From contig JBBCJC010000005.1 in NCBI GenBank assembly GCA_037189525.1, positions 32,001-96,000 on the forward strand: a DNA stretch of 64,000 nt, given 5' to 3'. Each line of letters begins with the position of its first letter. Position 1 is the stretch's first letter. Both the position numbers and the translations under genes were made by a program. Under the pieces are notes generated by a model, which was given only the letters and a program-made list of their open reading frames with translations, was not told the DNA's origin and did no database searches. Of the stretch, positions 1 through 64,000 are shown in pieces. This DNA comes from Gemmatimonadales bacterium (lineage in GTDB: Bacteria > Gemmatimonadota > Gemmatimonadetes > Gemmatimonadales > GWC2-71-9).

Positions 1-501
1 GCCGGCATCCGGTACAGCGCCGATCGCGTCAGCTTTACCGCGGCCGGGCGGGCCATCACCGCGGTACACGGCGACGGGCTGACCGAAGTCCACCGCGCCT
101 CGGCGGTGATGCACCGGATCACCCGGCATCCAATTACCAGCTGGTTCTATCGTATCATCCATCCCGATCTCGGGATCTGGCTGGTCGACCGGATGAGCCG
201 CCACCTGGCAGATTCCACCCGCGATCCGGCCGTGCTGGATCGTGCGCAGCAACGGCAGGAGGCGTGGGCCCGCGATCACCTCGAACGACACCCCGAGGTT
301 GGTGTGCTGGTCATGTCTCACACCCACCGTTCCGCAGCAATCGAGATGTTTCCGGGACGCTGGTACCTGAATCCCGGCGCGTGGGTGGACGGGCTGCACT
401 ACGCAGTCGTGGGTCGCTCGGGCGTGACGCTCCACCAGTACGATCGAACCCTACCAGCGGCCGAACAGTCTCAGGGCCAGCGCACCGGAATCGAAGCCTG
501 A
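1..501 (+). CDS. lpxH: UDP-2,3-diacylglucosamine hydrolase-like metallophosphoesterase (5' partial)
   Basis: Frame is open from base 1. It has the AVHGDG, MSHTH and YLNPGAW motifs of calcineurin-like LpxH proteins. Confidence 0.7.
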   Translation, partial: AGIRYSADRVSFTAAGRAITAVHGDGLTEVHRASAVMHRITRHPITSWFYRIIHPDLGIWLVDRMSRHLADSTRDPAVLDRAQQRQEAWARDHLERHPEVGVLVMSHTHRSAAIEMFPGRWYLNPGAWVDGLHYAVVGRSGVTLHQYDRTLPAAEQSQGQRTGIEA

Positions 502-992
502 ATCCCGATTCCCCCCGACGGCATCGGCACCGCACGGAGTCGAAGGTCGTCCGGGAAGTCATGAAGCTCGCTCCCGACAAACGCTTCGATTCCTGAAAAG
601 AGATGGTTGAATCCGAGCAGGATCAACCAGTCCTGCCGCTGGCTGCGCTTACTCGCGGTCCTGGCGCTGTCGGCCCCGACCCGTTCGAGATATTTGAGCT
701 CGCGAATGGTCTTGACCGTCATGCCGAGTGCCAGGCCTTCGATGGTGACGAAGAGTGCGCCGGTCAGCTTGCGGTCGAGCCGCGCCTGCGACCATCCCGG
801 CACGGCCAGGGACATGAAAAAGGCCTTGAGCGGTTTGATCGGCCGCGCCATGTACGACAGCGTGTCCTCCGCAGCGACCGGCTGCGGAGGAGACACGACG
901 ACCGGCGGCGGCGCAGGTGGAGGGGTCTGCCCCGCTCCACCGGACGCCGCGCCCAGAACGAACGCCAGTCCCAACCACACGCTGCGCAACAC
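471..992 (-). CDS. Hypothetical exported/membrane protein (DUF5683-like)
   Basis: GTG start just after the ridA stop, signal peptide, Pro-rich linker, SLAVPGWSQ motif and hydrophobic helices. Confidence 0.55.
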   Translation of the reverse strand: MLRSVWLGLAFVLGAASGGAGQTPPPAPPPVVVSPPQPVAAEDTLSYMARPIKPLKAFFMSLAVPGWSQARLDRKLTGALFVTIEGLALGMTVKTIRELKYLERVGADSARTASKRSQRQDWLILLGFNHLFSGIEAFVGSELHDFPDDLRLRAVPMPSGGIGIQASIPVRWP

Positions 993-1002
993 GGTTACCC
1001 GA

Positions 1003-1392
1003 TCAGCGAAGGGCGATGCACTCGATTTCGACCCGGACGCCCTTCGGGAGCCCCGCCGCCTGCACCGTCGAGCGCGCCGGGCGATGGGTTCCGAAGTGCT
1101 CGGCGTAGATCTCGTTGACCACCCCGAACTCGGCCATGTCGGCCAGGAAGACGGTGGTCTTGACGACGCGGCTGAAATCGGTGCCGGCCGCCTGGAGCAC
1201 GGCCGCAAGGTTCGCAAAGACCTGGCGGGCCTGCGGACCGACCTCGCCCGACACCACTTCCATGGAGACCGGATCGAGCGCAATCTGCCCGGCCGTGAAC
1301 ACGAGGTTACCGACGACGGTGGCCTGCGAATACGGACCAATGGCCTTGGGGGCTGCGTCGGTCGCGATGATTTCGATCTTCGACATGCTCAT
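1003..1392 (-). CDS. ridA: RidA/YjgF/UK114 reactive intermediate deaminase
   Basis: APKAIGPYSQA, AGQI, RPARSTV and LPKGVRVEIE motifs. The start may be 1386. Confidence 0.93.
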   Translation of the reverse strand: MSMSKIEIIATDAAPKAIGPYSQATVVGNLVFTAGQIALDPVSMEVVSGEVGPQARQVFANLAAVLQAAGTDFSRVVKTTVFLADMAEFGVVNEIYAEHFGTHRPARSTVQAAGLPKGVRVEIECIALR

Positions 1393-1421
1393 CCTCGAGA
1401 AATTGGAGTTGCAAACCCTGC

Positions 1422-3095
1422 TTAGAACAAACCTTCAATCCGGCCATCGGCATGGACCCGAATGGCTTCCGCCGACGGCGTCTTCGACAAACCGGGCATC
1501 GTCATGATCTCCCCGGCAAGGGCGACCACGAACCCGGCGCCTGCCGAAGGATAGACGTCCCGGATCGTAATCCGAAATCCCGACGGGCGGCCAAGCCGGG
1601 TCGGGTCGTCGGAGAACGAATACTGGGTCTTGGCCATACACACGGGCGTGTTTCCGAGCCCCATGCTCTCGCACTGGGTGATGTTCCGTTCCGCGGCGGC
1701 CAGATAGTCGACCCCGTCGGCGCCGTAGATCTCGCGCGCAATCGCCTCGATTTTCGCCTTGATCGGCAGATCCGCGTCATACACCGGCTTGAAGGCCGAC
1801 TTCCCCTCGGCCAGCGTCTCCAGCAGCACCTGCGCGACCGCCTCGCCGCCGGCGCCGCCGGCAGCCCAGACGTCCGACAGAGCCGCGCGGACGCCCCAGC
1901 GGGCGGCGGCATCGAGGATGCACTGGATCTCTTCCGGCGAGTCACTGATGAACCGGTTGACGGCCACGACGACCGGCAGCCCGAACTTGGTCATGTTGGC
2001 GACATGCGCTTCGAGGTTGACCAAGCCCCGCTCGAGCGCGGCGACATCCGGCGTTCCCAGGCTGTCCTTCTTGACGCCACCGTGCATCTTGAGCGCGCGA
2101 ATCGTCGCCACGACCACCGCGGCTTCCGGCGCCAGGCCTCCCAGCCGGCACTTGATGTCCAGGAACTTCTCGGCGCCAAGATCGGCTCCGAATCCCGCCT
2201 CGGTCAGCACGATGTCGGCCAGAGACAGCCCGAGCCGGGTCGCCGCCAGGGAGTTACAGCCGTGGGCGATATTGCCGAACGGCCCACCATGTACCAGCGC
2301 CGGCCCGCCTTCCAGTGTCTGCACCAGATTCGGCAGGATGGCGTCCTTGAGCAGCAGCGTCATCGCTCCCGACGCCTTGAGGTCGGCGGCCGTGACCGGC
2401 TTCTTCTCGCGGGTCAGACCCACGATGATCCGGCCGAGCCGGGCCTCGAGATCCTGCAGGTCGCTTGCCAGGCAGAGCACCGCCATTACTTCGCTGCCGG
2501 GCACGATCACGAATCGATCTTCGCGCGTCGGACCACCGTTCAAGCCGCCCAGTCCGACGACGATCTGCCGGAGCGCGCGATCGTTCATGTCGATAGTGCG
2601 GGGCCAGCTGATCCGGCGAGAGTCGATCCCCAGCGCGTTGCCATGATGGATGTGATTGTCCAGCATCGCCGAGAGCAGGTTGTGCGCCGAGGTGATGGCG
2701 TGGAAATCACCCGTGAAGTGCAGGTTGATCTCGTCCATCGGCACCACCTGCGCATAGCCGCCCCCGGCCGCGCCTCCCTTGACCCCGAACACCGGACCGA
2801 GCGAGGGCTCGCGAATGCAGACCATCACCTGCTTGCCCAGCCGGCGGAGCGCCTGGCTCACACCGACCGTCACGGTCGACTTCCCTTCGCCGGCCGGCGT
2901 CGGGTTGATCCCGGTGACCAGCACCAGTTTCCCCTTGGGCGACCGCGCCCGAATCGCCTCGGCGCTGATCTTGGCCTTGTACTTCCCGTACGGGATGATC
3001 TCGTCCGGTGAAAGTCCGACCTCCGCAGCCACGTCGGTGATCGGGCGCAGCGTGGCGGCTTGAGCGATGGCGATGTCTGACGGAACGATGGACAC
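1422..3095 (-). CDS. fhs: Formate--tetrahydrofolate ligase
   Basis: [39 protein letters not shown] and IMTMPGL motifs. GTG start at 3095. Confidence 0.96.
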
Positions 3096-3105
3096 GGGAC
3101 ACACC

Positions 3106-3906
3106 TTACGCGAGACGGTGGGAAACGACGCCGACCCGGGGACCGAACACGGCCTCGGCGTTGGCGGAAGTACGAGCGGCAATTTCCTCGAACGACAAGC
3201 CAACGACCTCGGCCAGCTTCCGGGCGGTAGCGGCGACGTACGCCGGCTCGTTCCGCTTGCCGCGGAACGGCACCGGGGCCAGATAGGGCGCATCGGTCTC
3301 GATCAGCAGGCGATCGAGCGGCACCTCACGAATGGCGGCATCGAGCTGCCACGATTTGAAGGTGATCATCCCGCTCCAGGAGACATAGTGCCCCAGCCGA
3401 ACGGCCGTGCGCAGCAGGTCGACGCCACTGGAATACGAATGCATCACGGCTACGGTGCCGGGGTGATTCCGAAGGATCGCCGCCACGTCATCGTCGGCTT
3501 CGCGCGCATGGATCACGGCCGGCTTTCCGGCTCGTGCCGCAAGCGCCATCTGCGCATCGAACGCTTCGGCCTGCACGGCGCGTGGCGAATGATCGTAGTG
3601 ATAGTCGAGGCCCATTTCCCCGGCCGCCACGACGATCGGGTCGGCCAGTGCCTCGGCCAGCCACGCCGCCAGCTCGGGAGACCACCGCTTGGCTTCGTGC
3701 GGATGCAGGCCGGCGGTTGCCGACAGCATCGGGTCGGCGGCGGCCAAGGCATGCGCCCGGGCCGCCGCTTCCGGCGTCTCACCGATCACGATGGCATGGC
3801 CGACACCCGCATCCCGCATTCGCGCAACCACCTCGCCGACCCCGGACGCGAATCCGGGATCGGCGAGGTGGCAATGGGTGTCGACCAGCAACGCGGCGGC
3901 TACCAA
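3106..3906 (-). CDS. tatD: TatD family nuclease/hydrolase
   Basis: DTHCHL, GLHPH, GEMGLDY, IHAREA and ETDAPYL motifs. Start is approximate (TTG at 3906 or 3891). Confidence 0.9.
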
Positions 3907-3913
3907 CCGGCGA

Positions 3914-6505
3914 TCACCCGGCGGACTGAGCCTTGGCGTTCGCCGCAACCCGCTTGGCCGCTGCCGAGGCAACCCCGCCAGCCGGCGGCCACTTGGTCTG
4001 AATCCAGAGCAGGATCGGCGCGGCGATGAAGATCGACGAGAACGTTGCGAGCAGGATGCCGAAGAACAGCACCAGCGCAAAGGGACGGATCACGTCGGTA
4101 CCGAAGATCGCCAGGGCAATCAGCGTACCGAGCGTCGTCGTACCGGTCAGCACCGTTCGCGGCAGCGTCTCGTTGACCGACAGATTGAGCAGGTCGATGA
4201 AACTCATCTGCCGACGATCGCGCAGGTTCTCACGAATACGGTCGAAGATGACGATGGTGTCGTTGAGCGAGAGACCGAGAACGGTCAACAGCGCCGCCAC
4301 CACCACCAGACTCACCTCGAGCTTGAGCAGCGCGATGAAGGCGATGGTCACCGCCACGTCGTGGATGGTCGCGATCACGGCGGCCAGACCGAAGCGCCAG
4401 TCGAACCGGTATGCCAGGTACGCGAGCACGGCAAAGAACGAGAAGAAGATGGCCATGAAGGCCTTCTGCTGCAGCTCGCCGCCCACCTTGGGGCCGACCG
4501 CTTCGGTCCGCTCCAAGGTGAAGTTGCCGGCGCCCACCACCTTGGTCAGCGCCTGCGTCATGGCCGTTGCCGCCTGCTGGGTATCATCGGCGTCGGTGGT
4601 GTTGTCGGCCACACGGCTCCGCACCACGAATTCGTTGGCCGCGCCGAACTGCTGGATCTCGGCGCCCGCAAACCCTTCCGCCTCGAGCCCGTTCCGGAGC
4701 TCGTCCACGGCGACCGGCTGCGAGGTCCGGATGTGCATCAGCGTGCCACCCGTGAACTCGACGCTCCAGTTGACGCCGCGGACCACCGTCGCGATGGCGC
4801 CGAAGACCAGAATGCCGACCGTCACGAGATACGCCACGCGACGATTCTCGATGAACTTGTAGGCCGCGTCCTTGAAGACCCGGAAGGTGCCTACCGACAG
4901 CGTCGTCATGTCCGGCCGCCGCTTGAGCCAGAGCAGATAGAACGTCCGGGTCACGAAGATGGCCGAGATCATCGAGGCAAAGACACCGATGATCAGCGTC
5001 ACCGCAAAGCCCTGCACCGGTCCGGTACCGAACTGGAACAGGAAGAGCGCCGTCAGCACGGTCGTCAGGTTCGAGTCGACGATGGCCGGGAGGGCGTTCT
5101 TGAAGCCTTCGTCGACCGAGAGACGGATGGTCTTCCCTTCGGCCAGCTCCTCACGGATTCGCTCGAAGATGAGGACGTTCGCGTCGACCGCCATGGCTAT
5201 CGCGAGCACGAAGCCGGCCAGACCTGGTAGCGTCAGGGTTGCCTCGAACGCAGCCAGCGCCGCAAACGTCATCAAGGCGTAGATGGCCAGCGCCCCGATG
5301 GCGATGACGCCACTCCAGGCGTAATACAGGATCATCATCAGGATCACGAAAACGACACCGATCAGACCGGCAATGATGCCGCCGCGGATGGCGTCCGCAC
5401 CAAGGCTCGGACCAACCTGGCGCTCCTCGACGATCTTGAGCGGCGTCGGCAGCGCGCCGGCCCGCAGCGTGAGGGCCAGATCCTGCGCCTCCTGGAGCGA
5501 CCGTCCGCCCAACTGAATCCGCCCCTGCCGTTCGATCCGGCTCTGAATCACCGGCGGCCGGCCCTGCACCTCGTTGTCGAGGATGATGGCCATGTAATCG
5601 CCGACGTGCCGGCCGGTTTCCTGGCCGAACCGCCGCCCGCCCTGACGATCGAGCTCGAAGTTGACTTCCGCGCCATTGGTCAGCGGATCCAGCTGCGCAA
5701 TCGCGTTGACGAGATGCGTCCCGGTAATGATCGGGCGCTCATCGAGCGCGTAGAGCAGCCGGAACTGTTCGACACCCGCCGCAATCGGCGCGTTGGCCCA
5801 CTTGAAGTCGATGTTGCGCGGCCAGAGACGGCGCACCTCGGGCAGGCGCAACAGGCTGTCCACCTGGCGATAGGCGCTCTCGCGAACGACATATTCACCG
5901 GGCACCGGCGGCAGACCGACCGCGGCTGACGACTGGATCAGCGAGGCGAAAATCCCGTTGGTGATGACGCTGTCGGAGGTCGCCTCCTTGGCCGAGTCCG
6001 CACCGAGCAGGTCCTGCACGGCCGACGGACGAGCCGGCGTGGCGCCGACGGACGCCGTGACACCCAGGTCGCGGAGGGTCCGATCCATCACGCCGATGGA
6101 ACGCTCGAGCGCCTGCGTCTTGTCGGTGATCTTGAACTCGAGGAACGCGCTCCGCTGCACCACGGCCTTGGCGCGCTCGGGGTCGGTCACCCCGGGCAAC
6201 TCGACCACGATCCGCTCGGCGCCGACGGTCTGGATGATGGGTTCGAGCACGCCGAACTCGTCGATGCGCTTGCGCAGCACCGTCAACGCGAGCTGGATGT
6301 CGCCGGCCGGATCGGATGAGATCCGGTTCGACTGATCGAGCTCGAGACCCAGGTGCATGCCGCCCTGGAGATCGAGGCCGAGATTGACGACCGTTCCCGC
6401 GTGTGTCGGCGTAGTCGTCTTCCGCTTGTTGTTCCAGAGGAAGAAGCCGGACGCGAGGATCAAAATCGCGATGACGATGAGTCGGTTACGTAAGTTCGTG
6501 AACAT
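3914..6505 (-). CDS. secDF: Fused protein translocase subunit SecDF
   Basis: LGLDLQGG, VGPSLG and DANVLIFERIREE (SecD), then EFTGG, SLNDTIVIFDRIRE and ETLPRT (SecF). Confidence 0.95.
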   Translation of the reverse strand: MFTNLRNRLIVIAILILASGFFLWNNKRKTTTPTHAGTVVNLGLDLQGGMHLGLELDQSNRISSDPAGDIQLALTVLRKRIDEFGVLEPIIQTVGAERIVVELPGVTDPERAKAVVQRSAFLEFKITDKTQALERSIGVMDRTLRDLGVTASVGATPARPSAVQDLLGADSAKEATSDSVITNGIFASLIQSSAAVGLPPVPGEYVVRESAYRQVDSLLRLPEVRRLWPRNIDFKWANAPIAAGVEQFRLLYALDERPIITGTHLVNAIAQLDPLTNGAEVNFELDRQGGRRFGQETGRHVGDYMAIILDNEVQGRPPVIQSRIERQGRIQLGGRSLQEAQDLALTLRAGALPTPLKIVEERQVGPSLGADAIRGGIIAGLIGVVFVILMMILYYAWSGVIAIGALAIYALMTFAALAAFEATLTLPGLAGFVLAIAMAVDANVLIFERIREELAEGKTIRLSVDEGFKNALPAIVDSNLTTVLTALFLFQFGTGPVQGFAVTLIIGVFASMISAIFVTRTFYLLWLKRRPDMTTLSVGTFRVFKDAAYKFIENRRVAYLVTVGILVFGAIATVVRGVNWSVEFTGGTLMHIRTSQPVAVDELRNGLEAEGFAGAEIQQFGAANEFVVRSRVADNTTDADDTQQAATAMTQALTKVVGAGNFTLERTEAVGPKVGGELQQKAFMAIFFSFFAVLAYLAYRFDWRFGLAAVIATIHDVAVTIAFIALLKLEVSLVVVAALLTVLGLSLNDTIVIFDRIRENLRDRRQMSFIDLLNLSVNETLPRTVLTGTTTLGTLIALAIFGTDVIRPFALVLFFGILLATFSSIFIAAPILLWIQTKWPPAGGVASAAAKRVAANAKAQSAG

Positions 6506-6540
6506 CGTTCCCACACCGCGTGTCAACGGGTGACACTTCG

Positions 6541-7464
6541 TTAGAGGTTCGCGCGCCCCTCGAGCGTGGCCCGCGCGTTGGCACGATCCTGCTCGAGCTG
6601 ATCCCTGAGCGCGGCCAGCGACTCAAAGCGCCGGATCGCTCGAAGCGGAGCGACCCATTCGATCCGGATCTCCCGCCCATACAAGTCCCCGTCGAAATCG
6701 AAGAGATGCACTTCCAGCCACCGCGTGCCATCTCCGACCGTCGGACGGGTACCCTGATTCATCATTCCACCTGCCGTCCCACCACCCCACTCCACTCGCA
6801 CCGCATAGACGCCGTCCGGCGGTAGCAGCTTGCCGACCGGCGGCGTCAGGTTGGCGGTCGGGACGCCGAGGGTGCGACCCCGCCGCTGTCCCGGCACCAC
6901 GCGCCCCGACACCCGGTACGGTCGGCCCAGCCCGGCCGCGGCGGCGGCGAAATCGCCTGCCGTCACGGCGTCCCGAATCCGGCTGCTCGATACCGGCTGC
7001 CCCCGCCCGCCCGCGACCGGAGCGACGACGTGGAGACCGAATCCGCCATGCGCAGCCAGCGTCTCGAGCGTCGCGCGATCACCGGCCCGGCGGCGGCCGA
7101 AGCCGTGGTCGTGACCCACCACCAGGTCCGCCATCTGGCACCGCGCCTGCAGGACCTCGCGTACGAATTCCTCCGGATCGAGCGCAGCCAGCGCCTGATC
7201 GAACTGGAGGACGACCTGGTAGTCGATGTCCGTCTCCGCCAGCGCGGCACTGCGTTCCTCGGCCGAGGTGAGTCGGCCCGGGGCAACCTCGGGACGCAGC
7301 ACCGCCAGCGGATGCGGCTCCAAGGTCACCAGCACCGCCGGCCGATCGGCCGCGCGAGCCCGGCGCACCAGCTCCGCAATCACCGCCTGATGGCCGAGAT
7401 GGACCCCGTCGAAGGTCCCCACGGTGACCGCCGCCCCGCGCGGAAATCCGGGCAGATCGCTCAT
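6541..7464 (-). CDS. ribF: Bifunctional riboflavin kinase/FAD synthetase
   Basis: GTFDGVHLGH, VSSSRIR, GRTLGVPTAN and EVHLFDF motifs. Confidence 0.95.
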   Translation of the reverse strand: MSDLPGFPRGAAVTVGTFDGVHLGHQAVIAELVRRARAADRPAVLVTLEPHPLAVLRPEVAPGRLTSAEERSAALAETDIDYQVVLQFDQALAALDPEEFVREVLQARCQMADLVVGHDHGFGRRRAGDRATLETLAAHGGFGLHVVAPVAGGRGQPVSSSRIRDAVTAGDFAAAAAGLGRPYRVSGRVVPGQRRGRTLGVPTANLTPPVGKLLPPDGVYAVRVEWGGGTAGGMMNQGTRPTVGDGTRWLEVHLFDFDGDLYGREIRIEWVAPLRAIRRFESLAALRDQLEQDRANARATLEGRANL

Positions 7465-8306
7465 GCCGGAAATACCGCCGTCGGCTGCCAGGCTCCCTCA
7501 CGCGCTTCGGCAATCGCCACCAGCTGCCCATCCGCCACCAGCGCGGTCGGCCCGGTACCAAACCCGCCCGGCACTCGCTGCCCGTGCCGGATCCTGGCCA
7601 CCGCCTCCGAGTCGACCTCGGCCCGCGGCAGGTGCCCGATCAGCGCGAGCGGCGGGATCAGCGCATCGGCCGTCACATCGGCGAGCGGAACCGCCTGGCC
7701 CACCTCGAACGCCCCCACCGATTCCCTCCGTAAGGCCGTCAGGTGCGCTCCCGTACCGAGCCGCTCGCCCGCATCACGCGCCAACGCCCGGACGTACGTC
7801 CCGGCGCTGACGGTCACCCGAAAGGTGAGCACGGGTGGCTGATAGCTCAGCAGCGTCAGCTGATGCACCGTTACCGGTACCGGCGTCAATTCCAGCCGGC
7901 CGCCGCGGCGGGCCACCGCATGACTGCGCACCCCGCCGACCTGCTTGGCCGAATAGGCCGGCGGTCGCTGCTCACCTGGCCCGATCAGTCCGGCCAGCAC
8001 TTCCGCTACCTGCGCTTCACTCGGCCACGGACCATCCGATGGCACTCCGAGCGGCTCACCCGTCAGATCGTCGCTGTCCGTCGCAAACCCCAGCCGGGCC
8101 TGGGCCCAGTAGGTCTTCGTCGCACCTTCGACGTATCGGGCCAGCCGCGTCGCCGAACCCAGCACCAGCACGAGCAGCCCGGTCGCAAACGGATCGAGCG
8201 TGCCGGTATGACCGACCGCGCGGGTCCCCAGTCGCTTCCTGACCGTCGCGACCACATCGTGCGACGTGATCCCGGCCGGCTTGTCCACCAGAAGCCCTCC
8301 GTTCAG
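7461..8306 (-). CDS. truB: tRNA pseudouridine(55) synthase
   Basis: DKPAGITSHD, GHTGTLDPFATG and SAGTYVRAL motifs. Start is either CTG at 8306 (see findings) or GTG at 8288. Confidence 0.93.
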   Translation of the reverse strand: MNGGLLVDKPAGITSHDVVATVRKRLGTRAVGHTGTLDPFATGLLVLVLGSATRLARYVEGATKTYWAQARLGFATDSDDLTGEPLGVPSDGPWPSEAQVAEVLAGLIGPGEQRPPAYSAKQVGGVRSHAVARRGGRLELTPVPVTVHQLTLLSYQPPVLTFRVTVSAGTYVRALARDAGERLGTGAHLTALRRESVGAFEVGQAVPLADVTADALIPPLALIGHLPRAEVDSEAVARIRHGQRVPGGFGTGPTALVADGQLVAIAEAREGAWQPTAVFPA

Positions 8307-8674
8307 GACTCGGTCTCCTCGCGACGGAGATCGGCCAGGATCTGATCGATCCGCGCCGCGTGTTCCCGGCCGCGGTCGACCAGGAACTGCAGGTCCGGGG
8401 TAATCCGCGTATCGAGCGCCTGCGCCACCTTGGTGCGCAGAAACCCGGCGGCCCGCCCGAGCCCTTCGAGCTCCGCTTCCTGCTCCGCCGCCTCGCCGGC
8501 CAGCGTCACGAAAATCCGAGCGACCGACAGATCGGGCGTCACCTCGACCCGGGTGACCGTGGCCGACCGGATCCGCGGATCCCGCACCTCACGGATCAGC
8601 GCCTCCGCCACGATCTGACGGACCACCTCACCGACCTGATCCGGACGGCGGCGATTGCCCGAGCGGCCCGCCAT
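8303..8674 (-). CDS. rbfA: Ribosome-binding factor A
   Basis: VRDPRI, VTPDLSVARI, AAGFLR and ITPDLQF motifs. Lies directly after infB. Confidence 0.93.
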   Translation of the reverse strand: MAGRSGNRRRPDQVGEVVRQIVAEALIREVRDPRIRSATVTRVEVTPDLSVARIFVTLAGEAAEQEAELEGLGRAAGFLRTKVAQALDTRITPDLQFLVDRGREHAARIDQILADLRREETES

Positions 8675-8678
8675 CGGA

Positions 8679-11561
8679 TCAGTTCTCCGCGCCGGCGTTC
8701 GCGGCGAGGGTCCGCTTCACTTCCTCGATCCGGAACGCCTCGATCCGGTCGCCCACCTTGAGGTCGTTGAAGTTTTCGATGCCGATACCGCACTCGAACC
8801 CTTCTTTGACTTCGCGGACGTCTTCCTTGAACCGCTTCAAGCTGCCGAACGTGCCGGTGTAGATCACGGCGCCGTCGCGCACCACTCGCGCCTTGGCCGT
8901 CCGGGCAATCACGCCCGTCCGGACTGCGCAGCCGGCGATGGTTCCGACGCGCGAGACCTTGAAGGTCTCGAGCACTTCGGCCTCGCCCATCACGATTTCC
9001 TTCTCTTCCGGCTTGAGCAGGCCTTCGAGCGCCTTGCGAACGTCTTCGACCGCCTCGTAGATGATCCGGTAGGTCCGGATATCGACGTGCTCACGCTCCG
9101 CCGCGGCCCGCGCATTGGCGTCGGGACGGACGTGGAAGCCGATGATGATGGCGCCGGAGCTGCTGGCCAGCAGCACGTCGCTCTCGGTAATGGCGCCGAC
9201 GCCGCGGTGCACCACCTCGACCCGTACCTCGGCGTTGGAGAGATGCGAAATCGCGTCGGCCAGTGCTTCGGCCGGACCGCCCTGGTCGGCTTTGATGATG
9301 ATCGGCAGCTGGGTAACCCGGCCGGCCTGCAGCTGACGACTGATGTCCTCGAGCGACCCGCCCCGCTGGCTGCGCCGATTCTGCGCTTCGCGCTCGAGCC
9401 GCTGCCGCTTCTGGGCAATGTCACGCGCCTCGACAGCATCGGCGATGCTGATGAAGCTGTCACCCGCCGCCGGCACGCCTTCGAAGCCGAGCACCCGGAC
9501 CGGAATCGACGGACCCGCCTCTTTCACGGCCTTGCCGCGCTCGTCCGTCATGGCACGAACCCGGCCGGAGAACTTGCCGCAAATGAAGTTATCGCCGACG
9601 CGAAGGGTACCGCGCTGCACCAGGATGGTGGCCAGCGGGCCCTTGCCCGGATCGAGCGTCGCTTCGAGCACCGTGCCCGAGGCTTCCGTATCCGGATTGG
9701 CCTTCAAGTCGAGGATCTCGGCCTGCAGGAGGATCTGCTCCAGCAGGTGATCGATCCCGGTGCCCTTCTTGGCCGAAATCTCGGCCGAGAGCACGTTGCC
9801 GCCGAACTCTTCGAGCACGACCTGATGCTGCAACAGGTCCTGCTTGACCTTGGGAATATTGGCCGCCGGCAAGTCCACCTTGTTGATCGCGACGATGATC
9901 GGCACGCCAGCGTTCTTGGCGTGACTGATCGCTTCGATCGTCTGCGGCATGACCTGGTCGTCGGCCGCAATCACCAGGACCACGATATCGGTAACCTGCG
10001 CACCGCGGGCACGCATGGCCGTGAAGGCCTGGTGACCCGGCGTGTCGAGGAAGGTGATTTCCCGGCCCGCCGGCAGCGACACATGGTAGGCGCCGATATG
10101 CTGCGTGATACCGCCGGCCTCGCCGGCGACCACGTTGGCTTTGCGCAGGTAGTCGAGCAACGAGGTCTTACCATGGTCGACGTGACCCATGATCGTAACC
10201 ACCGGCGAGCGCGGCTGGAGCAACTCGGGGGACTCTTCCGGGGTGTCGCTCCCCAGTTCCGCCGCGTACTCCTCTTCCCGCATTGCCTCGAACCCGAACT
10301 CCGACGCGATCAGTTCGATCTGATCGAAGTCGAGCCGCTGGTTCACGGTGACCATCATGCCCATCTCTTTGAAGGCAAACTGGACGATCTGCGTCGCCGG
10401 TACCTTCATCAGTTCGGCCAGTTCGGCCACCGAGATGAACTCGTTGACCCGAATCCGGGTCTTTTCCCGCTCGCGCTCCTCGGCGCTCCTGCTGGCCAGC
10501 ATGTCACGGTAGCTGGGCTCGTCGGAGCGGCGCTTGCGCGGACCACCCTTCATGCCCTGCAGCGTCTTCAGGATGTTGGCTTGCACCTGATCCTGATCGA
10601 CGTAGCTCTTCCGCCCCCGCTTGGCCTTCTTCCGGCCACCCCCCGCCGCACGGGACGGCGCATCGGGACCAAAGTTCCGCGCCGGCGCCCCGGGCGCTCC
10701 ACCCGGAGCCGGACGACCCGGAGGGCCGCCGGGACGCTGCCCGCCCCGCGGCGGGCCACCCGGTCGCTGCGGACCGCCGGGACGGTTGAACGGTGCGCCA
10801 CCCGGACGGCCGGGACCACCCGGTCGCTGGCCGCCGAAATTGCCCCGTTCACCCGGCGCGCCACCCCGATTGGGCGCCCCGGACGTGCTGCTGAACACCG
10901 GACGCGGCCCGGCCGGACCCCGCTGGACTCGCGGCGGCACGAAGGTCCGGCGCGCGGGCGGTCCCCCTTCGCCACCCGAGGTGACCGAAGGCGGCAACAC
11001 CGTGCGCGGCGGAATCGGCGGGAGCGGCGGAGGCGGGGGGGCCACGACCCGGGGCGGCGATTCCTCGACCGGCTCCGGCTCGGCTTCCGGTTCGGGCGGA
11101 GCCGGCGGCAGATCCTTGAACAACGCGCGCGCCCGCTCGTCGAGCGTCGGCATCGGCGCGGCGGGCTGCGGCTCGGGGCGTTCGAAGAGCACCGGCTTCT
11201 CGCGCTCGAACGTCGCCGACTCCGCGGCCACCTTCTCGGCCTCGGCCTGCGCAGCAGCCTCCGACTCGGCCACTTCGGCCGCTGTCCGGCGGCGCTTGGC
11301 GGTCGGGGCCGACGGCGGCGGGGCGGCCGGAGCGGCGCTGCTCGCCTTGGTCGTCCGGCGGCGCGTCTTCTTGGGCTCCTCGGTGGCGGCGTGCTTGCGC
11401 TTTTCCCGCTCCCAGCGGAGCCGGATGGCAGCTACCTGCGCATCGTCGAGGGGGTGCAACGGCCCCCGCACCACGACGTGCATGTCCTTGAGGACCGACA
11501 GCAACTGCTCCGTCGGGACTCCGAATTCCGTCGCGAGATCTTGGACTTTCGTCTTGACCAC
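8679..11561 (-). CDS. infB: Translation initiation factor IF-2
   Basis: [28 protein letters not shown] and SAKKG motifs, with a long Pro/Gly-rich N-terminus. Confidence 0.97.
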
Positions 11562-11879
11562 TCAGGCCTCCATCGCATCCTGCGCTCCGGCGAGACGGAT
11601 CAGTCCGTCTGCCAGCGCGGGATCACGTACACCCACCACCATCACCGGGGGCTTGCCCAGCTTGGCCCCCAACTCCTGCGCCGTCGGTCCGGGGATCTGT
11701 GGTACCCCCCGGGCGGTGGCCAGTCGCGACGCCTTTTCCAAGGCGCGCTGACTCGCATCGCTCGCTACGACGATGCACCGGCACTCGCCTTCCTGAAGCG
11801 CGCGCCGAACCGCTTCGACTCCGATCAACACGTGGCCTGCTCGGAGCCCGAGCCCCAGCAGGCCGATCAGTCCGGTCAT
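11562..11879 (-). CDS. L7Ae/L30e family RNA-binding protein (YlxQ-like)
   Basis: GLLGLGLRAG, ASDAS and ELGAKLGK motifs. Sits between nusA and infB. Confidence 0.85.
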   Translation of the reverse strand: MTGLIGLLGLGLRAGHVLIGVEAVRRALQEGECRCIVVASDASQRALEKASRLATARGVPQIPGPTAQELGAKLGKPPVMVVGVRDPALADGLIRLAGAQDAMEA

Positions 11880-13204
11880 TCGCTCTTGGCTGCGTCCTCG
11901 CCCGCGTCGTCGGCCGTCAGGTCCGCCAGGAACGCCAGCAGTTCTTCCGCCGCCGCCGGCGTCATCCCCTCGATCGACACGATGTCATCCCGCTCGAGAT
12001 CGAGAATGTCGTTGAGCGTGCGATAGCCGGTCTTGTCCAGCGTGCCCAGCACTTCCGGCGAGAGCCCCTTGAGCTCCGCCAGCTGCACCTGCGCCACCCG
12101 ATCGTCCGGCAACGGCGCCAGGGCAAACAAGGGCCCTTCACCGCCGCGCTCCATCCACTCGCGACTCGAATAGAGATCGATCTTCCACCCGGTCAGTTCG
12201 GACGCCAGGCGAACGTTCTGCCCGTTCTTGCCGATGGCGAGCGACAACTGATCCTCGTCGACCACGGCCTGGATCGTCTTGGTCTCCGGATCCGAGAAGA
12301 CCTTGGCCACCCGCGCCGGCGCCAGCGAAAGCCGCGCAAACCGCTCGGGGTCCGGCGACCACGGCACGATGTCGATCCGCTCGCCCGAGAGCTCGTTGAC
12401 CACCGCCTGCACGCGCGACCCCTTGAGGCCGACGCAGGCGCCGACCGGATCGATCGCGTCGTCGCGGGAGATCACCGCTACCTTGGTGCGGCTGCCGACT
12501 TCACGGGCAATCGCCCGGATCTCGACGATCTGCTGCGCGATTTCCGGGACTTCGAGCCGGAAGAGCGCCGCGACAAATGACGGATCGGCGCGCGAAAGCA
12601 CCAACCGGGGACCCTTGGGCGTTTCCTCCAGCCGCTTGAGCACGGCGCGGATGGTGTCGCCCTGATGGAAGTGCTCCCGGTGATTCTGCTCGCGATACGG
12701 GATGATGGCCTCGGCCTCTTTGAACTTGGCCAGCATCAGCACGATCTTGCCCCGCTCGACCTGCTGCACTTCGCCCGACAGCAATTCGCCGACCTTGTCG
12801 CCGAACTCATCGCGAATCTTGCTGCGCTCACCTTCCCGAACCCGCTGGATGATCCGCTGCTTGGCTGCCTGCACCGCCAGACGACCGAAGTCGCTGAACG
12901 GCACATCTTCTTCGAGCACGTCGCCGACCTGGAAGTCCTCGTCCTCGTATCGCGCCTCTTCGATCGAGACCTGCGAACTCGGATCATCGACTTCCTCGAC
13001 CACGGTGCGCAGCCGGGCAACCCGGATCACGCCCTGCAACTCGTCGACGTTCATCTCGAACTTGACGTTCGGGCCGTATTTGCGAACCAGCGCTGCGTGA
13101 ATGCCGTCGCGAAGCAGATCGAGCAGATCGGCTCGATCCAGTTGCTTCGCATTGGTCAGCTCGCGAAACGCTGCCAGCATCTCGGTGGAACCCGCCATCG
13201 ACAT
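11876..13204 (-). CDS. nusA: Transcription termination/antitermination factor NusA
   Basis: FGRLAVQAAKQ, S1 domain, DPVGACVG and LSLAIGKNGQNVRLA motifs, plus an acidic C-terminal extension. Start is 13204 or 13198. Confidence 0.96.
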   Translation of the reverse strand: MSMAGSTEMLAAFRELTNAKQLDRADLLDLLRDGIHAALVRKYGPNVKFEMNVDELQGVIRVARLRTVVEEVDDPSSQVSIEEARYEDEDFQVGDVLEEDVPFSDFGRLAVQAAKQRIIQRVREGERSKIRDEFGDKVGELLSGEVQQVERGKIVLMLAKFKEAEAIIPYREQNHREHFHQGDTIRAVLKRLEETPKGPRLVLSRADPSFVAALFRLEVPEIAQQIVEIRAIAREVGSRTKVAVISRDDAIDPVGACVGLKGSRVQAVVNELSGERIDIVPWSPDPERFARLSLAPARVAKVFSDPETKTIQAVVDEDQLSLAIGKNGQNVRLASELTGWKIDLYSSREWMERGGEGPLFALAPLPDDRVAQVQLAELKGLSPEVLGTLDKTGYRTLNDILDLERDDIVSIEGMTPAAAEELLAFLADLTADDAGEDAAKSE

Positions 13205-13352
13205 CCCCCCACTTCGGAGGCCCACGGTTTGAGCACGAATCTCCGACGAGACTCGCGACGCTACGGTACCAGAATCGTTTCGAGGACGACCGCGGATGGG
13301 CACCTGCAACGCGCATCCCCTCTGGCGAGGGGACGGACCAAAGCTGGTTCCG

Positions 13353-13382
13353 AAAACAAAAATGTGGGGGAGCACCCCACAT
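13353..13382 (-). promoter_or_regulatory. rimP-leader-like attenuator hairpin in the nusA operon leader
   Basis: Minus strand reads ATGTGGGG-TGCTC-CCCCACAT then TTTTGTTTT, shortly after the predicted promoter. Confidence 0.6.
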
Positions 13383-13405
13383 CACCCTCCCCGCGCCAGA
13401 CACAG

Positions 13406-13434
13406 AATTTAGCCTGGCATGGCCCTACCGTCAA
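13406..13434 (-). promoter_or_regulatory. Sigma70-type promoter of the nusA-infB operon
   Basis: TTGACG-17 nt-TAAATT on the minus strand. Confidence 0.65.
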
Positions 13435-13565
13435 TCGAGGGCAGTTGCCCTATGGCCTTGTCTGACAGGCCGTTACGTGAACCTCCGGCGACACTGGCCG
13501 GTCCAGAAACCGTTGCTGCCCCTTGGATGCCGCCCCCGCAAGTGGCCAGGACGACCGAAAACCGG

Positions 13566-14336
13566 TCACGTCCGCAGGAGCCCCAGCATTCCGATCATCC
13601 GCCCGTCCCGTCCTCCCGACCGTCGGTGGCTCATGAACCGGGCCGCATCATGCCCAGAACAGAGGGACGACACCGAGAGGTCGGTGACCCCGAGCGCCCG
13701 GGCCTGGTCGGCGATCACGCCCCGGAGATCGAGCCCGGCCGGCCCGCCCGTGGCCGAGGGGCGGCCGCACGCAGATGCCACATCGGGACCGACCTCGTAG
13801 CAGGCCTCGCAGATCCCCACCCCGATATGGACCGCGAGGTCGGCGGCGCGGGATCCCGCCCGCTGCTCCAGGAGTTCGACCCCGGACCGCAGGATCTCGC
13901 CAGCCGTTCCGCGCCACCCCGAATGGAGCAGCGCCACCGCCCGCCGCACCGGGTCGACCAGGTAGACCGGGACGCAGTCCGCCAGCGAAACCGTGAGGAG
14001 CAGGCCCGGCGCGCGAGTGGCATGCCCGTCCGCGCCCTGAAAGACGGTCCAGCCCGACCGAGGCTCCTCGTGCCAGAGCACCGTCACCCCGTGAACCTGC
14101 CGGGCGACGACGACGCCAGTCAGTCCCGGCGCCACACCCTGGATCCGCTGCCAGCGCTCGAGGACAGCCCCGACCGGCGCCGATCCGGCCAACCCCAGGT
14201 CGAACGGAGCCGCCGGGTCGCCCCGTTCCGTAATGCCCGCAACGACACCGAAGCGCTCGAGCCAGCCGGGCACCAGCGCCCACGGCACTGGCGCTGACTC
14301 CACCGTCTGCTCGGCCAGCGTTACCGGCTCAGTCAT
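13566..14336 (-). CDS. pgeF: YfiH/PgeF family (laccase-domain/purine nucleoside phosphorylase) protein
   Basis: QVHG, ADG, ADCVPV, HSGWRG, CYEVG and SHRR motifs. Confidence 0.88.
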   Translation of the reverse strand: MTEPVTLAEQTVESAPVPWALVPGWLERFGVVAGITERGDPAAPFDLGLAGSAPVGAVLERWQRIQGVAPGLTGVVVARQVHGVTVLWHEEPRSGWTVFQGADGHATRAPGLLLTVSLADCVPVYLVDPVRRAVALLHSGWRGTAGEILRSGVELLEQRAGSRAADLAVHIGVGICEACYEVGPDVASACGRPSATGGPAGLDLRGVIADQARALGVTDLSVSSLCSGHDAARFMSHRRSGGRDGRMIGMLGLLRT

Positions 14337-15612
14337 CGAATCGCTGGATCTCGGCTCCCAAGGCCCGCAGGCGTTCGTCGATCCGTTCGTATCCGCGCTC
14401 GATCTGTCCCACGTTGTGGATCACGCTCTGGCCTTCCGCAGCCAGCGCCGCCAGCAGCATGGCCATACCGGCCCGGATGTCGGGCGACTCCACCACCCCG
14501 CCCCGGAGCGGCGACGGTCCCGAAATCACCGCGCGATGCGGGTCGCACAGCACGATCCGCGCGCCCATGCCGATCAGCTTATCGACGAAGTAGAGCCGCG
14601 ATTCGAACATCTTCTCGAAGACCAGCAGCATCCCGGCGCACTGGGTCGCCGCCACGATGGCAATCGACATCGTATCCGCAGGAAACGCGGGCCAGGGTCC
14701 ATCTTCGAGCTTGGGCACGTGGCCGCCCAGATCCGAGCGAATCCGCCGCTCCTGGTTGCGGTCGACGGTGAGCCGGTTCCCCTCCAGCCGAGGACGGATG
14801 CCGAGCCGGTCGAATCCGATCAGGGTGGCGCGGAGATCGTCGCCGCGGACGCCGTCGATGACCAGCTGTCCGTTGGTGACCGCCGCCAGTCCGATGAAGC
14901 TGCCGATCTCGATGTGATCCGGACCGATCTCATAGCTGGTCCCTTTGAGCGGCTTTCCGCCGTGAATCACATAAGTGTTGCTGCCGATTCCCTCGATCTC
15001 CGCCCCCATGGCCACCAGGATCCGGGCCAGGTCCTGCACGTGCGGCTCCGCGGCGGCATTGCGCAGCGTGGTGGTACCCTGCGCCATCACCGCGGCCATC
15101 AGCGCATTCTCGGTCGCCGTGACGCTCGGCTCGTCGAGGAAGATGTCGGCTCCGACCAGCCGCTTGGCCTCGATTTCGTACTTGTCACCCACCTCCACCG
15201 TGGCGCCCAAGGCTTCCAGGATCAGGAAGTGGGTGTCGACGCGACGGCGGCCGATCACGTCCCCCCCTGGAGGAGGCAGCGTGACCTGACCGAATCGCGC
15301 CAACAACGGCGCCGCGAGCAGGATCGAGGCGCGGATCCGGGCACAGAGCGCGGGGTCGAGTGGCTTGGAACTGACCCCGTGGGCATCGATCCGCACCACA
15401 TTGGGACCGGTCCACTCGGCCCGGGCGCCGAGATGTTCGAGCAGCGCGATCATCAGTTCGACGTCGCGGATACGGGGCACGTTACGGAGCTCGACCGGTT
15501 CGTCGGCGAGCAGGGTGGCTGCCAGGATGGGCAGCGCGGCGTTCTTGTTTCCGGCGGGGCGGACCGTTCCATTGAGCGGACGGCCACCTTGTACGACGAA
15601 TCGAGGAGGCAT
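14329..15612 (-). CDS. murA: UDP-N-acetylglucosamine 1-carboxyvinyltransferase (Asp-type)
   Basis: GNKNAALPIL, RASILL, SVTATEN, EPHV and PDIRAG motifs. The active-site loop reads PGGDVIG. Confidence 0.95.
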   Translation of the reverse strand: MPPRFVVQGGRPLNGTVRPAGNKNAALPILAATLLADEPVELRNVPRIRDVELMIALLEHLGARAEWTGPNVVRIDAHGVSSKPLDPALCARIRASILLAAPLLARFGQVTLPPPGGDVIGRRRVDTHFLILEALGATVEVGDKYEIEAKRLVGADIFLDEPSVTATENALMAAVMAQGTTTLRNAAAEPHVQDLARILVAMGAEIEGIGSNTYVIHGGKPLKGTSYEIGPDHIEIGSFIGLAAVTNGQLVIDGVRGDDLRATLIGFDRLGIRPRLEGNRLTVDRNQERRIRSDLGGHVPKLEDGPWPAFPADTMSIAIVAATQCAGMLLVFEKMFESRLYFVDKLIGMGARIVLCDPHRAVISGPSPLRGGVVESPDIRAGMAMLLAALAAEGQSVIHNVGQIERGYERIDERLRALGAEIQRFDD

Positions 15613-15692
15613 GGCCAACAACCTCGCCACCGGGCTAGCGGCCCGTCAAGGCGAGGACATTATCTTGTGAGGATGCGGACCATGAGGTGGAT

Positions 15693-16148
15693 ATGACGAC
15701 GGTACCCGGATGGGTCGGACCGACCATCGCCCTGTCGCTCGTGATCATCGCGATCGGCTTCATCTCGTTCATCGGCGCTCTGCTCTTCGCGGGCAAGAAG
15801 GCAGCCGATCAGGTGGAAAGCCTCGGCAAGGAAATCGGCGAGTTACGAAAAGAGTTGCACCCGACCATTACCGCGCTGAACGCCTGGGTCGGCTCGAGCG
15901 TCGAGGTGACCTCCGAGTTCAAGGACGAGGTGCGCGCGGTGCTCAAGTCCTCGCGCCGCCTCCGCAAGAGCGCCATGCGAGGCGCCTCCCGGGTCCGGGA
16001 TCGCCTGGAGGATCTGGACGCCCTCTACGAAGTCGTTTCCGCCGAGGTCGAGGAAACGGCGCTGACGGTCGCGTCCACGCTCCGCTCGGTTCGGAGCGGG
16101 ACGTCGGCACTCAGCCGGATCAAACGCTTCCTGGGACATCGCCGGTGA
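15693..16148 (+). CDS. Hypothetical membrane-anchored coiled-coil protein (DUF948/YoxC-like)
   Basis: N-terminal TM helix followed by helical repeats. GAGG precedes the ATG. Confidence 0.6.
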   Translation: MTTVPGWVGPTIALSLVIIAIGFISFIGALLFAGKKAADQVESLGKEIGELRKELHPTITALNAWVGSSVEVTSEFKDEVRAVLKSSRRLRKSAMRGASRVRDRLEDLDALYEVVSAEVEETALTVASTLRSVRSGTSALSRIKRFLGHRR

Positions 16149-17140
16149 GTCTTCGGCGCCTGCTGATTACGGGGGTCGTGCTCGGGTGTCTGGCGGCAGT
16201 CCTGCTGCCGGCCCCGGCCTACGCCTGGACCCATGGCACCCACGTTTTTCTGGGTGAAACGGTCCTGGCCAATCTGCACCTGCTGCCCTCCCATGTCGCA
16301 ACGCTGATTGCCGCGTTTCCGCACGATTTCCTCTACGGATCGATTGCGCCCGACACCTCGATTGCCAAACGCTATGTCCCGGCCGGCCGGCACTCGCACT
16401 ACTGGAATGTCGGCCAGGAAACGTTCGACCATGCCGAAACCGATGCGCTGCGGTCCTTCGGCCTGGGCTATTTGTCGCACCTGGCCGCGGACACGGTGGC
16501 CCACAACTACTTCATCCCGCGCCAGCTGCTCCTGACCAGCAGCACCCGGGCCATGGGGCACCAGTACTGGGAACTGCGGGTCGAAACCCACCTGACCGAC
16601 CGCTACGCGCGGCTGGCGCGCGACCTGATTCGGCGGGACCATTCGGGGTCGGACCTGCACCTCGAACGGATCATTTCGCCGACGCTGTTCAGTGTCAAAA
16701 CGAATCGGCGTATCTTTCGCAGTATCGTCCACCTGTCGGACACGAAGAGCTGGCAGCGCGCCATGCAGGCGGCGCGAGGGGTCAGCCGCTTTCTGCTCAC
16801 CGACGAGGATGTAGAACGCCACCTCGCCATGTCCTACGACGTGGTGATGCAGACCCTGGCCGCCATCAACGATCGAGGCGGAGTGGCGCGGGAATGGGAT
16901 CCGTCGGGCGAAGGCCCGCTGCGCCGCGCCAAACGGTGGCGGCGCGAAGCACTCTGGAAGGGCGGGCTCTGGGTCCCGGAGCATATGATCGAAGCCGCAG
17001 AAGAACGATTCGGGCTGCCGGAGCTGGATCTGGGCTTCTGGCAGGCGTCCAGAATCGAACGGCCCTGGATGCCGCTGATCGGCAAACCGGCCTTGTACGA
17101 CACACACACACCAGGAGCACTGATCGATGGGCAAGGGTGA
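16145..17140 (+). CDS. Zinc-dependent phospholipase C / S1-P1 nuclease fold protein, exported
   Basis: Signal peptide ending AYA, then mature N-terminus WTHGTH. Also GSIAPD, GYLSHLAADTVAH and HQYWE motifs. GTGA overlap with the upstream gene. Confidence 0.8.
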   Translation: MSLRRLLITGVVLGCLAAVLLPAPAYAWTHGTHVFLGETVLANLHLLPSHVATLIAAFPHDFLYGSIAPDTSIAKRYVPAGRHSHYWNVGQETFDHAETDALRSFGLGYLSHLAADTVAHNYFIPRQLLLTSSTRAMGHQYWELRVETHLTDRYARLARDLIRRDHSGSDLHLERIISPTLFSVKTNRRIFRSIVHLSDTKSWQRAMQAARGVSRFLLTDEDVERHLAMSYDVVMQTLAAINDRGGVAREWDPSGEGPLRRAKRWRREALWKGGLWVPEHMIEAAEERFGLPELDLGFWQASRIERPWMPLIGKPALYDTHTPGALIDGQG

Positions 17141-17234
17141 CCGGCGCAGTCGCAAGGGCAAGATCTTTCGGGGAACGACAGGCAAGAAGCGTCCTCGCGG
17201 CACCAAAAAGGCTGCGGCCCCGAAGAAGAGCTGA
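17127..17234 (+). CDS. thx: 30S ribosomal protein bTHX (Thx), not in the ORF track
   Basis: Translates MGKGDRRSRKGKIFRGTTGKKRPRGTKKAAAPKKS*, matching the Thx pattern [29 protein letters not shown] SD upstream and a hairpin downstream. Confidence 0.92.
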   Translation: MGKGDRRSRKGKIFRGTTGKKRPRGTKKAAAPKKS

Positions 17235-17236
17235 CC

Positions 17237-17278
17237 GATACGAGACGAGGGGCGAATCATCGCCCCTCGTTTCATATC
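17237..17278 (+). terminator. Hairpin terminator between thx and the convergent aminotransferase gene
   Basis: ACGAGGGGCGA-ATCA-TCGCCCCTCGT stem, extendable on both sides, with a short T tail. Confidence 0.65.
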
Positions 17279-17300
17279 CCACCGTCAATTCCGTTCGGCT

Positions 17301-18542
17301 TCAGCGCCCGGCCGACTCCGCCAGCTCGGCAACTCCGGCGACCAGCCGGTCGATCTCGGACGCATCGGTGTAACAGGCAACACCCGCCCGCACGATCCCG
17401 TGCTCGGCCTGCCCCAATCCCTCGATTACGCTCGATGCGTAGAAATCGCCATGCGAGGTGAAGACCGCCGCTTGGGCCAGATGCCGGGTCACCTGCTGCG
17501 CCGGCACGCCATTCAGGGTAAAGCCGAGCGTCGGAGTGCGCGAACCGTTCGGCGCGACGCCGTAGCGACGGGTGCCGCGAATGTTACCGATCCCGGTCCA
17601 GAGCCGTTCGAACAACGCCACCCCGCGGCGGTGCAACTCCTCGAAGGCAGTCGCGAGCGCGGCCCGGCGGCTCGCCTGCCCCGGCGCCAGACCGGCCAGA
17701 TACTCGAGCGCCGCGTGCGCACCGACGATGGCCTCGTGGCTGAGCGTGCCGGTCTCGAGACGCTCCGGCGCCGTATCGGGCGCGGGCTCGAGTTTCGGGA
17801 CCGCAACCGATTCGAGCAGTTCCCGGCGGCCGAAGAGCGCCCCCAGGTGCGGTCCGTAGAACTTGTAGGGTGAGCAGACCAGGAAGTCGCAGCCCAGCGC
17901 TTTGACATCGGGCAGTTGGTGCGCAGCGCCATGGACCGCATCGATGTAGCTGAGCGCCCCTCGCTCGCGCGCCGCGCGGCACACGGTGGCGACGTCGTTG
18001 ACCGTCCCGATGGCGTTGGAGGCCAGCCCCATTGCTACCACGCGGGTCCGATCGTTGATCGTCGCCACCAGGCGATCGAGATCCAGCGTACCCGTGGCCG
18101 GATCGAACGGAACCCGCCGGAGTACCAGTCCCCGTTCCCGCGCAATCGCGGCCCACGGCGCCACGTTGCCGTGGTGGTCGAGGTCGGTGACGACGAGTTC
18201 GTCGCCCGACGCAAAACCGTTGGCCAACCCGCGGCTCAGGTGGAACGTCAGCGTGGTCATGTTCTGCCCGAAGACGACTTCGTCGCTCGCGCAGTGGAAG
18301 AAATCGGCGTAGGCCTCGCGGGCCGCCTGGATCATCGCGTCCGTTTCGTGGCTGGTCGGATAATCCCAGTGCGTGTTGGCATTGTGCCGGGACAGGTAAC
18401 CGACCATCGCGTCGATGACCGACTGCGGTACCTGCGTACCACCCGGGCCATCGAAATAGGCAATCGGCGTGCTCCGGTATTCCCGGCGAAGCGAGGGAAA
18501 ATCAGCCCGGATCGATTCGACCGACCGAACGCTGGTGCTCAT
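17301..18542 (-). CDS. Class-V PLP aminotransferase, cysteine desulfurase-like (VC1184-type subfamily)
   Basis: YFDGPGGTQVP, LDHHGN, DAVH, CSPYKFYGPH and ETGT motifs. Confidence 0.85.
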   Translation of the reverse strand: MSTSVRSVESIRADFPSLRREYRSTPIAYFDGPGGTQVPQSVIDAMVGYLSRHNANTHWDYPTSHETDAMIQAAREAYADFFHCASDEVVFGQNMTTLTFHLSRGLANGFASGDELVVTDLDHHGNVAPWAAIARERGLVLRRVPFDPATGTLDLDRLVATINDRTRVVAMGLASNAIGTVNDVATVCRAARERGALSYIDAVHGAAHQLPDVKALGCDFLVCSPYKFYGPHLGALFGRRELLESVAVPKLEPAPDTAPERLETGTLSHEAIVGAHAALEYLAGLAPGQASRRAALATAFEELHRRGVALFERLWTGIGNIRGTRRYGVAPNGSRTPTLGFTLNGVPAQQVTRHLAQAAVFTSHGDFYASSVIEGLGQAEHGIVRAGVACYTDASEIDRLVAGVAELAESAGR

Positions 18543-19957
18543 GTCAGTGCCTTGGCAACGAGGTCTGAGACCGCTTTGGGGTCGGCCTTACCACGACTTT
18601 TCTTCATGACCTGGCCGACCAGGAATCCCATCAACTTGGCTTCGCCCTGCCGGTACCGTTCGACTTCGGCCGGATGGGCGGCAATGACCTCGCCGACCCA
18701 CGCCGCCAACGCATCGTCATCGCGCACCTGGCGGAGGCCGAGACGATCGATGACCGGGCCGGGCGCCTCGCCGGTTCGGACCATCTCGGCAAACACCTTC
18801 TTACCCGCCAGATGGCTGACCGCGCCATCGCGCACCAAGCCGATCAGCGCAGCGAGTTGTTCCGCGCCGACCGGGAACACACCCTGTTCGTTGAATCCCG
18901 GCAGCGCCTCGGTCGAGACCCAATTGGATGCCGCCTTGGGGTCTGCGCCGGACCGGACCACCGCCTCGTAGTAATCCGCCACCGCCTGCTCGGCCGTCAG
19001 TACCCGGGCGTCGTACGACGACAAGCCGTAGGTCTCTCCGAAGCGAACCCGCTTGGCCTCCGGCAGTTCCGGCAGCGCGGCGCCCTCGGCGGCAATCCAC
19101 TCGGCCCCGAGCACCAGCGGCGGCAGATCGGGGTCCGGGAAGTAGCGGTAGTCGTGGCTCTCTTCCTTGCTGCGCATCGGCTTGACTGTGCCGTTCGCCG
19201 CGTTGAACAGCAGAGTGACCTGCTCGACCGATCCGCCCGACTCGAGCACCGCCTGCTGGCGGGCTCGCTCGATGTCGAGCGCCCGCTCCACATTGGCGAA
19301 GCTGTTCATGTTCTTGAGTTCGGTCTTGGTACCGAGCCGCGACTCGCCCGGGCGGCGCAGGGAAATATTCGCGTCGACCCGCAGGCTACCCTTTTCCATG
19401 CTGCATTCGCTGACGCCGGCGTATACCAGGATCTGCCGCAACACGGTCAGGTAGGCACGCGCCTCTGCCGGACTCCGGAGATCCGGCTCGCTCACGATCT
19501 CGGCCAGCGGAATCCCGGTGCGATTGAGGTCCACGGCCGTCGCCCCCGGAATCCGGTCGTGGAGCAGCTTGCCGGCGTCTTCCTCCAGGTGCAGCCGGGT
19601 CACCCCGATCGCGACAGCGCCCCGCTCCGGACTCTCGCAGCGGACCGTGCCGCCCGTGGCCAGCGGCCGATCGAATTGGGAGATCTGATAGCCCTTCGGC
19701 AGGTCCGGATAGAAATAATTCTTCCGGGCAAAGATGCTCCGCTCGTGGACGGTACACCCCAGCGCCAGCGCCGCCCTGGTGCCGAGCCGGACCGCCTGCT
19801 CGTTCGGCACCGGCAGCGCACCTGGCAGGCCGAGACAGACCGGGCAAACGTTGGTATTGGGCAACTCGCCGAAGCCGGTCGAACAGCCGCAGAAGAGCTT
19901 GGAACGGGTGGCCAGCTGGACGTGGACCTCGAGACCGATCACGGTTTCCCAGGTCAT
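18539..19957 (-). CDS. gatB: Asp/Glu-tRNA amidotransferase subunit B
   Basis: VIGLEVHVQL, RKNYFYPDLPKGYQISQ, HLEEDAGK and DYRYFPDPDL motifs. Confidence 0.97.
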   Translation of the reverse strand: MTWETVIGLEVHVQLATRSKLFCGCSTGFGELPNTNVCPVCLGLPGALPVPNEQAVRLGTRAALALGCTVHERSIFARKNYFYPDLPKGYQISQFDRPLATGGTVRCESPERGAVAIGVTRLHLEEDAGKLLHDRIPGATAVDLNRTGIPLAEIVSEPDLRSPAEARAYLTVLRQILVYAGVSECSMEKGSLRVDANISLRRPGESRLGTKTELKNMNSFANVERALDIERARQQAVLESGGSVEQVTLLFNAANGTVKPMRSKEESHDYRYFPDPDLPPLVLGAEWIAAEGAALPELPEAKRVRFGETYGLSSYDARVLTAEQAVADYYEAVVRSGADPKAASNWVSTEALPGFNEQGVFPVGAEQLAALIGLVRDGAVSHLAGKKVFAEMVRTGEAPGPVIDRLGLRQVRDDDALAAWVGEVIAAHPAEVERYRQGEAKLMGFLVGQVMKKSRGKADPKAVSDLVAKALT

Positions 19958-21339
19958 CAGCGCACCTCCGCCCCGGCATCGAGATGCTGCTCGATGACCC
20001 GTGCCACCGCCAGCATCCGCGCTTCGTCGAACGCGGGGCTGATGAGTTGCAGACCGACCGGAAGGCCGCCGCTGGTGCCCATCGGAATGCTCATGGCGGG
20101 GAGCCCGGCCAAGCTTGCTCCGCAGACGAAGACGTCGGCCAGATACATCTGGACCGGATCGTCGACTTTGGCCCCGGCGGCAAATGCCGGCGTCGGGGTC
20201 GTCGGCGTCAGCAGTCCGTCGATGCCGGTATCGAAGACGTCCTGGAAATCCTGGACGATCCGGCGCCGAGCCGCCTGGGCACGACCGTAGTACGCGTCGT
20301 AGTACCCCGCGCTCAGCACATAGGTGCCGATCAGAATCCTCCGCCGCACCTCGGCGCCGAATCCCTGGCCGCGAGTAGCCCGATACAAAGCCCGCAGGTC
20401 GCCGGCCGGTCCGACCTGGCGATTGCCGTACCGCACCCCATCGTAGCGAGCCAGGTTGGCCGCCGCTTCGGCCGGGGCGACCACGTAGTAGGTCGGCACC
20501 GCGTACGACGTGCTCGGCAGGGAAACATCGACGACCGCCCCTCCCAGGCTGCGCACCAGGCTGACCGCGCGATCGACGCCGGCGCGAATACCCGGATCGA
20601 GATCGGCGGGCAGATATTCGCGCGGCAAGCCGAAGCGAAGACCGCGCAGATCGGAGCGCGGCGTTTCCAGCACGAGCGGCGGCGCCTGGACCGTCGTCGC
20701 GTCGCGCGCGTCGGGACCCGCAATCGCCGTGAGCACACGGGACGCGGCCTCGACATCCCGACCGAACACCGAGACGCAATCGAGCGACGACCCGAATGCC
20801 ACCAATCCGAACCGGCTGACCCGTCCGTAGGTCGGTTTGACCCCGACGATGCCGCAGAACGCGGCCGGCTGGCGAACCGAACCGCCGGTTTCCGAACCAA
20901 GCGCCGCGGGCACCACGCCCGCCGCGACGAGCGCGGCGGAGCCGCCGGAACTGCCACCGGGCACCAGCGCCGGATCGAGCGGATGACGCACCGGGCCGAA
21001 CGCCGAGTACTCGCTGGACGACCCCATGGCAAATTCGTCCATGTTGGTCTTGCAGGCCACCAGGCCGCCCGCGTCACGAAGGCGCTCGACCACCGTCGCC
21101 GCAAACGGCGATCGATACCCCGCCAGCATCGCCGAAGCGCAGGTGGTCGGCAACTCAGCCGTGACGATGTTGTCCTTGATCGCCACCGGCATGCCGGCCA
21201 GCGGGCCCGCAGGCGCCCGGGCGGCAACACGAGCCGCCTCCGCTTCGAGATCGGCGCGGGTGCCGGCCAGCACCGCGTTGAGCCCCTGCGCGGCCTCGAG
21301 CCGATCCGCCGCGGCCTGTGCCAGCGCCAGGAAACTCAT
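19957..21339 (-). CDS. gatA: Asp/Glu-tRNA amidotransferase subunit A
   Basis: IKDNI, KTNMDEFAMGSS, GGSSGGSA, NLARYDG and EVRRRILIGTY motifs. Confidence 0.96.
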   Translation of the reverse strand: MSFLALAQAAADRLEAAQGLNAVLAGTRADLEAEAARVAARAPAGPLAGMPVAIKDNIVTAELPTTCASAMLAGYRSPFAATVVERLRDAGGLVACKTNMDEFAMGSSSEYSAFGPVRHPLDPALVPGGSSGGSAALVAAGVVPAALGSETGGSVRQPAAFCGIVGVKPTYGRVSRFGLVAFGSSLDCVSVFGRDVEAASRVLTAIAGPDARDATTVQAPPLVLETPRSDLRGLRFGLPREYLPADLDPGIRAGVDRAVSLVRSLGGAVVDVSLPSTSYAVPTYYVVAPAEAAANLARYDGVRYGNRQVGPAGDLRALYRATRGQGFGAEVRRRILIGTYVLSAGYYDAYYGRAQAARRRIVQDFQDVFDTGIDGLLTPTTPTPAFAAGAKVDDPVQMYLADVFVCGASLAGLPAMSIPMGTSGGLPVGLQLISPAFDEARMLAVARVIEQHLDAGAEVR

Positions 21340-21629
21340 CCGTCCTCCATCGCCGCAAGACGGGGAACGACGAAGAAACCATCGACCAGCGCCGGCGCAA
21401 ACGACTCGAGTCCGTGGTCGAGCGGGATCGGCGCCACTACGTCCGGCCGAAGAGTCGCCTGCGCGGGGCCAACAGGAAGCGCGGTGCCATCGGCCTCGAC
21501 TGGATCGAGGCGTCCGACATAGTCCACAATCTCCGCAAGCTGTGCACTCAATCGCTCGACCTCCACCTCCGGCAGATCGAGCTCCGCCAGCCGGGCAACC
21601 CGAAGGACGTCCTCTCGGGAAATGCTCAT
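21336..21629 (-). CDS. gatC: Asp/Glu-tRNA amidotransferase subunit C
   Basis: MSISREDVLRVARLAEL...LRPD...FFVVPR, immediately upstream of gatA. Confidence 0.92.
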   Translation of the reverse strand: MSISREDVLRVARLAELDLPEVEVERLSAQLAEIVDYVGRLDPVEADGTALPVGPAQATLRPDVVAPIPLDHGLESFAPALVDGFFVVPRLAAMEDG

Positions 21630-23935
21630 GCGCTCTCCCAGTCGCGCTCGAGACCCGCGTACGCCACGAGCAGTTGCTTGATCCCGAACTCCTCGGCGTC
21701 GAACCGGACCGTCACCTTGAGGTCCTTCCCCGCTCCGGACAGTCCCTGGATGATGCCGCTGCCGAAGCGGCGGTGTCGCACCCGTTCGCCCTTGATGAGG
21801 CGCGGAGCGTCCTGCGACTGCTCTTCTGCTTCGACCCGCGGCGGCGGAGCGGCCGGGCGGGATGACGGCCGCTCGGGCTGCCAGCTGCGCTGCGGCGCGC
21901 GGGCCGAGCCTCCCGATGATCCGTAGCTGCCGGAACGCCCGTACCGGTTTGCCGAGGCCTGCTTCCAGCTGGGGACGAATAGCGACGAGGTTCGCTTCTC
22001 GTCGACGATCCCGGGCGGAATGCTCTCCAGAAAACGCGATGGCATGCTGGGCAGAATCTCGCCCCCGCGCCGGCGCGACCGGGCATGACTCAGATAGAGC
22101 TTGTCCTTGGCCCGCGTCAGCGCGACGTAGAACAGGCGCCGCTCTTCCTCCAGCCCTTCCTGCGACTCGGTCGATCGCGCCAGCGGGAAGAGACCGTCTT
22201 CGAGGCCCGCCACTGCGACCACCGGCCACTCGAGTCCCTTGGCCGTGTGCATCGTCATCAGCGTGACGCCGACCTCATCGCCTTCCTGGGTATCGTGATT
22301 CGAGAGCAGCGCGGCCTCGGCCAGGAATCGCATCAACGGCGTGGTGGTGTCCTCGCCGTCGGTCACCACTTCGGACCAACCGGCTGCTGCCGCCACCAGT
22401 TCTTTGACGTTGTCCCAGCGATCTTTGCCCTCCGGCCCTTCGTCGAGCAGGATCCGCTCATAACCGAGCGCTTCGATCAGCGCTTCCAGCACCTCCGCCG
22501 GCGGACGATCGCCCACGCGATCCCGAAGTCCGTTGACCAGCTCGCCAAAGCGGCGCAGCGCTTCCCGCACGTTGGGACGCAGACCGGGGACCCGGTCACC
22601 GGCAGCCGCCGTCTCGAGCAACGGTTTCTGCCACCCCGCGGCCGTCTCGAGCAAAGTCTGCAGGCTGGTCTCGCCGACACCCCGTTTGGGCACGCCCACG
22701 GCACGGAGAAAAGCCTCGTCATCGGCGGGATTGACGATGAGGCGGAGGTAGGCGAGCAGATCTTTGACCTCGCGCCGATCGTAGAAGCTGACCGACCCGA
22801 CCAGCCGGAACGGCACCCCGGCCCGCCGAAAGGCTTCTTCCACCGCGCGGGACTGGAAGTTGGTCCGGTAGAGCACCGCCATCTGGCTGGTGCCGAAGTC
22901 TCCGGCGGCGCGGCGAGCCGCAAACTCGCGGGCAATCCACTCGGCCTCATCACGCTCGTCGGCGGCACCGAGAACGGTGACCGGCTCACCGCCCTTACGC
23001 TTGGTCCGCAGGGTCTTGCCGATCCGCCCGGTGTTGAGCGCAATCGCCGCGTTGGCGGCGTCGAGCACCGTCTGGGTGCTGCGATAGTTCTCTTCGAGCC
23101 GGATCAGCCGGCTGCCCGGGAAGTCCTGCTGGAAGTCGCGCATGTTGCGGACTTCGGCGCCGCGCCAGGCATAGATCGACTGGTCGTCGTCGCCCACCAC
23201 GAAGACGTTCTGGTGCGCACCGAGCAGCCGGACCAGCTGGTACTGGGCCTTGTTGGTGTCCTGGAACTCGTCCACCAACACGAATGCGAAACGCCGGCGA
23301 TACCACTCGAGCCGGTCCGGATGTTCCCGGAAGAGCGTGAGGGGATGGAGCATCAGGTCATCGAAGTCCATCGCGTTCTGGGCCTTCAGAGCCGTCGTCA
23401 GATCGCGAAAGACCTCGGCTGCCACGCTGGTGAGCGGATCACTGCCCGACGCCGCCAGATCCTCGGGCGACTGCATCCGGTTCTTGGCGCCCGAGATGAG
23501 ACTCTGCACCAGCTTGGGCGGGTACACCTTGGGCGAGTGCCGCCGCTGCTCGAGGATCCGCTTGATCAGCGCCAGGCGGTCATCCTCGTCGTAGATGGTA
23601 AACTCGCGCGAGAACCCGAGGCGCTCCGCTTCCCGCCGCATCAGCCGCGCCGACAACGAATGGAAGGTCCCGATCCACAATCCGGTGGGGTCGCGGGCCA
23701 GCATGGTCCCGATCCGCTCCTTCATTTCCGCGGCGGCGCGGTTGGTAAAGGTCACGGCAAAAATCTGTTGGGGCGCGACCTGATGTTCCTGGATCAGCAG
23801 TGCAATCCGGGTGGTCAGCACTCGCGTCTTTCCCGATCCGGCGCCGGCCAGCACCAGGAGCGGACCGGTCAGATGCTCGGCGGCAGCACGCTGCTCGGGA
23901 TTGAGGGCGAGAAGGAGATCGGAAACAGAGGACAC
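21626..23935 (-). CDS. pcrA: ATP-dependent DNA helicase PcrA/UvrD
   Basis: AGAGSGKT, VDEFQDTN, GDDDQSIY, ENYRS, HTAKGLE and EERRLFYVA motifs, plus a C-terminal Tudor-like domain. Confidence 0.95.
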   Translation of the reverse strand: MSSVSDLLLALNPEQRAAAEHLTGPLLVLAGAGSGKTRVLTTRIALLIQEHQVAPQQIFAVTFTNRAAAEMKERIGTMLARDPTGLWIGTFHSLSARLMRREAERLGFSREFTIYDEDDRLALIKRILEQRRHSPKVYPPKLVQSLISGAKNRMQSPEDLAASGSDPLTSVAAEVFRDLTTALKAQNAMDFDDLMLHPLTLFREHPDRLEWYRRRFAFVLVDEFQDTNKAQYQLVRLLGAHQNVFVVGDDDQSIYAWRGAEVRNMRDFQQDFPGSRLIRLEENYRSTQTVLDAANAAIALNTGRIGKTLRTKRKGGEPVTVLGAADERDEAEWIAREFAARRAAGDFGTSQMAVLYRTNFQSRAVEEAFRRAGVPFRLVGSVSFYDRREVKDLLAYLRLIVNPADDEAFLRAVGVPKRGVGETSLQTLLETAAGWQKPLLETAAAGDRVPGLRPNVREALRRFGELVNGLRDRVGDRPPAEVLEALIEALGYERILLDEGPEGKDRWDNVKELVAAAAGWSEVVTDGEDTTTPLMRFLAEAALLSNHDTQEGDEVGVTLMTMHTAKGLEWPVVAVAGLEDGLFPLARSTESQEGLEEERRLFYVALTRAKDKLYLSHARSRRRGGEILPSMPSRFLESIPPGIVDEKRTSSLFVPSWKQASANRYGRSGSYGSSGGSARAPQRSWQPERPSSRPAAPPPRVEAEEQSQDAPRLIKGERVRHRRFGSGIIQGLSGAGKDLKVTVRFDAEEFGIKQLLVAYAGLERDWESA

Positions 23936-23999
23936 GAGGCAGCGTTCTGCGAAAGTCGAGGGCACGCGCTCGTGATGACGGCGCGAACGGACCGAGACA

Positions 24000-24028
24000 A
24001 CCTAATCGGGCGGCCACCCGCCCCGAAG
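24000..24028 (-). promoter_or_regulatory. Possible internal promoter for pcrA-gatCAB
   Basis: TTCGGG-17 nt-TAGGTT on the minus strand, in the serS-pcrA gap. Confidence 0.35.
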
Positions 24029-24032
24029 TCGC

Positions 24033-25307
24033 CTAGGCGGTCAGACGCTCCACGCCGAGATAGGGCACCAGCGCTTCGGGAACGACGACGGAACCGTCGG
24101 CCTGCTGATAGTGCTCCAGGATACCGATGATGGTACGAGGAAACGCCACACCCGACGAGTTGAGCGTATGGACGAACTCCGGCTTGGCGCCGGGCGCCGG
24201 ACGATACCGGATATTGGCGCGACGGGCCTGGAAGTCGGTGAAGACGCTGGCACTCGAAACCTCGAGCCACGCCTCCGTACCGGGCGCCCAGATTTCGAGA
24301 TCGAGCGTCCGCGCCGAGGCAAAGCCGATGTCGCCGGCGGCCAGCGAGAGCACCCGGTATGGCAACCCGAGGCGCTGCAGCACGGTCTCCGAGTGCTTGG
24401 TGAGCAACTCGTGCTCGGCGGGGCTCGTCTCGGCCGCTACCAGGCGGACCAGCTCGACTTTATCGAACTGATGGAGACGAATCAGACCGCGGGTGTCTTT
24501 GCCGTGCGAAAAGGCCTCCTGGCGGAAGCACGGCGTGTAGGCCGTGTACGCAATCGGCAGCGCCGCCGCATCGAGGATCTCATCCCGATGAATATTGGTG
24601 AGCGGCACTTCGGAGGTCGGAATGAGGAAGAAATCGTCCTCGGTCCGATACATGTCCTCTTCGAACTTGGGCAGCTGGCCGGTACCGGTGGCCGTGGCGC
24701 GATTGACCAGATACGGCGGCTGGACCTCCCGATACCCGTGCTCGCGGGTGTGGAGATCGAGCATGAAGTTGGCCAGCGCCCGAACCAGCCGGGCGCCCAT
24801 GCCGGTAAACAGCGGGAAGCCCGACCCGGTCAGCTTGGCGCCGCGCGGCAAGTCGAAGAGACCCAGCGCCTCGCCCAGTTCCCAGTGGGGCTTAGGCGTA
24901 AAATCGAACTGTCGCGGCTCGCCCCAGGCGCGGAGCACCTGATTGGCGGTGACATCCCCGTCGGGAACGATCGGCAGCGGCAGGTTGGGAATCCCGAGCG
25001 CGGCCTGCTGCAGCGCATCTTCGACCCGGCGCACCTCGCCATCGAGCCGTTTGACCTGTTCACCCGACTCCTTGAGCTGGGCCATCAGATCGTCAGCCGG
25101 TTGCTTGGCACGCTTCCGCCGCGCGACTTCTTCGGTCGCGGCATTCCGCTCGGCCTTGAGACGTTCGACCTGGGCGACCAGACTCCGCCACTCCCGCTCC
25201 AACTCACCAAGGCGATCGAGGGCTTCCGGCAATGTGGGATCGAGGCGCCGGAGGATCGCGATGCGAAAGGCCTCCGGATCCTGGCGGAACGACTTGAGAT
25301 CGATCAC
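24033..25307 (-). CDS. serS: Serine--tRNA ligase
   Basis: N-terminal coiled-coil arm, then TGQLPKF, LIPTSE, TPCFRQEA, RLHQFDKVE and HTLNSSG motifs. GTG start. Confidence 0.96.
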   Translation of the reverse strand: MIDLKSFRQDPEAFRIAILRRLDPTLPEALDRLGELEREWRSLVAQVERLKAERNAATEEVARRKRAKQPADDLMAQLKESGEQVKRLDGEVRRVEDALQQAALGIPNLPLPIVPDGDVTANQVLRAWGEPRQFDFTPKPHWELGEALGLFDLPRGAKLTGSGFPLFTGMGARLVRALANFMLDLHTREHGYREVQPPYLVNRATATGTGQLPKFEEDMYRTEDDFFLIPTSEVPLTNIHRDEILDAAALPIAYTAYTPCFRQEAFSHGKDTRGLIRLHQFDKVELVRLVAAETSPAEHELLTKHSETVLQRLGLPYRVLSLAAGDIGFASARTLDLEIWAPGTEAWLEVSSASVFTDFQARRANIRYRPAPGAKPEFVHTLNSSGVAFPRTIIGILEHYQQADGSVVVPEALVPYLGVERLTA

Positions 25308-25879
25308 TGGCTGGGAATACCGGGCAGGAGTTGGCGGTAGCCGCAATTGATGTTGACCAGCACGCGGAAACGCACCGACCGGGCTTCCTCGTCGAAGGAA
25401 AGCACCTCGAGCTTGGCGTAGTACGGAATGCTCAGGAAGCAGCCGTTCGGCAGGCCGGACCGGGCATACAGCACCTGGCCGACTTCGATCGGGGTCGGGC
25501 GGTCGACCACATAGCCGACCTGCTGGGCTTCCCGGATGGCATCGAACGCCGTGGTCGAGGACTGGAGCCCCGGGTAGCCCAACGTCGACGCCCCCGGCGC
25601 GGCCGGCGCCACGACGCGGTACGGTACGAACTCGGGCCCGGTGGTTGGATCGATCCGGTACAGGAAGTCGAAATTGTAGGCCGTGACATCGATACCCAGC
25701 CGAATCGGCAGCCGGCTCGACAGGACGTAGCCGCTGGGCCGGTTGAGGCCCGTCCCGTTGACGGCATACACTTCGACCGTGTCGACCATATTGGGGATGG
25801 TGGCCGGCAAAATCGCGTACGGGTTGCCGCATGCCGTCAGGGCTGCCACAACCATGGTCATTCCGACTACGAGGCGCAT
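25304..25879 (-). CDS. Hypothetical lipoprotein
   Basis: Lipobox-like LTAC after a hydrophobic stretch. Its stop overlaps the serS start (GTGA). Confidence 0.7.
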   Translation of the reverse strand: MRLVVGMTMVVAALTACGNPYAILPATIPNMVDTVEVYAVNGTGLNRPSGYVLSSRLPIRLGIDVTAYNFDFLYRIDPTTGPEFVPYRVVAPAAPGASTLGYPGLQSSTTAFDAIREAQQVGYVVDRPTPIEVGQVLYARSGLPNGCFLSIPYYAKLEVLSFDEEARSVRFRVLVNINCGYRQLLPGIPSQ

Positions 25880-25887
25880 AGATCCGA

Positions 25888-25960
25888 AGGTTAAAGACGG
25901 CTCAAACACGGGTCAACCCATAGTCGTTCCTTGACTTCGCTCCCGGAGCGGGAGTAGTCT
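25888..25960. promoter_or_regulatory. Divergent sigma70-type promoters
   Basis: Minus strand: TTGACC-17-TAACCT, 8 nt before ATG 25879. Plus strand: TTGACT-18-TAGTCT. Confidence 0.55.
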
Positions 25961-25983
25961 CCGCCCATCCTCACCTGGCTGCC

Positions 25984-26334
25984 ATGACATTTCGCGATTC
26001 CATCGGCCAGTGGCCGTCCTATATCGATGTCCGGGGCGCTGCCGTCATCAGCGAAGACGGGCTGCTCGTCCACGATCTTTTTCCTCCCGGCGCCGATGGT
26101 GAGGCCGTCGCGGCCCTGGCCCTCTCCCTGCTCTATCAGGCCGAGCAGCTCGGGCGCGCCGCCGGCGGGGACGAGGCCGGGACCGTGGTGGCGGAAGTCG
26201 ACGCCGGCCCGGTCGTGGTGACCCGGCTCGACCGGCATCACTCGCTGGTGGTCCTGGCCCAGCCGGGGCGCGATATCGGCGCCCTGCTCTTCGATATTCG
26301 GCGGCACCGCGCCCAACTCGGCGAGGTGGTCTGA
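25984..26334 (+). CDS. Roadblock/LC7 (MglB-like) domain protein
   Basis: VRGAAVISEDGLLV, EAVAALA and G.LLF pattern, 116 aa. Confidence 0.8.
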   Translation: MTFRDSIGQWPSYIDVRGAAVISEDGLLVHDLFPPGADGEAVAALALSLLYQAEQLGRAAGGDEAGTVVAEVDAGPVVVTRLDRHHSLVVLAQPGRDIGALLFDIRRHRAQLGEVV

Positions 26335-26336
26335 CG

Positions 26337-27362
26337 ATGCGGTGGGCCGTTATCCTGGCCGGCGGCACCGGAAGCCGATTCTGGCCCCTCTCGACGCCGA
26401 GCCGTCCCAAGCAACTCCTCCCCCTGGTTGGTGCGCAATCCACCGCCGAGGCCAGCCTGGCGCGACTCGACGGCCTGGTACCGCGTGAACGGGTGCTACT
26501 GGTTACCGGTGCGCACCTGGCAGGACCGCTCCAGGCGGGGCTCGGCCTTCCGGACGAGAACGTTCTGATCGAACCCTGCGCCAGATCGACGGCGCCCGCG
26601 CTGGTCTGGGCCGCGCACGAGGCGGCGCGCCGGGATCCGAACGCGACGCTGCTCTCCGTCCACGCCGACTGGTATGTCCCCGATCCAGTCCCCTTTCGCT
26701 CCGCGGCAGACGCCGCGCTGACCCTGGCCGAACGCGAACCGTTCCTGGTCACCGTCGGGGTAACCCCCAGCCGACCGGAAACGGGATACGGGTACATCAT
26801 TCCCGGCGCCGCCCTGGCCGGCGGCGGCAAACGCGTCTCGGCGTTTACCGAAAAGCCTTCGGCGCCGCGGGCCGCAGAGCTGATCGGACAGGGCGCGCTC
26901 TGGAATTCGGGGTTGTTTGCCTGGCAGTGCGCGGCGCTCCGCCGCGAGGTCGAACAGGTCGCTCCCGAGCTGGCCGCCGGGTATTCCAGACTCGATCGCG
27001 GCGATGTGACGGGGTTCTTCGACGCCGTCCCGTCCGTCGCGATCGACACCGCCGTGCTGGAACGCAGCGGAGCCGTCGCCACGATCGAAGGACAGTTCTC
27101 GTGGGACGACATCGGTACCTGGGAAGCGTTGAGCCGGGTCCGCCCGCACGACGGCCAGGACAACGTGCTGATCGGCGACGTCTCCGCCGTCGACGCGAGC
27201 CGCGTCATTGCCTGGAGTGAGCGAACCCCGATCGTCGTGAGCGGCGTCAGCGACCTCATCATCGTCGAAGCCAACGGCCGGCTCCTGATCCTGGGGCGCG
27301 ACAAGGCGGCCGACCTCAAGACCGTGCTCGACCGGCTCGAGCCTCGCATTCGAGATCTATGA
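26337..27362 (+). CDS. manC: Mannose-1-phosphate guanylyltransferase
   Basis: ILAGGTGSRFWPLS, PKQLL, PETGYGYI, FTEKP, WNSGLF and WDDIGTW motifs. Confidence 0.9.
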   Translation: MRWAVILAGGTGSRFWPLSTPSRPKQLLPLVGAQSTAEASLARLDGLVPRERVLLVTGAHLAGPLQAGLGLPDENVLIEPCARSTAPALVWAAHEAARRDPNATLLSVHADWYVPDPVPFRSAADAALTLAEREPFLVTVGVTPSRPETGYGYIIPGAALAGGGKRVSAFTEKPSAPRAAELIGQGALWNSGLFAWQCAALRREVEQVAPELAAGYSRLDRGDVTGFFDAVPSVAIDTAVLERSGAVATIEGQFSWDDIGTWEALSRVRPHDGQDNVLIGDVSAVDASRVIAWSERTPIVVSGVSDLIIVEANGRLLILGRDKAADLKTVLDRLEPRIRDL

Positions 27363-28525
27363 CTATGCTCAGGCTCTTCGTCGTCGATCCGCCCCATCCC
27401 AACGACCGATGGGCTCCCTTTCTCGGCGTGCGTCCGATCGGGGAGTTGCGGGCCGGAGCCTGGCGGATCTGGGAACGCTGGCAGCGCGCGCTTGCTGCGG
27501 ATCAGGTCTGGTCGGTGGCGCCGACCTGCACCGCGTTTGCCGATGCCGATGCCCTGCCCCTGGCCGACCCCGCCACCATCGTCGGCCCGGCCATCGTGGT
27601 GCGTTCCGACTTCATTCCGATCGGCGACCCGATCGACCTGAGTGATGCACCCCAGACGCTCGGAATCGACGGACTCACGGTCGGCTGGATCCTAGAGCCC
27701 GGCGAGCGCTGGTCGACCAATGCGCGGCCCGGCCGTCGGCTCGAGATCCCGGGCCTTCGCCTGGCCGGTACCCCCGATCTGCTTGGTGCGCTCGAACAGC
27801 TCCTCGCCCGCGATTGCGCCCAGTGCGGCGAGACGCCGCATGACGGCGTGCCCCCGGGCGCTATCGTGCTTGGCGACGCTCAGCACATCATCGTCCGGAA
27901 CGCGGCCGTCGAACCCCATGTCGTTTTCGATGTCCGGAAAGGGCCGATCGTGCTGGAGCCGGGAGTGCAGGTGCGCACCGGTACCCGGCTCGAAGGCCCG
28001 CTCTACGTGGCCGAGCAGTCGTGGCTCCTGGGCGGCGCAATCCGCCATACCGTGGTTGGTCCGCACTGCCGGGTTCACGGTGAGGTGGCCCATACCATTT
28101 TTCTGGGTTACGCCAACAAGGGGCACGACGGATTCGTGGGCCACAGCGTCATCGGCCACTGGGTCAATCTCGGCGCCGGGACCATCACTTCGAATCTCAA
28201 GAATACCTATGGGCCGATCCGACTCGATCTGCCCGGTGGGCGCTACGATACCGGCCGCACCAATCTCGGAAGCCTGATCGGCGACCACGCCAAAACCGCC
28301 ATCGGCAGCCTGCTCTCGACCGGCACCGTGATCGGCGCCGCGGCCAATGTCGTGGCCAACCCGGTGCCCCGCTACGTCCGACCGTTTACCTGGGCCGCGG
28401 CCGGACGACTGACCGTCGACGGCTTTCTGACCATGGCCAACCGGGTGATGCCACGCCGCGGCGTCGAGGTGACCCCGCTGATCGAAGCCTCCTTGCGCGA
28501 ACTCCATACCCGGTTTGGGGAATGA
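27359..28525 (+). CDS. GlmU-like protein: degenerate nucleotidyltransferase plus hexapeptide-repeat domain
   Basis: RPIGELRAG N-domain. NKGHDGFVGHSVIGHWVNLGAGTITSNLKN left-handed beta-helix. Confidence 0.8.
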   Translation: MTMLRLFVVDPPHPNDRWAPFLGVRPIGELRAGAWRIWERWQRALAADQVWSVAPTCTAFADADALPLADPATIVGPAIVVRSDFIPIGDPIDLSDAPQTLGIDGLTVGWILEPGERWSTNARPGRRLEIPGLRLAGTPDLLGALEQLLARDCAQCGETPHDGVPPGAIVLGDAQHIIVRNAAVEPHVVFDVRKGPIVLEPGVQVRTGTRLEGPLYVAEQSWLLGGAIRHTVVGPHCRVHGEVAHTIFLGYANKGHDGFVGHSVIGHWVNLGAGTITSNLKNTYGPIRLDLPGGRYDTGRTNLGSLIGDHAKTAIGSLLSTGTVIGAAANVVANPVPRYVRPFTWAAAGRLTVDGFLTMANRVMPRRGVEVTPLIEASLRELHTRFGE

Positions 28526-29343
28526 TCGCACTCTCGGCGCTCGGATCGGGATCGGGCGGCAACGCCTTCGTACTGGACGGTCCCGACGGCGCGCTGCTGC
28601 TGGACGCCGGATTCACTGCCAAAGAACTGGAGCGGCGCGCCACCCTGGTCGGGATCGACCTGGGGCGCGTCCACGGCGTGGTGCTGACCCATGAACACGG
28701 CGACCACGCCACCGGCGCGGTCCGCATCGCCAAACGCATGGGCGTGCCGCTGGTAGCTACGGAGGGAACCTTGCGGGCGCTCACGCCGCCGGATGCGGTC
28801 GGCCGGGTCGTGCTCCGCGGCAGTTCCGTCACCGAGCTGGGCCCGTTCTCGATCGAGAGCTGCCGGATCATCCATGACGCGGCCGAGCCGACCGCGCTGG
28901 CCGTCGAATACCGGGACGTCCGGGTCGGGGTGGCGTACGACTTCGGTCGAGCCACGCTCGGGCTGCGCCATCTCTTACGCGGCTGTGATGCGCTCGTGGT
29001 CGAATCGAACTACGATGAGATCATGCTCCGGACCAGCGACTATCCCGTCTCCGTCCAACACCGGATTGCGGGATCGGGCGGACACATGTCGAACCGCGCA
29101 GCCGCCGAACTCCTCTCCGACCTCTGCCACGACGGGCTCGGCGTGGTGGTCCTGGCCCACCTGAGCCGGCAGTGTAACGCGCCGGAAGTGGCCCATTCGA
29201 CGGTTGCCGGCTACCTGGGCGTGCGCGGGTTCAGCGGGCGGATCACGGTCGCTACGCAGGAGACGCCGGTTGGTCCGCTGACGATCAGCGCGAGCGGCGC
29301 GCGCCATCGGCTCGCCACCCAATGTGAACTCGAGTTCTCGTAA
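28522..29343 (+). CDS. Metallo-beta-lactamase fold hydrolase (YycJ/PhnP-like)
   Basis: LGSGSGGNA, THEHGDH, HDA, ESNYD, GHMSN and AHLS motifs. Confidence 0.88.
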   Translation: MIALSALGSGSGGNAFVLDGPDGALLLDAGFTAKELERRATLVGIDLGRVHGVVLTHEHGDHATGAVRIAKRMGVPLVATEGTLRALTPPDAVGRVVLRGSSVTELGPFSIESCRIIHDAAEPTALAVEYRDVRVGVAYDFGRATLGLRHLLRGCDALVVESNYDEIMLRTSDYPVSVQHRIAGSGGHMSNRAAAELLSDLCHDGLGVVVLAHLSRQCNAPEVAHSTVAGYLGVRGFSGRITVATQETPVGPLTISASGARHRLATQCELEFS

Positions 29344-29371
29344 ACCAACCATTCCCGACCGGGAGCCAGGC

Positions 29372-29875
29372 ATGAGCATCTCCGCTGCCGTCCTGCCCGA
29401 ATACGATCACGAAATGTCCGTCACCCGGACGGTGCTCTCCCGGGTCCCCGGCGAACGCGCGACCTGGCGGCCCCATGCCAAATCGTACTCGCTCGGCGAT
29501 TTGTCCTCTCACATCGCCAATATTCCGACCTGGATTGCGCCGACGTTGTCCGAGACGGAACTGGATTTGAATCCGCCGGGAGGAACGGGGTGGGTTTCGC
29601 CGACCTTTCAGTCGACCGATGCGCTGCTGGCGACCTTCGATGCGAACATTGCGGCGGGGCGGACGGCGATTGCCGGGACGGGCGATGAGGCGTTCGGGGT
29701 GCCGTGGTCACTCAAGTCGGGCGGCCACGTGATCTTCACGATGCCCCGCGTGGTGGTGCTCCGGTCGTTCGTCCTGAACCACCTGATCCACCACCGGGGC
29801 CAGCTGGCGGTCTATCTCCGCCTGCTCGACGTGCCTGTGCCCCAGATTTACGGACCGACCGCGGACGAACCCTGA
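29372..29875 (+). CDS. DinB/YfiT family protein
   Basis: WRPHAKS, SHIA, NHLIHHRGQL and YGPTAD motifs. Confidence 0.88.
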   Translation: MSISAAVLPEYDHEMSVTRTVLSRVPGERATWRPHAKSYSLGDLSSHIANIPTWIAPTLSETELDLNPPGGTGWVSPTFQSTDALLATFDANIAAGRTAIAGTGDEAFGVPWSLKSGGHVIFTMPRVVVLRSFVLNHLIHHRGQLAVYLRLLDVPVPQIYGPTADEP

Positions 29876-30348
29876 GAGATGGACACCGGCGGCGGAGCGC
29901 TCGCTGCGTCGCCGGTGTCGACTGCACAGGCCGAGCACTGACAGCGTGCCGCCGCGCGAACCAGAGCGCGGTTCCGCAGATGGGCCGCGATCAGCGCCGC
30001 TCCTCCGAGCGCCCCGGAGACCATTTCCCATTCGGCGTTGACCGCGAGCCCATGGCCAAGCGCCATGATCACGACGCCCACGACACCAAGGATCAGGGCC
30101 TCGAACCGGCGATGCCGGACGACACCAGCCCCCAATGCCGCCATCGCAATGACCGCGGCGACCCCGACAAAAGCCCACCCGAGCGCCGGATCTTCCAACC
30201 AGGCAACCCCGGCAGCGGGGACCATCAACATCAAGAGCGGCGGCGCCACACAGTGGATGACACAAACGGCAGATACACCGACCCCGGCCAGATCCCATTG
30301 GCCGATGGTGCGGGATCGATTCGAAGACGAAAGTAGAGGCTGCGACAT
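29848..30348 (-). CDS. MerC-family membrane protein
   Basis: WDLAGVGVSAVCVIHC, RHR and AAHLRN...CQC motifs, with 4 TM helices. Confidence 0.75.
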   Translation of the reverse strand: MSQPLLSSSNRSRTIGQWDLAGVGVSAVCVIHCVAPPLLMLMVPAAGVAWLEDPALGWAFVGVAAVIAMAALGAGVVRHRRFEALILGVVGVVIMALGHGLAVNAEWEMVSGALGGAALIAAHLRNRALVRAAARCQCSACAVDTGDAASAPPPVSISQGSSAVGP

Positions 30349-30349
30349 A

Positions 30350-30369
30350 AGTGATAACAATTTATCACT
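30350..30369. promoter_or_regulatory. Palindromic operator at the start of the MerC-like gene
   Basis: AGTGATAA-CAAT-TTATCACT perfect 8-4-8 inverted repeat, AT-rich, directly before the ATG. Confidence 0.6.
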
Positions 30370-30427
30370 AAGGACTGCGATCGCGCTACCCCCCAGTCCG
30401 ATTCGAGCCGAGGGGCGACGGAAGGGA

Positions 30428-30823
30428 CTAGAGGACGTCGGGATCGGGCGGAACGGGGATGTTGGCCGGCCTGGGAGTCGGAGGTCCCACCCGCCGCAGG
30501 GTGATTGGTTCGGGCAGGTCGCCGCCGGAGAGGGTCAGCCGCTGGCCGCGAACGCGGAGCGAATAGACCTCCCACTCCCCGCCGAGGGCGATCATGATCT
30601 GATCAGATCGGAGCCTCCAGCGGACTGTCTCTTTTCCCCATGAAGCGCTCGAATCGGGTCGGATGACGACCGTTTTGGGCCCTTCTGCCTTGACCTTACC
30701 CTTTTCGAGTTCCCAGGTACCGGACACTGCCGGCCCCTGGTTCTGAGCCGGGGTCTGGCCCTGCAGCGTCGGTACGTAGGCAACCAGCATCGCGCCGGCA
30801 ACGACCGTGAACCATCGATTCAT
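30428..30823 (-). CDS. Hypothetical exported beta-rich protein
   Basis: GAGGAG SD, signal peptide, VSGTWEL motif (lipocalin-like/DUF5640-like). Confidence 0.6.
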   Translation of the reverse strand: MNRWFTVVAGAMLVAYVPTLQGQTPAQNQGPAVSGTWELEKGKVKAEGPKTVVIRPDSSASWGKETVRWRLRSDQIMIALGGEWEVYSLRVRGQRLTLSGGDLPEPITLRRVGPPTPRPANIPVPPDPDVL

Positions 30824-30902
30824 CTTCGCACTCCTCTCGACTCGTCTATCCTGCCGCCCGAAAAATAATGCCGCGCGGGCCTCGAGACAGGCTGCTGATC
30901 CC

Positions 30903-30936
30903 AAAAAGAAGGGGCCGACGCGAGCCGGCCCCTTCT
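30903..30936 (-). terminator. Rho-independent terminator of groESL
   Basis: 11-bp stem AGAAGGGGCCG/CGGCCCCTTCT, followed by a T run on the minus strand. Confidence 0.8.
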
Positions 30937-30999
30937 CACCTACTGCGTCATCGCGATGCGGAGTTCCGGACGTGACCGTCCAGTCTCCGCGCCGGCGAC

Positions 31000-32655
<1,656 letters not shown>

Positions 32656-32958
32656 TTAGCCGAGCTTGGCGAGAATGTCGGAGGCCTTGATGATGACGAC
32701 CTCGTGCCCATCGAGCGTGATGTTGGTGCCGCTGTACTTGCCGTAGAGCACCTTGTCACCGACCTTGACCTCGACCGGAACCCGCTCGCCCTTTTCGAAC
32801 CGCCCGGGCCCGACCGCCACGACCTCTCCCTGCGTCGGCTTTTCCTTGGCGGTGTCCGGGATGTACAACCCGCCCCGCATGGTTTCGCCTTCTTCGTCCG
32901 GGCTCACGACCACTCGGTCCTCGAGGGGCGAGATCTTGAGCTTGCTCTTCGACGCCAT
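32656..32958 (-). CDS. groS: Co-chaperonin GroES
   Basis: [21 protein letters not shown] and [14 protein letters not shown] motifs. Confidence 0.98.
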
Positions 32959-33009
32959 CAGTTCCCCCAGCTTCGTTGACTGTTACGTAAGTTAAATCTT
33001 ACCAAATAG

Positions 33010-33036
33010 TTAGCACTCTAATGGCGAGAGTGCTAA
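33010..33036. promoter_or_regulatory. CIRCE operator (HrcA site), perfect consensus
   Basis: TTAGCACTC-N9-GAGTGCTAA. Confidence 0.95.
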
Positions 33037-33047
33037 CGCAGGACATG

Positions 33048-33075
33048 AAGATAAGCCTGGCCGTCTGCCGGTCAA
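33048..33075 (-). promoter_or_regulatory. Sigma70-type groESL promoter
   Basis: TTGACC-16 nt-TATCTT, lying between the two CIRCEs. Confidence 0.6.
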
Positions 33076-33088
33076 GCCAGACATGCGG

Positions 33089-33115
33089 TTGGCACTCGAG
33101 CAACCCGAGTGCCAA
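33089..33115. promoter_or_regulatory. Second CIRCE operator (variant)
   Basis: TTGGCACTC-N9-GAGTGCCAA, with symmetric compensatory changes. Confidence 0.9.
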
Positions 33116-33202
33116 CCGATTCGGCCGAAATGGCAGAACAGGTCGAGGGGCGACAATAACCACTGCCGCCCCCGAGGATCGTCAGTCTGTCGAATGGGCA
33201 GG

Positions 33203-34096
33203 TTACCAATCGAAGCGCACTTCGATGCCGAGATACTCGGCGGCTTGGCCGTAGAACTGCCGCTGCGGCGTGGTCCCGTGGAGTCCGACCAGCGAGACCC
33301 CGAGCCGGCGACCTTCCCGATCGAGTTCGAAACCGGCGCGTCCCGTGGTGGTGACTTGCCAGTCGACGAACGCATGACTCTCCCACCAGACCCCGAGCAC
33401 CGGGCGCACGCGCGCGCCACCCCAGGCGCCCAGATCGCCGCGGTAGTCGAGGGCCGCGCCAGCGCCGCCCCCGGGCACGTCGGGACGGGTGGACAGCGCC
33501 TGCGATCCCGTCAGATGGATCGCAAATGGTCCCAGTTCACGCCGGATCCAGAGCGCGGCAAACTCACGCGTCCAGTCGAGCCGACGGACCGGAAATCGTT
33601 CCGCATACTCGTCACCCAGATGGCTGCTCTCATGGAGAAGTTCGGCAGTGACGCGCCACGGTCCCCGATGCCAGATCCCGTGAATGCCTCCCAGCCAATC
33701 GTGGCTGATCAGCGCGGTGCGCGGATCTTCGAGACTGAAACGCGCGCTGACTTGCGCCACCAGCCCGACCGTGAACGGTCGCCTGCCATTCCCGAACGCC
33801 AGCAAGGGGAATGACTTGCCGAGGGTAACCTCGACCTCCTTCTCCTCCCCGAACCGCGACTCCGCCGCGGTACTCCGCACCAGCCGACCGGCCAGGCTGA
33901 GTGGCCGCGTCGCAGCAAGCGGGTACTCGAAACGGTCCACCGACGGCAACCAGCGCACCTGTGCCTGGACCGTACCCGCAACGCCGATCGCGGCCAACGC
34001 GGCGAGAAGGCCCGCCCGGGCGACGATCGCGGTCCGGTTGAACCGGGCTGGCCGGTCTGGTAGTTTGCGACGTCGGAGATAGCACCAGCGTTCCAT
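33203..34096 (-). CDS. DUF1207-like outer-membrane beta-barrel protein
   Basis: Signal peptide ending VQAQ, HESSHLGDEY motif, amphipathic strands and C-terminal VRFDW. Start uncertain. Confidence 0.65.
   Translation of the reverse strand: MERWCYLRRRKLPDRPARFNRTAIVARAGLLAALAAIGVAGTVQAQVRWLPSVDRFEYPLAATRPLSLAGRLVRSTAAESRFGEEKEVEVTLGKSFPLLAFGNGRRPFTVGLVAQVSARFSLEDPRTALISHDWLGGIHGIWHRGPWRVTAELLHESSHLGDEYAERFPVRRLDWTREFAALWIRRELGPFAIHLTGSQALSTRPDVPGGGAGAALDYRGDLGAWGGARVRPVLGVWWESHAFVDWQVTTTGRAGFELDREGRRLGVSLVGLHGTTPQRQFYGQAAEYLGIEVRFDW
34038..34066 (+). promoter_or_regulatory. Sigma70-type promoter for the copper-monooxygenase-like gene
   Basis: TTGAAC-17 nt-TAGTTT. Confidence 0.5.
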
Positions 34097-34113
34097 TGGG
34101 AGATCAGTGGCTT

Positions 34114-35169
34114 ATGTGGTTTTCGGTTGTTGCGCTCAGCACAGCATTACTCGCGGTCGACGATCCGCGGGCGACGGTTCACGTCGATTCGTCACGACGC
34201 GAGGTCATCGTCACGGCCGGGCCGTTCGACGTTTCCGCCATGCCGCCGGGCATGACGCACGACGAAATGGAGATGATGGAGGATCATAATACCCCTCTGC
34301 TCCGCTTCGAGTGGCCCGTGGCAGGATGGGTTCGCGGTTTCGACGTCGAAGTTCTCGACGCCAGCGGCAAACTGATCGATCGTCGCATCATTCATCATCT
34401 GATCGGGGTCAATTTCGATCGGCGGCAGTTGTTGTATCCGGCCGTCGAGCGGCTCTTCGGTATCGGCCGCGAAACCGGAGCCATGATGGCGCCGCGTTCC
34501 ATCGGCATCCCCATGACACCCGGCACCAAGCTGGGCATGTACATGGCCTGGCAGAACGAGACCGGAGCCGACCTGTCAGGCATCCAGATTCGCGTCAAGC
34601 TGTCGTACAGCCCGACCAATCTGAATCCGCGCCCGATCGACGCCCTGCCGCTGTACATGGACGTCAACCTCACGGTTGGCGGCTCCAACACGTACGACGT
34701 GCCGGCCGGCACGAGCGAAAAGGCCTACGAGTTCACCATGCCGGTCGACGGACGTCTGCTCGGCTACAGCGGGCACATGCACGACTATGGCGTGGCGGTG
34801 CGTCTCGAAGATGTGGAGAGCGGCCGAGTCCTCGCGAAGACCGATGCCAAGCTCAACAAGGACGGCACCATCACCGGGATGTCCCGCAGCTTGCCGGGTG
34901 TCCGAGGCGATGGAATCCGGCTGCGAGCTGGTCGCAAGTATCGGGTCGTGGGTGTCTACAACAACCCGACCGGCCAGGCCATCGCCAACCATGGCATGGC
35001 GCATATCAGCGGCGTCTTTGCCCCGGATGATTTCAGCAAGTGGCCCACGCTCGACCTGACCGATCCGCTGACGCAGGAAGACATCGCCTCGCTGAACGAG
35101 ATGGGCCAGAACCATCACAAGCATCATCAGGCGGACAACGCTCCGGCTGCTCCGCACCGGCACCACTAG
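34114..35169 (+). CDS. Exported PHM/DBH-like (copper type II monooxygenase fold) protein
   Basis: Signal peptide, IIHHLIG, GHMHDYG and YNN...HGMAH motifs, a Met-rich segment and a His-rich tail. Confidence 0.6.
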   Translation: MWFSVVALSTALLAVDDPRATVHVDSSRREVIVTAGPFDVSAMPPGMTHDEMEMMEDHNTPLLRFEWPVAGWVRGFDVEVLDASGKLIDRRIIHHLIGVNFDRRQLLYPAVERLFGIGRETGAMMAPRSIGIPMTPGTKLGMYMAWQNETGADLSGIQIRVKLSYSPTNLNPRPIDALPLYMDVNLTVGGSNTYDVPAGTSEKAYEFTMPVDGRLLGYSGHMHDYGVAVRLEDVESGRVLAKTDAKLNKDGTITGMSRSLPGVRGDGIRLRAGRKYRVVGVYNNPTGQAIANHGMAHISGVFAPDDFSKWPTLDLTDPLTQEDIASLNEMGQNHHKHHQADNAPAAPHRHH

Positions 35170-35188
35170 CCGCCGGTACGACAACGAC

Positions 35189-35229
35189 AACGGCTCGGGA
35201 ACCCGACAGGTTCCCGAGCCGTTTTGTTT
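35189..35229 (+). terminator. Rho-independent terminator, probably bidirectional
   Basis: 15-bp stem AACGGCTCGGGAACC/GGTTCCCGAGCCGTT followed by a T-rich tail. Confidence 0.8.
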
Positions 35230-35316
35230 GTTGTCCGATCTGGTCGTACAGCACTGGCGGCAGTATATGGGTACTACGCCGGATTCGCGGCTGGCGAGTG
35301 GTCTTCCCGGCCCAGC

Positions 35317-36315
35317 TCAGTACAGACGGCGCGAATCGTTCCAGCGGGCAAACCACCATCGGCCGGCCGGATCATCCGCGGCCAGCCGGCTGATCTGGGT
35401 TCCGCCCGTGGCGCTGTGGATGAACCGACCGTCGCCCACGTAGAGACCGACGTGGGTTACCGGCCCTCCGGGTTCGCGTCCGAACACCAGAATATCTCCC
35501 GGCGCCAGACGAGCCACATCGGTGCCCACCGACCGACCGGCTCCGGCCTGCTCGACGCTTCGGCGCGGCAGCTGCAATCCGGCATTGCCGTAAGCATACT
35601 GAATCAATCCGGAGCAATCGAAGCCGTTGGTATCCGACCCGCCCCAGCGATATGGAGTACCCCGAACAGCCAGCGCAGTCTCGACAGCGTTTGCTGCAAC
35701 CCGCGCAGGACCCGAAACAGTTGCCAGCGACGGCGGAGTCCAGGGCGCCTCGGCCGGCCGCGGCGCCGGCGTACCTGGGCGCGGCGCTGGAGTCGCAGCA
35801 TTCGTCGGACCGGGACGAGTAGCGGTCGCGTTCCCAGCTCGGCGCTGTCCAAGCGGGGCGCCCAGACGAAGCCCCAGCGACACACCTTCGACTCGCCCGC
35901 GGGTGAATTCCTGATAGCGGACTTCAGCACCCAAGCCGACCGGACCGAGCCGTACCAGCTCCGCCCCGGCCCCTGCGGACCAACCGACCCAGCCGGCCAG
36001 GCCCAGCCGGCGCCGCAGATCGAACGGTCCGGCGCTGACACTGCCGACCAGGTACGGCTGCGCCGACGCGGAGAGCGGCACGATCAGGTCGGCGCCGACA
36101 CCAGCCAGCATCGGCCCTTCGCCGCGCGGTCCCTGCGTCGCCACCGTTCCGAAGGGCCGGATCTGCGCCGGGCCAGCGCGGTAGGACCAGATGGAGAGCC
36201 GATACTCGTTGACGCGCGGCGTCCCGAAACCGTGGGCAGCAACCGCGCTGATCGACTGGGCCGCGGTACTGCCGCCGATCGCCGTCAGGAGCAGACCCAT
36301 CGCCGCGGCGCGCAC
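35317..36315 (-). CDS. NlpC/P60 (C40) peptidase with an N-terminal beta-barrel-like domain
   Basis: GTPYRWGG, GFDCSGL and THVGLY..FIHSA motifs, a signal peptide and a Pro/Ala linker. Confidence 0.85.
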   Translation of the reverse strand: MRAAAMGLLLTAIGGSTAAQSISAVAAHGFGTPRVNEYRLSIWSYRAGPAQIRPFGTVATQGPRGEGPMLAGVGADLIVPLSASAQPYLVGSVSAGPFDLRRRLGLAGWVGWSAGAGAELVRLGPVGLGAEVRYQEFTRGRVEGVSLGLRLGAPLGQRRAGNATATRPGPTNAATPAPRPGTPAPRPAEAPWTPPSLATVSGPARVAANAVETALAVRGTPYRWGGSDTNGFDCSGLIQYAYGNAGLQLPRRSVEQAGAGRSVGTDVARLAPGDILVFGREPGGPVTHVGLYVGDGRFIHSATGGTQISRLAADDPAGRWWFARWNDSRRLY

Positions 36316-36714
36316 CTAGCGATCCTCCAGCTTGTACGGCCGTCCGGTGGCCAGTTCGACCCGATAGATCGCCATGACTCGGCAGTGGCGACTCAGTTCG
36401 GCACGGAGGTTGGCACGATCCAGCACGGTGGGCGCCGTCATCACGAAGAGCAGCGGGACTTTCACGGTCGACGTATCGGTCCGGATCTCAACGCTTCGTT
36501 CGAAGCACGCCGTTCCCGCGCTGTCCTGGGCCGGTCGGCCTTCCGCAAGCCAGACGGCATGACCGGACGGCAGCGTCAGAACGAGCGAATCGGCCGGAGC
36601 GGTCTCCTGGGACAGAGCGGTCGTATCGGCTTGCGGGGGCGCCTCCGCCGAGGGCCGGCAGGCCATCGCCAGCAATGCGCAGCAAGCAATCGACCACACA
36701 GGCACCCTTCTCAT
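36316..36714 (-). CDS. Hypothetical lipoprotein
   Basis: LAMAC lipobox. GGAGGAG SD. ATGA overlap. Confidence 0.65.
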   Translation of the reverse strand: MRRVPVWSIACCALLAMACRPSAEAPPQADTTALSQETAPADSLVLTLPSGHAVWLAEGRPAQDSAGTACFERSVEIRTDTSTVKVPLLFVMTAPTVLDRANLRAELSRHCRVMAIYRVELATGRPYKLEDR

Positions 36715-37001
36715 CGCGGCTGCTCCTCCTCGTCCTCCAACGCCACCAGCGGCGTTGCATCGGGCGCCACCTGGAGCGAGTCCTGCAGCCGGGGCGACTT
36801 CCGCAGCAGACGGAGCCAGAGGACCAGCGCAAGCGCCGCGGTCGCCCCACCGGCCACCACGGTGGCAATCAGGTGATGTCTGGAGGACATCGAACTGCCC
36901 AATCGTGACGCGACCCCTGCCCCCAAAAACGAAGCTGCCCACGCCACTACCGGCGTGAGCAGCCATCCGAACAGACGGGCCAGGAATCGGACGAAGGTCA
37001 T
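36711..37001 (-). CDS. Hypothetical small membrane protein
   Basis: Two hydrophobic helices and an acidic tail. Tightly packed within the operon. Confidence 0.6.
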   Translation of the reverse strand: MTFVRFLARLFGWLLTPVVAWAASFLGAGVASRLGSSMSSRHHLIATVVAGGATAALALVLWLRLLRKSPRLQDSLQVAPDATPLVALEDEEEQPR

Positions 37002-37002
37002 T

Positions 37003-37632
37003 TCACCCGCGTCGAGTCCCCAGGGCGGTAATGGCCACGAGCAGGGCGAGTGCCGGCAACACGGCCACCCCAAAGGTTCCGAGACCATACGCAGCGCCAG
37101 GGAAACCGACCAGCACGCCAACCACCATGACGACCGCGGCAAGCACCAGCGTTCCGACGATCAGGGCGACCGGATTCGTGGTGCCGCTCTTGGCTGCCTG
37201 ATTGGCGAGCACCCAGGCGCCGAGCCACGGCAGGTAAGTCCCCACCATCCACCAGACCGGGTGATACCACCAGTTGCTGCCGCCGCCGATTGCCAGCCAG
37301 CGATTGGTGTAGAACCCGAACGGCTGGAACACGATCAGGTCGATCACCAGAAAGACCACCGTAGCCCAGAGCCCGATGCCGGCCGCACCCGAGATCCCTT
37401 CGATGGTCCGCGCCTTGGTCCACAACCCCGGCAACGTGATGGTGATCGCAACGCCGAGCGCCAGGATCGCGCCGAGAACGACGAGCTCGACCACACCGTC
37501 GAGCCGCGGCTGCAAGAGGGCAAAGACGCCGATCAGAACCGACTGAATGACACCAAGTTGGGTGCCGGACCGGAGGACATGCCGAAGCTCGGTATGATCG
37601 GCATCACGGGTTGCCTGAACGGCAGAAGTCAT
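37003..37632 (-). CDS. Hypothetical polytopic membrane protein
   Basis: About 6 TM segments and a Trp-rich loop, YTNRWLAIGGGSNWWYHPVWWM. Confidence 0.7.
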   Translation of the reverse strand: MTSAVQATRDADHTELRHVLRSGTQLGVIQSVLIGVFALLQPRLDGVVELVVLGAILALGVAITITLPGLWTKARTIEGISGAAGIGLWATVVFLVIDLIVFQPFGFYTNRWLAIGGGSNWWYHPVWWMVGTYLPWLGAWVLANQAAKSGTTNPVALIVGTLVLAAVVMVVGVLVGFPGAAYGLGTFGVAVLPALALLVAITALGTRRG

Positions 37633-37673
37633 CGGGGCTCCAACAGATCAAAATTGAGGGAACGTCATGTAAT

Positions 37674-38402
37674 CTAACGGCTTCCGCTGCCCCGAGCCAA
37701 GGCCGCGAGCGTCACCGAGCCGAGCACCGCCGTTCGGACACCGGTCGGTTCCTCGACGATCAGGCGGGCATCGGCGGTGACCCCCATGGCCCGCCCCGCC
37801 ACCGGCTCGACGAGCGCCCGTCCCCTCAACCAATCCCGACTCGAAAACTCCGCCAATTCGGCCTCGGTCAAAGGCCCGGCCCGGCGCCCCGCATCCACGA
37901 CCGCGGCAACGACCGGATCGATCAGGTCGCCCGCCTCGATCCGGCTGCCCAATTCCGAGAGCGCAACGGCGGCGGTTCTGAGTCCCTCCGGAACCGGATT
38001 GGTCACGTTGATCCCGATGCCGACCGCTACCCAGCCCGGGGCGTCACCCAACCAGCGCGCCTCGCAGAGGATACCGCCCAGTTTGCGATCATCGGCGACG
38101 AGGTCGTTAGGCCACTTGATCCCGATCGGGACCGATGGAGCGGCAACCCGTTCCAGGCAGTGCGCCACCTCGAGACCGACCCGGAGGCTCAGTCCCTCGA
38201 CGGCGTTGGCCGCCGGCGGGCGAAGGATGACGGTGAGCCAGAGGCCGCCGCGCGCCGAACGCCATTCCCGGCCTCGGGTACCCCGCCCCGCCTGCTGCTC
38301 GGCGGCCACGACGGCCGTGCCCGCCTCCGCTCCCTCCAGGGCGAGCTGATGCGCCAGGTCCTGGGTGGATTCGAGGATGTCGAAGCGATGGACGGTGGCC
38401 AT
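37674..38402 (-). CDS. birA: Biotin--protein ligase without an HTH domain
   Basis: STQD, QQAGRGTRGREW, KWPND, KLGGILCE and GIGINV motifs. Confidence 0.92.
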   Translation of the reverse strand: MATVHRFDILESTQDLAHQLALEGAEAGTAVVAAEQQAGRGTRGREWRSARGGLWLTVILRPPAANAVEGLSLRVGLEVAHCLERVAAPSVPIGIKWPNDLVADDRKLGGILCEARWLGDAPGWVAVGIGINVTNPVPEGLRTAAVALSELGSRIEAGDLIDPVVAAVVDAGRRAGPLTEAELAEFSSRDWLRGRALVEPVAGRAMGVTADARLIVEEPTGVRTAVLGSVTLAALARGSGSR

Positions 38403-38406
38403 GCGC

Positions 38407-39207
38407 CTAACGTCCGAGCAGGCCGAACCAGACCAGGCAGAAGATCCCGATCGCTGCGCAGTACGGCGCAAAGGAATGGAACCGGCTGCTCTTGAGCAGA
38501 GCGACCAGGAAGCGAATCGCCACGACGCCGGCAACCAGCGCGCTCAGGAAGGCGAGCACCATACCCGGCGAGAATGGATCGAACCCGGGCGGCACATCCC
38601 GCAACTGCAGCACGCCACTGCCGGCGATGACGACGATCGACATCAGGAACGAGAACTCGGCGGCGACCACCGGTTTGACACCGGTCCACAGTGCGACGGC
38701 AATGGTGGTTCCGGAGCGCGAGATCCCGGGAATGATGGCAATGGCCTGCCCGATTCCGATCAGCAACGCCCGCCACGGCGTGATCGGCGCCGACTCGACC
38801 GGGGCGCGCTCGATGGCGTACTTGGTACTCCACAGCAGTCCGGCCGTGATCAGGAACTGCCAGCCAAGCAGCACCGGGGAGTGAAAGGTGCGCTCAAAAA
38901 AATCTTTGAAGACGATGCCGACCACGCCCGCCGGTACCGACGCCAGGAGGATCAACCCCGCGAACCGGAGCGACTGGCGATCGCCGGAGAATATCCCGCG
39001 AAGTAACGCCGCGATCCGAGCGCGATAGGCAATGAACACGGACAGCAGCGTCGCGACGTGGACCACGACTTCGAAGAAGAGTCCTTGCGGCTTGAACCCG
39101 ACGACCCGCTCCGCGAGGACGAGATGACCGGAACTCGAGATCGGCAGAAATTCCGTGAACCCCTGCACCAGGCCAAGAATGAGCCCCTGCCACCACTCCA
39201 ACGTCAT
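38407..39207 (-). CDS. uppP: Undecaprenyl-diphosphate phosphatase
   Basis: GLVQGFTEFLPISSSGHL, PGISRSG and AAEFSF motifs. Confidence 0.95.
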   Translation of the reverse strand: MTLEWWQGLILGLVQGFTEFLPISSSGHLVLAERVVGFKPQGLFFEVVVHVATLLSVFIAYRARIAALLRGIFSGDRQSLRFAGLILLASVPAGVVGIVFKDFFERTFHSPVLLGWQFLITAGLLWSTKYAIERAPVESAPITPWRALLIGIGQAIAIIPGISRSGTTIAVALWTGVKPVVAAEFSFLMSIVVIAGSGVLQLRDVPPGFDPFSPGMVLAFLSALVAGVVAIRFLVALLKSSRFHSFAPYCAAIGIFCLVWFGLLGR

Positions 39208-40325
39208 GACAATGCCTCGGCGTAAAGTGCTTCGTACTGCGGAACGACGATGTCGGCGGAGAACATGCGGGCCCGTTCGAGCGCCGCGGTGCGCATGGCC
39301 TGAAACGCTTGCGGGTCGCGCAACAGTTCGATGGCGCGCCGCGCCATGGCTTCGACCGAACCGGGCGGTTCGAGAATGCCCGATACCCCGTCCTCGACCA
39401 CCTCGGGAATACCTCCGGTACGCGAGCCGACGACCGGCAGCCCCGAGGCCAGCGCTTCGAGCGCCGCGAGCCCGAACGACTCAGTCTGCGAGGGCAACAG
39501 GAACAGATCGCTGACGCCGAGCAGACGCCCCACATCGCCCAGCCGGCCGAGAAACTGGACATCGTCATCGACCTTGGCGTCGATGGCCTCTCGCTCCGCA
39601 TCCGCGCGATCCGGCCCGTCGCCGATCATCACCAGCGTCGCCGGCATGGCGCGGCGGATCCGGGCAAAGACCCGAACCACGTCACGGACCCGTTTCACCT
39701 CGCGGAAGTTCGACACGTGCACGATGACGCGATGCCCGGCCGGCGCCAGACTCTGGCGGCAATCGTCGGGCGCGGGGGTGTATTCCGCCAGATCGACGAA
39801 GTTGGGAATCACCCGGATATCGCAGCCGGTGCAGCCGAAGGTGCGCGCCGTTTCTTCCTTGAGGAACTGCGAGACGGCGGTGACCCGATCCGAGCGCTCG
39901 ATCGAAAACTTGGTGATCGCGTAAAAGCTGCTTTCCTGCCCGACCAGCGTGATATCCGTCCCGTGGAGCGTGGTGATCACAGGCAACCGACGGCGGCCGA
40001 CCAGCATCTCACGCGCAAGGTACGCAGCGGTCGCGTGCGGAATCGCGTAGTGGACGTGCAGCACATCCAGTTCTTCCCGCAGTGCAACCTCATATTGTTT
40101 GCTGGCGAGGGCCAACGAATAGGGATAATACTCGAACAGCGGGTACTGCTCCGTGGTGTCGACTTCGTGGAAGTAGACCCCCTGCGCATATTCGCGCAGC
40201 CGGAACGGCATCGCGTAGGTAATGAAATGCACTTCGTGACCGCGGCGGGCCAGCGCGAGTCCCAGTTCGGTCGCCAGCGCACCGGAGCCACCGTAGGTCG
40301 GATAGCAGGTGATCCCGATTTTCAT
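39204..40325 (-). CDS. bshA: N-acetyl-alpha-D-glucosaminyl L-malate synthase (bacillithiol biosynthesis)
   Basis: MKIGITCYPTYGGSG, HVHYAIPHA, TTLHGTDITLVG, HVSNFR and ESFGLAALEA motifs. Confidence 0.9.
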   Translation of the reverse strand: MKIGITCYPTYGGSGALATELGLALARRGHEVHFITYAMPFRLREYAQGVYFHEVDTTEQYPLFEYYPYSLALASKQYEVALREELDVLHVHYAIPHATAAYLAREMLVGRRRLPVITTLHGTDITLVGQESSFYAITKFSIERSDRVTAVSQFLKEETARTFGCTGCDIRVIPNFVDLAEYTPAPDDCRQSLAPAGHRVIVHVSNFREVKRVRDVVRVFARIRRAMPATLVMIGDGPDRADAEREAIDAKVDDDVQFLGRLGDVGRLLGVSDLFLLPSQTESFGLAALEALASGLPVVGSRTGGIPEVVEDGVSGILEPPGSVEAMARRAIELLRDPQAFQAMRTAALERARMFSADIVVPQYEALYAEALS

Positions 40326-41260
40326 GCGGTGGCACTCCTTTCATTGGCACTGGCCCACGCCGCCGCGATCTCGCGCGCGAGTTCGTCGGGCGGACGCGTC
40401 GCATCCAGCGCGAGAACCGGGCCAGCGAGCTGGTGACGGAACCAGGTTTCCTGTCGTTTGGCGTACTGCCGAGTCCCGGTCGCAATCGCCTCGACGACGC
40501 TCTCGCGCGGCCGCATCCCGGTCAAGTACTCGACCGCCTCGCGAATCCCCACGCCATCGAGCCCCGGCGACCCCGGCAGCGCGCCATCGGCCATGGCGGC
40601 CGCCGCTTCCTCGATGACACCTCGGCGCACCATCTCCTCCGCGCGGACCAGGATACGGCGGTGCAGCACCGGGCGCGGCACTGTGAGGACGACGTACCAA
40701 GGCGCGACGCTTCCCGCGGTTCGCGCGGCGGCCTGCCAGTAGCTGAGCGGATACCCGGATAGCACCGCGACTTCGATGGCGCGCATGGCCCGTTGTCGCC
40801 CGCCACCTTTGAAGCCCGGATCGAGCCGCGATGCCCAGCGCACCAGCGAGGTCGGGCCAAAGGTGCCCACGATCGCTTCGAGCGATCGGCGCCGATCGGG
40901 ATCGAGCGGCGGCTCGCGGAACAGACCATCGACCAGGGTCCGGATGTAAAACCCGGTCCCTCCGACGATGACCGGGAGGCGGCCGCGGGCGCGAATCTCC
41001 TCGATCCAGCGCTCCGCATCGCGGGCAAACCGACCCGCGCTGTACCGTTCGCCCGGATCGATCACATCGATGCCGTGGTGCCGAACCCGCTTCTGTTCGC
41101 GCCGGGTGGCTTTGGCCGTGCCGATATCGAGGCGCCGATAGACCTGCCGCGAGTCGGCCGACACGACTTCCATGTCCCAATGCTCGGCCAGCGCCACGGC
41201 CACCGCCGTCTTGCCGACCGCGGTCGGACCGACGATGACCGGAACCCTATCTCCGGCCAA
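40322..41260 (-). CDS. miaA: tRNA dimethylallyltransferase
   Basis: GPTAVGKT, SADSRQVY, DIGTAK, VGGTGFY and YAKRQETWFR motifs. Confidence 0.95.
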   Translation of the reverse strand: MAGDRVPVIVGPTAVGKTAVAVALAEHWDMEVVSADSRQVYRRLDIGTAKATRREQKRVRHHGIDVIDPGERYSAGRFARDAERWIEEIRARGRLPVIVGGTGFYIRTLVDGLFREPPLDPDRRRSLEAIVGTFGPTSLVRWASRLDPGFKGGGRQRAMRAIEVAVLSGYPLSYWQAAARTAGSVAPWYVVLTVPRPVLHRRILVRAEEMVRRGVIEEAAAAMADGALPGSPGLDGVGIREAVEYLTGMRPRESVVEAIATGTRQYAKRQETWFRHQLAGPVLALDATRPPDELAREIAAAWASANERSATA

Positions 41261-42983
41261 ACCGTCGCTCCAGTTCGTCGACCGGCACCGTCACGATGGT
41301 CGAACGGCCATGGACATCGTGCGGTGGCAGCGCCGTCTCGAACAAACGCAGCAGCAAGGTGCGCATCTCCGGCTCCGAGAGCGGCATCCCGGCCTTGACC
41401 GCTGCGCGGCAGGCGTAGGTGGCCGCGAACCGTTCGAGCCGGTTTGCCCAGCCTCCGAACCGACCGCGGGCCAGGTCGGCCACCAGTTCGCGGAAGCAAG
41501 CTGTCGCATCGAAACGAGGATGCGGCGTCGGCACCGCGTGCAGCACTACGCTCCGCCCGCCGAATGGCGCCACTTCGAATCCGACCCGGGTCAGTTCGTC
41601 GCCGAACCGCTCGACCGCTTCGAGTTCGTCGTCGTTGAGTTCGACCGTGATCGGCAGCAGCAAGCGCTGGCTGGCAATCACCCCGGACTGGAAGTCGCCC
41701 ATGACCTGTTCGTAGAGCACCCGCTCGTGCGCCGAGTGCTGGTCGACGAAGACGGCGCCCTCGGCGGTTTCGAAGACGATGTAGGTGTTGCGCAACTGGA
41801 GGAGCGGTGTCGTGATCGTCCGCGGCGACACGTGGGTCACCACCGGGGCGGCGGCATCGGCCGGGTCACCAAACAGCTCCGGCATGATCTCCGGAGCAAC
41901 CGCCGATCGCTCGAGAACCGGCGCTGCGTGCCAACCGGGAACGGGCCGGTCCGCAATTGCCGTGATGGATGCGGAGGCGTCGAGCGCTCCCAGACCGAGT
42001 TTGACCGCCTCCTCGACCGCCCGCTCCACCGCGAACCGTTCCCGAAAACGGACCTCGAGTTTGGCGGGATGGACATTGACGTCGACATCGCCGGCTGCCA
42101 CCGAGATCCGTAACAGCAACGAAGGGCGATCGCCGGGAGCAATGGCCGAACGGTAGCCGTTTTCCGCCGCCCGGATCAGAAACGGATCGCGAAAGGGCCG
42201 CTCGTTCACGAACAGCTGAACCCGCCGTCCCGTCGGGCGCGCATCGGACGGCCGTTGGATCAGACCTTCGACCTGAACCGATCCGACGGCATGGCGCACC
42301 GGCACCATCGTCGCCACGACATCACGGCCCCAGACCACGCCCAACCGCCCGGTGAGATCCTGATCGGCGGGCACCTCGAGACGCCGGCTGCCATCGGCAA
42401 TCAGTTCGAAGCCCACATCGGGGTGCGCCAGCGCGAGAACGCCAACCGCTTCCCAGACGGCCCGCAACTCGCTCGACACGGAACGCAGGAACTTGCGGCG
42501 CGCCGGCGTGTTGAAGAACAGGCTGCGCACCGTGACCGTGGTGCCGCGCTGGCGCGCAATCGTCTCGACCCGGTCGATCCGGCTCCCGGTCAAACTGACT
42601 TCGGTCCCCTCCCCAGCCCCATCGGAGGTGGCGAGCGTCAGCCGGGACACGGAGGCGATGGCCGGCAGCGCTTCGCCGCGAAAGCCGAAGGTCTGGACCC
42701 CGACCAGGTCGGACGCCGCCACGATCTTGCTGGTGGCGTGACGGTCGAGCGCCAGCACTGCATCGTCGCGGTCCATCCCGCGGCCATCGTCGCTGACTAC
42801 GATGGACTGTTTACCGCCCTCGGCGATCTCGACGCGCACGTGGCGCGCGCCGGCATCGATGGCGTTCTCGATCAATTCCTTGACGACGGAGGCAGGCCGA
42901 TCGACGACCTCACCGGCCGCGATCTGATTGGCGACTGCATCGGGGAGGATGGCGATCCGGCGGCCGGGCATTGCGACAGACAC
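41247..42983 (-). CDS. mutL: DNA mismatch repair endonuclease MutL
   Basis: QIAAGEVVDRPASVVKEL, GFRGEAL, DVNVHPAK, DQHSAHERVLYE and ACRAA motifs. Start is 42983 or 42971. Confidence 0.95.
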   Translation of the reverse strand: MSVAMPGRRIAILPDAVANQIAAGEVVDRPASVVKELIENAIDAGARHVRVEIAEGGKQSIVVSDDGRGMDRDDAVLALDRHATSKIVAASDLVGVQTFGFRGEALPAIASVSRLTLATSDGAGEGTEVSLTGSRIDRVETIARQRGTTVTVRSLFFNTPARRKFLRSVSSELRAVWEAVGVLALAHPDVGFELIADGSRRLEVPADQDLTGRLGVVWGRDVVATMVPVRHAVGSVQVEGLIQRPSDARPTGRRVQLFVNERPFRDPFLIRAAENGYRSAIAPGDRPSLLLRISVAAGDVDVNVHPAKLEVRFRERFAVERAVEEAVKLGLGALDASASITAIADRPVPGWHAAPVLERSAVAPEIMPELFGDPADAAAPVVTHVSPRTITTPLLQLRNTYIVFETAEGAVFVDQHSAHERVLYEQVMGDFQSGVIASQRLLLPITVELNDDELEAVERFGDELTRVGFEVAPFGGRSVVLHAVPTPHPRFDATACFRELVADLARGRFGGWANRLERFAATYACRAAVKAGMPLSEPEMRTLLLRLFETALPPHDVHGRSTIVTVPVDELERRFGRR

Positions 42984-42986
42984 GCC

Positions 42987-45278
42987 TCAATCTACACGGT
43001 CGACCTGAGCAACGGAGATTGCCGGCACCCAGCCGCGGTTGCCGAAGCGATCACGCACCCGGACCCAATCGGCGCGCCGCTCTTCGACGGTAACACGGGT
43101 GAGTCCCGGCAGCTGACCTTCCTCGGGTGCCAGGCCATGCGGCGATCGCTTGAGGGCCACAGAGGCGGTGGCAAAGGCCTGCCCCCGAGGCAATTGCGGC
43201 CACGTCATTGCCACGATCGAGAGCGTGACACCCACGCCGATGGCACTCCAGCGAAGCCGCGGTCGATGCCGGAATCGGACCACCACGATCACCGCCAGGA
43301 TCCAGACCAGCGCCGAGATCAGGCCCCATTCGAGCCGCGAGATGCCGCGCGGCGGACGCGCTTGATGGAGCGGCTCGTACTGGCGCTCGAGCGTACTCCA
43401 GAGCGCCCGGGCCTCCGCCTGGCGCGGTGCCAACGCCAGTGCCCGGGTCAGGCGAGCGGCGGCGGCCGCGTCTTCGCCGCTCAGGTAGCGCGCCGCGGCG
43501 GCGTTGTACCAGAGCTGCCATTCGTCGCTCCGCTCGGCAGCAGCTCGTTCGAAGCCGGCGGCGGCAGCGTGAAAGGCCCCGTCGCGATATAACGTGGCCG
43601 GATCTTCCTGCGCAGCAACCTGGCGCCCGGCCAGCATCAGGATCAGCGCGAGTCCGGCGCGGCGGCGCACCACCCCCGGCGCCGTTTCGATTACGCGACG
43701 TGCTTCGGCACCCAGCGCATCTGTGGCGCCACCAGACCCGGGCGTAAAGCGGAGCCGGTCGAGTTCGAGCTTGAGCCGCGCGGCGTGCCCGGCGGCCTCC
43801 CGCGACAGGCCTGCACGCCGGAGCCCACCTTCCAACCGCTCCACCTGGCCGCGATCGACTTCGGGCACCAGTCGCACCACCAGCTGCTCGAGCGCCGCCA
43901 CGCCGTCGATCTCAGGCCGAGGTGCCGCGCGCTGACGACGGCGCCGCCGCGCAACCTCTGTCCCGAGGGCCACCAGCACGGGTAGCACGAGAATGGCCCA
44001 CCACACCGCCCGCCCTGGCTCGAGTAGTGTCAGCACCGCCGGGCGCGCACTCGGAACCACCAGAGGTGGCGCGGTTCGGCCGGCCGTTCGGCTTTTCCCA
44101 GGTAGAACCGGCACCACCATTCCGGGCGCCGTGGCAACCCGGAAACCGGAGTTCGCATCGAAGTAGTCATATCGAAGCTCCGGTAGCGCCACGCTTCCTG
44201 CGCTGTCGGCGACGACCAGGAAATGGAACGTCTTGGTTCCACCCAGCAACCCGGCCGCCAGTCGCTCCGCATCGCCCGTCTTGTCGAGATATGCGCGGGT
44301 ACCGGCTGGCCAGCTCACTTCGGGCGGCGCCCAGAACGCCAGGTTGCCGGTTCCCGACAGCGTCACTTCCACCGGCAGCGGTTCGCCCGCGTGCGCCGGC
44401 AGCGTCTGGATCCGATACGCGATGCGCAGGCCCCCCGCCGTCGGACCGCGAGACCCCGGCGGCATCCCATCGCTCGGAACCGGAAGGACCTCCACGGCCA
44501 CCGGCGCGCTGGTGGCTTCGACGGGACGTTCGGCCGACACCGCGCGCCGTGGCGGTATGGTGTACTCGAGCCGGGCCGGCGGGACCACGATCCGACCTGG
44601 CGTGAGCGGAAAGGTGACCTGATGGCTCACGAACAGGTCGTAGGTGTCGTTGCCGACCGCGCGCGTCGCAACGATTCCCGGAATCGCCGGCTGCGGAACC
44701 GACCAGACCCCCGGCAGCACGGCCGGTTTGAGCGTGGGCGACCGGCGCAGTCGCGCGCGCAGGCTGCGAGAAAACCAGGCGGCGGTCAGGACGTCGAGCT
44801 GGCCGCCCTGGTGGATCCGCGTGTCGGAGACCAGCGTCACCAGCGTGGCCGCTTCACCAGGCACCGGCTCCGGGACGCGCCGGATCAGCTCCAGGAGCCG
44901 CGGATTCCTGGCCGGGTCAGCCGCGGACGTGCCGACAACCGTGATCCGGACATCCGGAGCCGCATGCGACTCGTTGCCGACCGACACGACGAGTGGCGAC
45001 ATCGACCAGGTTCCGACCCGGGAAGCGCGCAGGGTCAATTCGAGCTGGTAGGCACGAGCGCCGGGCATGCCGACCACCACGTCATCCAATCGCTCGACAC
45101 GGCCCACCACATCGAACCCGGCAATCGGCGGCCGGTGGACCTGGAACGTCCCGGAAGCGGTCGACACGGCCCGAACGGTGAACACGACTTCTTCCCCGAC
45201 TGCGACCCGGCTTCGATCGGCCTCGGCCGTCACCGTCGTCCCCATCGTCTGCCAGAGCAGCATCAGCCATGCAAACAT
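42987..45278 (-). CDS. BatD-family protein fused to a BatE-like TPR/SH3 module
   Basis: Ig-like BatD repeats (LSGTGNL), TM segments, TPR (WYNAAAA) and an SH3b-like end (WVRVR..GWVP). Confidence 0.7.
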   Translation of the reverse strand: MFAWLMLLWQTMGTTVTAEADRSRVAVGEEVVFTVRAVSTASGTFQVHRPPIAGFDVVGRVERLDDVVVGMPGARAYQLELTLRASRVGTWSMSPLVVSVGNESHAAPDVRITVVGTSAADPARNPRLLELIRRVPEPVPGEAATLVTLVSDTRIHQGGQLDVLTAAWFSRSLRARLRRSPTLKPAVLPGVWSVPQPAIPGIVATRAVGNDTYDLFVSHQVTFPLTPGRIVVPPARLEYTIPPRRAVSAERPVEATSAPVAVEVLPVPSDGMPPGSRGPTAGGLRIAYRIQTLPAHAGEPLPVEVTLSGTGNLAFWAPPEVSWPAGTRAYLDKTGDAERLAAGLLGGTKTFHFLVVADSAGSVALPELRYDYFDANSGFRVATAPGMVVPVLPGKSRTAGRTAPPLVVPSARPAVLTLLEPGRAVWWAILVLPVLVALGTEVARRRRRQRAAPRPEIDGVAALEQLVVRLVPEVDRGQVERLEGGLRRAGLSREAAGHAARLKLELDRLRFTPGSGGATDALGAEARRVIETAPGVVRRRAGLALILMLAGRQVAAQEDPATLYRDGAFHAAAAGFERAAAERSDEWQLWYNAAAARYLSGEDAAAAARLTRALALAPRQAEARALWSTLERQYEPLHQARPPRGISRLEWGLISALVWILAVIVVVRFRHRPRLRWSAIGVGVTLSIVAMTWPQLPRGQAFATASVALKRSPHGLAPEEGQLPGLTRVTVEERRADWVRVRDRFGNRGWVPAISVAQVDRVD

Positions 45279-45281
45279 GGC

Positions 45282-46895
45282 CTACCAGTCCTTGTCCGCG
45301 GCGCTGCGCGCCACCCGTCGCCGGCGGACCTGCTCCGACCGAACCGATTGCTCCGCACGTTCGACCGAGCGGAGGATCTGCTCAGCCTCCGATGCCGTCA
45401 TCCCGGCCGGTCGAGGCGTGGGAGTGCCCGCGCCCGATCGAGGCTGCGGTGGGGTCGGCTGCGGCTGATTCGACGACGGCGGTGGCGGGCGCCGCCGAGA
45501 GACCAGTTCGAGGTTCCACTTGGTGGCAAACGAGGTGGGCGCCATGGTCAGCGCCTCCCGAAAGTGCTGGGCGGCCTGCTGCTCTAACGCATTCCGCTGC
45601 GCCGAGTCGGCCCGGGAGGATTGGAGCGCCGCGAGCCCCAGGTTGTAGAGAGCCTGGAAGCGGACGGTGGGGTCGAGCGATTCAGCCGCGGCGGCCAGGG
45701 AGGCGCGAGCGCTCTGGTAGTCGCCGGTAAACAGGGCCAGCGATCCGGCGTTGTACCAACTCGTATCCGCCGCCCGGCCGGCCTTCGCCGCTTCCGAGAA
45801 GGCCGCGATCGACCGGGTCGTATCCCGCGCGCGCAATCGGGCAATGCCGGTCGCGGGGCGCTGCGCAACAGCATCCGCGCCGAGAATGGCCAGCCAGGCA
45901 ATCGCCACCAGGGCCGCCCGTCGGCGGAGCGCCGCCTGCAGCAGCAGAATCGCAAAGGCGCCTAACGCAAAGGCCCAGGCCTTGGGTATCATATCCTCCG
46001 CGCGCTGCCCGCGGGCCGGACTCCGTTCCAGCGCCGCGAGCGTTTTCCAGACCGCGCCGGCCTGATCCGGAAAATCGGCCGGCACCAGAATCCCGCGGGC
46101 GGCGTCCGCCACCATACGGAGGACGTCGTCTCGCCGGTTGCTCAGCACGTCCTGTCCCGATTCATCCTTGACATAGCTCTGGATCTGGCCCGCGTCGTCG
46201 CGGAGCGGAATCCGGGTCGGGGCCGTACCGCCTGCACCGACCACGATGAGGGTGACACCTGCATCGCGCAGCGAGCGAGCCGCTTCCCGTACCGGAGCGA
46301 GCGAATCGTGAGTCTCACCATCGGTAAAGAGGACCATCGCCCGCGCGCCACCTTCACTGACCGCTTCGAGCAGTTCCCGCCCCTGGCGCAAGACCGTGGC
46401 GAGCGCGGTGCCTCCTTCGCTGGCCACTTCGGGATCGAGCGCGTCGAGCTGCAGTTCGACCGCGCCGTCATCGAGTGTCAGCGGAGTCAGGATGTAGCTC
46501 CGTCCGGCAAAGGCCAGCAGCGCTATCCGGTCGCCCCTGGCATCCTGAAGCAACCGGCGGCTTTCCCGGACCGCGTGCCCCAATCGATTCGGCGCCGCAT
46601 CTTCGGCCAGCATCGAACGGCTGATGTCGATGGCCACCACGACGTTGAGGGCGCGGGTCTCGGTGCTGCTCTCCGTCCGGCCCCAGCGCGGCCCCGCAAT
46701 GCCCAATCCGATCAGCAGCGCACCGAGCGCCACGGCCATGAGTCCGAGCCGGCCGCGTCCGGCCAGCGCCGCCTGGGTTCCCGACCAGGCCGCCGCCGCT
46801 CGCACCCGGCAATGCCTGGCCCACCACGCCACGGCCAGCACGACCAATCCGATGACCGGAGCCAGCCACACCGCCAGCGGCAGATCGAAGGTCAT
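45282..46895 (-). CDS. VWA-domain protein with C-terminal TPR (BatB-BatC-like fusion)
   Basis: DISRSMLAED MIDAS, PLTLD, TDGE, YNLG TPRs and a DKDW end. Confidence 0.8.
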   Translation of the reverse strand: MTFDLPLAVWLAPVIGLVVLAVAWWARHCRVRAAAAWSGTQAALAGRGRLGLMAVALGALLIGLGIAGPRWGRTESSTETRALNVVVAIDISRSMLAEDAAPNRLGHAVRESRRLLQDARGDRIALLAFAGRSYILTPLTLDDGAVELQLDALDPEVASEGGTALATVLRQGRELLEAVSEGGARAMVLFTDGETHDSLAPVREAARSLRDAGVTLIVVGAGGTAPTRIPLRDDAGQIQSYVKDESGQDVLSNRRDDVLRMVADAARGILVPADFPDQAGAVWKTLAALERSPARGQRAEDMIPKAWAFALGAFAILLLQAALRRRAALVAIAWLAILGADAVAQRPATGIARLRARDTTRSIAAFSEAAKAGRAADTSWYNAGSLALFTGDYQSARASLAAAAESLDPTVRFQALYNLGLAALQSSRADSAQRNALEQQAAQHFREALTMAPTSFATKWNLELVSRRRPPPPSSNQPQPTPPQPRSGAGTPTPRPAGMTASEAEQILRSVERAEQSVRSEQVRRRRVARSAADKDW

Positions 46896-47866
46896 CCGAC
46901 CCTCCGCGCCACCGTGGCGGCCGCCACCAATTCCAGCAACAGCGCACCGAGCGCCAGCATCAGGAAAGGCCCGGTGCTCTCATCGAGCGAGCGGTATCGC
47001 ACCATCTCGACCTGGTTCCGCTCCAACTGATCGATCTGCGCAAAGATCCGGCTCAACGCATCGCTGTCCTTGGCCCGGAAATACCGGCCTCCGGTCTGGG
47101 TGGCGATATCGGTCAGCAGCGCTTCGTCGATCCGCACCGGGAGCATTTCGTAGCGATAGCCGGTCAAACCGCGCCCGGTCGGAATCCGCGCCTCGCCTTC
47201 GGTGCCCACCCCGATGGTGTAAACCCGCACCCCCATCGCGCGGGCGGCTTCGGCCGCCGTTCTCGGATCGATGGCGCCGCGGTTGTTCTCGCCGTCGGTC
47301 AAGAGCAGCACCACCTTGGACGGACTCTCGATCCGACGCAGCCGATTGACCGCCGTCGCCAAGCCGCTGCCGATAGCCGTCCCGTCGTCGAGGGCGCCGA
47401 TCCGCAAGTCGAGCACCGCCTGTTCGAGTACCGGATAATCGAGGGTGATCGGCACCTGGGTCAGCGCCTCGCCGGCAAATGCCACCAGACCGATGCGATC
47501 GGCGTCACGACCGCGAATGAATCCGATGGCCTGCTGCTTGGCCACTTCGAGCCGGTTGGACGGCGCAAAATCCTCAGCCAGCATGCTGCTGGAGACGTCG
47601 ATCGTGATCACGATCGAGATCCCCTCGCGTTTGACGGTGGTCCGGTCGCCCGGAAAGCGAGGACCGGCCGCCGCCACGACCAGCGCCGCGAGCGCGAGCG
47701 ACCGGGCCGCCACCGGAAGGTGCGCAACCCAGGACGCGCGGGCCGCCCGGCGCGCCACATGGCCATCGGCAATCCGGACCGCCGGCGGCGGCCGGCGGCG
47801 GCGCCACCAGAGCCAGAGCGGAATCAAGGCAAGGAGCAGAAGCAGGATCGGACGGGCGAAGCTCAT
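46892..47866 (-). CDS. BatA-like VWA-domain membrane protein
   Basis: DVSSSMLAEDF, DRIGLVAFAG, GTAIG, TDGENN and IDEALL..IA..TGGRYFRA motifs. Confidence 0.88.
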   Translation of the reverse strand: MSFARPILLLLLALIPLWLWWRRRRPPPAVRIADGHVARRAARASWVAHLPVAARSLALAALVVAAAGPRFPGDRTTVKREGISIVITIDVSSSMLAEDFAPSNRLEVAKQQAIGFIRGRDADRIGLVAFAGEALTQVPITLDYPVLEQAVLDLRIGALDDGTAIGSGLATAVNRLRRIESPSKVVLLLTDGENNRGAIDPRTAAEAARAMGVRVYTIGVGTEGEARIPTGRGLTGYRYEMLPVRIDEALLTDIATQTGGRYFRAKDSDALSRIFAQIDQLERNQVEMVRYRSLDESTGPFLMLALGALLLELVAAATVARRVG

Positions 47867-48609
47867 CGTCCCTCCGTGACCCACCGCCTGGCGCGCAGAA
47901 TCAGCTCATCGACGTCGGCGGGCGGCGCATCCGGGCGGAACGCCACCTGATCGAGTTCGGCCAGCAAGCCGTCCCGCGTCGCCGCGGCCGACGGATCGGC
48001 GGCCCGCGTCCGCTCGACCAGGTGGGCCCACCCGTCCAGCGCCACCCGCAACTCGCCCGAGCGTTGCCAGCGATCGAGCCGATCGATGGGCGGAGGTTCC
48101 TCGGGCACCGCCGCGGGAGGTGCGCTGCGCGGCCGGCGCCGGCGGGCCAGCACCACCCCCACCGGCAAAGCGATCAGCGCGGCAAGCAGACCGAGTACCG
48201 TCAACGGAAGGACGGAGCGTTCATTCTGCTCCAAGAGCCCGGCAGCGGGCCGAGGTGTGATCGTGTCTACCGGTCCCGGTGGCAACACGCTCCGCACGGT
48301 CACGACAACTTCCCTGGCCCGCAGGGTGTCCGAACGACCGGCGGGATTCACCACGATCGGGCCCGGAATCGAAACGGCGTGCGTCCCCGGATACCAGAAC
48401 GCCACCGGGTAGCGAATGGTCGCACTATCACGGGAAAAGTCGACCACCGGCGGACCCAGCACCTGGCCGAGCTCACCGAGTACCCAGGGCTGGGGGCGAA
48501 GAATCTGATCGGCCGCCAACCGAACGGTCGACGTAACCCAGACCGTGTCGCCCACCGTCGGCACCCGGGGCGGCTGGAACGCCAGCAGCACAGCAAGCAG
48601 GCCGATCAT
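47863..48609 (-). CDS. Hypothetical membrane protein of the Bat operon
   Basis: Signal peptide, Ig-like segment (TVGD) and a TM helix. Sits between DUF58 and batA. Confidence 0.65.
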   Translation of the reverse strand: MIGLLAVLLAFQPPRVPTVGDTVWVTSTVRLAADQILRPQPWVLGELGQVLGPPVVDFSRDSATIRYPVAFWYPGTHAVSIPGPIVVNPAGRSDTLRAREVVVTVRSVLPPGPVDTITPRPAAGLLEQNERSVLPLTVLGLLAALIALPVGVVLARRRRPRSAPPAAVPEEPPPIDRLDRWQRSGELRVALDGWAHLVERTRAADPSAAATRDGLLAELDQVAFRPDAPPADVDELILRARRWVTEGR

Positions 48610-49490
48610 TTCGTCTTCCGCCGCTTGGGCGCAAACGCCCGGCGAAGGATCGGCGCGTAGTCCTCGGCCACGTCGATGGCCACGTGGCGCACCCCGGCTG
48701 CCCTGAGCCGCTGATTGCGTTCCGCGATCCGGCCGGCGGCAGCCTCGGTCCATCGGGTGCGGGCCTGCTGGTCTGACAGATCAACCAGATGTCGCGCCCC
48801 GGACTCGGCGTCGGAAAATTCGAACCAGCCGTCGCCCGGCGGCGTGACCTCGCGGGCATCATCGACGGTAACCGCCGTGACGTCGTGGCGTGCCGCCAGC
48901 CGCTTGAGCGGCGCATCCCAGTTGCCGCCCAGAAAATCGGAGATCAGAATCACCACGCCGCGATGCGCCAGCACCTTGGAGGCGTAGAGCACCGCGTTGG
49001 CAATGTCGGTGCCCTGATGTTCGGGACGGAAGGCGAGCAGATCGCGAATCAGCCGCAGGGCGTGCCGGCGGCCCTTCGACGGTCGCACCACATGTTCGAC
49101 CCGGTCGGTAAAGAGCAGCGCGCCGACCCGATCCTGCTCCCGCACGCCGGCCAGCGCCAGCACGGCCGCGATCTCGACGGCGCGGATGCCGCGCGCGACC
49201 GGTTCGCCCACGCGGGTGGATCCTGATTGGTCGACCACGAGCAGCAGGGTGAGTTCCCGCTCCTCGGTAAATGTTTTGATGAAGGGCGAGCCCAGGCGGG
49301 CGGAGACGTTCCAGTCGATGGCGCGGTAGTCGTCGCCCTGTTCATAGGCGCGCACCTCCGCGAACTCCATCCCCTGGCCGCGAAACACCGATCGCGACTC
49401 GCCGGCAAAGAGCGTATCGATGACGCCCCGGGTGCGAATCGCGATCCCTTTGACCTGCTTGAGTAACTCGGGGGAGACCCGAACCGTCAC
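48606..49490 (-). CDS. DUF58 family protein
   Basis: GMEFAEVRAY, GDDYRAIDWNVSAR, EERE, VDQSGS and ISDF motifs. Confidence 0.9.
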   Translation of the reverse strand: MTVRVSPELLKQVKGIAIRTRGVIDTLFAGESRSVFRGQGMEFAEVRAYEQGDDYRAIDWNVSARLGSPFIKTFTEERELTLLLVVDQSGSTRVGEPVARGIRAVEIAAVLALAGVREQDRVGALLFTDRVEHVVRPSKGRRHALRLIRDLLAFRPEHQGTDIANAVLYASKVLAHRGVVILISDFLGGNWDAPLKRLAARHDVTAVTVDDAREVTPPGDGWFEFSDAESGARHLVDLSDQQARTRWTEAAAGRIAERNQRLRAAGVRHVAIDVAEDYAPILRRAFAPKRRKTK

Positions 49491-50464
49491 GGCACCGGTA
49501 CCCGCGCAAGCACTTGTTCAACGATCGAATCGCTGGTCACGTCTTCGGCTTCCGCTTCGAACGAGAGGACGATCCGATGGCGCATCACATCCGCGGCAAG
49601 CGCCTGGATGTCCTGCGGCGTCACGTAACCGCGCCCTTGCAGTACGGCATGGGCGCGGGCCGCCTGCGCCAGCGCAATCGACGCGCGCGGCGAGGCCCCG
49701 AAGGCAATCAGCGGCACCAGGTTGCTGAGCCCGACCGTATCCGGCTCCCGGGTGGCGCGGACCAGGTCGACGATGTAGTCCGCCAGCCGCGGATCGAGGT
49801 GCGCATGGAGGGTGAGCCGGCGGAGTTCGATGACCGTGTCCGGATCGAGCACCGGCGCCACCACGATCGGATCGCCGCCGCTCATCCGCTGCAGGATTTC
49901 GCGCTCGTCGGACCGGGTCGGATAACCCACCCGGATCTTGAGGAGGAAGCGGTCGAGCTGCGCTTCGGGCAACGGATAGGTGCCCTCGTTCTCGATCGGA
50001 TTCTGCGTGGCCAGCACCAGAAATGGCTCGGGCAAAGCATAGGTCTGCCCGCCAATCGACACCTGGCGTTCCTGCATCGCTTCGAGCAGCGCCGACTGGA
50101 CCTTGGCCGGCGCCCGGTTGATCTCGTCGGCCAGCACGATATTGGCAAAGAGCGGCCCCTGCTTGGGCCGGAATTCCTGCGTCTTCGGATCGAAGATCAT
50201 GGTGCCGACGATATCGGCGGGGAGCAGATCCGGCGTGAACTGGATCCGCGAGAAGCTCGCTCGAAAAGTCTCGGCCAGCGTCTTGACGGCCAGCGTCTTG
50301 GCCAGCCCCGGCACACCTTCCAGGAGGACGTGGCCGCCGGTGAGCAATCCGACCGCGAGGCGTTCGACCATCTGGCGCTGTCCCACGATGCGCCGGCCGA
50401 CTTCATCCAGCGCGCGACGCAGTACCTCGGTATGGGGAATCGCAGCGGCAGCGGGAGCGGTCAT
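49487..50464 (-). CDS. moxR: MoxR family AAA+ ATPase
   Basis: EGVPGLAKT, RIQFTPDLLPAD, DEINRAPAKVQSALLEAM, GTYPLPEAQLDRF and GASPRA motifs. Confidence 0.95.
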   Translation of the reverse strand: MTAPAAAAIPHTEVLRRALDEVGRRIVGQRQMVERLAVGLLTGGHVLLEGVPGLAKTLAVKTLAETFRASFSRIQFTPDLLPADIVGTMIFDPKTQEFRPKQGPLFANIVLADEINRAPAKVQSALLEAMQERQVSIGGQTYALPEPFLVLATQNPIENEGTYPLPEAQLDRFLLKIRVGYPTRSDEREILQRMSGGDPIVVAPVLDPDTVIELRRLTLHAHLDPRLADYIVDLVRATREPDTVGLSNLVPLIAFGASPRASIALAQAARAHAVLQGRGYVTPQDIQALAADVMRHRIVLSFEAEAEDVTSDSIVEQVLARVPVP

Positions 50465-50495
50465 GAGCTTTCCTTGTCCGACCGACGTCGGAACG

Positions 50496-51221
50496 TTAGG
50501 GCGCCGGCAGGTCGATCGCCCGATACAGTGCTTTGATTTCGGGTGGCGTGAGCGGACGCCACTCACCCGGTTTCAGGTCGCCCAGGCGGATCGGCCCATA
50601 CGAGAGCCGCGCCAGCCGTTCGACTTTGCCGCCCATCTCGGCCACCCACTTCCGGACCACGGCATTGCGTCCTTCGGCGAGGGTGACGTCGATCAAGGTA
50701 CGACCCGCTCGCCCCGCCTGGACCCGGACCGTCAAGGGGACGACCGGACGGCCATCTACCACCACGCGCCCGGCCGTTGCCTTGGTAAACGCTTCGGTCG
50801 TGTTGCCGTGCACGAGCACGGTGTAGCGGCGCGGGATCCGATACTTCGGATGGGTCAGACGGTGGACCGCGTCGCCATCGGTGGTCAGGAGCAGCACGCC
50901 GGTCGTCATCACGTCGAGCCGGCCGACGTAGGTCAGACCCTTGTGATCCGGAATCAGATCGAAGACGGTCTGCCGCCCTTCCTCGTCCGCAGCAGTCGTC
51001 ACGATCCCGAGCGGCTTGTGCAGCACCAGCCACCGGGTGGCCACCGGACGGACCCGCCGCCCCTTGATGACGATCTTCTGGACGTCGGGATCGACCTTGG
51101 TGCCTAACGTGGCCACCACGCCGTCGACGCTGACCTCCCCCGCCTCGATCAACACCTCGGCCTGACGGCGAGAGGCGATACCCGCACGCGCCAAGGCCCG
51201 CTGCAGGCGCATCACGGTCAT
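50496..51221 (-). CDS. rluB: 23S rRNA pseudouridine synthase (RluB/RsuA family)
   Basis: S4 domain RLQRALARAGIASRR, plus VGRLD and EGRN motifs. Follows scpB. Confidence 0.85.
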   Translation of the reverse strand: MTVMRLQRALARAGIASRRQAEVLIEAGEVSVDGVVATLGTKVDPDVQKIVIKGRRVRPVATRWLVLHKPLGIVTTAADEEGRQTVFDLIPDHKGLTYVGRLDVMTTGVLLLTTDGDAVHRLTHPKYRIPRRYTVLVHGNTTEAFTKATAGRVVVDGRPVVPLTVRVQAGRAGRTLIDVTLAEGRNAVVRKWVAEMGGKVERLARLSYGPIRLGDLKPGEWRPLTPPEIKALYRAIDLPAP

Positions 51222-51802
51222 GATTCGGCTTCGACGGAGACGGCGGCTTCCTCGTTCCGGTCGCCCTCGGGCTTGGCCGGCTGCAGCGCAATCGAGAGTT
51301 CGTCCACCCGCGGCAGGTTGGCAAGATCCGACATGCCGAGCAACTCGAGGAAGAGCGGCGTGGTGCCGTAGAGGAGCGGCCGGCCGAGTGCCTCGCTCCG
51401 TCCCACCACCTCGATCAGTCCCCGCTCCTGCAAGGTCCGCAACACGCCGGCGGCGCTGACTCCGCGGATCTCCTCGATCTCGGCCCGCCCGACCGGCTGC
51501 CGGTAGGCAATCGTCGCCAGGGTCTCGAGCATCGCGGCCGAGAGGCGCGGCGGCTTGGACGCCAGCTGCGCTCGTTCGATGGCGGCTGCGTAGACCGCGC
51601 GCGTCACGATCTGGAACCCGCCGGCCAGCTCGACCAGTTCGACGCCATGACCGTCGAAGTCATAGTGCTCGCGGAGCTGCTCCAGCGCCTGACGGATTTC
51701 GGCCAATCCGGCATCGGGATCGAGCGTCTGCAGTTCCTCGACCGTGACCGGGCGGGGCGCGGCAAACAGGGCGGCTTCAATCAGCTGATTCAGGTCGTTC
51801 AC
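51218..51802 (-). CDS. scpB: Segregation and condensation protein B
   Basis: IEAALF, LETLATIAYRQPV, IEEIRGV and GRPLLYGTT motifs. Confidence 0.95.
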   Translation of the reverse strand: MNDLNQLIEAALFAAPRPVTVEELQTLDPDAGLAEIRQALEQLREHYDFDGHGVELVELAGGFQIVTRAVYAAAIERAQLASKPPRLSAAMLETLATIAYRQPVGRAEIEEIRGVSAAGVLRTLQERGLIEVVGRSEALGRPLLYGTTPLFLELLGMSDLANLPRVDELSIALQPAKPEGDRNEEAAVSVEAES

Positions 51803-52565
51803 GAGAAATCACCACCGGCCCGTAGGCCCGTTGTTGAAAGACGAAGGCCCCGCCGCGACGCGCCAGTTCGAGAATCGCCAGCAGCGTCGACAGGACGTCG
51901 GCAATGGTCGGATGCGGACCGACCGCATCGCTCCAGCTGATACTGCCCCGCTCCGCCAGCAACGTTTCGATCCGGAGGGTGGCGCCCTCCACATTGAGGG
52001 GCCGGGCCACCACGCGGTGCAGCACCGGGTGGAGGATCCCCGCGATGACCCGTTCGACCGCGGCCAGCAGCTCCATCAGATCGAGCGTCAGTGGCGGCGG
52101 GGGCAGTTCGGGCGGTGGCGGCAGGTAGCCGCGGACAAACTTCGCCGCCCGACGCTCCGCCGCATCGCCCATCCAGAGGGCGATTTCCTTGATCTGCTGA
52201 TACTCGAGCAGCCGACGCACCAGTTCGGCCCGCGGATCCTCCCATTCCTCGCCGTCAGCGCCCCGGGGCAGCAGCATCTGCGCTTTGAGGCGAACCAGCC
52301 GGCTCGCCATATCGAGGTAGTCGGCCGCCTGATTCAGACCGAGTTGGTGGATGGCGCGGAGGAACTGATCCGCAATGCGGGCAATGGGAATATCTGCGAT
52401 ATCGAGCCGCTCCTCCCGGAGGAGGTGCAGCAGGAGGTCCAGGGGCCCCGTAAAGGCATCCAGTTCGACCACGAAGCCCGATTCGGGCCCGGGAATCCCG
52501 GGCTCGGCGTCGAGCGTGGCAGTGGAAGCAGGCGCCTCGGGCAGGTCCGGGCCGACAGTGGTCAT
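51777..52565 (-). CDS. scpA: Segregation and condensation protein A (kleisin)
   Basis: FTGPLDLLLHL, LKAQMLLP, DPRAELVRRLLEY and LAILEL motifs. Confidence 0.93.
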   Translation of the reverse strand: MTTVGPDLPEAPASTATLDAEPGIPGPESGFVVELDAFTGPLDLLLHLLREERLDIADIPIARIADQFLRAIHQLGLNQAADYLDMASRLVRLKAQMLLPRGADGEEWEDPRAELVRRLLEYQQIKEIALWMGDAAERRAAKFVRGYLPPPPELPPPPLTLDLMELLAAVERVIAGILHPVLHRVVARPLNVEGATLRIETLLAERGSISWSDAVGPHPTIADVLSTLLAILELARRGGAFVFQQRAYGPVVISRERPESAD

Positions 52566-52738
52566 GAACACCAAAACAAGCAGGAAAACCGACTCGACGG
52601 AGTTCGTCGAAAGCTGGGGTCCAATATGGTCGGCTCCCCCGCCCAGGCGAAGGGGGTCGGAAGTCGAATTCAACCCGATCTGGCGCCAAACCAGCCCCGA
52701 CGCGAACTTGCGGCACCTCGACCACCGACAACCTGGCC

Positions 52739-53896
52739 ATGCGCTTTCCGTTCGCCTCCGCCCTACTGGGCGTCTGCCTCCTCGTGCCACCTCTTGGCGC
52801 CCAGACCCAACCCGCCTCTCAAGTGGATTGGGACGTCCTGACGGCCAGGATCGTGACCCGGAACCTGCGGCTCGCCCCGGGTGAGCGGGTCCTGTTGTTC
52901 TGGGATCAGGAAAGCGACCGGGGCGCAGCGGCCGCCTTTCGCCGGGCCGTCGCCGCGGCTGGCGGGGTCATCTCGGCCGAGTTGAGCGCTCCCACAGAAG
53001 TGGAAGCGGTCCAGATCGCCCGGCTCGCCCCGGCGGTGCAAGCTCTCCAGCGAGCCCGGCGAGATTCCGCCTGGACCGCCGCCTTTGCCGGGGCCGATGT
53101 CGCGATCTGGCTTCCGACCCCGACGTCGACTCTGGCCGACCGTCCCTTCGAGCGGCTGGTCGAGCAATCGAAGGTCCGTTCGATTCACTTCCACTGGTTC
53201 CTGCCGCCCGATCAAGCGGATGTCGGACTGATCGACTCGCTCTACGTCGCGGCGATGGCGGTGCCGCCGGCCGACCTGGATGCGCGCATGGCGGCGATCG
53301 ACCGGGCCATCCGCGGCAAGACGGTTCGGATCACGGCGCCTAACGGTACCGACCTCAGGTTCCGCATTCCCGCCGATGCCTGGGTGCATCGCAACACCGG
53401 CGACATCAGCCGGGCCAGGGTGGCCAACGCGCGGACCATTCGCGATCGTGAGGAGGAGTTACCGGCCAGCGTGTTCCGCACCACCGCGCTGACGAACGTG
53501 GAAGGACGCGCCATCGGATACGCCAGCTTCGATACGCGGGGGCCGATCCTCGATGCGACCTTTGCGGGCAACCGGGTCACCCGGCTCGTCTCCGCTCGCG
53601 ACGGTGATGCGCTGGTCGCCTCATGGCAAAGCCGTTCGGGCGACAAGGATGTGCCCAGCGAGTTCGTGATCGGCACCAACCCCGCCCTGCCCGCGGTCCT
53701 GCCGTCGGGATTCATGCCGTACTACGGTTACGGCACCGGAATCGTCCGGGTTTCGTTCGGCGACAACTGGGAATCCGGAGGCAAGAATCGCGTGCCCGGC
53801 CACCTGGAGACCCTGCTCTTCATTCCCCAGGCCACCGTCACTGCCGACGGAGTAGTGATCGTGAAAGACGGCGAACTCGTCGCCGGCCGCACTTGA
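52739..53896 (+). CDS. Exported M29/AmpS-fold aminopeptidase-like protein (degenerate)
   Basis: Signal peptide, LRLAPGERVLL, ITAPNGTDL, EFVIGTNP, FGDN and IVKDG motifs. Confidence 0.55.
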   Translation: MRFPFASALLGVCLLVPPLGAQTQPASQVDWDVLTARIVTRNLRLAPGERVLLFWDQESDRGAAAAFRRAVAAAGGVISAELSAPTEVEAVQIARLAPAVQALQRARRDSAWTAAFAGADVAIWLPTPTSTLADRPFERLVEQSKVRSIHFHWFLPPDQADVGLIDSLYVAAMAVPPADLDARMAAIDRAIRGKTVRITAPNGTDLRFRIPADAWVHRNTGDISRARVANARTIRDREEELPASVFRTTALTNVEGRAIGYASFDTRGPILDATFAGNRVTRLVSARDGDALVASWQSRSGDKDVPSEFVIGTNPALPAVLPSGFMPYYGYGTGIVRVSFGDNWESGGKNRVPGHLETLLFIPQATVTADGVVIVKDGELVAGRT

Positions 53897-53900
53897 GTCG

Positions 53901-55334
53901 CTATTTCCGATAGTCGAGCGGCGGGTCGCGATCGCCGACCTTGCTGGTATACCGGTACCCGCCCAGGCGCTGGTCGTGTTCGGCGCGCGCCTTGACCAGG
54001 TGCGTAGGATTGCCGAACAGCTCGACCGCGGTCAGCGCCATGGCCTTGGCGGCCAGGTCCATGCCCTTCATCCCGATCGACATCCCGCCCGCGGCTACCG
54101 CCTGCCAGGTGTGCGCCGGTGTCCCCGGCACCCAGGTCGCCGTGTTGACCTGCACGGTGGGCACCACCCAGCTCACGTCGCCTACGTCGGTGGAGCCGTT
54201 CGAGACCCCCGAATCGGCCGGAAGAATCGCTCCCGCGATCCGGCCCGGGTCGGACGGCGCGCCGGCGAGCGTCTTCCCGATCGAAGCTGCGAAGGTCTGC
54301 TCATCCGGCGTGTACCGGTAGCCGCCCACGCGCTGGAGCGCCTGCTCGGCCACATCCGACAGATGCTGATTGGGCAGCACGTTGTAGACCGAGTTCATCA
54401 GCTCGACCTCCATCGTAGTCCCCGTACCCAGCGCCGCGCCGTTGGCGGCCGCGAGGATCCGATCCCAGATCCCCTCCAGCACTCGCATGTCGCTGTGCCG
54501 AGCATAGTAGTACGACTCGGCAAAATCGGGCACGACGTTCGGTGCGCGGCCACCGGAGGTGATGATGTAGTGGATCCGCGCCTCGCTCGGGATATGCTCA
54601 CGAAGCAGGTTGACCATCGCGTTCATCGCCTCGACGCCGTCGAGCGCCGAGCGGCCCTGATCTGGCGCAATCGCCGCATGCGCACTCACGCCGCGGAAAC
54701 GGAACTTGGCCGAAATATTGGCAAGCGTGGTGGAACGCATCACGCGGTTGGCGTCACCCGGATGCCACGCCACCACGGCATCGACGTCGCGGAAAAGTCC
54801 GGCGCGCACCATGTAGACCTTGGCCCCACCGCCCTCCTCGGCCGGCGTACCGTAGAACCGAATCGTGCCGTGCTTACCCTGCTGCTGGAGCCAGTCCTTG
54901 ACCGCGATGGCCGCGGCCGCCGACGCCACACCGAAGAGATGGTGTCCGCAGCCGTGTCCCGGACCGCCGTCGAGCAGAATCTTTCGCGCGGGCACGGAGT
55001 CCTGCGACAGGCCGGGCAGCGCGTCGTACTCACCCAAAACTCCGATGACCGGCTGGCCGCTGCCCCAGCTCGCGACGAAGGCGGTCGGGATGCCCGCAAC
55101 ACCGGTTTCGATCGTGAATCCGGCGGCGCGCAGTTGCTCCTGCAGGAGGGCGCTGCTCTTCGTCTCCTGATAGCCGACTTCCGCAAAGCCCCAGATCCGG
55201 CGGGCGACTTCGCTGGAGCGGGCGTGACCGGCATCGATCTGCCGGAGCATGGCATCGATACCCGGCTGCTGCGCATCGAGACCGGCGGTGAGAGCGGCCA
55301 GAGCCAGCACTGTAAGCACGAGAGAGCGCATCAT
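53901..55334 (-). CDS. M20 amidohydrolase (AbgB-like), exported
   Basis: EYDALPG, GHGCGHH, GTPAEEG, WHP, HAA..P..GRSALD and STDVGDVS motifs, plus a signal peptide. Confidence 0.88.
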   Translation of the reverse strand: MMRSLVLTVLALAALTAGLDAQQPGIDAMLRQIDAGHARSSEVARRIWGFAEVGYQETKSSALLQEQLRAAGFTIETGVAGIPTAFVASWGSGQPVIGVLGEYDALPGLSQDSVPARKILLDGGPGHGCGHHLFGVASAAAAIAVKDWLQQQGKHGTIRFYGTPAEEGGGAKVYMVRAGLFRDVDAVVAWHPGDANRVMRSTTLANISAKFRFRGVSAHAAIAPDQGRSALDGVEAMNAMVNLLREHIPSEARIHYIITSGGRAPNVVPDFAESYYYARHSDMRVLEGIWDRILAAANGAALGTGTTMEVELMNSVYNVLPNQHLSDVAEQALQRVGGYRYTPDEQTFAASIGKTLAGAPSDPGRIAGAILPADSGVSNGSTDVGDVSWVVPTVQVNTATWVPGTPAHTWQAVAAGGMSIGMKGMDLAAKAMALTAVELFGNPTHLVKARAEHDQRLGGYRYTSKVGDRDPPLDYRK

Positions 55335-55391
55335 GGAAGCTCGATGAGGGATGGAAATTGGAACCGAGGGACTTCGGATCACCGTCCGCGG

Positions 55392-56201
55392 CTACCGGCG
55401 CCAGCGGACCAGGATCTCCTCCCGGTCGAAGCGTTTGAGGGTACCGACGAAGAGTCGCCAGAACAAGAGCCCGAACAGGAGGAGCGCAACGAGCGCAAGC
55501 GGCACGCTCCGGAACGCCGGGCGCCCGATGAGACCGATCAGCACCATCGCGGCGGGAATGACCCAGAGACCCGCCATCTGGGCCGCGGCCTGCACGTCGG
55601 CGGCCCGCATCGACGCCCGCATCCCGATCAGCGCGGCAATCCCGCCGGCGAGCGGCACCAGCAGCAGGAGCACCACGGTAAACGGCACCCCCGGGAAGAC
55701 GGGATGGCCGAGCCGCACCAGCGAGACGATCACCGCGCCGAGCGCGAACAGGAGGCCGGCGCCCCAGGTCACGAGGGTGCCCGGCACGGCCGCCGCCAGC
55801 AGCTTGGCGAGCAGGAACTCCCGATCCTCCACCGGCGTGGCGAGGATCGGCTCGAGGGTCCGCTGCTGCTTCTCCGCGGCAATCGACATGGCCGCGCCCA
55901 TGCTCGACAGGATGACCGGCATGAACAGGAAAAACGCGCCCACTTCGCGGACCAGGAGCCGAACGATCCGCTCCCCTTCCGGGAAATGCGCTAGCGCGGG
56001 ATCGAGCGCGGCAAACCGGAATAACGCCACGAAATCCGGATCGATACCCGGCGCCGCGGGATCGAGCGGCACCAGCGACAGCAATACCACCGGAATGCCG
56101 ACGCCGAGGAGCGGCAGGATCAGGTACCCGACCCAGACCTGGGCGTTACCGCGAATGTCGCGCAGTTCCTTGCGCAGGAAGAGGGGCAGCACCGGCTTCA
56201 T
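55392..56201 (-). CDS. ABC-2 type transporter permease
   Basis: RKELRD and SIAAEKQQRTLEPILATP..LAKL motifs, about 6 TMs. Confidence 0.85.
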   Translation of the reverse strand: MKPVLPLFLRKELRDIRGNAQVWVGYLILPLLGVGIPVVLLSLVPLDPAAPGIDPDFVALFRFAALDPALAHFPEGERIVRLLVREVGAFFLFMPVILSSMGAAMSIAAEKQQRTLEPILATPVEDREFLLAKLLAAAVPGTLVTWGAGLLFALGAVIVSLVRLGHPVFPGVPFTVVLLLLVPLAGGIAALIGMRASMRAADVQAAAQMAGLWVIPAAMVLIGLIGRPAFRSVPLALVALLLFGLLFWRLFVGTLKRFDREEILVRWRR

Positions 56202-57118
56202 TCGGCGCTCGCGATCGTCGCCAGGTAGACGTCTTCCAGCGTGCGACGGATGGGAACGACGGCGCGGACTCCGATACCGGCCGCGACGAGCGCTTCCACC
56301 ATCGCCGGGACCCGCTCACCAGCCGGGCGGACCGTCACCGTTTCGCCCTCGACCTCGGGCTGCAAGTCCAGCGGCAGCGCGGCAAGCGCCGCGGCCGCCT
56401 GACGCGGGTCGCCGGTTACTTCGATGACGACCTGCCCCGCCTGGTCCTGCCCGCCGAGCGACGCGGGCGGCCCGAATGCCAGCAGGCGCCGCTGCAGGAT
56501 ACCCACGACATCCGCCAGCTCCGCAGCTTCGGCCAGGTTGTGGGTACAGACGAGGATGGTCCGTCCCGCCTGCTTGAGCGACCGGATCAGGTGCCGCACC
56601 TCGCGCGCCGATTGCGGATCGAGCCCCGAAGTCGGCTCGTCGAAGAAGATGACCGATGGGTCGTGAAAGATCGCGCGGACGATCGCGAGCCGCTGCTTCA
56701 TGCCTTTGCTGTAGGTCGCCACCAGGTCGTCGCGCCGATCCCAGAGCTGCATGGCCGTGAGGTGGCGTTCGATGGTGCTCGCGAGGCGCTGGCCCTCGAG
56801 CCCGTAGAGCCGGCCGAAGAGCGCCAGATTCTCGTACGCCGAGAGCCGGTCGTAGAGCCCGGGTGTCTCGGTGAGCAGGCCGGTGGCGGCGCGGAGTCTG
56901 GCCATCTCATCCCGGGCGCCGGGAATACCCACCCCTGCCACCCGCGCCGACCCCGCCGTGACCCCGATCAGGCCCAGCAGCATCCGCACGGTCGTGGTCT
57001 TGCCCGCTCCGTTCGGACCGAGCAGAGCGCAGAGCTCGCCCTCCCGGAGCGCAAAGCTCACCTGGTCGACCACCACCCGGTCGCCGAAGGTGCGCGTCAG
57101 GCCATTGAGTTCAACCAT
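56198..57118 (-). CDS. ABC transporter ATP-binding protein
   Basis: GPNGAGKTT, YSKGMKQR, DEPTSGLD and H-loop motifs. Confidence 0.93.
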   Translation of the reverse strand: MVELNGLTRTFGDRVVVDQVSFALREGELCALLGPNGAGKTTTVRMLLGLIGVTAGSARVAGVGIPGARDEMARLRAATGLLTETPGLYDRLSAYENLALFGRLYGLEGQRLASTIERHLTAMQLWDRRDDLVATYSKGMKQRLAIVRAIFHDPSVIFFDEPTSGLDPQSAREVRHLIRSLKQAGRTILVCTHNLAEAAELADVVGILQRRLLAFGPPASLGGQDQAGQVVIEVTGDPRQAAAALAALPLDLQPEVEGETVTVRPAGERVPAMVEALVAAGIGVRAVVPIRRTLEDVYLATIASAE

Positions 57119-57239
57119 GCATCGGGGTCACCTTCCGCGAGAATGCCGGGCCCTTGCCCTAGCTAGCTCGACCCGGCTAGCTTAAAAGGCTATTGCCCGA
57201 CTGTCGTCGGGGCCGAATTGCCGAATCGTCGAGGAAACG

Positions 57240-57506
57240 ATGCCGAGGATCAAGTCCGCCAAGAAGCGGTTGCGTCAGACCAAGACCCGTACCGCCGCGA
57301 ATCGTCAGAAGCGGAGCCAGCTCCGGACCGCCGTGAAGAATGCGCGGAAGGCCACCGACGCCGCTACCCGGGCGACCACGTTCGCCACGGCCGAGAAGCT
57401 CCTCGACCGCGCCGGCCAGAAGCGCCTGATCCATCCGAACGCGGCCGCTCGCCACAAGAGCCGGCTGGCCAAGGCCAAGAACGCCGCGGCTGCCGCGAGC
57501 GCCTGA
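57240..57506 (+). CDS. rpsT: 30S ribosomal protein S20
   Basis: IKSAKKRLRQ...KSQLRT...LDRA..K..IHPNAAARHKSRL. Confidence 0.96.
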   Translation: MPRIKSAKKRLRQTKTRTAANRQKRSQLRTAVKNARKATDAATRATTFATAEKLLDRAGQKRLIHPNAAARHKSRLAKAKNAAAAASA

Positions 57507-57532
57507 TCGATCGGACGGACGACGCACAAGAC

Positions 57533-57562
57533 AAAGGGGCCGGCATTCGCCGGCCCCTTTTC
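57533..57562. terminator. Bidirectional Rho-independent terminator
   Basis: AAAGGGGCCGGC-ATTC-GCCGGCCCCTTT between convergent genes. Confidence 0.85.
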
Positions 57563-57581
57563 TCATTCCCGCCCGCCCGGC

Positions 57582-58517
57582 TCAGACCGCCGCGAGTTCG
57601 GCGCCGCAGCGCTCACAGTACCACTCGGTCGGCCGGTTGAGCGAGCCGCACTCACCGCACTTGAGCGTCTTGGCCGACGTCGGGGCCGGCCGTTCGGGGC
57701 CGCGGACTTCCGGGACGGTCGTGGTCGCCTGCCCGGCCGCGTTACGCGGATCGAGCGTCATCGACTTGAGGAAGGTCAGCTCATCCACCGACGAGGCCGG
57801 CGGAGGCGCCAGGGGCTCCTTGGAGGCGGCGGGAGCCGGGAACGGAATCGACCGGGCCGGGCCGGACTCGCGCGGCTTGAGGCCGCCACGAGGCACGAAC
57901 CGCGGAGCCTCGGGGAGTTCGATCGGCGCCGGCGCCGCGGTGGCCGAAGGCGGCGTCGGGGCCGCCGGCTCCTCCTCCAGGCTCAGCACCACGGGCGCTT
58001 CGAGTTCCGGCTCCGGCACCGGTTCGGGCTCGGGCGCAAAGGCCACCGGCTCGATCACGGGCTCCGGTTCCGGCGCCGGCGGCGGCGCGATCTGACTCAG
58101 CACTTCCTCGAGCCGGCCCGTCTCCCCCGCCAACCGGTTCAGCTCTTCGTTGAGCCCGGCAATCTTGCCCCCGCAGTCATCGGCGACCCGCTGCCACTCG
58201 GCCTCGCTGTACTCGCCCACGGAATGCCGCAACTCGGCTTCGGCGAGGGTCTCCTCTTCCTCACTCCGGAAGGCCTGGTACTCCCGGGTCTGGCTCCGGA
58301 GTCCTTCCAGGGTGCTGCTGATGACATCGGAGTGACCGCGGAGGCTTTCCACGACCTGCGCCAGACGGGCCTCGTAGTCCGTCCGGACCCGCTGCCGTAC
58401 CGTCGGGGGAGTCTTGCTTCCTGCGGCGTCGATCTTCTCGAGCCAGCCCGTCAGCTGCTGCCGCGACGCGAGGAGGGACTCGACCTCGCTCAAGTCCTGC
58501 CGCTCAAAATCAGTCAT
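57582..58517 (-). CDS. Hypothetical protein: coiled coil, Pro/Glu-rich linker and C-terminal C4 zinc ribbon
   Basis: Heptad-rich N-terminus, EPEP repeats, C-terminal CGECGSLN....WYCERCG. Confidence 0.8.
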   Translation of the reverse strand: MTDFERQDLSEVESLLASRQQLTGWLEKIDAAGSKTPPTVRQRVRTDYEARLAQVVESLRGHSDVISSTLEGLRSQTREYQAFRSEEEETLAEAELRHSVGEYSEAEWQRVADDCGGKIAGLNEELNRLAGETGRLEEVLSQIAPPPAPEPEPVIEPVAFAPEPEPVPEPELEAPVVLSLEEEPAAPTPPSATAAPAPIELPEAPRFVPRGGLKPRESGPARSIPFPAPAASKEPLAPPPASSVDELTFLKSMTLDPRNAAGQATTTVPEVRGPERPAPTSAKTLKCGECGSLNRPTEWYCERCGAELAAV

Positions 58518-58599
58518 CCTGAGTGTCTCCCAACGTATCCCCGGTTCCCCAAGCCTGTGACGGTCGGATCAAGTCCCGTCAGGGCAACGTCTTACGAGA

Positions 58600-59901
58600 T
58601 CAGGTCGCAGCAGCCGTCCCGTCCCGATCAAAGACGATCCGGCCCCCCACCACCGTTACCTCGGCCTGCCCCGTGAACGTCTCACCAAGATAGGGGCTGT
58701 TGGTGCTCTTGGAGTGCAAATCCTCTGCCCGAACGATCCACTGGCGGCCCGGGTCGAAGACGACCACGTCGGCGGGGGCTCCGATCGCCAGAGTCCCCCC
58801 AGGTAACTTGAAGACCCGGGCCGGAACCGTGCTCATCCGCGCCACCAGGTCGGGCAGGCTCAGGAGCCCCGGGCTCACCAGCTCGCGGAGCCCGACCGCC
58901 AGGGCGGTTTCGAGGCCGACGATCCCGTTCGGCGCCTGGTCGAACTCGCGTTGCTTGGCATCATAGTGGTGGGGCGCGTGGTCGGTCGCAATGCAGTCGA
59001 TGGTGCCGTCCCGAAGCGCCTCCCGAATGGCTTCGACATCGGGATCTTCCCGGAGCGGCGGATTCATCTTGGCGTTGGTGTTGTACGCCTCGCAACAGCG
59101 GTGGGTCAGGCTGAAATGATGCGGGGTCGCCTCGGCCGTCACGTTGAGGCCCTTTTCCTTGGCGCGCCGGATCAGTTCGACCGAACCGCGGGTCGACATG
59201 TGGCAGAGGTGGACGTGCCCACCCGTCAGCTCCGCAAGGATGATGTCCCGCGCCACCATGATCTCTTCGGCCGCCGAGGGGATCCCTTTGAGGCCGAGCC
59301 GGGTGGCCACTTCGCCCTCGTGCATGGCGCCACCCTGCGCCAGGGTGTGGTCTTCGCAGTGGTCGGCGACGGGGATTCCGAAGACCTTGGCATACTCGAG
59401 CGCCGTGCGCATCAACTGGCTCGACACCACCGGCTTGCCGTCGTCGCTCACCGCCACCGCGCCGGCCCCGATCATCTCACCGAACTCGGCCAGCTGCTGG
59501 CCGTTCTGGCCCAGGGAGACACAGCCGATCGGATAGACGCGCGCCTTGCCGGCCCGGAGCGCCTGCCGCACCACGAACCCGACCGCCGCCTGGTTGTCGA
59601 TGACCGGATCGGTGTTGGGCATGGCACAGACACCGGTAAAGCCGCCCGCCACCGCCGACGTGGTCCCGGTGGCAATCGTCTCCATGTGCTCCTGCCCCGG
59701 CTCGCGCAGGTGCACGTGCACGTCGATGAATCCGGGCGCCACCACTTTGCCCGTCGCATCGATCCGCGGGGTGCCTTCCTCGGCGACGATGTTACGGCCC
59801 ACCGCTTCGATCCGGCCATCCTGGATGTAGACATCGGCCACGCCATCGGTGCCGCGGGAGGGATCGATCACGCGCCCCCCGGCAATCAAAAGAGCATTCA
59901 T
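58600..59901 (-). CDS. pyrC: Dihydroorotase
   Basis: [25 protein letters not shown] and ATDHAPH motifs. Confidence 0.95.
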
Positions 59902-60854
59902 CGGTCGTCTGCTGCCTGACTCCGCCAGTCGGGCGACCCGCCGGCGAGGAGATAGAGCACGGCCATTCGCACGGCCACGCCGTTGGTCACCTGGGGAAGA
60001 ATTACACTATGCGGGCCGTCGGCCACGTCGCTGTCGATTTCGACGCCGCGGTTCATCGGGCCCGGATGCATGATGATGAGATCCTTGGGCGCCCGCTCCA
60101 ACCGCTCGGTGGTCACGCCGAAGATCCGGTTGTACTCACGAAGGGACGGCACGAAGCCCCCTTCCATCCGTTCGAGCTGGAGCCGGAGCACGTTCAACGC
60201 ATCGGCCCAGCCGATGGCCTCCTCGATGTGGTGCATCACGGTGACACCGAGCGACTCGAGCCCCTTGGGCAAGAGCGTGGGCGGCCCGCACACCGCCACC
60301 TGCGCACCGAGCTTGGTCAAGCCCCAGATGTTGCTGCGGGCGACCCGGCTGTGCAGCACATCGCCGCAGATGGCGACCTTGAGCCCGTCGATCCGGCCGA
60401 ACGTGTCACGCAAGGTGAGCAGATCGAGCAGCGCCTGAGTGGGATGCTCGTGCTTGCCGTCGCCGGCGTTGATGACGTTGGACCTGATCCGTTCACCCAG
60501 GAACCGCGCGGCGCCGCTCGAGGGGTGACGGATCACCACCATGTCGATCCGCATCGCTTCGAGATTACGGGCGGTATCGACCAGAGTCTCGCCCTTGGAG
60601 ACCGAACTCGCCTGGGTCGCCACGTTGACCGTGTCGGCCGAGAGCCGCTTTTCGGCAAACTCGAAGGAGATTCGGGTTCGGGTCGAGGCTTCGAAGAAGA
60701 GATTGACGATGGTCTTGCCGCGGAGTGCCGGAACCTTCTTGATCGACCGTTCGCTCACCTCTTTGAACGGCTCGGCCGTGTCCAGGATCGCCACGATCTG
60801 TTCGGCCGAAAGGTGCTCGAGCCCGACCAGGTCCTTGCCCAGAGCGCCGCTCAT
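59898..60854 (-). CDS. pyrB: Aspartate carbamoyltransferase catalytic subunit
   Basis: [29 protein letters not shown] and [11 protein letters not shown] motifs. Confidence 0.97.
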
Positions 60855-61390
60855 CGGGCCCGGACCAGCAGGACGGCATCTTCGCCGTCGTGTTCCGCGA
60901 CCTGGACGTCGACCCGATCGCCCGGCACGGTGCCGATGGTCAGGCCCACGATGTCAGCCTGGATCGGCAGTTCCCGACCACCGCGATCGACCAGGACACA
61001 GAGCAGGATCCGCTTGGGCCGTCCGAAATCGGCCAGCTCGTCGAGGGCGGCGCGAATGGTCCGTCCGGTATAGAGCACGTCGTCGACGATCACCACCGTG
61101 TGCCCGTCGATTTCCCGGGGCAGGCTGGTTTCCCCGACCAGGGGTCGAGGACCGATCGACTGCAGATCGTCGCGGTAGAGGGTGATATCGAGTTTGCCCT
61201 GGGGAATCGGATGCCCTTCGTTCCGCTCGAGCAAAACGGCGAGACGTTGAGCCAGCTCAACGCCCCGCCGCTGAATTCCCACGAGAATGACCCCTTCGAC
61301 TCCCTGGCACCGCTCGACGATTTCACTCGCCATGCGGGACAGTGCGCGACTCATCGCGCGAGCATCGAGAACCCGGCTGGTGGATGTCAT
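60851..61390 (-). CDS. pyrR: PyrR / uracil phosphoribosyltransferase
   Basis: [23 protein letters not shown] and [12 protein letters not shown] motifs. Confidence 0.93.
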
Positions 61391-61401
61391 GCCGGGAGCC
61401 C

Positions 61402-61430
61402 AAGCTAGTTAGCGATCATGAGGTCCGCAA
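61402..61430 (-). promoter_or_regulatory. Putative pyrRBC promoter embedded in the upstream gene's 3' end
   Basis: TTGCGG-17 nt-TAGCTT, 11 nt before the pyrR ATG. Confidence 0.45.
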
Positions 61431-62712
61431 CCTTGGCGCGCCGGGTGAAAATCTCGGACTGCCCCACTCTCGGCAGCGACATCACCGACTTGGGGTCGTC
61501 CATGTTGGGACGGGCCGCTTCATCGGCCCGGTACACCTCGGTGGCCTTCTGGCTCCAGGCGACCTGCAGAGTGTCCCGGAGCACCGCAAAGACCGGGTAG
61601 GTCGCGGCCCCGCCCTGGCTCAGCTGAATTTCGGGCCCGAAACTGCCACCCGGCGCGGCCGTTCGGAGCAGAATCCGGGGCGACTGACTCAACCCGTCGT
61701 CCCAGCCGACCACCGTGCCGAAGTCGCCGACCGCCAGCTGCACATGGGCCGGCGCTGCCTTTTCCCCGACCGCGATGGGCGTGGCCTCGAAGGTTTTTCC
61801 GGCATCGGCCGACCGGGCATAGTAGACCCCTGCCTCACCCGGCTTCCCGGTCCACCAGGCAATGTGCACCACGCCCGCCTGATCGATCTCGAGCGACGGG
61901 CCCGCGTGCGGGCACCCGCCGAAGACCCAGCCGTCCTCGCGGGGTCGCACCGGCTCGTTCCAGGTGGCGCCACCATCGGGCGACCGCATCACCACGACAT
62001 CCCGGACTTCGCCCTCGAAGATCCGGCGCCAGGCCACATAGAGGCTGCCATCCGGACCAAGCGCCAGGCCCGTCCGGCAACAGGGACACGCGGCGGCGCT
62101 GTCGATGGCCCGCGCCGCATCCCAGGTCCGGCCACCATCCTTCGACTGCCGGAGCCAGACCATCGAGCGGCCATGATGGGAACTGAGCCACGCCGCATGC
62201 ACCGCCCCACCCGGACCGCCCAGCACGGCGTGGAAATTATGCGAGCCGAACCGTTCGCCCTCGTTGACGCTGACCGGCTCGCGCCAGCTGCGGCCGCCGT
62301 CGTCGGACCGGATCAGCCGCAGGGCGCTCCTCGGAAAGCGAGAGCCGGGGACTTCCTTCCCGACGGTGTACATCACGTAGATCGCCCCGTCGGACGACTC
62401 CGCAAGCTGCGGAGGCGCCTCCCCGTGCGGGTTGATCCCGCCCAGGGAGTCGCGCACGACGACCACCGGATCGCCCGTAGTGGCCCCGTCACGGGTGACC
62501 TCGACGAACAGCGCCTCGCGGCCGCTCACGGAATCGACCGCGACCCACGAGAGCATCCGGTCGCCGCTCGAGGTCACCAGCATCATCGGCGTGGCCCCCG
62601 TTGCGGTTGCCGCCGACGCCAGCTCGATCGGCGTCATCGGAACTTCGCCAGGTCCGCATCCCGCGGCTGCCGCCAGGGCCAAGGCCCCGATCACCCGTTT
62701 CCATTGCATCAT
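61405..62712 (-). CDS. BNR/Asp-box beta-propeller lipoprotein (sialidase-like fold)
   Basis: Lipobox AAGC. Asp boxes RSDDGGRSW, QSKDGGRTW, RSPDGGATW and RSADAGKTF. Also CPCC and GCPH motifs. Confidence 0.8.
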   Translation of the reverse strand: MMQWKRVIGALALAAAAGCGPGEVPMTPIELASAATATGATPMMLVTSSGDRMLSWVAVDSVSGREALFVEVTRDGATTGDPVVVVRDSLGGINPHGEAPPQLAESSDGAIYVMYTVGKEVPGSRFPRSALRLIRSDDGGRSWREPVSVNEGERFGSHNFHAVLGGPGGAVHAAWLSSHHGRSMVWLRQSKDGGRTWDAARAIDSAAACPCCRTGLALGPDGSLYVAWRRIFEGEVRDVVVMRSPDGGATWNEPVRPREDGWVFGGCPHAGPSLEIDQAGVVHIAWWTGKPGEAGVYYARSADAGKTFEATPIAVGEKAAPAHVQLAVGDFGTVVGWDDGLSQSPRILLRTAAPGGSFGPEIQLSQGGAATYPVFAVLRDTLQVAWSQKATEVYRADEAARPNMDDPKSVMSLPRVGQSEIFTRRAKVADLMIAN

Positions 62713-64000
62713 CAGCCTCCCTGTCCGCCGAACCGGTACTGCAATCCGAGGTAGAACGTGCGCGGCGGGCCGGGCCGATAGCGACGACCCTGCAACGCCG
62801 TGTACGACGACGTCTCGGCAAAGCGGGTATCTCCGATGTTGTGAACCCGGCCGACCACGTCGAACTGCGCCGTCACCGGCAGCGAGCCGGAGACGGAAAA
62901 GACGTCGTGTCCCGCATACTTCTCGGTGTTCTGCGGATCCATCCAGTAGGAGCCCATGTGGAGCCACTCCGCCGCGAGATGACCGCGCCTGAAGGCCCGC
63001 GGGGTCAGTGTCGCGCCGACCCGTCCCATGTCGCGGGGCGCAACCTCGATCTCGTTGCCGCTGTAGTCGAGCGTGGCACTCGGCCGCCACTCCAGGTACT
63101 CCTGCTTGGTGAGCGTCCAGCTGCCATCGATCCTGAGCCCGCGCACCGGCTCGACCGCCGCGCCGAGTTCAATACCGCGGTGCCGAGTGGCGCCGGCATT
63201 GCTGGCGCTGCGCAGGCCGGTGACCGGATCGGTCAGCGTCAGGATGTCGTCTTCGACATCGAGCTGATACGCCGTTGCCTCGAAGCTGACCCGACTCCCC
63301 ACGGCAATCCGGGTACCCACCTCGTAGTTGTCCGCTTTGACCGGCGCCAGATCGACGGTGTTGAGCGCCGAGCCCTGCCGGAAGAGCTGACTCTCCGACG
63401 GCGCCCTGAAAGCGGCACGATACGATGCAAAGAGGTTCACGCCGCGTGACACCTCCAGCGAGGCCCCGAGCTTGGGACTCAACCGCTGGTAGGACACGCC
63501 CGTCGACGCGGGACGCCGGTGTGATCCGGTGGCCAGCGGGTCGAGCCGGGTGTCGTAGTCGAAGCCGACGTTGTCGAACCGGAGTCCCAGATCGAAGCGC
63601 AGGCCGGTCGCCGGATTGATCTCCGCCTGGAGATACGGCGACGTCTGCCAGAACGTGACATCGTAGTCGTACTGGACCGCGCCGAGATCGTAGTCGGGAA
63701 AGAACGCGCCGTCGCGCACCGGGACCACCTGCTGCTCGAGCCGGCTGCCCGGGCTCAACTCGAGGTCGACCCCCGCGCTCAGGTTGGTGCGCAGCGGCAG
63801 AACCGTATACCGGTACCGGCCCATCACGCCGACCGACTGATTCTTGCTGTCCCAGATCTGCGGATCGAAGCTGAGCTGCCAGGACGGCATCAGTTCGAGC
63901 CGGTTGTGTCGCCCGTAAAGCGTGGCGGTCAAATGCGACAACCCGCTCTGCCGTTCGAACGACGATGACGCCCGCACGGCCAACACTCGCCGGTAGGCAA
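62712..64000 (-). CDS. TonB-dependent receptor (5' part outside the window)
   Basis: Barrel motifs LSPKLG, FRAPS, NYEVG, NAGATRHRGIE, NIGD..F and PRTFYLGLQYRF. Confidence 0.88.
   Translation of the reverse strand, partial: AYRRVLAVRASSSFERQSGLSHLTATLYGRHNRLELMPSWQLSFDPQIWDSKNQSVGVMGRYRYTVLPLRTNLSAGVDLELSPGSRLEQQVVPVRDGAFFPDYDLGAVQYDYDVTFWQTSPYLQAEINPATGLRFDLGLRFDNVGFDYDTRLDPLATGSHRRPASTGVSYQRLSPKLGASLEVSRGVNLFASYRAAFRAPSESQLFRQGSALNTVDLAPVKADNYEVGTRIAVGSRVSFEATAYQLDVEDDILTLTDPVTGLRSASNAGATRHRGIELGAAVEPVRGLRIDGSWTLTKQEYLEWRPSATLDYSGNEIEVAPRDMGRVGATLTPRAFRRGHLAAEWLHMGSYWMDPQNTEKYAGHDVFSVSGSLPVTAQFDVVGRVHNIGDTRFAETSSYTALQGRRYRPGPPRTFYLGLQYRFGGQGG

Follow-up and report, generated by a model that had tools for sequence, protein, structure and literature searches.

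A 35-codon gene for the ribosomal protein bTHX, probably the last gene of a phospholipase C family operon, in a Gemmatimonadales bacterium

The small open reading frame (ORF) at positions 17127 to 17234 of the window, that is, of the whole 64,000-nucleotide stretch of Gemmatimonadales DNA that was analysed, is a real, ordinary gene (thx) for the 30S ribosomal protein bTHX, and close relatives of its product are labelled in databases already. Our best explanation, to which we give a probability of about 0.9, is that thx is the single bTHX gene of this genome and encodes an optional 30S protein, that it is probably the last gene in an operon with a phospholipase C (PLC) family gene, and that its overlap with that gene is most likely incidental. 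The features of the locus are as follows.

15687..16148, + strand: gene for a DUF948-like membrane-anchored protein (PF06103, 29 bits, below the cut-off of 37.2)
16145..17140, + strand: gene for a Zn-dependent phospholipase C family protein of 331 aa (PF00882, 62 bits against a cut-off of 26.8)
17092..17111, + strand: A/C-rich, G-poor stretch before the Shine-Dalgarno (SD) motif (A+C 0.75)
17113..17117, + strand: SD motif AGGAG, 9 nt before the ATG and inside the PLC-family coding sequence
17127..17140, + strand: PLC-family/thx overlap of 14 nt, with the PLC stop TGA (17138-17140) formed by the thx Gly4-Asp5 codons
17127..17234, + strand: thx gene, 30S ribosomal protein bTHX, 35 aa (family core, residues 1-25; variable Lys/Ala tail, residues 26-35), assigned from TIGR04560, PF17070, PDB Thx, and pN/pS
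17237..17278, no strand assigned: GC-rich hairpin between thx and the convergent desulfurase-like gene
17301..18542, - strand: convergent cysteine desulfurase-like gene (TIGR01976, 419 bits against a cut-off of 352)

Identity, conservation, and annotation of the small ORF

The 35-codon frame runs from the ATG at 17127, preceded by CAGGAG (17112-17117), to a TGA at 17232-17234 and is followed by a hairpin, all as described in the first-pass annotation, which had also named the product bTHX and proposed a search with the ribo_THX family model. That identity is borne out, since the peptide passes the cut-offs of both TIGR04560 (ribo_THX; 41.5 bits against a curated equivalog cut-off of 26, model positions 1-25 of 26) and PF17070 (Thx; 38.1 bits against a gathering cut-off of 29.7, positions 1-27 of 27). 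Counting against our explanation, the score for NF011339 (PRK14753) is 37 bits and below the curated cut-off of 58; this is probably a narrower, Thermus-centred model. The peptide also falls below the cut-off of PF17067 (RPS31; plant bTHXc/bTHXm), with 15.7 bits against 32.5.

With 15 K/R and a single D among its 35 residues, the peptide is strongly basic, and its alignment to solved Thx chains shows the conserved columns of the N-terminal GKGD...GK..RG..G..RP core from residue 1 onwards. The top PDB match is the Thermus thermophilus Thx (E value 3.3e-7), followed by plastid and mitochondrial bTHX chains. A profile made solely from 31 bTHX copies outside this genus and run on 95,503 six-frame segments of the genome ranks the thx frame best (E value 4.9e-10; runner-up, 0.72), and thx is the only bTHX match in the genome. 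AlphaFold2 predicts for the free 35-mer (21-row alignment) a single helix, of moderate confidence, at residues 9-15, with a pLDDT of about 80 over residues 1-20, a mean of 73, and a pTM of 0.35.

Compared with T. thermophilus Thx (PDB ID 1FJG, chain V), 19 of 24 core residues are identical, and the size class and the strong basicity are alike, as may be the predicted central helix. The differences are S8, K10, F14, T18, and K21 in place of T, R, W, Y, and Y, a Lys/Ala tail that is 8 residues longer, and the position of the gene, which here follows the PLC-family gene, whereas the Thermus gene follows S20 according to the available part of PMC3353972. The plant proteins bTHXc (PSRP4) and bTHXm (PF17067) match weakly over the common core (E values 0.003-0.24) and are described, in the accessible portions of PMC5694952 and PMC5737520, as sitting in the same h41/h42 pocket as other bTHX homologues; they differ in being nuclear encoded and organellar and in having a C-terminal extension that is longer and touches other ribosomal proteins.

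Conservation and synteny in relatives, which had been proposed as a check, are supported by the presence of thx in 17 of 21 same-genus genomes, on which the TIGR model and the lineage profile agree, and by a gene order that is kept across the genus. Run on all 41 relatives, the lineage profile returns the same 20 positives and no extra divergent copies. The four same-genus misses are probably assembly gaps, as the neighbouring PLC-family gene is absent or only partly matched in all of them and, in one (G010), the contig ends inside that gene. Over codons 2-21 of the 18 genus loci, pN/pS is 0.18 for the thx reading frame, against 2.6 and 1.4 for the two alternative frames (pooled pairwise values, the pairs not being independent), and thx is under purifying selection.

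The suggestion that annotation pipelines probably miss the gene is not supported. The exact peptide occurs on 15 contigs in a public protein collection that draws on NCBI, JGI/IMG, and Logan; 8 of 9 bTHX peptides that we looked up exist as called genes, and 5 of the 6 clusters of those peptides have a member named "30S ribosomal protein THX," "S31," or "bTHX." Close homologues bear Gemmatimonadota names, such as MBX3145816.1, "30S ribosomal protein THX [Gemmatimonadales bacterium]" at NCBI, which belongs to the same 90% cluster, is 91% identical, and differs only in the tail; its name comes from automatic annotation and not from a functional test. The consecutive accession, MBX3145815.1, is a PLC-family protein of the same cluster as that of the window. 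In the open-access literature, we found no paper naming bTHX in Gemmatimonadota, and the available parts of three papers describe bTHX as limited to thermophiles or a few phyla (PMC7782861, PMC5694952, PMC5737520). With the family curated and close relatives labelled at NCBI, the single thx gene matters little in itself.

Operon, overlap, and flanking elements

The stop codon of the DUF948-like gene overlaps the PLC-family start (GTGA), and the DUF948-like gene is syntenic in 17 of the 18 genus loci, being the probable first gene of a DUF948-like/PLC-family/thx operon. Thx would then be the last gene of this probable transcript, closed by the hairpin. A consensus scan of the + strand from 15000 to 19000 found no sigma-70-like promoter, which counts against our best explanation. 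The PLC-family gene is present in 40 of 41 relatives, and the arrangement of a divergent murA next to the DUF948-like and PLC-family genes (window positions 15687-17140) is kept across the order, which suggests a housekeeping role in the cell envelope for the PF00882 protein, not a toxin role.

Each of the 18 genus loci has an AGGAG, GGAG, or GAGG motif 6-9 nt upstream of the ATG, and the anti-SD was found in the 16S rRNA of this genome; thx would initiate at this SD of its own. In the genus, the mean A+C content is 0.69 over the 20 nt ahead of the SD zone and 0.41 further upstream (17 loci with enough DNA), and the start region of 17 genus loci has a folding energy of -10.3 kcal/mol, compared with -19.9 kcal/mol in control windows. 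The A/C-rich stretch is probably an unstructured ribosome landing region. The (CA)5 tract that had been pointed out before the SD motif is present at 17101-17110 and is one of only two (CA/TG)5 or longer runs in the 4.65-Mb assembly, but the run itself occurs in only 2 of 18 genus loci, ruling out a conserved element or a phase-variable repeat. It may be one local form of a generally A/C-rich, weakly folded start region.

The reported overlap with the 3' end of the PLC gene is real in this genome, where the SD motif and the first 14 nt of the thx ORF lie within the PLC-family gene, but it is not conserved as such. Among the 17 genus loci with a PLC-family gene on the thx contig, the overlap is 14 nt in 8 and 35 nt in 5, the genes abut in 1, and the remaining 3 have gaps of 1, 28, and 83 nt. 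Conservation of the PLC-family protein extends to an [ED]RPW motif near residue 310, and the tail beyond it varies in sequence and length, with a GC3 here of 0.64 against 0.80. In all 13 overlapping loci, a GGT codon of thx (Gly4 or Gly11), together with the GA or AA that comes next, provides the PLC stop codon. Most probably the overlap is incidental: the conserved part of the PLC-family protein ends about 60 nt upstream, and its frame would read into the thx start and halt at the first stop that thx supplies. Against this reading, the PLC frame enters thx in 13 of the 17 loci, i.e., more often than not.

The main alternative, which follows the concept of termination-reinitiation coupling, is that the overlap is functional, with ribosomes that end the PLC-family gene reinitiating at thx and thus tying the bTHX output to a membrane/lipid operon. 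The PLC stop does lie no more than 35 nt from the thx start in 16 of the 17 loci and inside thx in 13, whereas only 13 of 31 copies from other neighbourhoods have a stop in that frame within 35 nt; however, any gene that has lost its own stop would be expected to reach another one soon in any case, and the kin loci are not independent. Likewise, all 13 stops inside thx come from a GGT Gly codon, and the gene order is maintained across the genus, but the overlap length and the tail sequence vary freely, an SD-like motif is also found in 27 of the 31 copies at other neighbourhoods, and a sister-genus genome (G023) has the PLC-family gene without thx. Taken together, we regard coupling as unlikely and favour the incidental overlap.

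The hairpin downstream of thx has a folding energy of -30.9 kcal/mol (z score, -7.8), which none of 200 shuffles equalled, and by eye a clear hairpin lies within 70 nt past the thx stop in 12 of the 16 genus loci with enough DNA. It is probably a bidirectional terminator or a 3'-end stabiliser; a consensus terminator scan listed no terminators between 15000 and 19000, the hairpin included. It has no second copy in the genome and thus is not a repeat element, and as a known RNA it was rejected, with no Rfam family at the gathering score and only a sub-threshold match to a microRNA precursor.

Core residues and the putative role in the ribosome

In Thermus, bTHX occupies a cavity of the 16S rRNA in the 30S head, and its core fold touches helices h41 and h42, as described in the available parts of PMC5694952 and PMC5737520. 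Judging from these homologues, the basic peptide with its short helix at residues 9-15 would fill the rRNA cavity in the 30S head beside h41 and h42 and may help to fold or stabilise the head as an accessory component, with no structural necessity, and we infer that it would be incorporated into the 30S subunit here.

Residues G2, G4, D5, G11, K12, G19, and R22 are invariant in all 49 phylum copies, those of this genus included. The aromatic residues Y18 and Y21 of the Thermus protein are T and K here, which counts against our explanation. Position 18 is T, A, or S in 15 of 18 genus copies and Y, F, or H in all 31 other phylum copies examined, and the small residues could mean weaker binding. 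As the remaining 3 of the 18 copies have an aromatic residue at the same locus, the change at position 18 seems to have arisen in place.

The loss of Y18 and Y21 raises the second alternative, a diverging bTHX whose ribosome binding is lost or weakened and which serves as a basic peptide that binds RNA or the nucleoid in a generic manner. The small residue in most genus copies, the score below the NF011339 cut-off, and a 16S rRNA that carries no signature of thx would all agree with such a peptide, but they stand against the seven core residues invariant in 49 of 49 copies and the strongly purifying selection. The small residue at position 18 is also common in other phyla: a pattern scan for this variant, which selects for the small residue itself, gave T, S, or A in 119 of at least 120 loci among the matches listed, with titles including Desulfobacterota-type Deltaproteobacteria, Blastocatellia, Calditrichia, and others. 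We therefore think divergence away from the ribosome very improbable and retain an ordinary bTHX as the preferred reading. A chance origin of the frame, as a basic ORF of low complexity between genes, can practically be dismissed, as the shortness and K/R/G richness of the ORF and the 15.6 bits of composition bias in the outside-genus profile search are opposed by the family cut-offs, the PDB Thx match, the pN/pS, the profile rank, and the conservation in the genus, where the frame, start, and SD are kept in 18 genomes.

Distribution, mobility, and viral copies

The gene had been called patchily distributed, and this agrees with our counts: TIGR04560 matches occur in 42 of 301 genomes (14%) and 26 of 126 genera of the phylum sample, and the PF17070 cut-off is passed in 64 of 251 family genomes, about a quarter. 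A looser Pfam search (E value 0.05) gives 79 of 251, the 64 passing the cut-off and the rest being mostly short partial matches. Presence is mostly all or none per genus. The statement that ribosomes of this lineage carry bTHX can hold, in terms of gene presence, for the genus but is too broad for the family and the phylum. The tallies take in a few genomes flagged as unpublished (G204, G393, G331, G436, and G085), on which no conclusion rests.

Of the 55 genomes with a bTHX match among the genus relatives and the phylum sample, 49 were examined at the DNA level. None of the 31 outside-genus loci, one of them in G204, adjoins a PLC-family gene; two neighbourhoods are common (8 and 6 loci), and the neighbours are otherwise varied. 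In six loci of the most distant family sampled (L021, L022, L023, L025, L026, and L033), the gene after thx encodes an HU/IHF-type DNA-binding protein (PF00216, scored on L033). One further locus (L151) encodes a bTHX of 111 aa with a long Lys/Thr/Ser tail.

A comparison of the 3' 660 nt of the 16S rRNA between 11 thx-positive and 29 no-match family genomes (40 of the 81 with a 16S match) found no column that separates the two sets, the best frequency difference being 0.41, with the caveats that metagenome-assembled genomes may carry misbinned 16S genes and that completeness is just 57-87% for some of the no-match genomes. The thx-positive genomes are scattered over the low-resolution 16S tree. 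This null result is in line with a preprint (bioRxiv 10.64898/2026.07.03.736309), the available part of which describes the 16S architecture as almost identical with and without bTHX. The presence and absence of thx, which differ largely from genus to genus within one family and without a 16S signature, provide natural comparison pairs for studying the function of bTHX in bacteria without obvious heat adaptation.

The contig of the window carries, outside the window, an rRNA operon (L223; G000:C5:1-4530), whose 16S 3' part is 81% identical to the copy on contig C3, and the C3 copy is 98% identical to that of a same-genus genome. The GC content climbs from 0.44-0.59 to 0.68 just past this operon, which is probably of foreign origin and was joined on in assembly; a 16S copy of 78-83% is likewise seen in several other genomes of the family. 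This does not affect the thx locus, whose synteny holds across the genus.

In a sister genus, G023 keeps this order for murA and the DUF948-like, PLC-family, and desulfurase-like genes but has no thx among them, which fits an insertion or repeated loss. A search behind the PLC genes in 11 loci of other genera (L068, L069, and L071-L079) found no thx remnant (best E value, 0.1). These thx-free flanks lead to the tentative idea that thx was inserted behind the PLC-family gene in the genus ancestor and, more broadly, that bTHX is a horizontally mobile plug-in, with separate gains at many further sites in Gemmatimonadota without 16S change and carriage by phages; we hold this possible but rather doubtful. 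If it were true, sister genera with and without bTHX would allow direct testing of its role outside thermophiles.

With respect to phages, tblastn against 50,697 GenBank phage records gave no bTHX match, a comparison with PHROGs gave no family, and the main text of PMC6375957, which deals with ribosomal proteins encoded by viruses, showed 0 occurrences of Thx, bTHX, or S31 in a term search. DNA pattern searches for bTHX returned 3, 1, and 0 stretches, and none of the 3 pattern matches of a protein-based IMG/VR scan was confirmed as bTHX. On a 93.9-kb IMG/VR contig (G326), a 45-aa ORF (L200:3001-3138, + strand) passes TIGR04560 with 41.0 bits against 26, scores 28.1 with PF17070, just below 29.7, and is one of a series of small ORFs on the same strand, close to an HNH endonuclease gene. 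This is a possible phage-borne bTHX; a search of the contig for two terminase families found neither, and the viral nature of the contig rests on its IMG/VR label. A second stretch (L201:1048-3036, - strand) holds a 662-aa DUF4209-containing ORF that opens with about 17 bTHX-like residues (17.1 bits, below the cut-off), which could be a captured thx start or chance.
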